A DNA stretch of 32,000 nucleotides, from contig NZ_CP042911.1 of assembly GCF_008065095.1 (NCBI RefSeq), positions 3,960,001-3,992,000 of the forward strand, in the 5' to 3' direction. The notes beneath the pieces were generated by a model. The model had not been told where the DNA came from. It made no database searches and saw only the letters and a program-made list of their open reading frames with translations. Source of the DNA: Gemmata obscuriglobus (GTDB lineage: Bacteria; Planctomycetota; Planctomycetia; Gemmatales; Gemmataceae). The position numbers were made by a program, and so were the translations under genes. Below, one piece after another: positions 1 through 32,000 of the stretch. How positions within the stretch are numbered: position 1 is the first letter of the stretch; each line of letters opens with the position of its first letter.

Positions 1-458
1 GCCTGGAGCAACGGGTTGTCTGGACTCATCACGCTACACCCGACCGCACTACCAATCTTCTAAAATTCCAGGCGATCAACTTCCCCGGCTTATTTGTTCC
101 ACGACCAATTTCGCAGTCGTGAGCGGCGGCGTGATCGTGACCCGTTGCCCGGCGGGCGCAACCCTCCGGACGACGTCATGTCACCTGCTGGAGCGAATAT
201 ATGGTCATCAAGAAGCGTAACAGTTCCCTCGCGCGGGAGCAACTCGCCCGCAACCGGCGTCGGCCACGATAACGATGGGGCACCGCTCGACGTGGTGGCC
301 GGCGGGGCGTCCGATCCGCGCCATTTTTCCAGATCCGCCAAAGGGGGGCGGCTCGATCGCGAACCGCCGGCGGGCCGGCGGAATGCGGCCCGAATAATGT
401 GCGGGCGGCCGCTCACAACGTTTATAATGGGCCGCGCACCTCTCGCCCGAGACGACTC

Positions 459-968
459 ATGCGCACGGAATCGGACCTCTTGTCCACGATGCGGGGCGGT
501 ACGCCGTACGCGGGCTTGCGCGGTCTTCGGATACTGATTGTTGATGACAACCGGGACGGCGCGAATTCGCTGTGCGACCTGCTGGCCATTTGCGGCGGCG
601 TGGTTCACGTGCGATACAGCGGCCGGGCGGCCATGGAGGCGATTGCCTCACTGGCGCCCCAAGTTGTCATTCTCGATCTTTCCCTGCCCGATATGAACGG
701 CTGCGAGGTGGCGGCTGAGGTGCGCGCCGCAGACCGCTCGGGCGGGCCGGCCCTGATCGCACTCACGGGCCATGCCGACGACAAGACCCGCGAGCGGGTG
801 GCTCAGTGCGGCTTCGATATGCAGTTCATCAAGCCGGTGGACCCGGGCGAATTGCTGCACGCGATCGGGTCAATGGCGGGTCAGGGTGGTCTCGTTGCGG
901 GGCCGACGGAGCCGCGCTCGGTCTGTTCACAGTCGGAACCGACCGCGGAACCCGGCGGCACCGGGTAA
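459..968 (+). CDS. Stand-alone response regulator receiver (CheY-like REC) protein, about 169 aa
   Basis: ORF 399..968. REC hallmarks in the translation: LRILIVDDNRD (acidic pair), VVILDLSLPDMNG (phospho-acceptor Asp), ALTGH (conserved Thr), FIKPVD (conserved Lys). No output domain, only a P/G/S-rich tail. Start moved to ATG 459 (MRTESD...) because the 399 start adds an R/P-rich leader. The start remains uncertain. Confidence 0.85.
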   Translation: MRTESDLLSTMRGGTPYAGLRGLRILIVDDNRDGANSLCDLLAICGGVVHVRYSGRAAMEAIASLAPQVVILDLSLPDMNGCEVAAEVRAADRSGGPALIALTGHADDKTRERVAQCGFDMQFIKPVDPGELLHAIGSMAGQGGLVAGPTEPRSVCSQSEPTAEPGGTG

Positions 969-1162
969 TTGCTCTGCCTCGGGTCAAACAGTTGAAATTC
1001 GGTTGGGCCTGGGGGCCAGAACGCGGCCCGATCTTCGCATCTGGCCCTGAACTCTCGCCACGCGTTCTAACGCACGGTCCCGACCGATTCAGCCGTTATT
1101 AAAGCGCGGACGCATCACCCGGTCCGTACATTAACAATCACCCTCAGCTCGCGAGTACCATT

Positions 1163-1429
1163 GTGAAATCAAAAGAGCCGTTCAACGCCGAACAACAGGT
1201 CCGCGCCATGCTCGATCGCGGGTGGTTGTGGCGGGACCCGTTGTCCAGCGTCTTGGTCCACCCTCAAGACTACACCCTGTTCGCGGTGTACGATCACGAC
1301 GCCGGGACGCTCACCTACTCGGCGGCGCTGCTCGAAGCCCTCGAACTGGTCATCCCGACCCCACCCCATCAGAGCCGGTACTACTGGCCGGACGAGAACC
1401 GGGCTTACCAAAAAAGCAAACGCTCCTGA
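1163..1429 (+). CDS. Hypothetical small protein (88 aa)
   Basis: GTG-start ORF with mostly G/C at third codon positions. Its composition is balanced (W, Y, D, E, K), unlike the R/G/P-rich antisense ORF 1169..1450. No motif recognised. An internal ATG at 1208 is an alternative start. Confidence 0.45.
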   Translation: MKSKEPFNAEQQVRAMLDRGWLWRDPLSSVLVHPQDYTLFAVYDHDAGTLTYSAALLEALELVIPTPPHQSRYYWPDENRAYQKSKRS

Positions 1430-1601
1430 CGTGCACAGAAGCGCGCTCACTTTTCTTGAACGCCGCAGACAGATTCACTTGCTGCGGACGCGACACAGCG
1501 ACCCGCCGCGGCACGCGGGCGTACGGTCTGACGTGTTCGGGTGGGTTACCCGGCGCTGACTCGATAGAGTGAGGCAGCGGTTCTCTTTACCAGGAGGCGT
1601 A

Positions 1602-1820
1602 ATGGGTTTGCGAATGCGGGTGCACGATCGGGAACCGATCGGTGCGGCCCTGCGGCGTTTCAAAAAGCTGGTCGAGCGCAGCGGGCTGAAGCGCGAGGTC
1701 CGCGCTCACGAGTACTACGTGAAGCCGTGCGAGTTGCGGAACCGGAAAGAGGCGAACCGGTTGCGCGCGATCAAGAAGGCGGCGCTCGGCAAACCGGTCC
1801 GGAAAGAGCGCCCGTTCTGA
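1602..1820 (+). CDS. rpsU: 30S ribosomal protein S21
   Basis: The translation MGLRMRVHDREPIGAALRRFKKLVERSGLKREVRAHEYYVKPCELRNRKEA... matches the S21 pattern (ALRRFK..., E.R....YEKP...R.RK). ATG 1602 is preceded by AGGAGG at 1592-1597. The ORF-track start at 1569 is upstream of this RBS. Confidence 0.9.
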   Translation: MGLRMRVHDREPIGAALRRFKKLVERSGLKREVRAHEYYVKPCELRNRKEANRLRAIKKAALGKPVRKERPF

Positions 1821-1828
1821 GTCGTCAC

Positions 1829-1860
1829 CGCCTCCGAGCTGATGCGTCAACTCGGAGGCG
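1829..1860 (+). terminator. Hairpin 9 nt after the rpsU stop: 10-bp stem CGCCTCCGAG / CTCGGAGGCG with a 12-nt loop
   Basis: Perfect 10-bp inverted repeat read directly from the sequence. It lies between the convergent rpsU and RRM genes. There is no clear U-tract, so terminator function is inferred. Confidence 0.3.
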
Positions 1861-1980
1861 ACCGCCACCAAGATCCCACGGGGTGGCACATCATACGGCC
1901 CGGGAATCCGGCCGCTGCTGACATTCCGATCAACGTTCCCGAAGTGCTTTGCCATCGACAGTTAGTGCCGGCGTCGGTTC

Positions 1981-2265
1981 TCAGTACCGGCGCTCCCCAC
2001 CGCCATTGCTTCGCCCGCCTCCTTCACGCGGCTTGGCTTCGTTGACGGTCAGGCTCCGCCCGTCCAGTTGGGTGCCGTTGAGTGCCTGGATGGCCTGCTC
2101 TCCACCACTGCTCATCTCAACGAACCCGAACCCGCGCGGCCGTCCGGTCTCGCGATCCGTCACGACCTGTACCTTGGTCACCGTGCCGTACTGAGCGAAC
2201 GCTTCGCGGAGTTGCTCCTCGCCAGTTGCGAACGACATGTTGCCGACGAACAAGTTCTTTGCCAC
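1981..2265 (-). CDS. RRM-type (RNP-1) RNA-binding protein with a Gly/Arg-rich tail, 94 aa
   Basis: RNP2 LFVGNM and RNP1 RGFGFVEM motifs are present, and the C-terminal tail reads EGGGRSNGGGERRY. GTG start at 2265, with a GGGGGA purine run a few nt upstream on the minus strand. Confidence 0.9.
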   Translation of the reverse strand: MAKNLFVGNMSFATGEEQLREAFAQYGTVTKVQVVTDRETGRPRGFGFVEMSSGGEQAIQALNGTQLDGRSLTVNEAKPREGGGRSNGGGERRY

Positions 2266-2346
2266 GATCGGTCCCCCGGCCCAGTTGGGCCATCACCTGC
2301 ACGCGGGCGGGAAGTACCGCCCGGTCTCATGATATCCTGGTACGGG

Positions 2347-2399
2347 TGAAAAGGAGACTTATTTATATAAAAATAAATATTTGATCGAAAAAGTAAAAT
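2347..2399. promoter_or_regulatory. About 50-nt strongly AT-rich island in the divergent spacer between the RRM gene and ORF 2398
   Basis: The sequence tgaaaaggagacttatttatataaaaataaatatttgatcgaaaaagtaaa stands out sharply against the GC-rich surroundings and contains several TATAAA/TAAAAT-like hexamers. A promoter or UP-element role is inferred, not shown. Confidence 0.35.
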
Positions 2400-2733
2400 G
2401 CCCGCGGATTACGTGACGCGTCCGGGGCGGGGTGTGGTATCCTGCGAACTGTCGCAGCACATCGTAACGGGAGCCGAAATGCAAGAACAGCAAACCACAG
2501 CGTTCCTGACGTGGTTGACAGAAGGTGGCCGGGCGCGGCTGCGGTTCCAGACGGAAATGCCGGGAGCGTCGAGTGAGCTGTGGCTGGGCGCGGTGGTGGT
2601 GACCCGCGCCGACCTGTCCCGCATCGCGCGGCACTGGTCGGGTCTGACGGTGGACGCAGCGGGTACGCTGGTTGACCAGTGTATCGCCCGGGTGCGGGCT
2701 TCAGAGGGGGGCGAGTGGCGGCCCGCGGTCTAG
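2398..2733 (+). CDS. Hypothetical small protein (111 aa, or 84 aa from ATG 2479)
   Basis: GC3-rich ORF with plausible composition (MQEQQTTAFLTWLTEGG...VVVTRADLSRIARHW...). No recognisable motif. The antisense ORF 2363..2761 is P/R/A-rich and looks like a shadow. Confidence 0.4.
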   Translation: MPADYVTRPGRGVVSCELSQHIVTGAEMQEQQTTAFLTWLTEGGRARLRFQTEMPGASSELWLGAVVVTRADLSRIARHWSGLTVDAAGTLVDQCIARVRASEGGEWRPAV

Positions 2734-2816
2734 CCGTCGGCGGATCTGCAGAGTCGCTCACGGTTCAGAAATATCGCTGTGGTGGGTACCACAGCAGCGG
2801 CCGAGAAGCGATCGGC

Positions 2817-4247
2817 CTAGCCGATGGTGACCCGGTCGCCGGGGACCGGCACCGCCACGTCGTCGAACCCCAGCCCGCGAAGCGTGTCGGCCAGCGCGTC
2901 CGCCTGCTCGCGCTCCCCGTGGATCAGGCGAACCTTCCCGACCTGCCCCGCCAGTCCCTTCAGGTACGCCGTGAAATCGTTCTTGTCCGCGTGCCCGCTG
3001 AACCCGTCCAGGTGAACCACCTCGATCCACTTGTTCCAGTCGCGGCCTTGAAACCGCACCGTCGGCTTCGGCTCCATCAGCTTCCGGCCCACGGTCCCCG
3101 GTGCCTGGAAGCTCACGAGGATGATGCTGCAGCGCGGGTCGTCGACCAGCTGCTTCAGGTGCTGCTGGATGCGCCCCGCGTCGCACATCCCGCTCGACGC
3201 GATGATCACGGCCGGGCCGGACCGGGTCGCCAGCAGGGTGCTCTCCTCGAAATCCCGCACGTAGGTGACGCCGTCCCCGCCGAGCAACCCGTGCCCCTCG
3301 CGAAGCGCCTGTGCGATCTCCGCGGACAGGCTGTTCGGGTGCGCCCGGTACACCTCCGCCACCTCCGACGCCAGCGGGCTGTCGACGTACACCGGCATCT
3401 TCGGGATCTTCCCCTCGCGCAGCCCTTGCTGGAGGACGTGAATGATGAGCTGCGTCCGCCCGAGGCTGAACGCCGGGACCAGCACTTTCCCGCCGCGCTC
3501 GACGGTGTCGCGGATCGCGGCGTAGAGCTTCGTCACGGTTTCGGCGAACGAGCGGTGCAGCCGGTTCCCGTAAGTGCTCTCACAGACCAGCACGTCCGCG
3601 GGGGGGACGGCGCCGGTGGGCTTGAGGATCGGCAGCCCGCGGCGGCCCATGTCGCCGCTGAAGGTGAGCGTGCGGTCGCGGTCCGGCGCCGCGATCGTCG
3701 CGTGGACCATCGCGGAGCCGAGCACGTGCCCGGCCTCAATGAACCGGAACCGCACGGTCTTCGTCACGTCGGCCTCGCGGCCGTAGGGCACCGACACCAG
3801 CCGCGTGAACACCTTCTCCACGTCGTGGACCGTGTACAGCGGCTGCACCCACGGCTCGGCGTAGTTCCGCGCGATGTTGATGTGCGCCGCGTCCTCTTCC
3901 TGGATCTTGGCGCTGTCGGCCAGCATCACCCGGAGCAGGTCCCGGGTGGGCGGCGTGCAGTAGATCGGCCCGTCGAACCCTTGGCGGATCAGCGTCGGCA
4001 GGTTGCCACAGTGGTCGATGTGGGCGTGGCTGACGATAACCGCATCGATCTGATGGGCGTGAAACGGGAAGTGCCCGTTCCGCTGGCGGGCTTCTTCGCG
4101 GCGCCCCTGGTGGAGGCCGCAGTCGAGCAGGATCTTGTGGTTCCCGGTCTCAATGAGGTGCATGGAGCCGGTGACGCCACCGGCGGCGCCCCAGAAGGTC
4201 AGTGTTGGGTCCGAGGTCGACGGACCGGGTGTCGCGGTGGGTTTCAT
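2817..4247 (-). CDS. MBL-fold beta-CASP family hydrolase, probable ribonuclease (RNase J/CPSF-like), 476 aa
   Basis: Metallo-beta-lactamase motif HAHIDHCGNLP is present, followed by ESTYG, a beta-CASP-like middle region and FSGHADKND near the C-terminus. This order is typical of beta-CASP RNA-metabolising MBL proteins. Confidence 0.85.
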   Translation of the reverse strand: MKPTATPGPSTSDPTLTFWGAAGGVTGSMHLIETGNHKILLDCGLHQGRREEARQRNGHFPFHAHQIDAVIVSHAHIDHCGNLPTLIRQGFDGPIYCTPPTRDLLRVMLADSAKIQEEDAAHINIARNYAEPWVQPLYTVHDVEKVFTRLVSVPYGREADVTKTVRFRFIEAGHVLGSAMVHATIAAPDRDRTLTFSGDMGRRGLPILKPTGAVPPADVLVCESTYGNRLHRSFAETVTKLYAAIRDTVERGGKVLVPAFSLGRTQLIIHVLQQGLREGKIPKMPVYVDSPLASEVAEVYRAHPNSLSAEIAQALREGHGLLGGDGVTYVRDFEESTLLATRSGPAVIIASSGMCDAGRIQQHLKQLVDDPRCSIILVSFQAPGTVGRKLMEPKPTVRFQGRDWNKWIEVVHLDGFSGHADKNDFTAYLKGLAGQVGKVRLIHGEREQADALADTLRGLGFDDVAVPVPGDRVTIG

Positions 4248-4443
4248 TCACCCATTCTAACCTGCCGACCGGTAACCACAAAGACGCGAGCCGAGCGGTT
4301 CGGGCCGGCTCACGGGATACGAGAGGTATGCACAACCCGCAGGACCGACACACCTGAATCCCGGCGCGTGCGATTCGAGGGTAGCGACCGCCCGCCGCAC
4401 TCTTCCGGCGCTCTTCATTCCCGGACACGCGGGCCGTTTACGA

Positions 4444-4486
4444 ATACGATCCCCGGGCACGAGAAAGCCGCGCCCGGGGATCGTAT
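4444..4486. repeat. Perfect 15-bp inverted repeat ATACGATCCCCGGGC / GCCCGGGGATCGTAT with a 13-nt spacer; candidate operator or 5' UTR hairpin
   Basis: Read directly from the sequence. It ends 42 nt upstream of the SDR start codon (4529), in the divergent spacer shared with the beta-CASP gene. The structure is certain; the function is not. Confidence 0.5.
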
Positions 4487-4528
4487 AAACTGCCTGCCGC
4501 CTCAGCCGTGCGAACGAGGAGCCAGTCA

Positions 4529-5272
4529 ATGGGTCAGCCGCTCAAAGGGAAACGCGCTCTGGTCACCGGTGGGAGCCGTGGGATCGGGGCCGCCATCGTG
4601 AAACGCCTCGCAAAGGAGGGAGCGGACGTGGCGCTCACCTTCGTCAGCAAGCCGGACGAGGCCGGGCAGGTGGCCGAGGCGGCCAAGGCCCTCGGCGTGC
4701 GGGCGCTGGCGATTCAGGCCGATGCCTCGGATGCCGACGCGGTCATTAAAGCGGTCGAGCAGGCGGCGAACGAGTTCGGCGGGCTCGACATCCTGGTGAA
4801 CAATGCCGGCATCGCCACGATGGGGCCGATCGACTCGTTCTCCCTCGCGGACTTCGACCGGACGTTCGCGGTCAACGTGCGGGCCGCGTTCGTGGCCGCG
4901 CAGGCGGCGGTGAAACACATGGCGGAGGGCGGGCGGGTCATCAACATCGGCAGTTGTAACGCCGAGCGGATGCCGTTCCAGGGCGGCGCGGTGTACGCCA
5001 TGAGCAAGTCGGCGTTGTTGGGCCTGGTACAGGGACTGGCGCGCGACCTCGGGCCGCGTGGCATTACGGTCAACAACGTGCAGCCGGGGCCGGTGGACAC
5101 GGACATGAACCCCGCCAACGGCGCGTTCGCCGAATCTCTGAAAGCGCTGATGGCGCTACCGCGGTACGGGCACGTCGACGAGGTGGCGGCGATGGTCGCG
5201 TACCTGGCCGGACCGGAATCCGGGTTCGTGACCGGGGCCAGCCTGACCATCGACGGTGGGTTCACCGCGTGA
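4529..5272 (+). CDS. Short-chain dehydrogenase/reductase (SDR) family oxidoreductase, 247 aa
   Basis: Motifs TGGSRGIGAAI (TGxxxGxG cofactor site), NNAG and YAMSKSAL (YxxxK catalytic pair). ATG 4529 is preceded by GAGGAG at 4515-4520. Confidence 0.9.
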   Translation: MGQPLKGKRALVTGGSRGIGAAIVKRLAKEGADVALTFVSKPDEAGQVAEAAKALGVRALAIQADASDADAVIKAVEQAANEFGGLDILVNNAGIATMGPIDSFSLADFDRTFAVNVRAAFVAAQAAVKHMAEGGRVINIGSCNAERMPFQGGAVYAMSKSALLGLVQGLARDLGPRGITVNNVQPGPVDTDMNPANGAFAESLKALMALPRYGHVDEVAAMVAYLAGPESGFVTGASLTIDGGFTA

Positions 5273-5424
5273 GTGACGGCACGGTCCTGTGGAATGGGAG
5301 CTGCTGATCAGAAGTCGGGCGGTTCAGTGAAGACTGGCAGAGGATGTGTTGTTCGGTCTCTGGGGCTCCCGCCGCGAGTGTCGGCGGGCCTCCAGTCTTT
5401 CTTTGCAATCGTGAGCGGGAACTC

Positions 5425-5568
5425 TTACACGTCCTCTCGGGCATCTTTACCGAGTGCGGCCCACAGGGCTGACAGGTCATGAACCGTGGTATCGCGATCC
5501 GGTACGTTCGGGCACCCGTCATCAGCCAGGCGGTACAGGTCAGTGCGGTCGACGGTGTCGTTCTGCAT
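5425..5568 (-). CDS. Candidate small ORF (47 aa: MQNDTVDRTDLYRLADDGCPNVPDRDTTVHDLSALWAALGKDAREDV)
   Basis: Below the ORF-track size cutoff; I translated it by hand. It has an ATG start with GAGG about 8 nt upstream and mostly G/C third positions. No homology information is available. It lies in an otherwise non-coding 545-nt spacer. Confidence 0.25.
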   Translation of the reverse strand: MQNDTVDRTDLYRLADDGCPNVPDRDTTVHDLSALWAALGKDAREDV

Positions 5569-5817
5569 GGTACGGCCTCTGCGTTTGTGCGACGCCCGGG
5601 AATCCTATCCTTGCGTCCCCGGCGATAGATGTAACCGCAACCTGCGTGCCAAGAGGACTGTTGAAATACTGACCGGGCCTCCTTTCCTGAACGCGTGCTC
5701 TCCCATGCCAAAGACGCTTAAATAGTACCCTTCATTCTGCGGTCGGCACGGAGCAACTACCGCCGCCGCGTTCTCCATTCAGCCAGCGTTCGGCGGCGTG
5801 GGCGGATTCGTTTCGCT

Positions 5818-8800
5818 TTAGGGTGCCGGGGCCGGCGCCCCGGGCGGGTTCGGCCCGCCCGCCCCGGGTGGGGTTTGCGCGTCGGCAGGCGGCTTCGCCG
5901 TTTCGCCCCCGACGAGCCAGCGCTCGATCAGGTAGTAGAACACCGGCGTTAACGCGAGCCCGAAGAAGGTCACCCCGAGCATCCCGCTGAACACCGCGAT
6001 GCCGAGCGTGCGTCGCATCTCGGCTCCGGCACCTTCGGCCAGCACGAGCGGCACCACGCCAAGAATGAACGCGAAGCTGGTCATCACGATCGGCCGCAGC
6101 CGGAGCCGTACCGACTCCAGGATCGCCTCACGCAGCCCCTTACCCTCGTGCCGCTGCTGTTCAGCGAACTCCACGATCAGAATGGCGTTCTTGCACGCCA
6201 GCCCGACCAGCACCACGAACCCGATCTGCGTGAAGATGTTGATCTCCGGTGCCACCGCCGGCACCAGCAGCGCGAAGCCGTAAATCCCGCCGATCGCCGA
6301 CAGGATGCACATCGGCACCACGAGGATGATGGCGAACGGGAGGGACCAACTGTTGTACAACCCGGCCAGCACCAGGTACACGAGTACCACCGCGCCCATG
6401 AACGCGTAAATCGCGGTGCTCCCTTCCTGGTTCTGAAGGAACGAGATGTCGGTCCACTCGTACCCCGTCTGGCTGGACATCGAACGCTCCGCGGCCTCGG
6501 TCACCAGTTGGATGCCGGTGCCGGTACTCGTACCGGGGGCCAGGTTCCCGTTCACCGCCGCGGCCGGGAACGTGTTGTACCGCTGGATCACCACCGGCCC
6601 GGTGACGTCCTGGATCTTCGCGACCGACCCCAGCGGCACCATCTCGCCGCGGTCGTTCCGGACGCGGAGGTTGCGGATGGTGTCGGCGCTCATGCGGTAC
6701 GGCGCGTCCGCCTGGGCGGTCACCTGCCAGTTGCGCCCGAACCGGTTGAAGTCGTTCACATACGTCCCGCCGAGGTACACCTGGAGCGTGGCGAACACGT
6801 CGGCCAGCGGGACGCCCATCTGCCGGCACCGCACGCGGTCCACGTCGACGAACAGTTGTGGCACGTTGGCCCGGTACACGGTGAACGACGCCCCCAGCGC
6901 CGGGTTCTGGTTGATCTCGCGGATGAGCGCGTTAGTCTCGCGCTGGAGCCCCTCCGGCCCGAGGTCGCCGCGGTCTTCCACCATGATCCGGTATCCGCCA
7001 GCGGAGCCCAGGCCCCGCACCGGGGGCGGCGGTAGGATCAGTACCTGCGCGTCCTGTACCTCGCGGAGGATCTTCGCGTTCAGGTCGCGCAGGATCATGA
7101 ATCCGTTACGCGAGATGTCCCCCTTGCGCGCCTCGAACGGCTCCAGGATCACGAACATGGTGCCAAAGTTCGACCCGGTCGCTCCTAACACGAACGACTG
7201 GCCCGTCACCGTGAGCGTGTTCGACACCCCGGGCTGCGCGCGAACGATGTCGTCGATCCGCTGCATCACCGCGCGGCTGCGCTGCGCCGACGCTGCGTCC
7301 GGGAGCTGCACCGACACGAGCAAGTAGCCTTGGTCCTGCGGCGGGATGTAGCCCGTGGGAGTGCGCGCGAACCCGGTGTACGTCAGCGCGAGCAGCCCGG
7401 CGTAAATGGCCAAGACGATCAGGGCACCGCGCAAAAGCTGGCGGACGGCCCAGGTGTAGCCGTGTGCGGTCTTGTCGAACCCGCGGTTGAATAGCGCGTA
7501 GAACCGCCGCAGGAGTGCGTTCGCCCGCGGCCCGACGAGCCAGCCCACGACCGCACCGGGGATCATGTACAGGGCGTGCGCCCCGATCCACTGCGCCCAC
7601 AGCTTCACGCTGGTCGGGTTGAGGGCCAGCGCGGGCGTCTGCGGCGGCACCAGCCGGAGCGGGCCGAACAGCGCGACTAGCAGCCTGTAGCCCGCGTAAC
7701 CGATCAGAAGCGCCCAACCCCACCGCGGGAGCGTTTCCGTCGTCTCGTGCGCGGTCTTCTCGCGCCCGCGGAAGATCGCCGCCGCCCGCGACGGGGTCAG
7801 TGTCATCGCGTTCAGTGCCGAAATCATCATCGCCACAGAGATCGTCAGCGCGAACTGGCGGAAGAACTGCCCCGTCACCCCGCCCAGGAACGCGCTCGGG
7901 AGGAACACGCTGCTGAGCACCAGCGTGATCGCAATGATCGGCCCCGTGATTTCGGACATCGCCTTCAATGTGGCGTCGCGGGCGTTCAGACCCTGCGCGA
8001 TCCACCGCTCCACGTTCTCCAGCACCACGATGGCGTCGTCCACCACAATGCCGATGGCCAGCACCAGCCCGAACAGGGTGAGGTTGTTGAGCGAGAACCC
8101 GAACACGTACATCACCGCCAGCGTGCCCACCAGCGACACCGGCACGTCGATCATCGGCAGGATCATCGCTCGCCAGTCCTGCAGGAACAGCAGCACCACG
8201 ATCGCGACCAGCAGCGTGGCGTCGAAGAGCGTGTTGTACACCTCTTCCACCGACTGCTCGATGAACGGGGTGGTGTCGTACCGCACCGCCACCTCGACGC
8301 CCGGCGGGAACCGCTTCTTAAGCTGCTCGATCTTGGCCTTCACCCGGTCGGCCACGTCGAGCGCGTTGGCGCCGGGCAGCGCGAAGATCGCGAGCCCTAC
8401 CGAAGCCTTCCCGTCCAGGGTGTTCGTGATGTCCTGGGTGCGGGCCGTTAGCTCCACGCGGGCCACGTCCCCCAGGCGCACGATGGGCCGCAGCAGGGCG
8501 TCGGACGGCGGCGCGGGCGTCGGACTGGTCGGGACGGCGGACATACCACCGTTAGTCGCACTGGCGGAGTCCCCGCCGGTTGAGGCGGAGCCGGCCTGCG
8601 ACGAGGCGGTGGCCCCGGACTTGACCACGATGTTGCGGAACTGTTCGACCGTTTCGAGCCGCCCGAGCGCGTTGAGCGTGTACTGGAACGCCACCCCGGG
8701 CGTTGCCGGCTCGGCCCCCACCCGACCGGCCGCGACCTGCACGTTCTGCTCGCGCATCGCGTTCACCACGTCCGACGCCGAGAGGCTGTTGGCGGCGAGC

Positions 8801-9387
8801 TTGTCCGGGTCCAGCCAGGCCTTCATGCTGTAGTCCTGCTGCCCGAACACGGTCACGTCGCCGACGCCCTCAATGCGCGCGATCTCGTCGCGCACCTGCA
8901 CCGTGGCGAAGTTCGACAGGTACAACTGGTCCCGCGAGTCGTCCGGCGAGAAGAGGTTGGCGATGAGCAGGATGTCGGGGGTGCGTTTGCGCACCACGAC
9001 GCCCTGGCGCTGCACCTCTTCGGGCAGCAGCGGCGTGGCCTGCTGGACGCGGTTCTGCACGAGCACCTGAGCCATGTTCAGGTCGGTGCCGAGGGCGAAC
9101 GTGACGGTGAGCGAGTAGGAACCGTCGTTCCCGGAGTTGGAAGACATGTACAGCATGCCCTCGACCCCGTTCACCTGCAACTCAATCGGGGCGGCGACGC
9201 TGTTGGACACCACCTGCGCGTTCGCGCCGGGGTACGTACACGACACCGTGACGGTGGGCGGCGCGACCTCGGGGTACTGCGCGATCGGCAGCCGAAACAG
9301 TGCCGCGAGCCCGAACAACAGAATGATGAGCGATATGACCCAGGCGAGCACCGGCCGGTCGATGAACACGCGCGCGAACATGGGCAC
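5818..9387 (-). CDS. RND (HAE1/AcrB-like) efflux transporter permease, about 1187-1189 aa
   Basis: N-terminus MFARVFIDRPVLAWVISLIILLFGLAALFRLPIAQYPEVAPPTVTV is the canonical AcrB-family opening. Also present: GIVVDDAIVVLENV (TM4 proton-relay Asp pair) and a duplicated porter/TM architecture. The listed start is GTG 9387; ATG 9381 (MFARVF...) is equally plausible. Confidence 0.95.
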   Translation of the reverse strand: MPMFARVFIDRPVLAWVISLIILLFGLAALFRLPIAQYPEVAPPTVTVSCTYPGANAQVVSNSVAAPIELQVNGVEGMLYMSSNSGNDGSYSLTVTFALGTDLNMAQVLVQNRVQQATPLLPEEVQRQGVVVRKRTPDILLIANLFSPDDSRDQLYLSNFATVQVRDEIARIEGVGDVTVFGQQDYSMKAWLDPDKLAANSLSASDVVNAMREQNVQVAAGRVGAEPATPGVAFQYTLNALGRLETVEQFRNIVVKSGATASSQAGSASTGGDSASATNGGMSAVPTSPTPAPPSDALLRPIVRLGDVARVELTARTQDITNTLDGKASVGLAIFALPGANALDVADRVKAKIEQLKKRFPPGVEVAVRYDTTPFIEQSVEEVYNTLFDATLLVAIVVLLFLQDWRAMILPMIDVPVSLVGTLAVMYVFGFSLNNLTLFGLVLAIGIVVDDAIVVLENVERWIAQGLNARDATLKAMSEITGPIIAITLVLSSVFLPSAFLGGVTGQFFRQFALTISVAMMISALNAMTLTPSRAAAIFRGREKTAHETTETLPRWGWALLIGYAGYRLLVALFGPLRLVPPQTPALALNPTSVKLWAQWIGAHALYMIPGAVVGWLVGPRANALLRRFYALFNRGFDKTAHGYTWAVRQLLRGALIVLAIYAGLLALTYTGFARTPTGYIPPQDQGYLLVSVQLPDAASAQRSRAVMQRIDDIVRAQPGVSNTLTVTGQSFVLGATGSNFGTMFVILEPFEARKGDISRNGFMILRDLNAKILREVQDAQVLILPPPPVRGLGSAGGYRIMVEDRGDLGPEGLQRETNALIREINQNPALGASFTVYRANVPQLFVDVDRVRCRQMGVPLADVFATLQVYLGGTYVNDFNRFGRNWQVTAQADAPYRMSADTIRNLRVRNDRGEMVPLGSVAKIQDVTGPVVIQRYNTFPAAAVNGNLAPGTSTGTGIQLVTEAAERSMSSQTGYEWTDISFLQNQEGSTAIYAFMGAVVLVYLVLAGLYNSWSLPFAIILVVPMCILSAIGGIYGFALLVPAVAPEINIFTQIGFVVLVGLACKNAILIVEFAEQQRHEGKGLREAILESVRLRLRPIVMTSFAFILGVVPLVLAEGAGAEMRRTLGIAVFSGMLGVTFFGLALTPVFYYLIERWLVGGETAKPPADAQTPPGAGGPNPPGAPAPAP

Positions 9388-9537
9388 TCGGAGTTATGAG
9401 GCAGGCGGGGTTCGTTTCGGGTGGTCGGCTCATTCCGCTTCACGGTGCGGCGCGTACGTCCGACCCCTTTCCCGCAAGGGAGAGGGCCAGACGCTCGCGT
9501 GCCGTCGACCGTTCCGCCCAGCTACGGGAACTCGCGG

Positions 9538-10779
9538 TCACTTCGACTTGGGCGGATCGGTCGCGCTCCCGCTCGCCCCGGGCGGCGCCCCTGGTCCCGC
9601 GTTGCCGGTTGGCGCACTGGGCTGGGCCGCCGGATCTGGTCGCGGCTTGATCTCACCGGGTTGGGGATCGATTTCCATATCCGGCTGAATGCGTGCCAGG
9701 CCGTTGATGATGACCCGATCCGCCGGCGCCAGCCCTTCGACGACCCGCAACCCCATCGACTGCGGCCCGAGCTTGACGTGCTTCACCGCGACGCGGTTGT
9801 TCGGGCCGACCACGTACACCACCCGCTCCGCCTGGTCGCTCTGAACCGCGTCGTCGGGGATCAGCGTCGCTTCCGTCGCGGTTTTCAGCGGGATGCGGCC
9901 GCGCACGAACAGACCGGGACGGAGCAGCCGCGGCGCCGGGTTCGGGAACGTGCCTCGAATCTGAAGGGTGCCGGTCGAAGGGCTCAGCTCGGAGCTGGCG
10001 AAGTCGATCGTGCCCTTGTGCGGGTAGCCGGTTTCGTCGCGCAACTGGATCTCGACCGGCGGGCCGGTGCCCGGTGCCGATGACACCCGCCCCTCGCGCT
10101 GCGCCCGCCGGAGGTACGCGAGCACCGTTTGCTCATCAACCGTGAAGTACGCGTAGGTCGGGTCTACAGTGGTCACCCGGGTCAGCACGGTGCCCGATCC
10201 GGTGCCGCCAGTGACCACGTTCCCCTCGTTCACGAAGATGCGGTCCACGCGCCCGTCGAAGGGGGCAACGATGGTGGTGTACGAGAGGTTCAGCTTCGCC
10301 TGTTCGACGTCCTTTTGGCTCTTCTCGACGTTGGCCTTCGACACGAGCAGGTTGGCCCGCGCCTGGTCGTACTCTTCCTTGCTGGCGGCTCCGGCCATAA
10401 GCGTCTTGTTGACCCGCGCCTCGTTCGCGGCCGCCTGCTCCCGCTGCGCCTCCGCGCTTTTGACCCCGGCTTCGGCCAGGCCGAGTGCGACCTGGAACGG
10501 CTCGGGGTCTATCTCGATCAGCCTCGCTCCGGCCTTGACCTCGGCCCCTTCCTGGAACAGCACCTTCTGAACGTATCCGTTCACCCGCGCACGAATGTCG
10601 GCCGTTTTGACCGCCGCCAGCGTGCCGGTCAGTTCCGTGAACTCGGTCACGGGACGCACGAGCGGGGCGGCGACGGTAACCTTGGGCGGCCCGACATCCT
10701 TGGACTGTGCGGGCGGCTTCTTGTTACACCCCAGCGCCGACAACCCGACAACGAGTGCGAACAGGGGCAACAGACGCAT
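9538..10779 (-). CDS. RND efflux periplasmic adaptor (membrane fusion protein), lipoprotein, 413 aa
   Basis: Signal peptide and lipobox MRLLPLFALVVGLSALGC. MFP features: a coiled-coil hairpin (AEAGVKSAEAQREQAAANEARV...) and YTTIVAPFDGRVDRIFVNEGNVV. Start moved from 10923 to ATG 10779, where the signal peptide begins. The gene lies directly upstream of the RND permease on the same strand. Confidence 0.9.
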   Translation of the reverse strand: MRLLPLFALVVGLSALGCNKKPPAQSKDVGPPKVTVAAPLVRPVTEFTELTGTLAAVKTADIRARVNGYVQKVLFQEGAEVKAGARLIEIDPEPFQVALGLAEAGVKSAEAQREQAAANEARVNKTLMAGAASKEEYDQARANLLVSKANVEKSQKDVEQAKLNLSYTTIVAPFDGRVDRIFVNEGNVVTGGTGSGTVLTRVTTVDPTYAYFTVDEQTVLAYLRRAQREGRVSSAPGTGPPVEIQLRDETGYPHKGTIDFASSELSPSTGTLQIRGTFPNPAPRLLRPGLFVRGRIPLKTATEATLIPDDAVQSDQAERVVYVVGPNNRVAVKHVKLGPQSMGLRVVEGLAPADRVIINGLARIQPDMEIDPQPGEIKPRPDPAAQPSAPTGNAGPGAPPGASGSATDPPKSK

Positions 10780-11147
10780 CTGCGTACTCCAATAACCACC
10801 CGGCTCCGGCGGTACGCCGTCCGACAGTAGCAGCGCGCGTGCCGAAAACCGAAACGGGTAACTCACGACGGGAATACCAGACGCGCCCACGAACTGAGCG
10901 TGATGGCGCGGCGTCGCGGGCATGGGGCCGGTCGCATCCGGCCACCCGCACCAATCAGCGGCAACAACGTTCGCGCGCGTGCCCGTGGCTTAATGATCCG
11001 ATTTCTGGCCGAATTTTGACTTCGCCTCAGTTCGATCGGCCGACTGGACTTCTGGCGGGGAGTGACTTACGGTTCAACCGGGAATTTTCATGGAACGCGC
11101 AGCCGGGACGGTCCGTCCGCCGACCGGGTTACAGGGCACCCCAAGCT

Positions 11148-14100
11148 ATGAACTGGCTCCGCGAGCCCGACGGCGAACCGCTGCCCGGATACCGGCTCCT
11201 CGAACCCATCGGCACCGGCGGGTTCGGCGAGGTGTGGAAGTGCATCGCCCCGGGGGGCATCCAGAAGGCAATCAAGTTCGTATACGGCAACCTCCACGCG
11301 CTCGACGGCGACGACGCCCGCGCGGTCCAGGAGATGAAGGCGCTCGAGCGCGTCAAGCAGGTGCGCCACCCGTTCGTGTGCCAGATCGACCGCATTGAGG
11401 ACGTCGGCGGCGAGCTGGTCATCGTGATGGAGCTGGCCGACCGCAACCTGCACGAGTGCCTGGTCGAGTACCAGGAGGCGGGCCGGCCCGGCGTCCCGCG
11501 CGACATCCTGCTCGGCTTCCTCGACGACGCGGCCGTCGGTCTGGACCACCTGATCGAAAAGCACAACCTCCAGCACCTGGACGTGAAGCCGCGCAACCTG
11601 TTCATGGTTGCGGACCGCGTGAAGGTGGCCGACTTCGGGCTCGTGAAGCAGCTCGAGCGGTCCAGCTCGTCGGGGCTGATGGGCGGCGTCACCCCCATTT
11701 ACGCCGCGCCGGAAACGTTCCAGAACAAGATCAGCAAGCACTCGGACCAGTACAGCCTCGCCATCGTGTACGTCGAGCTGCTGACCGGCAAGCGGCCGTT
11801 TCCGGGCAAGAACATCCGGCAGCTCGCGCTCCAGCACATGAGCGAACCGCCGGACCTGTCGATGCTGCCCGACGCGGACCGCCCGGTGGTCGCCCGCGCG
11901 CTGTCGAAGAACCCGGACGAGCGGTGGCCCAGTTGCACCGCGTTCGTCCGCGCGCTGGGCACCCGCGACCCGAACGGGAGCGGGTCCGGCAGCGGCGTCC
12001 GCGAGCCCGGGGCGTGGGCGAAGGCCGGCCGCACGGTCCACGACGTGGACCTCACCCCGCCGGCGGCGCCGCGGGGCGGGGGCGGGCGGGCGGCCGTACT
12101 CGACCGGCCCGCGCCCCAGTCGGCCGGGGCCGAGCCGGACTCGGATATCGACGAGGAGCACCTGCTCGGCGCCACCGCGCCGCAACGGGAGGTGGGGGTG
12201 CTGCGCCCCACCATCCTCATCGGGGTGGGCAGCTTCGGGCGGCGGGCGCTGCAGGAACTCCGGTGCCGGCTCACCGACCGCGTCGGCGACGTGGTCCAGG
12301 TGCCGTGCTTCCGGTTCCTGTACGTCGACTGCGACCCCGACGCGGTGACGAAGGCGGTCAGCGCCCCGCCGGACGTGGCGCTGGGCACCGACGAGGTGTT
12401 CCCGGTGCCGCTCCAGCCGGTCACTCAGTACCGGCGGCGCCAGCTCGAACAGATCCTGGACTGGCTGCCGCGGGAGAAGCTGTACGCGATCCCGCGGAGC
12501 CTCCACGCGGGCGGCTCGCGCGCCCTCGGCCGGCTCGCGTTCTGCGACAACTACCTCCGCTTCGTCACCCGCCTGCGGCGCGAGCTGCAGATCGCCACGC
12601 ACCCCGAGTCGCTGTCCCAGTCGTCCGACCAGACCGGGCTGCAGGTGCGGGACAACACGCCGCAGGTGTACGTGTTCGCCAGCGCCGCCGGCGGGTCCGG
12701 GGGCATGCTCATCGACCTGGGGTACGCGGTGCGCCGGGTGCTTGCCCGGGTCACCCCGGCCGAGACCCAGGTGACCGCGTTCGTGTACGCGTCCGCGCCC
12801 AACGACCCCAGCATGTCGGACCAGGAGCTGGCGAACCTGTACGCCGCCGTCACCGAGCTGAACCACTACGCCGACCCGGACGTGCAGTTCGTCGCGCACT
12901 ACGGCGGCCCGGAGGGGCCGAAGGTCGAGAGCCAGGGGCTCCCGTTCACCGCCACCTACCTGATGCCCATGCCGGAGCGCACGGCCGGCGCCTTCCGGGA
13001 CTGTCTGTCGCACCTCGCCGGGTACGTGTCGCACGACATGACCACCCCGCTGGGGCCGGCGCTGCAGCAGATGCGCACCCGGCCGGTCGGGTTCGACCGC
13101 AGCCCGTTCCGCTCGTTCGGCACCTACGGGGTCTGGTTCCCGCGCGGGCTGCTGCTCCGCGCCGCCGCGCAGAAGATCTGCGTGGGCCTGCTCCGGGAGT
13201 GGAAATCCGACGCCAACCCGCTCGACCCGACCTCCGTTCAGCACACGGTGAACCGTGCGACCGCCGACCCGCGGCTGAAGCCCGACGCGGTCCGCGGGCA
13301 GCTCGAGCAGGAGGCCGTGCGCGGCCAGGAGGGCGGCCCGGGCGACCAGATCGAGCGCTGGCTCAACGGGCTGGAGGCCCAGCTCAACTCGACCGGGCGG
13401 CGGCCGGACGCCGCGGCGTGGTCGCGCGCCGTGTGGGAGCAGGCCCGCGACCTCATCGGGCTGCGCCCGCCCGGCGAGCAGGACAGCTCTGTCCGCAGGA
13501 GCCGCACGTCGAAGGTGTGGGACGAGGCGGTGAAGCGCGTCGCCGAGATGTGGGGCAACGAGTTCGAGGCGGTGGTGCGGCCGCTGGAGGAGCTGCCCGG
13601 GCGCCGGCTCGGCGCGATCGGCTCGGCGCTGCGGCGGCTGGCGGTGGTGTGCGGCGAGTGGGCCACCGCCGCGGACGCCCGCACCCAGCAGCTCGAGGTG
13701 AAGTCCCGCCAAGTGCGGGCCGACGTGCAGGCCGCGCTCGATGTGTGCCAGGCGGGCAGCGGCACGTTCAGCTTCTTCGGCGGCCGGTCTGGTCGCAGCA
13801 TGCGGCACTTCCTGGACCAGCTCCGGGCGTTCACCCGAATCCGGCTCCAGGAGGACCTGGCGGACGCGACCGCCAAGTTCTACCGCGCGCTGCGCACGAA
13901 GGTGGACGAGCGGGTCAGTGAGCTGGGGTACTGCCGCACCCGGCTGGACGTGCTGCTCGCCACCCTGGAGTGCCCGATCGCGAACCTGCCTGTGTCCTCG
14001 GACACCCCCGTGGCGGCGATGTCCGAGGAAGCACTTCAGCAGACGCTGCATCCCACGAACACACTCAACGTGGTGCTGCCGTCGGGCGAGACGCATCTCG

Positions 14101-14681
14101 ACCGGTCCGCGCGGCGGGTTGTCAAGTCGATGAAGCCGGACGACGTGCTGCGGCTGGAGATCGCGCTCCAGAAGCTGGTGCTGGAGCCGCGCGGCGGGCT
14201 GACCGCGCTGTGCCTACTGAACGCCGACATGAGCCGCACCCTCGTGGCCCCCATCGTCGAGCAGACGACGGCGTTCCTGAGCGAGTTGCTGCCCGTCACG
14301 GACGTGACGGAGGTGGAAGTGTCCACGTCGCGGGCGCGGAAGGCGGACCTGCCGACGCGGATCCGCGACTACTATGCCCGCGCCGTCCCGCCGTGCGGCT
14401 CGGACGCGGGGGCGCAGTCGTTCGTGCTCGTTCCCGACAGCGAGTCCGGAAAGGCGTTCGCGGGGCTGGTCAAGAAGGCCGTCCCGAGCGCCCTGATGAT
14501 TCCGGTGAGCGGGTCCGCGACGGACCTGATGTTCTGCCGCGAGCGCACCAACCTGCTGCCGACGGAACTGGCCGAGTTGCTGGCCGTGTGCCAGCCGGCC
14601 TATTACCAGTCGCTGGCCGCACCACAAACCGCCCCGCACGCCCGCTTCGATGTGACCGAATGGCTGCCATTAAGCGAGTAG
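11148..14681 (+). CDS. Hanks-type Ser/Thr protein kinase fused to a tubulin/FtsZ-like (Tubulin_2-like) module and a long helical C-terminal region, 1177 aa
   Basis: Kinase motifs GTGGFGEVW, AIKFV, HLDVKPRN, ADFG and YAAPE lie in aa 15-270. Residues about 352-620 read ILIGVGSFGRRAL...FLYVDCD...HAGGSRALGRLAF...VFASAAGGSGGMLIDLG. Start set at ATG 11148 (MNWLREPDGEPLPGYRLLEPIG...). The ORF-track start at 10707 would overlap the divergent adaptor gene. Confidence 0.9.
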   Translation: MNWLREPDGEPLPGYRLLEPIGTGGFGEVWKCIAPGGIQKAIKFVYGNLHALDGDDARAVQEMKALERVKQVRHPFVCQIDRIEDVGGELVIVMELADRNLHECLVEYQEAGRPGVPRDILLGFLDDAAVGLDHLIEKHNLQHLDVKPRNLFMVADRVKVADFGLVKQLERSSSSGLMGGVTPIYAAPETFQNKISKHSDQYSLAIVYVELLTGKRPFPGKNIRQLALQHMSEPPDLSMLPDADRPVVARALSKNPDERWPSCTAFVRALGTRDPNGSGSGSGVREPGAWAKAGRTVHDVDLTPPAAPRGGGGRAAVLDRPAPQSAGAEPDSDIDEEHLLGATAPQREVGVLRPTILIGVGSFGRRALQELRCRLTDRVGDVVQVPCFRFLYVDCDPDAVTKAVSAPPDVALGTDEVFPVPLQPVTQYRRRQLEQILDWLPREKLYAIPRSLHAGGSRALGRLAFCDNYLRFVTRLRRELQIATHPESLSQSSDQTGLQVRDNTPQVYVFASAAGGSGGMLIDLGYAVRRVLARVTPAETQVTAFVYASAPNDPSMSDQELANLYAAVTELNHYADPDVQFVAHYGGPEGPKVESQGLPFTATYLMPMPERTAGAFRDCLSHLAGYVSHDMTTPLGPALQQMRTRPVGFDRSPFRSFGTYGVWFPRGLLLRAAAQKICVGLLREWKSDANPLDPTSVQHTVNRATADPRLKPDAVRGQLEQEAVRGQEGGPGDQIERWLNGLEAQLNSTGRRPDAAAWSRAVWEQARDLIGLRPPGEQDSSVRRSRTSKVWDEAVKRVAEMWGNEFEAVVRPLEELPGRRLGAIGSALRRLAVVCGEWATAADARTQQLEVKSRQVRADVQAALDVCQAGSGTFSFFGGRSGRSMRHFLDQLRAFTRIRLQEDLADATAKFYRALRTKVDERVSELGYCRTRLDVLLATLECPIANLPVSSDTPVAAMSEEALQQTLHPTNTLNVVLPSGETHLDRSARRVVKSMKPDDVLRLEIALQKLVLEPRGGLTALCLLNADMSRTLVAPIVEQTTAFLSELLPVTDVTEVEVSTSRARKADLPTRIRDYYARAVPPCGSDAGAQSFVLVPDSESGKAFAGLVKKAVPSALMIPVSGSATDLMFCRERTNLLPTELAELLAVCQPAYYQSLAAPQTAPHARFDVTEWLPLSE

Positions 14682-14687
14682 CCGAAG

Positions 14688-14825
14688 AGTCTCAGGTCCA
14701 CAAATCTTGTGTGGTCTCAGGTCCACAAGTCGCAAGTCCCAAGTCGGAGGCACTGATTGCGGCCTTCGACTTGGGACTTGCGACTTGTGGACCTGAGACC
14801 ACTCAAGATTTGTGGACCTGAGACT
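14688..14825. repeat. 138-bp near-perfect palindrome (63-nt arms, 12-nt loop) filling the spacer between the convergent kinase and ftsH genes; probable bidirectional terminator or REP-like element
   Basis: Arms 14688-14750 and 14763-14825 pair at 61 Watson-Crick positions, with one G-T (14747/14766) and one T-T mismatch (14710/14803). Each arm contains a 15-nt direct repeat GTCTCAGGTCCACAA (14689 and 14714) and three tandem heptamers CAAGTCG CAAGTCC CAAGTCG (14726-14746). It starts 6 nt after the kinase stop and ends 4 nt before the ftsH stop. Confidence 0.9.
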
Positions 14826-14829
14826 GCGA

Positions 14830-16911
14830 TCACGCTCCGCCGAACGCGAGGCCCGGTTTGGGCGGAACCTCTGGCGTGATGGTCGGTTCCGGCTGCGGCA
14901 CCGGCGCGGCGGCGACCGGTTTCGGCGTTTCCGGACGCAGGTCCGCCACGGACACGCCGTTCATCAGCTTCTCCACCTCCGCCCGGTCGATCTCCTCGTG
15001 CAGCAGCAGGGCGTCGGCCAGCAGGTCGAGCTTGTCGCGGTGCGTCTTCACCAGTTCCGTCGCCCGGTTCTCGGCGTCGCTGAGGATGCGCTGGATCTCC
15101 TCGTCGATCAGCCGCGCGGTGCCCTCGCTGTACGCCCGGGACTCCGTGATCTCCTTGCCCAGGAAGACGTGCTCCTCGCCCTGCTGGTGGTACACCGGGC
15201 CGACCCGGTCGCTCATGCCGAACTGGGTGACCATCACCCGGGCGACGCGGGTCGCCTGCTTGAGGTCGCCCACCGCCCCCGAGAGCGGCTCGCCGAGCAC
15301 CAGCTTATCCGCGGCCCGCCCGCCCATCGACATCACCAGCATCGCGCTCAGCTCGCTCTGCGAGTAGTCCACCCGCTCCTCGTCCTGCTGGAACATCGTC
15401 ACCCCGCCGGCGCGGCCGCGCGGGATGATGGACACCCGGTCCAGCGCCTGCATCCCGGACGGCATCAGGTATGCGCACAGGGCGTGCCCGGCCTCGTGGT
15501 ACGCGGTGCGCCGCTTCTCCTTATCCGAGTACGGCTCCTCGCGCTGGCTGCCGAGCCGGACGCGGTCCGCCGCGCGGTCGAAGTCGATCTGCTCGATCTT
15601 GTTGCGGCCCGCCCGCACAGCGAGCAGCGCCGCCTCGTTGCACAGGTTCTTCAGTTCGGCTCCGCTCATGCCCACCATGCTGCGGGCGATCCGCTCCAGG
15701 TCCGCCTTGTCCGACAGCGGCTTGTTCCGGGTGTGGACCTTCAGGATCTCGAGCCGGCCCTTCCACGACTGCCGGTCCACGGTGATGTGCCGGTCGAACC
15801 GGCCCGGGCGCAGGAGCGCGGCGTCGAGCACGTCCGGGCGGTTGGTCGCGGCCATCACGATGACCGTTTCCGACGGCTGGAACCCGTCCATCTCGCTCAG
15901 GATCTGGTTGAGCGTCTGCTCCCGCTCGTCGGACCCGCCCCCGTACCCGGCGCCGCGCATCCGGCCCACGGCGTCGATCTCGTCAATGAAGATGACGCAC
16001 GGCGAGTGCTCCTTCGCGGTGCGGAACATGTCCCGCACGCGCGACGCGCCCACCCCGACGAACATCTGGATGAACTCGCTGCCGCTGATGGCGAAGAACG
16101 GCACGTTGGCCTCGCCCGCGACGGCCTTGGCGAGCAGCGTCTTGCCGGTGCCCGGGGGGCCGACCAGCAGCACCCCCTTCGGCACGGTGGCGCCGACGCG
16201 GGTGAACTTCGCAGGGTCCTTGAGGTAGTCGACCATCTCGGTCAGCTCGCGCTTGGCCGACTCCATGCCGGCCACGTCCTCGAACGTGACCCGGCCCTTG
16301 CCCTTTTCGTACCGCTTCGCGGGGCTGCGGATGTAGTTGTTGATGAACCCGCCGCCCATCGGGTCGCGGAGCCGCGGCAGGAAGAACACCACGAACACCA
16401 TGACCAGGCCGAAGACGATGAGGAGCTGCAGCAGGAGCGGCCCGAGCCACGGGGTCGGCTCGTCGCGGCGGTTGATGACCACCCGCTCCGGTTCGGCCTG
16501 GCTGGGGGCGGCCTTCTTCAGTTCCTCGCGGTACTTCTGGTCCGCCTTCTCGATCTCGGCGGTGAGGGGGCGCTGGTCGTTCGAGTGCGGCAGGTTGACC
16601 GCGAACCGCCCGGTCTTGCCCAGCTCGAGCTTCTTGGCGGCGGCGGAATCCGGGTCCCGGACCTCGCCCTCGGCCCGGTCCGGCCCGAGCAGCGTGACCG
16701 ACTTCAGTTGCCCGGAGTCCATCAGGTCGCGGAACTTCGAGTAGTCGATCTCGCGCGCGTTGTTTTTGAACGCGATGAACGCGAACGCGATCACGCCGAG
16801 CACGACCAGTGCGATCCACCCGCCGGGCAAGAGCGGGTTAGCACGCCTCGTGCCGGGCTGCGACCCGCCGGGGCCGCTGCTGTTCGGGGTCGGGTCGTTC
16901 GGCTCGGCCAT
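14830..16911 (-). CDS. ftsH: ATP-dependent zinc metalloprotease FtsH, 693 aa
   Basis: N-terminal TM segments; Walker [19 protein letters not shown]; Walker [12 protein letters not shown]; second region of homology [20 protein letters not shown]; zinc site HEAGHAL. Confidence 0.97.
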
Positions 16912-17211
16912 CGTATGCCCTCAAGCGCGAGAGGAGAGCCCGCGCGGCGCGGTTCGGAATGTGAGGTATTGTACGGCGGATCGTGAGGGGAAGTGAACTC
17001 TTCGCGCCAAACCTCGTTCGGCGCGGAACACCCCGTGTGGCCACACTCAGGCCATACGTGAGAAATTACGTTATCCGACCTAACGACACAATTAGAGCAG
17101 GCGAGTAGTAGTTGCAATTACCCGTAGAAGCTGCTGACCTTTTCTTCCGATCGAGTCACTTGCCGCTCCCACCAGATCCAAATTGACGGTTCGGGATCGT
17201 GGCACTGGGCT

Positions 17212-17242
17212 CCGGTCGTGGCGCTATGAACGCCACGACCGG
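17212..17242 (-). terminator. Hairpin 9 nt downstream of the tex stop: 12-bp stem CCGGTCGTGGCG / CGCCACGACCGG with a 7-nt loop
   Basis: Perfect 12-bp inverted repeat read from the sequence, located just 3' of the tex stop codon (17252-17254) on the minus strand. No U-tract follows. Confidence 0.4.
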
Positions 17243-17251
17243 GTGTGGCCG

Positions 17252-20200
17252 TCACGCTTGCCCGCCTTCTTCCTGCTTCGGTTCTTCGGGCTTCGTTTCC
17301 TGAGCCTTCGGCTCCTCCTTCGGGGCCTCCGGCTTCTTCTCGGGCTCCGGCGGCTTGAAAAACGCCAGAAGCTCACCGAAGGTGTTGAGCGCAGCCTTGC
17401 CGGCCTTCTTCTCGGGCGTCAAGTTCGGCAGCGGCTTCGGCTTGCCGGGCTTCTTCGGCGGCTCGGGCGGTGCGGCCTCTTGGGGCTGGGGGGGCGTCAC
17501 GTTCGGTGCCGGGGTGCGGTTGCCGTACCGCTGCTGCCCCTGGCCCGCGCCCGCCCCTTGCCGCGGCTGGAACCCGCCCTGACGTTGGGGCGGCCGGTAC
17601 CCGCCGCGGTCCTCGCGCGGTGCGGGTCGCTCTTGCGCGGGTTGCGGCGCCGGCTGCGGGCGCGGCGGCCGTTCGCCCCGGGGCTCGCGCGGCGGGGCGT
17701 CGGGGCGCCCCCCGCGGCCGCGGTCGGGCTGGCGCCGCTCCTGCCCCGGCTGGATCATGGAGAGCGAGATCTTCTTCTCGCCCGCCTTCACCTCCATCAC
17801 CCACACCGTCACCACGTCGCCCACCGACACCACGTCGTACGGCGACTTGATGTAGCGGTTGGCCATCTGGCTGATGTGAACCAACCCGCTCTCCTTCAAG
17901 CCGATGTCCACGAACGCCCCGAACGGCACCACGTTCAGCACGGTGCCCTTCAGCTCCATGCCCTGGGTGATGTCCTCCAGGCGGAGTACGCCGGTCTTGA
18001 AGATCGGCGGCGGCAGGTCCTCGCGCGGGTCGCGGCCGGGGCGCGCCAGCGACGCGAAGATGTCGTCCAGCGTCGGCTCGCCGGCGCCCAGCTTGGCCGC
18101 CATCTCGGGCAGGTCGGTCGCGTTCAGCTTCGCCCGCAGCTCCTGCACCTTCTCCCGGCTGCGGAGGTCGTCCGGGGTGAACCCGAAGTCCGCGAGCGCC
18201 TTGCGGGCGACCTCGTAGCTCTCCGGGTGGATCCAGGTGCTGTCGAGCGGGTCCGCGCCGTCCGGCAGCTTGAGGAACCCGGCCGCCTGGGTGAACCGCT
18301 TCTCGCCCAGACCCGGCACCTGAAGGAGTTGCTCGCGGTTCGCGAACGGCCCGTTCTTCTCGCGGTAGTTCACGATCTCGCGGGCGACGAGCTGGTTCAG
18401 GCCCGACACGTGCCGCAGCAGGGGCACGCTGGCGGTGTTGAGGTCCACCCCGACCTGGTTCACGCTCGACTCGATGACCCCTTCGAGCGACTCCTTGAGG
18501 AACTTCGGCTTCACGTCGTGCTGGTACAGCCCGACGCCGATGTGCTGCGGGTCGATCTTCACCAGTTCCGCGAGCGGGTCCTGTAGCCGGCGGCCGATGC
18601 TGATGGTGCCGCGGGTGGTAGCGTCGAGGTCCGGGAACTCCTCGCGGGCCACGGGGCTGGCGGAGTAGTCGCTGGCGCCGGCCTCGATCACGATGACGTA
18701 GGCGAGGTCGGCGGGCGCCTCCGGCAGCCCGTCGAGCGAGATCGGCGGGGCCGCGGGGGGCGGGGGGGGCGCCACCGGCACGGACGCGGTGACCGGCGCC
18801 CCGGTGGTGAGCGTCTCGCCGGCGGCCGGCGGCGTCTCAACGTGCGTCGCGGCCGGGGCCAGCGGCGCGGTCCCGTCCGGGGTCAGCGACACCGACAGCG
18901 TCAGCGACTCGCTCGGGAGCGTCGGGGCGTCCGAATCCAGGGTGACCGCGGCCGGCGCCGGCGCCGCTTCGGCGGGCACCGGAACGGCCTCGGCGGCCAC
19001 CGGCGCGGGCGCCGGCGTGTCGCTCGACACGGTGACCGACTGCGGCGCCTCGGGAACCGGGTTCAGCCGCCGGTGGACGAACTCGGCGATCAGGTCGGCG
19101 ACCAGTTGTTCGCTGTCGCGGCACCCGGTCCCGTTGCCGATCGCGATGACCGAGATCTGGTACTTGCGGATGAGCTGCTCGAGCTTCCGCTTGGCATCGC
19201 CGGCCTGCTTCTGGTTGTGCGGGTAGATGACCGCGTCTTCGAGCAGCTTGCCGGTCTCGTCGAGGGCGGCGAGCTTGCACCCGGTCCGGATCCCCGGGTC
19301 GATCGCGAGCACCTTTTTGCCCCGGAGGGGCGGCTGGAGCAGCAGGCTGCGGAGGTTCTTGGCGAACACCATCACCGCGTGCTCTTGCGCGCGGTCCGTC
19401 AGCTCCCGGCGCACCTCGCGCTCGAGGCTCGGCCGCAGCAGCCGCTCGAGCGCGTCCTTGGCGACCTCGAGCAAGAGCCCGCGGTGCGGGTGCTCGGCGA
19501 GGTTCAGGTGGTAGGTGGTGATCTCCAGCCCGCGCACCGGGTCGGTGTCGACCCGCACCTTGAGCACGTTCCCCTTCTCGCCGCGGTTGATGGCCAGCAC
19601 GCGGTGCGGCGGGATCTCCTTCACCGGCTCGCGGAAGTCGAAGTACGGCTCGTACTCCTTCCCTTTGCCCTCCGCGACGCTCTCGTTGCGGACCGACACC
19701 AGCACGCCGGTGTCCCAGGTGAAGGCGCGGAGCGGCCCGCGCACGTCGGCGCTGTCGGCGACCATGTCCGCGAGGATGTTGCGGACGCCGGCCATCACGT
19801 CGTCGGTGTTTAGCAGCCACTTGTCGGGGTCGACGAGCCCCTGCACCACCTCGTCGAGCTTCTCGACGGCGGGGTCGCGGTGGAAGATGGCCTCGGCCAG
19901 CGGCCCGAGCCCTTTCTCGCGGGCCTCGGTGGCGAGCGACTTCTTTTTCGGCTTGAACGGCAGGTACAGGTCTTCGAGCCGCTTCGGCGACTCGGCGCCC
20001 AGCACCGCCCGCACGAGGTCGTCGTTCAGCTTGCCCTGGAACGCGATGCTCTTGAGGATGGTGCGCTTGCGGTCGGTCAGCGCGCGGAGCGCCGCGACCC
20101 GGTCCTGGATGCGGCGGATGACGTCCTCGTTCAGCCCGCCGGTCCGCTCCTTGCGGTACCGGGTGATGAACGGCACCGTGTTGTCGTCGTCGAGCAACTG

Positions 20201-20545
20201 GACCACGGCCTCGACCTGCGCCTTGCGGATCTGCAGATCCTGCGCGATCCGCGAGAGGTCGTGCGGCTGCGGCGAGGGCGGCACCTCGGGAACGGGCTGA
20301 GCGGGTTCGCGCGAGGGCGGCGGCGGCGCGACCTCTTCCGGCACGGCGTCGGCGGCCGCGGCGTCCGCGGCCCCTTCGACCACCGGCGCCGCGCCTTCGG
20401 GCGCGGTAATCTCGCCGGCCGGCGGCGCCGGTTCGGCGGACGCGACCGGCGCCGTTTCGGCGTCACCCGGTGTTGCGGTTGGCGTTTCGGGCAGCGGTGC
20501 GGTCGGCGAGTCAGACGCGTTCGAGGTCGGGTCGGACGGGGTCAT
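17252..20545 (-). CDS. tex: Tex-like transcription accessory protein (S1 RNA-binding domain protein) with three low-complexity extensions, 1097 aa
   Basis: Tex N-terminal motif VPFITRYRKERTGGL; YqgF/RuvC-like VLAIDPGIRTGCKLAALDETGKLL ... AIGNGTGCRDSE ... EAGASDYSASPVAREEFPDLD; HhH region DLNTASVPLLRHVSGLN...GPFANREQLLQVPGLGEKRF; S1 domain GMELKGTVLNVVPFGAFVDIGLKESGLVHISQMA. Confidence 0.9.
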   Translation of the reverse strand: MTPSDPTSNASDSPTAPLPETPTATPGDAETAPVASAEPAPPAGEITAPEGAAPVVEGAADAAAADAVPEEVAPPPPSREPAQPVPEVPPSPQPHDLSRIAQDLQIRKAQVEAVVQLLDDDNTVPFITRYRKERTGGLNEDVIRRIQDRVAALRALTDRKRTILKSIAFQGKLNDDLVRAVLGAESPKRLEDLYLPFKPKKKSLATEAREKGLGPLAEAIFHRDPAVEKLDEVVQGLVDPDKWLLNTDDVMAGVRNILADMVADSADVRGPLRAFTWDTGVLVSVRNESVAEGKGKEYEPYFDFREPVKEIPPHRVLAINRGEKGNVLKVRVDTDPVRGLEITTYHLNLAEHPHRGLLLEVAKDALERLLRPSLEREVRRELTDRAQEHAVMVFAKNLRSLLLQPPLRGKKVLAIDPGIRTGCKLAALDETGKLLEDAVIYPHNQKQAGDAKRKLEQLIRKYQISVIAIGNGTGCRDSEQLVADLIAEFVHRRLNPVPEAPQSVTVSSDTPAPAPVAAEAVPVPAEAAPAPAAVTLDSDAPTLPSESLTLSVSLTPDGTAPLAPAATHVETPPAAGETLTTGAPVTASVPVAPPPPPAAPPISLDGLPEAPADLAYVIVIEAGASDYSASPVAREEFPDLDATTRGTISIGRRLQDPLAELVKIDPQHIGVGLYQHDVKPKFLKESLEGVIESSVNQVGVDLNTASVPLLRHVSGLNQLVAREIVNYREKNGPFANREQLLQVPGLGEKRFTQAAGFLKLPDGADPLDSTWIHPESYEVARKALADFGFTPDDLRSREKVQELRAKLNATDLPEMAAKLGAGEPTLDDIFASLARPGRDPREDLPPPIFKTGVLRLEDITQGMELKGTVLNVVPFGAFVDIGLKESGLVHISQMANRYIKSPYDVVSVGDVVTVWVMEVKAGEKKISLSMIQPGQERRQPDRGRGGRPDAPPREPRGERPPRPQPAPQPAQERPAPREDRGGYRPPQRQGGFQPRQGAGAGQGQQRYGNRTPAPNVTPPQPQEAAPPEPPKKPGKPKPLPNLTPEKKAGKAALNTFGELLAFFKPPEPEKKPEAPKEEPKAQETKPEEPKQEEGGQA

Positions 20546-20796
20546 GTTGCGAGCGTCCTGGGGACAGCGGGGCGGCTCCGGCGGCGGAGTCGGGACGATT
20601 CACCCGCCACGCGGGTTCGCGCGGCGGGCCGGTTCGCGCCTGAAGAAAACGAGGCGTTCACGGGAAATGATTACGGGCGGGTCCGAGGTGCGTCAAGGAA
20701 CCCGTGACCGAACCGTCGGGCAAAGTGTGAAACGCGTCGGCCGTTCCGCGCTTCACGGCGCGCGTCAGTTCGGGTCCAACCCGACTTCAATCGTTT

Positions 20797-20893
20797 CAAG
20801 TTCCAGGTTCCAAGTTCCGCGCGAACCTGAAGGCACACGAATGGGCCGGAGCTTGTGCCGCACGGGTTCTCAACTTGGAACGACTGGAATTGG
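20797..20893. repeat. Imperfect palindrome (hairpin) ending 2 nt short of the 3' stop codon of the PIG-L gene, built on tandem heptamers CAAGTTC CAGGTTC CAAGTTC
   Basis: Left arm 20797-20827 and right arm 20865-20893 (GGTTC TCAACTTGG AAC GACTGG AATTGG) pair in blocks (GAACC/GGTTC, CCAAGTT/AACTTGG, CCAG/CTGG) with bulges. It shares a heptamer motif family with 14726-14746 and 30817-30837. Confidence 0.6.
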
Positions 20894-20895
20894 TA

Positions 20896-21648
20896 TCACA
20901 CCGCGCCGAGCAGTTCCTTAAGGATGTTGTTCGCCGGGTAACTGTGCCCGAGGTGCTGCCGGAACCCTTCCGCGAACGCCACGCCGGCGGCGGCCCCCTG
21001 CGCCGCCCCCCACTCGCGCATCGAGTCCACCAAGTTGTCGACCCCGTGGTGCTTCCGCAGCCACGCCCGCTGGCTCTCGTGGCACTCCAGCATCCGCCCC
21101 TTGTCCGCGATCACCGACGAAATGTCGATCCGGAACGCCGGCTTGATCGGCTGCCCGAACGCGTCGCGGCCCTCGAGCGGGTCGCAGTAGAACAGGTGCG
21201 GGATGTGCGCGACGGGCGGGTGCAGGTGCCGCCCGTGAAGGAAGTTGGGGATCGGGGCTGCGAACGTGGCCGCCCGCACCAACTTGCTCGTCTGCTCGTG
21301 GTCCAGGTGGTAGTCGTCCGGGCTGTGCGTGAACACCACCGCCGGCGCCACCGCGTTGATGAGCCGCACCACCTTCTCCAGCGCCGGCTCGTTGTACACC
21401 ACCCTCAGGTCACGCTCCTCAAGGCAATGGTACGCTGCCCCAATTGCGTTGGCCGCGGCCCGCCCCTCGCCCCGGCGGATGCGGGCGATCTCTTCGGGCG
21501 TGTGCTCTGCGGAGCCGCAGTCGCCCGGGGTCATGGTGGCCACGTGGACCGTCCAGCCGTGCTCCTTGTGGAGCCGGACGAGGGTGCCGGCGCAGAGGAA
21601 TTCGGCGTCGTCGGGGTGCGCGAGAACGGCGAGCGCGGTGCGGTTCAT
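20896..21648 (-). CDS. PIG-L/LmbE family N-acetylglucosaminyl deacetylase, 250 aa
   Basis: Signature LAVLAHPDDAEFLCAGTL near the N-terminus and HSPDDYHLDHEQT (metal-binding His/Asp). Start moved to ATG 21648 (MNRTALAVLAHPDD), since the 21795 start adds a basic R/K/H-rich leader. Confidence 0.85.
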   Translation of the reverse strand: MNRTALAVLAHPDDAEFLCAGTLVRLHKEHGWTVHVATMTPGDCGSAEHTPEEIARIRRGEGRAAANAIGAAYHCLEERDLRVVYNEPALEKVVRLINAVAPAVVFTHSPDDYHLDHEQTSKLVRAATFAAPIPNFLHGRHLHPPVAHIPHLFYCDPLEGRDAFGQPIKPAFRIDISSVIADKGRMLECHESQRAWLRKHHGVDNLVDSMREWGAAQGAAAGVAFAEGFRQHLGHSYPANNILKELLGAV

Positions 21649-21760
21649 GTCGGGTGAGTCGTGCAAATGGGCAGGTGGGGTGTGGTGAGATGAGTGTTGT
21701 ACGAACCGCGGGCCGCGGAGGTGACCCCGCGGCCCGCTGGCGTGCTTCGGTGTTCGCCTT

Positions 21761-24076
21761 TTACGGCTGATGCGGTTGCTCTTGCGGCGTCGCACCCGGC
21801 TGCGGCGCCCCGCCGGCCGCGATGCCCGCCGGCTGCTTGCGCGACACGCCCTGCTTCTGCCGCACCGACTCCTTCATCGCGTCACTCACCCACGGCCCGC
21901 CGTCCGGGGCCGTCGACCCGACGAACGGGGACGAGAAGCTCTGACCGGACACGTTCTCGACCACGTACCACTTCAGCTCCTCGCGGTTCCCGCTGGGCCA
22001 CAGCGGGTCCGCTTCCACCCGCGGCTCCTCGGGGCGCGGGTCCGGCTTGTCGTCGGGCTTGCGGGTCCGCTGCCGCTCCTCCCACTGCTTGAGTTCCGCG
22101 GCCCACTGCTTGCGGCGCTGGTCCAGTTGGGCCTGGTACCACTTGTCCTGCATGGGGAAGGGCAGGCTCAGGAACGGCACCACCGACTGCGACCCGCCGG
22201 CCAGCCGGTCGGCGTACTCGCGCACCCGCTCGTCGTCCTGCACCAGCAGCCGCTGGTACGCCATCTCGAACTCGCACGTCTCCTCTTCGGTCCGGTCGGA
22301 CCGCTCGGGGCGGTGGAAGGTGGGGTTGGCACGCAGCACCTCTTTCCACTGGGCCAACCCGTTCCCGTACAACTGGATGGCGAGCGGCGGGTTACCGATT
22401 TTGCGGGCCTGCTCGGCCTTGTAGAGCGTCTTGCGCGCGGCCACCGTCTCCCGCTTCTGCTCGGCGTTGGCCGCGGCGACGAAGTACGGGAAGTTGGTCA
22501 CCTGCCGGTTCGAGGCGTAGTAGTCGAGGGCGGTCTTGGCCACGTACCGCTTGCGCAGGTCCTCGTCGTTGTACTGGTCCTGGGTCAGGTCGCCGGGGAT
22601 CGAGCCCGGGTCGGTGGCCTGCGCCCGGAGTGTCTGGTACCGGGCCGGGTCGACGGACAGGCCGTAGTCGGCCCCGTGCCGGTTCCACAGCTCGGCCGCC
22701 TTCTGCCACTCGACCAGCGACCACGCGCGACCGGCCCCGGCCACTACGCCCTTCGGCCGCGAGGGGCGGTCCGGGTCGTCCGCGAACCACAGCTTCGACG
22801 GCTCCGCGGTCGGGTCGTCGACCTGCCAGCCCTCCTCGTCGAACCACCCCTCCTTCTGCTCCATCTCGGCCTGGTAGCTCTGAGCCCGGGGCGCACCCTG
22901 TCGGAAGATCACCATCGCCGGCAGCCGCGGGACGCGGTGCTTCGCCGGGTCGTGCCCGAACTGGCCGGCCCGCGGGGTCGGACCGGGCACCGGCTGCCCC
23001 TGGGCGTCCTTAATCTGCGGGGGCAAAAGCAGCAGCGAGTAGCTGAACCAGGCCCGGGCCGCTTTAAATGCGGTGAAGTACCCGCCCGCGGTGGACAGCT
23101 CGGTCTTGGTCTCCATCTTGGGGTGCGCTTCGTTCGACTCGGTGAACTGGTCCGGCAGGGCAGGGAACTGCTTGTCCTTGTCGGCCAGCTCGTTCTTGTA
23201 CTCGCGCGTGCCGTCCACCCGGTACACCACCCGGTACCGCGACGGCACCTCGTAGTTGGTTTCCAGGAACTGCACCACCTCCTGCGGAGTAGCGCGGCGC
23301 AGCTTCTCGGCGGCCTTTTTGTCGGTGTACCGCTGGTCCTCGCCGCGGAGCCGCCGCACGAGGTGCGGGTAGTCCTGGCAGAACGACTCGAACACGTCGT
23401 ACCGGAACTTCTTGGTCTCGGGGTCCACGAACCGCCGCGGGTCGCGCTGCTCGGGCGGGATGCAGCTCAGGTCGAACAGGCACCGCAGCACCTCCACCTG
23501 GTCCGACACGCCGAACTTGTTCTGGTAGTAGAAGGCGATCTGGTACCGCATGTCCGGGGACCGCCGGTTCTGCCGCTCCCCCTTGGCCAGCAGCTCGATC
23601 CCGCGGGCGATGTAGAAGTACATGTCGCCGGACCCGTGCATCTCGACCGACACGTTGTACGCGATGTTCCAGCTCTGGAAGATCCAGGGCGTGATGAAGT
23701 TGGGCTGCAGCTTGGTGACCGCCTGCACCCGCTGCTCGAACTCGTGGAAGTCGTTCCGCCGCTGCTTGTCGATGGCCGACAGCCACAGCCCGGTGACCAC
23801 GAACCCGCGGCTCCCGGTGAGGGTGAGCCGCAGCGCGCTGCCGACGACCTCGGCCTCGCTCTCCTCGGGGTTCAGCTCCCACACCTCCAGGCGCTGGGCC
23901 TGGCTCTCGATGGTGTGGGTGCCGGCCCACCGGAACGGGGCCGCGGCGCTGGCGGTGCTGAGCCGCAGCGGGAGCGGGATCACCCCGCGCCAGTACAGGC
24001 TGACCGTGAACAGCACGAGGATCGCGCCGAGGTAGCTCGCCTTGCGGATCGTCGCGGCTCGTTGCAGGGGGTTCAT
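21761..24076 (-). CDS. Hypothetical membrane-anchored protein, 771 aa, with an N-terminal TM helix and a large helical-repeat-like body; no family recognised
   Basis: Balanced, protein-like composition rich in W/Y/F/K/E/Q/N, in contrast to the R/L/G/P/H-rich shadow ORF 21770..24106 on the opposite strand. N-terminal TM segment ASYLGAILVLFTVSLYW. Start set at ATG 24076 (MNPLQRAATIRK). Confidence 0.75.
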   Translation of the reverse strand: MNPLQRAATIRKASYLGAILVLFTVSLYWRGVIPLPLRLSTASAAAPFRWAGTHTIESQAQRLEVWELNPEESEAEVVGSALRLTLTGSRGFVVTGLWLSAIDKQRRNDFHEFEQRVQAVTKLQPNFITPWIFQSWNIAYNVSVEMHGSGDMYFYIARGIELLAKGERQNRRSPDMRYQIAFYYQNKFGVSDQVEVLRCLFDLSCIPPEQRDPRRFVDPETKKFRYDVFESFCQDYPHLVRRLRGEDQRYTDKKAAEKLRRATPQEVVQFLETNYEVPSRYRVVYRVDGTREYKNELADKDKQFPALPDQFTESNEAHPKMETKTELSTAGGYFTAFKAARAWFSYSLLLLPPQIKDAQGQPVPGPTPRAGQFGHDPAKHRVPRLPAMVIFRQGAPRAQSYQAEMEQKEGWFDEEGWQVDDPTAEPSKLWFADDPDRPSRPKGVVAGAGRAWSLVEWQKAAELWNRHGADYGLSVDPARYQTLRAQATDPGSIPGDLTQDQYNDEDLRKRYVAKTALDYYASNRQVTNFPYFVAAANAEQKRETVAARKTLYKAEQARKIGNPPLAIQLYGNGLAQWKEVLRANPTFHRPERSDRTEEETCEFEMAYQRLLVQDDERVREYADRLAGGSQSVVPFLSLPFPMQDKWYQAQLDQRRKQWAAELKQWEERQRTRKPDDKPDPRPEEPRVEADPLWPSGNREELKWYVVENVSGQSFSSPFVGSTAPDGGPWVSDAMKESVRQKQGVSRKQPAGIAAGGAPQPGATPQEQPHQP

Positions 24077-24171
24077 TCGCCACCAGAGGACAGAGGACAG
24101 CGATGAGAAGGTCGCGGCCAGACGACAGAGATCAGGCAACAAAATGCAGCGGTCAGGGCAAGAACAAACAG

Positions 24172-24198
24172 GGCCGGCGCCAAAGAACCGCACCGGCC
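24172..24198 (-). terminator. Candidate intrinsic terminator after the permease gene: stem GGCCGGTGC / GCGCCGGCC (one mismatch), followed on the minus strand by CTGTTTGTTCTTG
   Basis: Read from the sequence, 33 nt downstream of the permease stop (24231-24233). Eight of 9 stem pairs form, and the 3' flank is T-enriched. It is flanked by a wider imperfect inverted repeat, CAGAGGACAGAGGACAG (24087-24103) / CTGTTCTCAGTCCTCTG (24200-24216). Confidence 0.3.
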
Positions 24199-24230
24199 TC
24201 TGTTCTCAGTCCTCTGCCTTCTGACCGCGA

Positions 24231-26669
24231 CTACGCGGCCACCTCGCGGTTCCGCATTAAATAGTACGCGAGTACGGCCCAGGGCAGCAGGTAGCCGGCG
24301 GTGACCACCAGGTTCACCACGAGGTACTCGGCGTTGATGTTGAAGCCCTCCGCCACGAAGTGGCCCCAACTGAAGGACTCCACGTCCGGGATCAGGTTCT
24401 GGAACCGGCGGAAGAACCACGCCGCGATCTTGTCGCCGAACATCAGCGCCCGCGTCCCGGCCGAGTCGGTCACCTGCGCGGTGGACTGCTCCGCCTTCAC
24501 GATCTGCGAGAGGCTCTGGAACGGGCCGCCGATGTTCCGCCCCGTCGCCAGGTCGGTCAGGTGGTCGGTGAACAGCCCGATGATGTAGATGCCAGCGGAC
24601 AGCAGGAACGCCAGGATGCCGCTGAGGTACGTGCTGGCCGCGACCGCCACGCCGATGAACATGCACAGCCGGCACCAGAGCCCGATCATGCTCTTGAAGA
24701 AGTTCACCTCGTAGCGCAGCTCGTTGCGGAGCAGGTACAGGTCCGGCTCGGCCATCCCGAGCAACTGGCCGGGGCTCTCGCACTTGACGTAGATCGCGAG
24801 CCGCGGCAGCGTCTGCCCCCGCTCGTCCTTGCCCGGAGTGCCCTGGTTGGCGCTGCGGAACAGCCCGGCCGGCACCTCAATGCCCATGACCGTGTAGTCC
24901 AGCACCCGCTTGCCCCGGAGTTCGAAGAACCCGAACTCCTCGGCGAGCGCGCTGACGGCCTTCCACGCCGGGGTCCCGGGCCGCGGGTCGGACACGTTCG
25001 CCGGCTCCGTCGTAACCAGCCCGTCCGCTTCGGTCACCTTGACGCCGTTCGCCTTGAGCTTCTCGGCCAGGCTCTTCATGCGCTGGGCCAGCCGCAGCTC
25101 GGCGCGCTCCTGGTCCGTCTTGGGTTCGCCGCCCTTGAGGCGGGCCGCGAGCCGCGCGTCGATCAGCGCCCCGGTGAGCAACCGTTGGACCGCGGCGGCG
25201 TAGTCGGCGCCCTGGTCGGCGTCCACCCACCGCCACTCGGCCCCCTCCTGCTTGGAGGGCTGGCGCTGGGGCGCGTTGTGGGTGGCGATGGTGAAGTTCG
25301 TCAGCACCCCCGCGTCCTGCTCGCCCTTGGTCATCCGGTACACGTCGAAGGTGAACTCGAGCGGCACGCGGTCCCCTTCGGGGCGCTCCAGGTCGGTCGG
25401 CACGGTGGCGAACTTCCAGATGCCGCGCTGGGGGGAGTCCGGGTGCCCGGCGATGTACCGCCGGTAGTCGAACTCGCGGCCCACGTTGGTGCCCTCGAAG
25501 TCCTTCTTCTCCTGCCGGTCCTGGGCCAGCATGCTCTTGAACTCGAGCTTCCCGCGGTGCGGCACCCGGGCCTTGTACGTCTCCGCGCGGGCCTGCGGGG
25601 ACACCGACGTGTTGGCGATCAGCGCCACGCTAATGCCGGTGAGCCCGAGCAGCACCAGGGTCATCAGCGACACGTACCCGATGAACCGCCCGAGCACGAT
25701 CTCGAACCGCTCCACCGGCTTCGAGACAATGGTGAAGATGTTCAGGCTCTTGATGTCGTCCGGGATGCCCAGGGCGGCCAGCAGCACGCCCGGCACCAGG
25801 CACAGGATGCTGAGGACGAACGTGATCGTGCCGGTGGTGTTCCGCAGCTCGTCGCTCGGCTTGCTCGGGAAGAACCACTGCCACGGGAACAGGGCCGGGA
25901 GCAGGATGATGAGGAACACCCACAACACCCGCTTGCGGATCACCTCTTTGAAGCTCAGCTTGGCGATGGCCCACACCGGCCCTTCGGCCTCGAACAGCAT
26001 GAGTACGGCGAGCGCCGCCAGCGCCACCCCGGCGCCGACCGCCAGCAGCCACGCCCAGATGGCGGTCAGTTGCGGCGCCCCAATGGCGAACAGCACGGCG
26101 CCGACCGCGAGGTACGCCGCGACCGCACCGCCCACGGCGATCAAGAGGCGCCGGCTCATCAGCCCGGTCGTGTACGTGCCGAGAGCGTGACCGAACCGCT
26201 TGGCCCCGGACGAGTTGAACGACACGTTGCGGCGCAGGATCTTGTACAGGTCTCGCACGAACGGCTCGCACAGCCCGAGCAGCGAGAACAGGCCGCCGAT
26301 CATGAGGGCGATGGCCTGCGCCTGACCGTGCCAGACGGGCAACTCGGGCTTGGGCGACTCGCCCGGCGGGGGAGGGGGGGGCACCGGCACTTCCCCCTTC
26401 TTAAAGATGATGAGCGCCAAGTAGATCGCGTAGCTCACCAGCGCCAGGGCCGCCATGCCGAGCATCCAGGTGGACACCGGGACGCGGAGCCGCTCGGACT
26501 CGGACTTGTCGGTGGGGGTCGCGAGGGCGTACAGCAGGTACACGGCCAGCCCGACGGCCGCGAACCCGCCGGCGTCCTGGAGCCACGCCTGTACGAGGCC
26601 TTGGAGTTCGGCGTACCCCCACGGGTCGCCCCGGTCCAGTTGCAGAATGCCGAACAGCGGCGCCGTCAT
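24231..26669 (-). CDS. ABC-2-type transporter permease-like polytopic membrane protein, 812 aa, with an extra N-terminal TM module and a large extracytoplasmic domain
   Basis: Many hydrophobic segments. The stretch PVWAIAKLSFKEVIRKRVLWVFLIILL resembles the typical opening of ABC-2 permeases, but it begins only around residue 230. A hydrophilic domain of about 290 aa lies between TM clusters. The gene sits downstream of an ABC ATPase on the same strand. Confidence 0.8.
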   Translation of the reverse strand: MTAPLFGILQLDRGDPWGYAELQGLVQAWLQDAGGFAAVGLAVYLLYALATPTDKSESERLRVPVSTWMLGMAALALVSYAIYLALIIFKKGEVPVPPPPPPGESPKPELPVWHGQAQAIALMIGGLFSLLGLCEPFVRDLYKILRRNVSFNSSGAKRFGHALGTYTTGLMSRRLLIAVGGAVAAYLAVGAVLFAIGAPQLTAIWAWLLAVGAGVALAALAVLMLFEAEGPVWAIAKLSFKEVIRKRVLWVFLIILLPALFPWQWFFPSKPSDELRNTTGTITFVLSILCLVPGVLLAALGIPDDIKSLNIFTIVSKPVERFEIVLGRFIGYVSLMTLVLLGLTGISVALIANTSVSPQARAETYKARVPHRGKLEFKSMLAQDRQEKKDFEGTNVGREFDYRRYIAGHPDSPQRGIWKFATVPTDLERPEGDRVPLEFTFDVYRMTKGEQDAGVLTNFTIATHNAPQRQPSKQEGAEWRWVDADQGADYAAAVQRLLTGALIDARLAARLKGGEPKTDQERAELRLAQRMKSLAEKLKANGVKVTEADGLVTTEPANVSDPRPGTPAWKAVSALAEEFGFFELRGKRVLDYTVMGIEVPAGLFRSANQGTPGKDERGQTLPRLAIYVKCESPGQLLGMAEPDLYLLRNELRYEVNFFKSMIGLWCRLCMFIGVAVAASTYLSGILAFLLSAGIYIIGLFTDHLTDLATGRNIGGPFQSLSQIVKAEQSTAQVTDSAGTRALMFGDKIAAWFFRRFQNLIPDVESFSWGHFVAEGFNINAEYLVVNLVVTAGYLLPWAVLAYYLMRNREVAA

Positions 26670-26843
26670 CGAGTCACCCTTGAGTCCGGGATGAGAACCC
26701 CGGCGATTCCCGATACGCGAACCCTGAACCGTTAGATCCGCACGGGCGGCGTGCCGCCCGAACGCCCCGAGCCCGACGGGGTTCTTGTTACATCACGTCG
26801 CTTCGGACCCGCTGCTCCGACCGCGGGCCGAGAACCCGGCGGC

Positions 26844-27770
26844 TCACGCCTTCGGCGGCACCGCGGTGTTCTGCATCGCCTCTTCGGGCGGCAGGTACCG
26901 GCGGCCCGGCCGCGCCCGCGACTCCTCGATCACCCGCAGGAACAGCTCTTCCAGGGTGCTGGCGGGGTGTCCGAGCGTCTCGAGCGTGCCGCCGTACTTC
27001 TTGAACAGCGCCGCCAGTTCGGCCTTCAGCTCGGGGGTCTCCTTGACGCTGCTGGCCCGCACCTCGAGCCGCGCGGCGTCCTCGACGAGAGTCGACACCT
27101 TGCCGAGCGTCTGGAGGTCCCCGTTGTAAAGGATCGCGATTCGCCCGCACACGTCCTGCACGTCCTCCAGCCGGTGCGAGCACATCAGGATGGTTTTGCC
27201 CTTCGCCTTCAGATCGAGGATCAGGTCCTTCATCCACCGGGTGCCGAGCGGGTCGAGGCCCGAGGTCGGCTCGTCGAGGATGATGAGGTCCGGGTCGTTG
27301 ATGAGCGCCTGGGCCAGCCCGATGCGCTGGCGCATGCCCTTCGAGTATTCCTTCAGGATGCGCTTCTTGTCCGCAGACAGCCCCACCCGGTCGATCAGCT
27401 CGGCCGCCCGGCGCTTGCGGGTGTCGGGGTCGATGTTGAACAGCCGGCCGTAGAAGTCGAGCGTCTCTTCCGCGTTGAGGAACCGGTACAGATACGACTC
27501 TTCCGGCAGGTACCCGATGCGCTCGTTCTTCTCGACCTTCGCGGCCGGCTCGCCGAACACGAACGCGTCCCCGGAGGTCGGGAACAGCAGCCCGAGCAGC
27601 AGCTTGATGGTGGTGGTTTTGCCGGACCCGTTCGGCCCGAGCAGCCCGAAGATCTCGCCTTTGTAGATCTTCAGGTCGAGCGCGTTGAGCGCGGTCTTCT
27701 TCTTGCGGCCCCAGAAGTCGCGGTACACCTTGGTGAGGTTGCGGGTCTCAACGACAACGTCTTCGGCCAT
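26844..27770 (-). CDS. ABC transporter ATP-binding protein (ABC-2/exporter-type), 308 aa
   Basis: Walker [14 protein letters not shown]; signature [15 protein letters not shown]; Walker [13 protein letters not shown]; H-loop [13 protein letters not shown] 27770 ([16 protein letters not shown]) with GGAG 9 nt upstream is preferred over GTG 27794. Confidence 0.93.
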
Positions 27771-28140
27771 TTCCAAGCACTCCGGGCGCCGCACGAGCCG
27801 ATTTAGGGGGTGTACCCAGTTGTTACGTACCGGCCCGCGGGCCGGTTCGCCGATATGCTAGGAACCCGCCCCGGGGTGCGGCGAGGCGCGTCCCGCAGTG
27901 TCCCGCAAGCGTTTGCGCCCAAGAGCCGCTTGCGCGACCGCAAAAACGTCCCCGAGCCGGAACGACCCGCAGCACCGGACCTGCTCGACCGGCCGGCACC
28001 CGCATTCCGCGCCTCTCCGCGCCAACCTGTCGCTCGCCCCCAACGCCGGTTCATCGGCGCCGGTTATGACCGTAGGCGCTGAGCCTGCGCGAGCGATACA
28101 AAAGAGGACGAACGTGTCGGCGAATCCCGGAGGGTGGCAG

Positions 28141-28983
28141 ATGAAGCGGTACGGAGTCGGCGCGGTCCTCTTCGGGTTCGCCCTGTCGCTCGCCGGCTGC
28201 GGGCCGGAAAAGGTGCTGCCGACCGACCTCCTGAAGCCCGGCAGCGGCCCGGTTCCGTCGCCGGTGCCCACGAAGTCTGATCCCGAGGCCCTGGCGGTTA
28301 TCGACCAGGCCGTGAAGGCGTTCACCGGCGGAAAGCCGGACCTGCTCGCGAAAGGCAAATACTGCCGGGTCGCGATGAAGGGGCTGATGTACTCGGTGGA
28401 CAGCTCTAATCAATCGGACGCGGTGCGAACGTACGCCGCCGCGTGGCCGGACCGGCTCCACGTCACCAACGACAGTGAATCGTTCGGAAGTAAGCGGGCG
28501 GTCGCTTCCTGGCTCCGCCGCCCGGAGTTCGTGATCACCAGCAACGGAACCGAGGTGCGCCCGCCGAACCCGGCCGAGGTCGAGCAGAACCTCGCCAGCG
28601 ATCTGGTCGGGCAATTGTGGATGGCGTTCCTGCTCCCGGCCACCGATCCAAAAGCGGTCGTGTTCGACCCGCAGACCATCAGCCTCGACAGCCGCGAACT
28701 CAAGCTGGTGAAGCTCTCGCTCGGCGAGTACCCGGTGTACCAACTCTTCTTCGACACGAAATCGAACGCGCTGGTGCGGGTCGAGTACACCATCACCGCA
28801 ACCGGCGTCCCGCGGCGCACGACGATGATCTTTGCGGAGCACAAGCCGGGACCGGACGGGTTACTCCTGCCGTACCGCCTGGAGTGCCTCCACAATAAGT
28901 CGGTCGTCGAGAAGTGGACGGTCGAGAAGTGGGAGTTCCCGGAGACGATCAAGGACGACGAGTTCATGCCGAAGAAGAAGTAA
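28141..28983 (+). CDS. Hypothetical lipoprotein, 280 aa
   Basis: Signal peptide and lipobox MKRYGVGAVLFGFALSLAGC. GGAGGG lies 7 nt upstream of ATG 28141. The mature part is beta-rich in character and no family is recognised. The ORF-track start at 27898 adds an R/P-rich leader and is rejected. Confidence 0.75.
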   Translation: MKRYGVGAVLFGFALSLAGCGPEKVLPTDLLKPGSGPVPSPVPTKSDPEALAVIDQAVKAFTGGKPDLLAKGKYCRVAMKGLMYSVDSSNQSDAVRTYAAAWPDRLHVTNDSESFGSKRAVASWLRRPEFVITSNGTEVRPPNPAEVEQNLASDLVGQLWMAFLLPATDPKAVVFDPQTISLDSRELKLVKLSLGEYPVYQLFFDTKSNALVRVEYTITATGVPRRTTMIFAEHKPGPDGLLLPYRLECLHNKSVVEKWTVEKWEFPETIKDDEFMPKKK

Positions 28984-29265
28984 GCAAGAAGAGATTGGCC
29001 ACAAAAACGCACAAACGGGAACCAGAAACGAAGACGAATGAGAGCAGAAGAGGATTAGCCGCAAAAAAGCACAAAGGGCACAAAAGAAAACCAAAGACGA
29101 AGACAATAGAGGAGCGTTTTAAACTCACTATTCTGTCTTCGTCTTTGGTTTCTTTTTGTGCCCTTTGTGCTTTTTTGCGGCTAACATCCTGCCTTCAGTC
29201 TCTTCGTCTTTGGCTTCTTTTTGTGCCCTTTGTGCGTTTTTGTGGCCAATCCTCTTCTTGCTTGC
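28984..29265. repeat. 282-bp compound palindrome made of four copies (two direct, two inverted) of an A/T-enriched unit of about 60 nt, filling the whole spacer between convergent genes
   Basis: I aligned the left half against the reverse complement of the right half by hand. The outer arms (28984-29015 vs 29229-29261) are identical except for a 1-nt indel. The inner arms share an identical 30-mer, TAGCCGCAAAAAAGCACAAAGGGCACAAAA, plus CCAAAGACGAAGACA. The central loop is about 29110-29127. Unit consensus is roughly GAAGAGGATTRGCCRCAAAAAMGCACAAAGGGCACAAAAAGAAACCAAAGACGAAGA. The element begins 1 nt after the lipoprotein stop and ends 2 nt before the MCE gene stop. Confidence 0.9.
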
Positions 29266-29267
29266 TT

Positions 29268-30803
29268 CTATGGCGGATAGCCCTGAACCGGCGGCGGTTT
29301 GCCGTTGTTCTGTGGCTCGAGCCACGTCGGACCACTGAACGGGCGGGCCGACGACGCCGGCGGCCAGTCCGGGCGGTAGCTCGGCGTCCCGGGCAGCTCC
29401 TTCAACCCGCCGCTGCCGCGGAGCGCGCCGCCGACCCCGATCAGTTCCGGGCGGCGGGCCACCTTGTCCGCGAACACCTCCAGGTCGCGGGTGATCTTCT
29501 CCGAGCGCGCCAGGATGCGGGCCAGCGAGCCCGCGGCCAGGTCGAGGTTCTGGTACACCGTGGGGTCGCTGATGAGCTTCTGAACTGTGCCGTTCTCCTT
29601 GCCGAACGCGTTCACGATTCCGCGGATCTCCGCGATCAGTTTACCGAGCTGCTCGGCGGATTCCGCGACCCCCTTCACGAGCCCCTCCGAGCGTGCCGCG
29701 AGCGGTCGGGTCACCGCCCGCACGTCCGCCACCACCTGCCCCACTTCTGTAACTCGGTCGTCGATGTTCTTGACCGTCTTTTCAGCGCTGTCCAGTAAGG
29801 TGCCGAGCGCGCCGGCGAACTTGACCACGTTCAGCGCCACCGAGTTGAGGTTCTTGAGCAGTTCCGCGAACTGTTTGCGGTTCTCCGGCGACAGCACGTC
29901 GTTCACGTTATCGAACGCCGTCCGCGCCCCCTTCACCGCGGCCGCCACCTCGGGCTCCAGGCGCTTGACGGCGGCACGAACGTCGTCCACCGCCGGCTTG
30001 ATGGTGCGGAGCGCGTCCTGGGCGTCGCGGAAGAGGGTCTTCAGGTTCGGTTCTTCGGGCACGAGCGGGGGTTGGGTCGAGACGAACCCGACGGGCAGCT
30101 CCGCGCCGATCGGAGCCGCCCCCGGCGCGGGCGGTCCCTTGGGGGGAACCGGACCGTCGGGGCCGAGAATGTTCTGAATCTTGGCGTTGGTTTTGCGCAG
30201 CTCGGGGATGAACGCGCGGACGTCCTTGAACAGCGCGGTCGCCTCGTCGGCGGTGGCCTCGATCCGCGGGCCGACCTCGCTCAGCCGTTCCAGTTTCTCG
30301 AACGCCTTGGTCATGCGTTCGAGCGACTGCTGCGCGTTCTGGAGCGCGTTCGACGCCGGGGCCACGAGGCTCCGCGGGGTGATCGGCGTGACGCCCGGGA
30401 TTTCGCTGCCCGGCGGCCAGTCCTCCCCGCGCGGAACGGGCTGGCTGTCGGGACCGAGCTTCGGAAGGAAGTCCACCGCGGTGTCGCCGCTGAGCAGCCC
30501 GCGGGTGATGTGCGCTTCTTCCGACTTCCGCGGCAGGTACTTGCGGTCGAGTTCGATGCGCACCCGCACCTGCCCGCTCTCGGGATCGAGTTCAACCCCC
30601 GTGACCTGGCCGATGCGGACGCCCGATTTGCGGATCGGCGTGCCCGGCCCGAGCCCCGGCGCTTCGGAGAAAAGGACCGAGTATTTGACGTCGGACGAAA
30701 ACACACGGGGCGTGCCGCCGAATAGTACGACGAGGCCCGCGAGCGCGAGCAGCGACGCGCCCATGAACAGCCCCAACCGCATCCGTAGCGCACGCTCGGC
30801 CAT
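29268..30803 (-). CDS. MCE/MlaD-family protein (N-terminal TM, MCE domain, long helical region, Pro-rich tail), 511 aa
   Basis: The opening LGLFMGASLLALAGLVVLFGG...YSVLFSEAPGLGPGTPIRKSGVRIGQVTGVELDPESGQVRVRIELDRKYLPRKSEEAHITRGLLSGDTAVDFLP follows the MlaD/Mce domain pattern (TM, then ...V...GV.VG.V..I.L.......V...I.....I......A.I...GLLG..Y). Confidence 0.85.
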   Translation of the reverse strand: MAERALRMRLGLFMGASLLALAGLVVLFGGTPRVFSSDVKYSVLFSEAPGLGPGTPIRKSGVRIGQVTGVELDPESGQVRVRIELDRKYLPRKSEEAHITRGLLSGDTAVDFLPKLGPDSQPVPRGEDWPPGSEIPGVTPITPRSLVAPASNALQNAQQSLERMTKAFEKLERLSEVGPRIEATADEATALFKDVRAFIPELRKTNAKIQNILGPDGPVPPKGPPAPGAAPIGAELPVGFVSTQPPLVPEEPNLKTLFRDAQDALRTIKPAVDDVRAAVKRLEPEVAAAVKGARTAFDNVNDVLSPENRKQFAELLKNLNSVALNVVKFAGALGTLLDSAEKTVKNIDDRVTEVGQVVADVRAVTRPLAARSEGLVKGVAESAEQLGKLIAEIRGIVNAFGKENGTVQKLISDPTVYQNLDLAAGSLARILARSEKITRDLEVFADKVARRPELIGVGGALRGSGGLKELPGTPSYRPDWPPASSARPFSGPTWLEPQNNGKPPPVQGYPP

Positions 30804-30823
30804 TACATTTTCGTTCCAGGTTT

Positions 30824-30899
30824 CAGGTCCCGAGTTCCCAGCCCGTTAGAGGTAACAGAAGGCGAACCAGGTGCCTGTTAACTTGAAACTCGGAACCTG
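30824..30899. repeat. Imperfect hairpin in the spacer between the lipoprotein and MCE genes; its left side carries tandem heptamers CAGGTTT CAGGTCC CGAGTTC (30817-30837)
   Basis: CAGGTCCCGAGTTCC (30824-30838) pairs with GAAACTCGGAACCTG (30885-30899) at 13 of 15 positions. An inner TAACAG/CTGTTA pair is also present. It belongs to the same heptamer family as 14726-14746 and 20797-20817. Confidence 0.5.
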
Positions 30900-30908
30900 T
30901 AATTGTCC

Positions 30909-31526
30909 CTAGCGACATTCCCGGATTCGCCGCAGGATCTGCTGCTCGAGGGCGTAGTCGCGCCCGGTGCGGATCCAGCCACCGTTCCCGGCCGTTTCGG
31001 CCGTAACCACTTCCACCTGCCGGTCCACGGTGGGCGCCTCCTGGAACACCGCGTTGCCGATGGTGGCGCGGGACGGCCGGGGCACGTCCTCGAGTTCCTT
31101 ATCGACGACAACGTACACCAGATACCCGCCGCGCTCCCCGGCGCGGATCTCGACGCTGGCGGTCTGGCGGGTGCTCTGGAAGGTGGCGAGCAGCCGCAGC
31201 CGCGGGTCCGGGTTGCCGGCCTTCCAGAACTGCTCGTACCCGGGCGCCACCCGCGGCTTCGTCGTGATGCGCCCCTCGTAGGGGTTGGGGGTGTTCAAAT
31301 CGAAGTAGTCGTCGAGCACCTCCACGCACTTCTCGAACACCTCACGGTACGACAGCGCGGTGGGCTGACCGGGGGACACGAGCACCGGGTTCTCGACCTC
31401 GGCGCGGCGGACCGCGACGGGGTTGTCGAGCGGCGGTGCGGTGGCGCACCCGACCGGCGCGAACACGGCACACGTCATTATTACAGCGACACCGGAAGGG
31501 CGCGTAACGACTCGCCGCGTGGTCAT
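30909..31526 (-). CDS. Hypothetical lipoprotein, 205 aa, directly upstream of the MCE gene
   Basis: Signal peptide and lipobox MTTRRVVTRPSGVAVIMTCAVFAPVGC. The composition is protein-like, whereas the opposite-strand ORF 30903..31532 is G/R/L/H-rich shadow. No family recognised. Confidence 0.7.
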   Translation of the reverse strand: MTTRRVVTRPSGVAVIMTCAVFAPVGCATAPPLDNPVAVRRAEVENPVLVSPGQPTALSYREVFEKCVEVLDDYFDLNTPNPYEGRITTKPRVAPGYEQFWKAGNPDPRLRLLATFQSTRQTASVEIRAGERGGYLVYVVVDKELEDVPRPSRATIGNAVFQEAPTVDRQVEVVTAETAGNGGWIRTGRDYALEQQILRRIRECR

Positions 31527-31713
31527 TCGTAACGTCCCTCGGCATCAACTATTTCCGGTAGCGGCGGCGGTATGCCCGAGACCGCCGCGCCGGTCAAGAC
31601 GGGTTGCGCAGCCCGCGCGCCGAGCCGCGCGGGTGGCGCCGTGAAGTTTGCGTACGGGTCAATCGCGGGTGTTGCACCGGCCCCCGGGGTCGGATAGCCT
31701 TTTCAAAAATACC

Positions 31714-32000
31714 GTGCGGGTCGAGCCCCACATCCTCACGAGATGCCCCGTGGCCAAGACGTGTCCCAGTTGCGGGTACAGCCCCATCGGATCGTTTACC
31801 GACAACTGCCCGCTCTGCGCGGAGCCGGTCGGCTCGGCTTGTGGCCGGCGGCGCTCGTGCGGCCCCGACGAAACCGGCGCGCTGTCGCCCACGGCCCGCC
31901 GGGCCATCGGCGGCGGTTTCCTGGTGATGTTCGTACTTGCCGGGTGCTACGGACTGGGAATATGGGGCGGCAACCGCACTGACCGGGACGTCGAACGGCA
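31714..32000 (+). CDS. Partial CDS (runs off the window): zinc-ribbon (CPxC...CPLC) protein followed by a TM helix
   Basis: Not in the ORF track because there is no stop inside the window. My hand translation of the frame containing 31744 gives ...RCPVAKTCPSCGYSPIGSFTDNCPLCAEPVGSACGRRRSCGPDETGALSPTARRAIGGGFLVMFVLAGCYGLGIWGGNRTDRDVER. Third positions are G/C-rich. The frame opens after TGA 31642-31644. GTG 31714 is chosen as start; TTG 31648, GTG 31669 and TTG 31672 are alternatives. Confidence 0.5.
   Translation, partial: MRVEPHILTRCPVAKTCPSCGYSPIGSFTDNCPLCAEPVGSACGRRRSCGPDETGALSPTARRAIGGGFLVMFVLAGCYGLGIWGGNRTDRDVER

Follow-up and report, generated by a model that had tools for sequence, protein, structure and literature searches.

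Some Hanks-type bacterial Ser/Thr kinases phosphorylate FtsZ in trans, mycobacterial PknA being an example, and in ROCO proteins such as LRRK2 a kinase is fused to a Roc GTPase and a COR dimerisation module, with the G domain and dimerisation gating the kinase. Makarova and Koonin (2010) described the FtsZl1 family (PF13809). In its members, an FtsZ-like N-terminal domain carrying the T1 and T4 motifs leads into a long helical or coiled-coil stretch and then an alpha-helical C-terminal part, and a planctomycete subgroup has an N-terminal protein kinase (PK) domain as well. According to these authors, vWA, PK and GTPase operon partners are frequent in the family, although not obligatory. The kinase fusion was reported anew in 2023 (PMC9871819) and 2024 (PMC11032199), and the 2024 survey classed the tubulin-like kinases as cytoplasmic Ser/Thr kinases and reported the Planctomycetota to lack FtsZ. 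Kaur et al. (2020) suggested a role in biological conflict for tubulin-domain proteins that have coiled-coil C-termini and are encoded beside DO-GTPase, GAP1 and vWA genes (PMC7159879). In the literature searched, no experimental work on a kinase-FtsZl1 fusion was found, in agreement with a first-pass annotation of the present locus that knew of no characterised example.

The gene analysed here lies in a 32,000-nucleotide stretch of Gemmata obscuriglobus DNA (the window) and codes for a member of the planctomycete kinase subgroup of FtsZl1. The first-pass annotation had recognised a Ser/Thr kinase and a tubulin/FtsZ-like domain in a single protein and had considered the case of a Gemmata-like host, from a group reported to lack FtsZ. 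Both points were borne out, the former by matches to Pfam PF00069 and PF13809 and a tubulin/CetZ-like predicted fold, the latter by the source of the DNA and the reported absence of FtsZ from its phylum. The novelty that it implied did not hold, since the fusion appears in the 2010, 2023 and 2024 reports cited above and NCBI already uses the name 'Tubulin-like protein' for an identical entry; the kinase-tubulin-like fusion is thus already known.

As in tubulin, FtsZ, CetZ and TubZ, the tubulin-like domain has a predicted Rossmann-like nucleotide-binding fold, and its S1-T1 and S4-T4 motifs are alignable with theirs. It differs from canonical tubulin/FtsZ in lacking a PF00091 match and a predicted second domain of the FtsZ_C/Tubulin_C type, in its T4 motif (GGSGG instead of GGGTG(S/T)G), in large inserts between T1 and T4, and in being joined to a kinase and a helical C-terminal region of ~500 residues. 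Compared with FtsZl1 proteins in general, the T4 loop of the orthologue clade is shorter by one residue, and the fusion lacks the vWA, GTPase and OmpA operon partners described for most members. With PknA-type kinases it shares a eukaryotic-like kinase with all catalytic motifs and a functional link to a tubulin-superfamily protein, but here both reside in one polypeptide, the kinase is soluble, without transmembrane segment or PASTA sensor, and non-RD (HLD), and the tubulin-like partner is FtsZl1 instead of FtsZ. The likeness to ROCO/LRRK2 is an analogy in design logic only: one chain combines a nucleotide-binding switch domain with a module for oligomerisation and a protein kinase. The two are not homologous; the G domain of the fusion has a tubulin/FtsZ and not a Ras-like fold, and the order of the domains differs. 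Finally, the fusion of a tubulin domain to a C-terminal coiled-coil/alpha-helical region recalls the DO-GTPase/GAP1-N2 conflict systems (PMC7159879), but DO-GTPase, GAP1, vWA and FNIII are absent from the fusion locus, and a kinase fusion is foreign to those systems.

The fusion gene, its relatives and its neighbours

The open frame around the fusion gene spans positions 10707-14681 on the forward strand, and translation from the ATG at 11148 yields 1177 residues. This start is supported by the N-terminus MNWLREPD, which is nearly invariant among the fusion orthologues. The protein is 100% identical to the NCBI entry 'Tubulin-like protein [Gemmata obscuriglobus]', and third-codon-position G+C is 0.91 over the open frame, as in neighbouring real genes. 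The motifs quoted in the first-pass annotation are all in place, in the kinase part (GTGGFGEV, AIKFV with K43, HLDVKPRN with D145, DFG at 162-164 and APE at 187-189) as well as in the tubulin-like part (RPTILIGVGSFGRRALQEL, FLYVDCD, HAGGSRALGRLAF, VYVFASAAGGSGGMLIDLG and NLYAAVTELNHY), and nucleotides 12684-12704 indeed encode AAGGSGG, residues 513-519. The Pkinase and Tubulin_2 matches are far beyond chance. The features are listed in Table 1.

Table 1. Features of the kinase-FtsZl1 fusion gene and its product (positions in the window).
Feature	Residues	Position	Strand	Basis
Complete CDS, kinase-FtsZl1 fusion	1177 aa + stop	11148..14681	+	ORF, translation
Hanks-type Ser/Thr kinase domain, non-RD (HLD catalytic loop)	15-270	11190..11957	+	Pfam PF00069
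Hypervariable Gly/Ser/Pro/Ala/acidic linker	271-345	11958..12182	+	Orthologue alignment
Tubulin_2/FtsZl1 domain, predicted Rossmann-like tubulin/FtsZ-type nucleotide-binding fold	356-679	12213..13184	+	Pfam PF13809, AF2, Foldseek
T1-like loop LIGVGSFGRR	357-366	12216..12245	+	hhalign, profile alignment
HAGGSRALGR, candidate T3-loop equivalent	453-462	12504..12533	+	Conservation, model position
T4 signature loop AAGGSGGM	513-520	12684..12707	+	Broad-family alignment, motif counts
TTPLGPALQQMR, candidate H7-T7-H8-like element	632-643	13041..13076	+	Model secondary structure
Long antiparallel helical stalk (predicted)	~786-941	13503..13970	+	AF2 model of residues 680-1177
C-terminal globular alpha/beta domain (predicted)	~983-1156	14094..14615	+	AF2 model
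Conserved C-terminal tail motif APHARFDVTEWLP	1162-1174	14631..14669	+	Relatives' alignment

The first-pass annotation had left room for an assembly or frameshift artefact that joined two genes. This did not materialise, and we reject it as next to impossible: the frame is uninterrupted with uniform third-position G+C, the identical 1177-aa protein is on record on a 9.03-Mb contig, and 104 full-length colinear orthologues from independent assemblies (NCBI, JGI, ENA and Logan) keep the same domain order, while distant relatives also show the kinase-Tubulin_2 architecture. These orthologues measure 1150-1260 aa, mostly ~1170-1190, and those from Gemmataceae are 63-92% identical, colinear and of constant length. 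A survey of the distribution showed the fusion to be very common in Planctomycetota, with relatives in 2387 clusters (50% identity) at E<=1e-3 and in 528 at E<=1e-30, and Pkinase and Tubulin_2 were both present in 41/41 sampled full-length relatives. Among the relatives found here, the PK-FtsZl1 family was seen in Planctomycetota only. Judged from sequence, the fusion is ancient and selected.

Its neighbours in the window encode a beta-CASP RNase, an RND pump and adaptor, FtsH, Tex, PIG-L and MlaD. In the window no operon partner was found for the fusion gene, nor any membrane-targeting or division gene in an operon with it, and genes for a vWA protein, a P-loop GTPase, a separate PK and an OmpA-like protein are absent from the window and from the orthologue loci. 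Upstream operon partners are found in sister clades that are 30-38% identical, and not in the G. obscuriglobus orthologue group: an FHA(-EAL) gene ends just upstream on the same strand at 7 sister-clade loci, and a classic AAA+ ATPase gene is located there in the same orientation at 12. The best PDB matches of this ATPase include spastin and Vps4-type enzymes; they span only short Walker-motif stretches and are not specific to severing enzymes. In a Gemmatales paralogue clade, scpA lies directly downstream of the family gene. In at least two genomes the family is represented by two genes, and a tandem pair lies on one contig, with differing contexts. PADLOC kinase models matched the generic kinase domain only, and there was no PADLOC match over the tubulin-like or C-terminal parts.

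Domains of the fusion protein

As shown by sequence comparison and model prediction, the fusion consists of a non-RD Hanks kinase, a disordered linker, the FtsZl1 domain, a helical stalk, an alpha/beta domain and a tail peptide, in this order. The kinase matches Pkinase over residues 15-260 (E 4.5e-31, 108.7 bits versus a cut-off of 31.7). The glycine-rich loop (G22, G24, G27), K43 and E62 are present, as are D145, K147, N150 and the DFG and APE motifs, and all catalytic residues are invariant across the 104 orthologues, so that the kinase looks intact, as was proposed in the first-pass annotation. Its activation loop contains S172-S175 and T182. The Arg of HRD is replaced by Leu in HLDVKPRN, and since the family-specific HLD catalytic loop is kept in 71/75 distant full-length relatives, the sequences indicate a conserved non-RD type. 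Activation-loop phosphorylation is usually dispensable for such kinases. The linker that follows has a mean identity of 0.36-0.52 among orthologues and is unalignable over the broad family, except that the Gemmatales clade shares a short T.(E/H)D..L motif.

The match to Tubulin_2 (E 7.2e-33, 114.7 bits versus a cut-off of 27) covers profile positions 1-352 of 356. An AF2 model of residues 340-700 (pLDDT 77.5, pTM 0.78) was compared with the PDB using Foldseek, and the best 44 matches were all tubulin, CetZ or gamma-tubulin (E 5e-6 to 4e-4, probability 1.0, query-length normalised TM-scores 0.31-0.48), with best E-values of 5e-6 for tubulin and 4.5e-5 for CetZ. The predicted fold is thus tubulin/CetZ-like, as anticipated in the first-pass annotation. 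The PF00091 profile, which it had also suggested, gave no match in the fusion protein at E<=1, and matched just 4/41 relatives at E<=0.001 (best 1.2e-5). An FtsZ/tubulin C-terminal domain is not predicted: Pfam gave no FtsZ_C/Tubulin_C match, and the AF2 model contains no second beta-sheet domain.

The T1-like loop was aligned by hhalign to the VIGVGGGGGN segment of E. coli FtsZ and by profile alignment to LIGVGQAGGK of CetZ. The segment HAGGSRALGR, which we take to be a candidate equivalent of the FtsZ T3 loop (GAGANPEVGR), sits just ahead of a long helix in the AF2 model (residues 458-484), and over the broad family R458, G461 and R462 never vary and G456 hardly does. In the fusion protein and its orthologue clade the T4 loop reads GG(S/A)GG, one residue less than the GGTG(S/G)GM of the broad family, and some near relatives have still more degraded loops, e.g., TDGV-SG and SSGS-GG; profile alignment placed AAGGSGGM on CetZ GGGSGSG / GGTGS. 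Around TTPLGPALQQMR, the AF2 model has a long helix (H274-293) followed by a short one (H296-304, model residue numbers), which makes this element a candidate T7 equivalent. Position 640 is Gln in G. obscuriglobus, D or E in 60/76 broad relatives, and E, D or Q in 97, 3 and 2 of the 104 orthologues, respectively. Eleven residues of the domain are invariant in these orthologues (G359, G361 and G364 of the T1-like loop, R458, G461, R462, the T4 glycines G515 and G519, D523, N563 and E570), and most are retained in the broad family. Because both the kinase catalytic residues and the T1, T3 and T4 glycines are invariant, the two active sites are under purifying selection. In the monomer model, pLDDT falls below 50 in segments 442-452 and 658-668, which are among the most conserved.

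The ~550 C-terminal residues are predicted by AF2 to be mainly helical, as the first-pass annotation had assumed. In the model of residues 680-1177, the stalk helices (model residues 107-136, 141-193 and 202-262) are 30-61 residues long with pLDDT mostly above 90, and are followed by the globular alpha/beta domain. No significant PDB fold match was obtained for the stalk, the best being to ClyA-type helical toxins (E 0.017). The alpha/beta domain is conserved throughout the family and gave no Pfam match and no PDB sequence or fold match. In the low-pLDDT tail, relatives down to 25-30% identity always keep R1166 and D1168, and nearly always H1164 and W1172.

Proposed assembly-coupled signalling and alternative readings

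Our preferred reading, held tentatively and with a probability of roughly 0.45, is that this soluble PK-FtsZl1 family member acts as an assembly-coupled signalling kinase. Signs of assembly are the predicted long helical stalk, the conserved low-pLDDT segments, which would be compatible with interface loops, and the tail peptide, whose conserved, apparently disordered sequence recalls a docking peptide. Signalling is hinted at by the FHA(-EAL) and AAA+ genes upstream in sister clades and the cytoplasmic kinase class (PMC11032199); that these partners belong to sister clades and not to the orthologue group speaks against the reading.

In line with the first-pass annotation, which envisaged a phospho-regulated cytoskeletal or membrane-remodelling element, the protein might instead form GTP-dependent cytomotive filaments that serve FtsZ-less division or budding, or the remodelling of Gemmata internal membranes, with the kinase tuning polymer dynamics by autophosphorylation. 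The tubulin/CetZ-like predicted fold, the conserved T1, T3 and T4 glycines and a modelled long helix-loop-short helix with a mostly acidic conserved residue, resembling H7-T7-H8, are in line with this, as is the lack of FtsZ in Planctomycetota (PMC11032199), and membrane remodelling was proposed for FtsZl1 by Makarova and Koonin. The same authors, however, found no T6-H7-T7 and noted that the family might not form filaments, a FtsZ/tubulin C-terminal domain is not predicted, T4 is shortened in the clade and residue 640 is Gln in G. obscuriglobus. The genomic context points both ways: scpA downstream in the paralogue clade and the spastin/Vps4-like matches of the upstream AAA+ ATPase fit a filament, but the latter are confined to unspecific Walker-motif stretches, no membrane-targeting or division genes share an operon with the fusion gene, and paired family genes in differing contexts argue against a single core division role. 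We therefore consider filament formation unlikely. In its most far-reaching version, the protein would truly polymerise in a nucleotide-dependent manner and take over FtsZ-type functions in the FtsZ-less Planctomycetota, e.g., at the bud neck or in the remodelling of Gemmata internal membranes, with its own kinase gating assembly and clade-specific partners (AAA+ disassembly ATPase, FHA-EAL c-di-GMP phosphodiesterase, ScpA) providing turnover, signalling and chromosome coupling; this is highly improbable.

It is also doubtful that the orthologue clade has a degenerate, non-hydrolysing pseudo-GTPase scaffold, whose sole use to a constitutively active non-RD kinase would be that of a ligand sensor or of a platform for structure or oligomerisation. 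The clade-wide one-residue T4 deletion, the more degraded loops of near relatives, the E-to-Q exchange at 640 in G. obscuriglobus, the missing PF00091 match and the usual independence of non-RD kinases from activation-loop phosphorylation would suit such a scaffold, but the 11 invariant residues would be difficult to account for if the domain had no ligand-binding pocket. The protein might also be a component of an NTP-dependent conflict system, in immunity or programmed cell death. FtsZl1-type tubulin proteins of Firmicutes and Actinobacteria do occupy such neighbourhoods (PMC7159879), the family has vWA, PK and GTPase operon partners (Makarova and Koonin), and PADLOC kinase models match the kinase domain. 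However, these models recognise the generic kinase domain alone, the window holds housekeeping neighbours and no vWA, DO-GTPase, GAP1, FNIII or effector gene, and the strong colinear conservation in Gemmataceae contrasts with the variability expected of conflict systems, which makes this role very unlikely.

In the assembly-coupled kinase reading, the stalk and nucleotide binding by the tubulin-like domain would jointly drive self-association, although the T4 loop that is one residue short in the clade and the Gln at 640 in G. obscuriglobus could mean that the nucleotide cycle has changed or been lost. Self-association would bring the kinase domains together and couple kinase output to the assembly state, and phosphorylation of the fusion itself or of partners could then feed back on assembly or send a signal onward. 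In the sister clades, the product of the gene directly upstream, FHA-EAL protein or classic AAA+ ATPase, would probably deal with either the phospho-signal or assembly, whereas the G. obscuriglobus gene is solitary, so that its partners would have to be encoded elsewhere.

The fusion gene and its family

The first-pass annotation had described a complete Ser/Thr kinase joined to a distant tubulin/FtsZ-like module in one protein. All of the peptide motifs cited for this were found in the sequence, including AAGGSGG, and the two-domain arrangement was confirmed, far beyond chance, by strong Pfam matches: Pkinase at residues 15-260 (E 4.5e-31, 108.7 bits versus a cut-off of 31.7) and, without overlap, Tubulin_2 (PF13809, the FtsZl1 family) at residues 356-679 (E 7.2e-33, 114.7 bits versus a cut-off of 27), the latter spanning positions 1-352 of the 356 in the profile. 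The assigned ATG as the true start is supported by the N-terminus MNWLREPD, which is nearly invariant among orthologues. A search with the C-terminal 838 residues retrieved an identical 1177-aa protein on public record, "Tubulin-like protein [Gemmata obscuriglobus]", and listed relatives at 63-92% identity from NCBI, JGI, ENA and Logan assemblies, nearly all of them 1170-1190 aa long and carrying PF00069 and PF13809. Since the full-length orthologues (n=104), which come from several assembly sources, are all colinear in the alignment, the fusion is not an artefact of assembly or of a frameshift. The G+C content of the window reaches 0.74 at 12001-14000, inside the gene, versus 0.63-0.72 elsewhere, which probably reflects an Arg/Ala/Gly-rich composition.

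Within the protein, conservation is highest in the kinase, where the mean identity is 0.8-0.96 per 30-residue block of the orthologue alignment. The catalytic residues G22/G24/G27, K43, E62, D145/K147/N150, D162-F-G and A187-P-E are present, as are D200 and R259, and all are invariant in 104 of 104 orthologues. Because the catalytic loop reads HLD and not HRD, the kinase is of the non-RD type. HLD is kept in 71 of the 75 full-length relatives that are 25-52% identical over the non-kinase part, indicating a long joint evolution of the kinase and the tubulin-like module. The linker that follows (residues 271-345) is hypervariable; the idea of a Thr-Pro phospho-acceptor site for FHA binding within it was dropped, since the apparently invariant prolines are alignment artefacts. 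A defence-system annotation was likewise rejected because the PADLOC/NCBIfam matches (MAD6, PD-T4-6, PknB and others), far under their family cut-offs, are confined to the kinase domain.

With residues 340-1177 as the query and relatives clustered at 50% identity, an exhaustive HMMER search gave 2387 clusters at E<=1e-3 and 528 at E<=1e-30. Of the top 150 clusters, half (75) have a length of 1040 aa or more, and the match starts at about residue 320-400 in nearly all of these, which leaves room for an N-terminal kinase; both Pkinase and Tubulin_2 were present in 41 of 41 sampled relatives. The best 80 loci in a scan of species-representative genomes all belong to Planctomycetota. They come from Gemmatales (Gemmataceae and Fimbriiglobus, with Zavarzinella found among the cluster members), Pirellulales (Rhodopirellula, Rubripirellula, Stieleria, Mariniblastus, Bythopirellula and Thermoguttaceae) and Planctomycetales. 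Several genomes hold at least two paralogues, and one contig carries a tandem pair.

Structure of the tubulin-like and C-terminal regions

The AlphaFold2 model of residues 340-700, built from 103 sequences (pLDDT 77.5, pTM 0.78), has the strand-helix alternation of a Rossmann-like domain. When this model was compared with the PDB using Foldseek, 63 matches were obtained at E<=0.001, and the top 44 were without exception tubulins, gamma-tubulin or CetZ, with a best E of 5e-6, a probability of 1.0 and query-length-normalised TM-scores of 0.31-0.48 over about 300-380 aligned columns. Pfam, the model and the fold comparison thus agree with the proposed assignment of a kinase plus a distant tubulin/FtsZ-like domain. 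At the sequence level, likeness to the tubulin superfamily is limited to S1-T1-H1-S2 and S4-T4 (strands, loops and helices in FtsZ/tubulin nomenclature). The PF00091 profile, suggested as a further check, gave no Pfam match to the protein, and matches only 4 of 41 relatives. A PDB sequence search with residues 340-1177 returned nothing at E<=10, and a domain-only profile found in the PDB only marginal CetZ matches (E 0.12 and 0.44), at T1 and S4-T4. With hhalign, only S1-T1-H1-S2 could be aligned to E. coli FtsZ, at a probability of 10%; LIGVGSFGRR...FLYVDCDPDAV was placed opposite FtsZ VIGVGGGGGN...FFAVNTDAQAL.

The A-G-x-x-R-x-x-G-R motif noted earlier is present as HAGGSRALGR (residues 453-462), in which R458, G461 and R462 are invariant. 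It directly precedes the long third helix and is a candidate T3-loop equivalent of FtsZ GAGANPEVGR. Two other segments, REKLYAIPRSL and GTYGVWFPRGL, are among the most conserved of the domain and have a pLDDT below 50; judging from the model, they may be loops that are ordered only in a complex or oligomer.

In the AlphaFold2 model of residues 680-1177 (pLDDT 81), a stalk of three very long helices (approximately residues 786-941) is followed by a globular alpha/beta domain (approximately 983-1156) and a low-confidence tail. No significant PDB sequence or fold match was found for the C-terminal half; hits of its last 498 residues to ClyA-type toxins, Mx/dynamin stalks and SMC arms (best E 0.017, TM-score <0.2) were read as generic long-helix matches. 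The tail carries the motif (S/T)PH.R.D(I/V/L)..W, here APHARFDVTEW, which is found family-wide down to 25-30% identity, with R1166 and D1168 invariant across the family. This conserved tail may be a partner-docking peptide.

Genomic neighbourhoods

In the window the fusion gene is solitary, with RND genes on its divergent side and, some 150 nt past its stop codon, a convergent ftsH. The window also contains Tex, PIG-L, MlaD and a beta-CASP RNase, and it lacks genes for vWA, GTPase, FHA or phosphatase proteins. No conserved operon partner was found in the loci of its orthologues in other genomes; the convergent ftsH alone is kept, in 3-4 of them (including L002, L013 and L014), and is absent from that position in others, and the adjacency is probably plain synteny. 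Further downstream, two neighbouring unannotated ORFs, each some 810 aa long, are probably both real genes, given their third-position G+C of 0.94-0.96. Pfam gave no match to either at E<=0.001, and a paralogous relationship between them was rejected as they share no similarity.

More distant members of the family, assigned to clades by a rough NJ tree, have other neighbours. A same-strand gene ends just upstream in all 19 Pirellulales/Planctomycetales loci with enough flank. In 12 of these (L030-L034, L038, L042, L049, L061, L066, L071 and L076) it encodes a classic AAA+ ATPase, 440-490 aa in length, and ends approximately 10-330 nt, mostly <90 nt, before the family gene. This ATPase has a Walker A motif GPPGNGK(T/S) and a Walker B motif LLIDDFGRQ, and its best PDB profile matches are the AAA domains of spastin, VAT, Msp1 and Vps4, over short stretches only (E ~4e-6). 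In the other seven loci (L039, L040, L041, L043, L046, L048 and L059) the upstream gene encodes an FHA protein, fused to an EAL domain in six of them. FHA domains read phospho-threonine and EAL domains are c-di-GMP phosphodiesterases. Both partner types occur in Rhodopirellula MAGs of different assemblies (FHA-EAL in L040, AAA+ in L066). In a Gemmatales paralogue clade whose proteins share about 30-44% identity with that of the window, three loci have scpA, the gene for the SMC kleisin, immediately downstream in the same orientation; one of these loci has tandem family genes. Possible partners of the family therefore include phospho-threonine read-out, c-di-GMP turnover, ATP-driven remodelling and chromosome organisation. 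These clade-specific neighbours carry no evidence on the G. obscuriglobus orthologue itself.

Features of the fusion gene, its surroundings in the window, and family loci in other genomes (locus coordinates are local)
Feature	Position	Strand	Remark
RND pump	5818-9387	-	divergent side, beyond adaptor
RND adaptor	9538-10923	-	divergent from fusion gene
Fusion coding sequence	11148-14681	+	open frame 10707-14681; ATG at 11148 gives 1177 aa
REKLYAIPRSL	12471-12503		residues 442-452
AAGGSGG	12684-12704		
Q640 codon	13065-13067	+	short helix after long helix
GTYGVWFPRGL	13119-13151		residues 658-668
Tail motif	14631-14669		
ftsH	14830-16911	-	convergent
ORF, about 810 aa	21761-24193	-	adjacent to next
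ORF, about 810 aa	24231-26669	-	
Family gene, each AAA+ locus	about 7950-8000		
Tandem family genes, L022	2001-5609, 5691-9269		
scpA, L022	9490-10956	same as family gene	directly downstream
scpA, L036	11641-12378	same as family gene	directly downstream
scpA, L063	6979-7719	same as family gene	directly downstream

Readings of the protein and their meaning

Our preferred reading, at a probability of roughly 0.45, is that of a cytoplasmic signalling kinase coupled to assembly. Self-association would be governed by the stalk together with the putative nucleotide-binding tubulin-like domain, and its state would in turn determine kinase output. A cytomotive filament regulated by its fused kinase would also suit the tubulin-like fold, and is unlikely given several limits on a polymerising GTPase. 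The T4 loop has the canonical form L(A/G)GGTG(S/G)GM in the broad family and is xxGG(S/A)GGM, shorter by one residue, in the orthologue clade studied here, with still more degraded forms such as TDGV-SG and SSGS-GG in some near relatives. After the sixth strand of the modelled domain only helices follow, and an FtsZ_C/Tubulin_C-like sheet domain is predicted neither in the model of residues 340-700 nor in that of residues 680-1177. The predicted topology of a long helix (613-632), a loop and a short helix (635-643), with G636 and R643 nearly invariant, is reminiscent of H7-T7-H8. At position 640 within it, 60 of 76 distant relatives carry an acidic residue (D or E); of the 104 orthologues, 97 have E there, 3 have D and 2 have Q, the G. 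obscuriglobus protein being one with Q. If this position is a T7-type catalytic residue, the protein of G. obscuriglobus would be akin to a variant impaired in hydrolysis.

Such a variant would be compatible with a pseudo-GTPase scaffold, a reading that we consider improbable. The T1, T3 and T4 glycines, together with D523, N563 and E570, are invariant in the 104 orthologues, and this sequence conservation argues for a functional ligand pocket over complete degeneration. That the protein is part of a conflict system is very improbable. Coiled-coil-tailed tubulin-domain proteins adjoining DO-GTPase, GAP1 and vWA genes have been reinterpreted as such systems (Kaur et al. 2020, PMC7159879), whereas these neighbours are absent from the locus studied here. 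As to the preferred signalling kinase, a 2024 survey of Planctomycetota kinases found that exclusively cytoplasmic Ser/Thr kinases have the tubulin-like domain more often than any other partner domain (PMC11032199).

The novelty implied for the kinase/tubulin-like fusion did not hold, as the architecture was described as early as 2010 (Makarova & Koonin) and public databases already annotate it. The kinase-FtsZl1 fusion was reported again for Tubulin_2 proteins by Santana-Molina et al. 2023 (PMC9871819), and the G. massiliana genome paper has FtsZl1 among division-related proteins. No experimental study of FtsZl1 or of a kinase-fused member was found in the literature searched. What is added here is the shortened T4 loop, the conserved non-RD signature, the candidate T7-like position that is Gln in G. 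obscuriglobus, the conserved tail peptide, and the clade-specific neighbours (AAA+ ATPase, FHA-EAL and ScpA) of its relatives.

The protein touches on the questions of how Planctomycetota divide without FtsZ and what role the widespread FtsZl1 family plays. As a well conserved, single-gene representative of the kinase-fused branch, in a phylum for which genetic tools exist, it is a reasonable experimental starting point. The Gemmata protein is thus not a new finding but an entry point to an uncharacterised family in an FtsZ-less phylum.

What the first reader, a model, noticed from the sequence alone, without database searches (positions are those of the whole stretch)
28984..29265. 282-bp four-unit compound palindrome (A B B' A') occupying an entire convergent spacer
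Seen in the sequence: two tandem units of about 60 nt are followed by their two inverted copies. The outer arms match except for a 1-nt indel, and the inner arms share an identical 30-mer plus CCAAAGACGAAGACA. The unit is A-rich on one strand, with reiterated GCACAAA / GGCACAAAA / GCCRCAAAAA blocks, and is much less GC-rich than the flanking genes. The element begins 1 nt after the lipoprotein stop and ends 2 nt before the MCE stop. It has the same architecture and placement as the 14688-14825 palindrome, namely internally duplicated arms fitted between convergent stops, but an unrelated sequence. That points to a general mechanism or class rather than a single element. The outermost left unit is the most degenerate, which suggests stepwise duplication and decay.
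Basis: seen in the sequence. Interest (0 to 1): 0.65.

Follow-up and report, generated by a model that had tools for sequence, protein, structure and literature searches.

The report
Cross-phylum palindromic repeat between convergent genes
The 282-bp palindrome between two convergent Gemmata obscuriglobus genes is real, was gained after this lineage split from two Gemmata relatives that lack it, and carries a 31-base core found in intergenic hairpins of at least nine bacterial phyla, a family I could not find described anywhere.

Summary
Window 28984-29265 (symmetry runs to 28976-29269) is a four-unit A-B-B'-A' palindrome. It fills the spacer between a lipoprotein gene and an MlaD/MCE gene of Gemmata obscuriglobus (CP025958.1).

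It is not a one-off. Three chance hits were expected. The next 10 bases, which were not searched for, are also conserved. Most copies are hairpins with the A-rich arm 5' and the T-rich arm 3', and they fill whole intergenic spacers. In 25 of 115 arms with a long ORF reading into them, the TAG inside TTAGCC is that ORF's stop codon.

At this locus G. algarum carries a related compound palindrome, whereas G. palustris and G. massiliana have 11-12-nt empty spacers. The 31-nt cores stay invariant while the rest of the element changes fast. Compound forms with a decayed outer unit recur.

Rfam, plasmids, phages, viral contigs and the literature gave no match. I found no target-site duplications, no GTAG/CGTC tag and no transposase.

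Best reading: a REP/MITE-like dispersed repeat that acts as a transcript-end hairpin. The function and the mobilising agent are inferred, not shown.

The parts
28976..29269 (.). Full extent of dyad symmetry. It includes both stop codons (TAA 28981-28983; CTA = TAG on the - strand, 29268-29270).
   Evidence: (I5)
28984..29045 (+). Unit A (outer left). The most degenerate unit: it lacks the 9-nt GGCACAAAA module. The 21-mer core start lies at 28995-29015.
29046..29112 (+). Unit B (inner left). The 31-nt core TTAGCCGCAAAAAAGCACAAAGGGCACAAAA lies at 29055-29085.
29106..29133 (.). Central loop or apex (ATAGAGGAGCGTTTTAAACTCACTATTC). The AT-rich TTTAAA-type apex is shared with other Gemmataceae copies.
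29127..29190 (-). Unit B' (inner right, inverted). Core at 29154-29184.
29192..29265 (-). Unit A' (outer right, inverted). Complete core at 29219-29249.
28141..28983 (+). Left flanking gene: a 280-aa lipoprotein (lipobox LAGC) with no Pfam domain. Orthologues in G. palustris and G. massiliana end 11-12 nt from the mlaD stop.
29268..30803 (-). Right flanking gene: a 511-aa MlaD/MCE-family protein.

Best explanation
The element is a compound copy of a dispersed, non-coding palindromic repeat family, REP/MITE-like in behaviour. Each arm is built from short [GC(A/G)C + A-run] modules. The conserved 31-nt core is TT(A/G)GCC(A/G)CAAAAA(A/G)GCACAAA(A/G)(G/A)GCACAAAA.

The element was gained in the G. 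obscuriglobus/G. algarum lineage, in a spacer that is 11-12 nt long in G. palustris and G. massiliana. It then grew by duplication of units, with the inner pair kept intact and the outer pair decaying.

Inferred mode of action: either convergent gene, when transcribed, produces an RNA whose A-rich 5' arm pairs with a U-rich 3' arm. Each module boundary on the 3' arm is a G/C clamp followed by a U-run (GUGCC-UUUU-GUGC-UUUUUU-GUGGC). The nested hairpin would therefore act from both directions as a multi-step intrinsic terminator or attenuator, and as a 3'-end block to exonucleases. This is the dual role reported for E. coli REPs.

Shown: family membership, lineage-specific gain, conservation of the core, and tight association with gene ends. 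Inferred: the RNA-level function. Unknown: how copies spread.
For: Family and homology:
- The 21-mer found at least 120 stretches (capped) in 78 assemblies of nine phyla, against about 3 expected by chance (my calculation).
- Positions 22-31, which were not in the search pattern, are 68-88% conserved over 127 matches.
- 78 of 129 matches have an ungapped inverted partner downstream within 300 nt; only 3 have one upstream. With gapped alignment, 81 of 121 elements are hairpins.
- nhmmer finds 204 arms in 860 kb of the fetched loci.

Gain at this locus:
- G. algarum has a 240-nt compound palindrome in the same spacer. G. palustris and G. massiliana have 12- and 11-nt spacers between orthologous genes.

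Constraint on the core:
- Between G. obscuriglobus and G. algarum, mlaD is 94.5% identical and the palindrome only 66%. The two inner cores are nevertheless invariant except for a symmetric A/G change in both arms.
- In three Acidobacteriota species, 44 nt of an orthologous copy are identical while the flanking coding DNA is visibly less conserved, roughly 80-85% read by eye from the alignment.

Association with gene ends:
- 25 of 115 arms with a long ORF reading into them supply that ORF's stop codon from the TAG in TTAGCC. No other offset exceeds 6.
- Copies usually fill the whole spacer.

Precedent for function:
- REPs act as partial terminators and mRNA stabilisers, and correlate with higher expression of convergent pairs (bioRxiv 10.64898/2026.03.23.713779).
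- Inverted repeats peak just after stop codons in all bacterial phyla (PMC13155455).
Against: - There are no expression or 3'-end data.
- The simple terminator scan does not flag the element as a canonical terminator.
- Copies are not significantly depleted from divergent (promoter-side) spacers: 7 of 66, p = 0.07-0.2. At least one divergent case is genuine.
- In tandem pairs the downstream gene starts within tens of bases of the element. A strong terminator there would leave no room for a separate promoter.
- The sense-versus-antisense stability test gives only a weak trend: 29 vs 17, p = 0.07.
- In L067 one arm is fully conserved although its partner has decayed. That hints at a constraint on primary sequence rather than on pairing.
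- Terminator function alone does not explain a near-identical 31-mer in nine phyla.
- No target-site duplication, autonomous element or transposase was found.
Confidence: 0.5

Rival explanations
1. It is a purely selfish miniature transposon (for example a TA-targeting MITE of IS630/Tc1 type, or a hairpin-recognising HUH system) with no host function. Under this reading its position at gene ends only reflects where insertions are tolerated, or where TA-containing targets such as stop codons occur in GC-rich DNA.
For: - The element is present in some lineages and absent in others at the same site.
- It is a dispersed multi-copy family whose ends are conserved while the interior varies.
- Spacer-type usage is close to the background.
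- The ends read N-TA-GCC...GGC-TA-N, and the TAG so formed is very often the stop codon. That is what insertion into the TA of a stop codon would give.
- The apex of Gemmataceae copies is TTTAAA-like, a possible self-target that could explain nesting.
Against: - There is no consistent target-site duplication; the flanks are inverted repeats rather than direct repeats.
- Gemmata copies have TTGGCC/GGCCAA, not TA, at both ends.
- No autonomous partner or transposase was seen in 860 kb of loci.
- There are no copies in plasmids, phages or viral contigs.
- Orthologous copies persist across species, and their cores are more conserved than the neighbouring coding DNA. That is not expected of decaying junk.
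- Three-unit forms point to local duplication (L048, L117).
Confidence: 0.25
2. It is a DNA-level element. The phased A-tracts (spacing about 9-10 bp) and the long dyad would make curved or cruciform DNA that is bound by a chromosomal protein. One candidate is gyrase relieving positive supercoils between convergent genes, as proposed for BIMEs. Other candidates are a nucleoid protein, or a DNA-uptake receptor recognising a USS-like core plus phased AT tracts.
For: - A-runs are spaced about 9-10 nt apart in every arm.
- The primary sequence of a single arm is conserved even without its partner (L067).
- The same core sits inside otherwise different, lineage-specific repeats in Geobacteraceae and Opitutales, some without a hairpin partner.
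- Single-stranded DNA also folds very stably.
- There is no clear RNA strand bias.
Against: - No binding protein is known or was found.
- Density (about one per 10-40 kb, judged by eye from the arm maps) is far below that of known uptake sequences, and copies are essentially intergenic.
- Curvature or wrapping needs no fixed sequence, so it does not explain the conserved GCAC/GCC letters.
- Everything here rests on analogy from general knowledge.
Confidence: 0.12
3. It is a locally evolved bidirectional intrinsic terminator specific to this gene pair, unrelated by descent to other loci.
For: It lies between convergent stops, has an A-rich 5' arm and a U-rich 3' arm from either direction, and folds very stably.
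Against: The same 31-nt core, and in Gemmataceae the whole ~120-nt hairpin including the loop motif, recurs at many unrelated loci and in many genomes.
Confidence: 0.04
4. It is an assembly artefact (a spurious inverted duplication).
For: The older draft assembly departs from the complete genome inside the element, and short-read contigs stop in it.
Against: G. algarum JC717 has a related compound palindrome in the same spacer on a contig that reads through it. Compound copies of the same family occur in many independent assemblies, including long-read ones. Breaks in short-read assemblies are expected at such repeats.
Confidence: 0.03

Closest known systems
REP / BIME / REPIN elements of Proteobacteria (GTAG- or CGTC-tagged REPs; RAYT-associated)
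   Same: They are non-coding, extragenic, multi-copy palindromes that sit mainly just after genes and often occur in compound arrays. Their positions vary between relatives. They are proposed, and for REP325 shown, to act as partial terminators and 3' mRNA stabilisers, and they have no target-site duplication (PMC3733652; bioRxiv 10.64898/2026.03.23.713779).
   Different: This element has no GTAG or CGTC tag. Its arms are not themselves small palindromes; they are runs of direct GCAC+A-run modules, so it is not a doublet of REPs. No RAYT or TIRYT gene was found near copies. REP families are described as species-specific or shared by some species, whereas this core is shared by nine phyla.
Bacterial MITEs that fold into long hairpins (Correia/NEMIS, ERIC, RUP, Chunjie)
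   Same: They are 70-300 bp with conserved terminal inverted repeats around a variable interior, lie in intergenic sites next to coding regions, are co-transcribed, and fold into stable RNA hairpins that alter mRNA fate (background in PMC3733652). They also show presence/absence between relatives.
   Different: No target-site duplication and no related insertion sequence were found here. The element's ends are not sharp in Gemmata, where the purine-rich palindrome continues into the flanks and even through the stop codons. The breadth across phyla is also unusual.
Bidirectional intrinsic terminators between convergent genes
   Same: They have a symmetric hairpin with an A-rich 5' side and a U-rich 3' side, so both transcripts end in a hairpin plus U-run. 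They lie right after stop codons.
   Different: Here the U-runs lie inside a stem of 50-130 bp rather than after a short G+C-rich stem. The consensus scan does not call the element a terminator. Terminators are not known to share a 31-nt sequence across phyla or to be dispersed repeats, apart from uptake-sequence pairs.
DNA uptake sequences (Neisseria DUS, Pasteurellaceae USS), which occur as inverted pairs in terminators
   Same: A short conserved core is followed by helically phased A/T tracts, and is often present as inverted pairs just downstream of genes (from general knowledge; PMC1852404 was listed but not read).
   Different: Known uptake sequences are 9-12-mers at about one per kb, are common inside genes, and are confined to one family of bacteria. 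No competence link was tested here.
Integron attC sites
   Same: They are imperfect palindromes of 57-141 bp lying directly after ORFs, and often overlap the stop codon.
   Different: The ends are TTAGCC...GGCTAA, not RYYYAAC...GTTRRRY. Copies are scattered among housekeeping genes, not in cassette arrays. No integrase gene lies nearby in the window.

Membership tests
REP (GTAG/CGTC-tagged repetitive extragenic palindromes) | A short (20-40 bp) imperfect palindrome carrying an unpaired GTAG or CGTC tetranucleotide at one end | tested here: not met
   The arms are 31-65 nt and are not self-complementary. The ends read TT(A/G)GCC / GGC(T/C)AA, and no GTAG or CGTC tag is seen in the aligned copies. 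Definition taken from PMC3733652.
REP (GTAG/CGTC-tagged repetitive extragenic palindromes) | High-copy, extragenic, mostly downstream of coding regions | tested here: met
   At least 120 stretches were hit, with several per genome in many MAGs. There are 204 arms in 860 kb. Copies fill intergenic spacers, and there is a sharp peak of stop codons at the element edge.
REP / REPIN | Association with a RAYT (REP-associated Y1/HUH transposase) gene flanked by the repeats | tested here: inconclusive
   A crude regular expression found no HUH/Y1-motif ORF among 755 ORFs of the fetched loci, and no arm pair encloses a gene in a transposon-like way. Whole genomes could not be searched, so absence is not shown.
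REPIN | Two inverted REPs, each itself a small hairpin, separated by a short spacer | tested here: not met
   Each arm is a run of direct modules (GCCACAAAAA, GCACAAAA, GGCACAAAA) with no internal dyad.
MITE | Conserved terminal inverted repeats around a short non-coding interior, 70-300 bp, multi-copy | tested here: met
   The 31-nt arms are conserved, the loops and interiors vary, and element spans are about 45-220 nt.
MITE | Target-site duplication flanking each copy | tested here: not met
   No consistent direct repeat is seen at 17 well-defined copies; the flanks tend to be inverted repeats. A 2-nt TA duplication hidden in TTAGCC/GGCTAA cannot be excluded, but Gemmata copies have TTGGCC.
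MITE | A related autonomous insertion sequence with the same ends | tested here: inconclusive
   None was found in the fetched loci, plasmids, phages or viral contigs. Genomes were not searched exhaustively.
MITE / mobile repeat | Filled versus empty orthologous sites in relatives | tested here: met
   G. obscuriglobus has 284 nt between the stops and G. algarum 240 nt. G. palustris has 12 nt and G. massiliana 11 nt.
Intrinsic (bidirectional) terminator | A G+C-rich stem-loop followed directly by a U-tract, with an A-tract on the 5' side for the opposite strand | tested here: inconclusive
   The consensus scan finds no terminator in the element. However, each module boundary is a GYGC clamp followed by a U4-6 run, mirrored by A-runs. 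The A-rich arm is 5' in 78 cases against 3.
Intrinsic (bidirectional) terminator | Transcript 3' ends map to it; read-through falls across it | not testable with these tools
   No RNA data are available.
Integron attC | R''/R' boxes (RYYYAAC ... GTTRRRY) and cassette arrays next to intI | tested here: not met
   The ends are TTAGCC ... GGCTAA. Copies lie singly between unrelated housekeeping genes. The consensus was recalled from general knowledge.
Any Rfam 15 RNA family | A score at or above the family's gathering threshold | tested here: not met
   There were no hits at gathering threshold in the window or in ten family loci. At E-value threshold there were only sub-threshold matches to generic long-hairpin (miRNA precursor) models.
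DNA uptake sequence | About one copy per kb, frequent inside genes, genus- or family-restricted, bound by a competence protein | tested here: not met
   Copies are far sparser, are intergenic, and are spread over nine phyla. Binding was not testable.

The most novel reading that the evidence does not exclude
The 31-nt core (GCC/GCAC clamps separated by phased A-runs) is the recognition site of a trans-acting factor shared by Acidobacteriota, Planctomycetota, Verrucomicrobiota, Abditibacteriota, Armatimonadota and others. Candidates are a domesticated transposase that copies it, or a protein that forms or processes transcript 3' ends or binds the DNA. If so, this would be a new cross-phylum class of cis-element rather than a lineage-specific REP or MITE. 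The reading is supported by conservation of the primary sequence above that of neighbouring coding DNA, by retention of single arms, and by reuse of the core inside different lineage-specific repeats.
Probability: 0.2. Interest if true: 0.85.

Novelty: new variant of a known kind. Interest (0 to 1): 0.62.

Why it matters
Intergenic palindromic repeats (REPs, MITEs) are normally confined to a species or genus, and their origin and spread are long-standing open questions. This family has one near-identical 31-base core in isolates and long-read genomes of very distant phyla. The core is often fused to the stop codon, is retained at orthologous sites, and is more conserved than the genes around it.

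If the core is recognised by a shared factor, this family would be a tractable entry point to two problems. One is how such repeats are made and kept. The other is how transcripts end in Planctomycetota, Acidobacteriota and Verrucomicrobiota, where termination signals are, to my knowledge, poorly characterised.

There is also a practical side. These long hairpins break short-read assemblies and generate spurious small ORFs.

Tried and rejected
- **Rfam.** Searches at gathering threshold (window and ten family loci) and at E-value threshold (the element) found nothing beyond generic hairpin look-alikes.
- **Literature.** String searches for six core strings and six end strings found nothing relevant. 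Keyword searches found only general REP, MITE and inverted-repeat papers.
- **Mobile collections.** Viral contigs (two patterns), PLSDB plasmids and INPHARED phages gave no match. BLAST's low-complexity filter may hide weak plasmid or phage matches.
- **Target-site duplications.** None found.
- **Autonomous element or HUH transposase in the fetched loci.** None found. The HUH screen was a crude regular expression.
- **A consistent A/G asymmetry between the two arms.** It first looked like a conserved mismatch, but it is an artefact of my search pattern. The commoner Acidobacteriota arm has G at position 14, which the pattern excluded.
- **Depletion from divergent spacers.** Not significant against a background computed with the same ORF heuristic.
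- **RNA strand test (sense versus antisense stability, G-U counts).** Only a weak trend.
- **DnaA box.** TTAGCCACA is one mismatch from TTATCCACA, but no copy has the T, so I treat it as coincidence.
- **Sigma-70 and sigma-54 promoter readings of the T-rich arm.** No convincing match by eye, and the promoter scan found none.
- **Nested insertion of one hairpin into the loop of another as the sole origin of A-B-B'-A'.** Weakened on two counts: the sequence between the outer and inner units is itself complementary, with no loop remnants, and one-sided three-unit forms exist.
- **Copy number in G. obscuriglobus.** The capped genome scan did not list this species, so its own copy number remains unknown.

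Full report
**1. The observation**

Window 28984-29265 is a four-unit compound palindrome, as described. The inner arms are 29055-29105 and 29134-29184 (51 nt, 96% complementary, 28-nt loop). The outer arms are 28993-29018 and 29226-29251 (26 nt, 96%). A further pair, 28976-28993 and 29252-29269, carries the symmetry through both stop codons.

The units are direct repeats of each other on each side (D1; alignment). The region folds at -189.6 and -187.2 kcal/mol as RNA from the two strands and at -122.2 as DNA, with z about -21 to -22. GC falls to 0.515 against about 0.64-0.70 in the flanks.

The left gene (28141-28983) has a lipobox. The right gene (29268-30803, minus strand) has an MlaD domain.

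One correction: unit A differs from A' not only by a 1-nt indel but also by a missing 9-nt module and divergence towards the centre.

**2. Source and reliability of the sequence**

The window is Gemmata obscuriglobus CP025958.1. The older draft of the species follows the complete genome into the element and then jumps to unrelated sequence. A short-read contig ends inside the outer unit. The 282-bp structure therefore rests on one assembly of this strain.

It is corroborated by G. algarum JC717, where a contig reads through a related 240-nt compound palindrome in the same spacer.

**3. It belongs to a dispersed family with a remarkable spread**

The pattern TTRGCCRCAAAAAMGCACAAA matches all four units. 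I calculate about 3 chance hits for 596 Gb.

By the record titles the hits come from 78 assemblies:
- 62 stretches from Acidobacteriota, mostly Pyrinomonadaceae
- 20 from Planctomycetota: G. algarum (five loci), Gemmata MAGs, Frigoriglobus, Gemmataceae CJuql4, Pirellulales, Phycisphaerae
- 17 from Verrucomicrobiota, including Victivallales
- 7 from Geobacteraceae and a related 'delta proteobacterium' MAG
- 5 from Abditibacterium
- 3 from Chthonomonadales
- 3 from Bacteroidota/Ignavibacteria
- 2 from Gammaproteobacteria
- 1 from Sumerlaeales

Isolates (G. algarum, Abditibacterium utsteinense) and megabase long-read contigs are among them, so mis-binning cannot explain the spread.

The ten bases after the searched 21-mer are 68-88% conserved (consensus AGGCACAAAA) over 127 matches, although they were not in the pattern. 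The typical copy is a hairpin: TTAGCCACAAAAA(A/G)GCACAAAA(G/A)GCACAAAA, a loop, then the complement.

Of 129 matches, 78 have an ungapped inverted partner downstream and only 3 have one upstream. With gaps allowed, 81 of 121 elements are hairpins. A profile search finds 204 arms in 860 kb of the fetched loci. It also shows that my pattern sampled only a minority variant of the Acidobacteriota arm, so the family is larger than the scan suggests.

**4. Context of the copies**

Copies usually fill the whole spacer. Of 115 arms into which an ORF of at least 120 codons reads, 25 provide the stop codon from the TAG inside TTAGCC. No other offset occurs more than six times.

Hairpins lie in 46 tandem, 13 convergent and 7 divergent spacers. 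The background of spacers in the same loci, called with the same heuristic, is 64%, 21% and 15%. The differences are not significant, and at least one divergent case is real. Convergent placement is therefore a feature of this locus, not of the family.

Some single arms run into start codons (L020, L012, L060, L062). In Geobacteraceae and Opitutales the core sits inside longer, lineage-specific repeats.

**5. History of this locus**

MlaD orthologues were found and their contigs fetched. G. algarum (97% protein identity) has the palindrome. G. palustris and G. massiliana (78% and 77%) have the same convergent gene pair, and the lipoprotein orthology is confirmed. Only 12 and 11 nt lie between their stops. 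Frigoriglobus tundricola lacks the synteny. The element was therefore gained in the G. obscuriglobus/G. algarum lineage.

Between these two species mlaD is 94.5% identical in DNA, the lipoprotein gene 85.5%, and the palindrome only 66% (79% without gaps), with whole modules gained or lost. Both inner 31-nt cores are nevertheless unchanged apart from one symmetric difference: TTAGCC in both arms of one species and TTGGCC in both arms of the other.

In Acidobacteriota, orthologous copies persist across species. In one trio, 44 nt of arm and loop are identical while the flanking coding DNA is visibly more diverged, roughly 80-85% identical as read by eye from the alignment. In another pair, one arm is intact although the other has decayed.

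The core is thus constrained or continually homogenised. The rest of the element is not.

**6. Compound architecture**

Outer, shorter or degenerate units around an intact inner pair recur in Gemmataceae (L015, L058, L066, L005, L048, L099, L124) and in Acidobacteriota. One-sided three-unit forms (L048, L117) show that units duplicate locally.

The sequence linking the outer and inner units is itself complementary and contains no loop remnants. This argues against simple insertion of one hairpin into the loop of another. In several copies the palindrome extends into the flanks, here through both stop codons. There are no direct repeats at the ends.

I infer growth by unit duplication, plus symmetrisation of the two sides by template switching on the hairpin. 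This step is inference.

**7. A class, not one family**

The palindrome at 14688-14825 lies between a kinase/tubulin-like gene and ftsH. It has 64-nt arms (97% complementary) with an internal duplication, and it is built of different modules (GTCTCAGGTCCACAAGTC, GCAAGTCCCAAGTC). A second copy lies at another G. algarum locus (L099, about 5520-5615). G. palustris has yet another module-built hairpin just upstream of mlaD. The other spacers of the window have only short G+C-rich hairpins.

**8. What it is not**

- No Rfam family matches.
- There is no GTAG or CGTC tag, and the arms are not small palindromes, so it is not a REP or REPIN in the defined sense (PMC3733652).
- No target-site duplication, autonomous partner or HUH-motif ORF was found in the fetched loci.
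- There are no copies in viral contigs, phages or plasmids.
- Its ends are not attC-like, and it is not a CRISPR array.
- The canonical terminator scan does not flag it.

**9. How it most likely works**

From either strand the transcript carries an A-rich 5' arm and a U-rich 3' arm. On the 3' arm every module boundary is a G/C clamp followed by a U-run. As RNA polymerase proceeds, successively longer hairpins are each followed by a U-rich hybrid, which is the geometry of intrinsic termination repeated two or three times per unit. The A-runs mirror this for the opposite direction.

A stem of this size would also block 3' exonucleases, and it would be a potential RNase III substrate (general knowledge).

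E. coli REPs have just been reported to be partial terminators and stabilisers, and to accompany higher expression of convergent pairs. Inverted repeats peak after stop codons in all bacterial phyla.

I therefore commit to a REP-like transcript-end hairpin as the function, at about 50%.

The evidence is indirect:
- The strand test is only a trend.
- Divergent placements exist.
- The tight spacing to downstream starts in tandem pairs suggests attenuation rather than full termination.
- Terminator function does not explain why the letters of the core are the same in nine phyla.

That last point keeps open a selfish-element reading (about 25%), a DNA-level reading (about 12%), and the novel reading that a shared factor recognises the core.

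**10. Novelty**

In kind, this is an intergenic palindromic repeat, which is a known category. Several properties are not described in anything I could search:
- the module-built arms
- the onion-like compound growth
- the frequent fusion with the stop codon
- above all, a 31-nt core conserved across phyla and more conserved than neighbouring genes

I rate it a new variant of a known kind, with interest 0.62.

Noticed in passing
window 14688-14825; L099 ~5520-5615: This is a second, unrelated module-built palindrome (64-nt arms, 97% complementary, 10-nt loop, internal duplication of GTCTCAGGTCCACAA[A/G]TC). It fills the spacer between the kinase/tubulin-like gene stop (14681) and the ftsH stop (14830). 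A related copy lies at a different locus in G. algarum, so it too is a dispersed family.
   Followed up: partly
window 10707-14681 (+): A long ORF (up to 1324 aa) combines an N-terminal Ser/Thr protein kinase domain with a Tubulin_2 (tubulin-like) domain. This is an unusual fusion.
   Followed up: no
L002 11480-12201 vs L001; L003 3' end: Draft assembly ABGO01000051.1 matches the complete genome through the outer unit up to TTAGCCGCAAAAAAGCA and then continues into unrelated coding-like sequence. Logan short-read contigs (20 or more samples) end inside the outer unit. The palindrome breaks or mis-joins short-read assemblies.
   Followed up: partly
L001 34-6238 (4-10 kb beyond the window's 3' end): A cluster of five DDE_Tnp_1 transposase genes lies next to the DUF1501 gene in G. 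obscuriglobus. G. algarum has ordinary genes (trypsin-like, DAO) at the corresponding place. No copy of the palindrome core is associated with the cluster.
   Followed up: no
L014, L028, L056, L069, L097 (Geobacteraceae); L008, L019, L078, L102, L114 (Opitutales): The same 21-31-nt core is embedded in longer, lineage-specific repeats. In Geobacteraceae, two core arms flank a conserved ~70-nt non-palindromic interior, and the conserved sequence continues outside the arms. In Opitutales, a single arm is preceded by a conserved ...GTGGAGGAATRA and followed by other sequence.
   Followed up: partly
L020 3488-3518, L012 877-907, L060 2889-2919, L062 3427-3457: Single A-rich arms without a partner lie directly upstream of, or run into, start codons of ordinary genes (for example the SDR start MNRLKDKVAIVTGGA in L020). 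This suggests that half-elements can become 5' leaders.
   Followed up: no
L036 ~2388 and L067 ~7552: After a gene ending ...FRFNV (it looks like ychF to me, not checked), the stop codon is the TAG of TTAGCC in both species. In L067 the first arm is intact (31 nt identical) while the second arm has decayed.
   Followed up: partly
L125 9900-9992: G. palustris has a different module-built hairpin (AGTTCCGAGTCCCGAGTTGCACGTTCCG / complement) in the tandem spacer just upstream of mlaD, while its mlaD-lipoprotein spacer is empty.
   Followed up: no
window 4444-4486: An 18-nt-arm hairpin (ATACGATCCCCGGGCACG / CGCGCCCGGGGATCGTAT, 94% complementary, 7-nt loop) lies near the end of the 2679-4601 ORF.
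   Followed up: no
core positions 1-9 in all copies: TTAGCCACA is one mismatch from the DnaA box TTATCCACA. No copy carries the T, so this is probably coincidence.
   Followed up: partly
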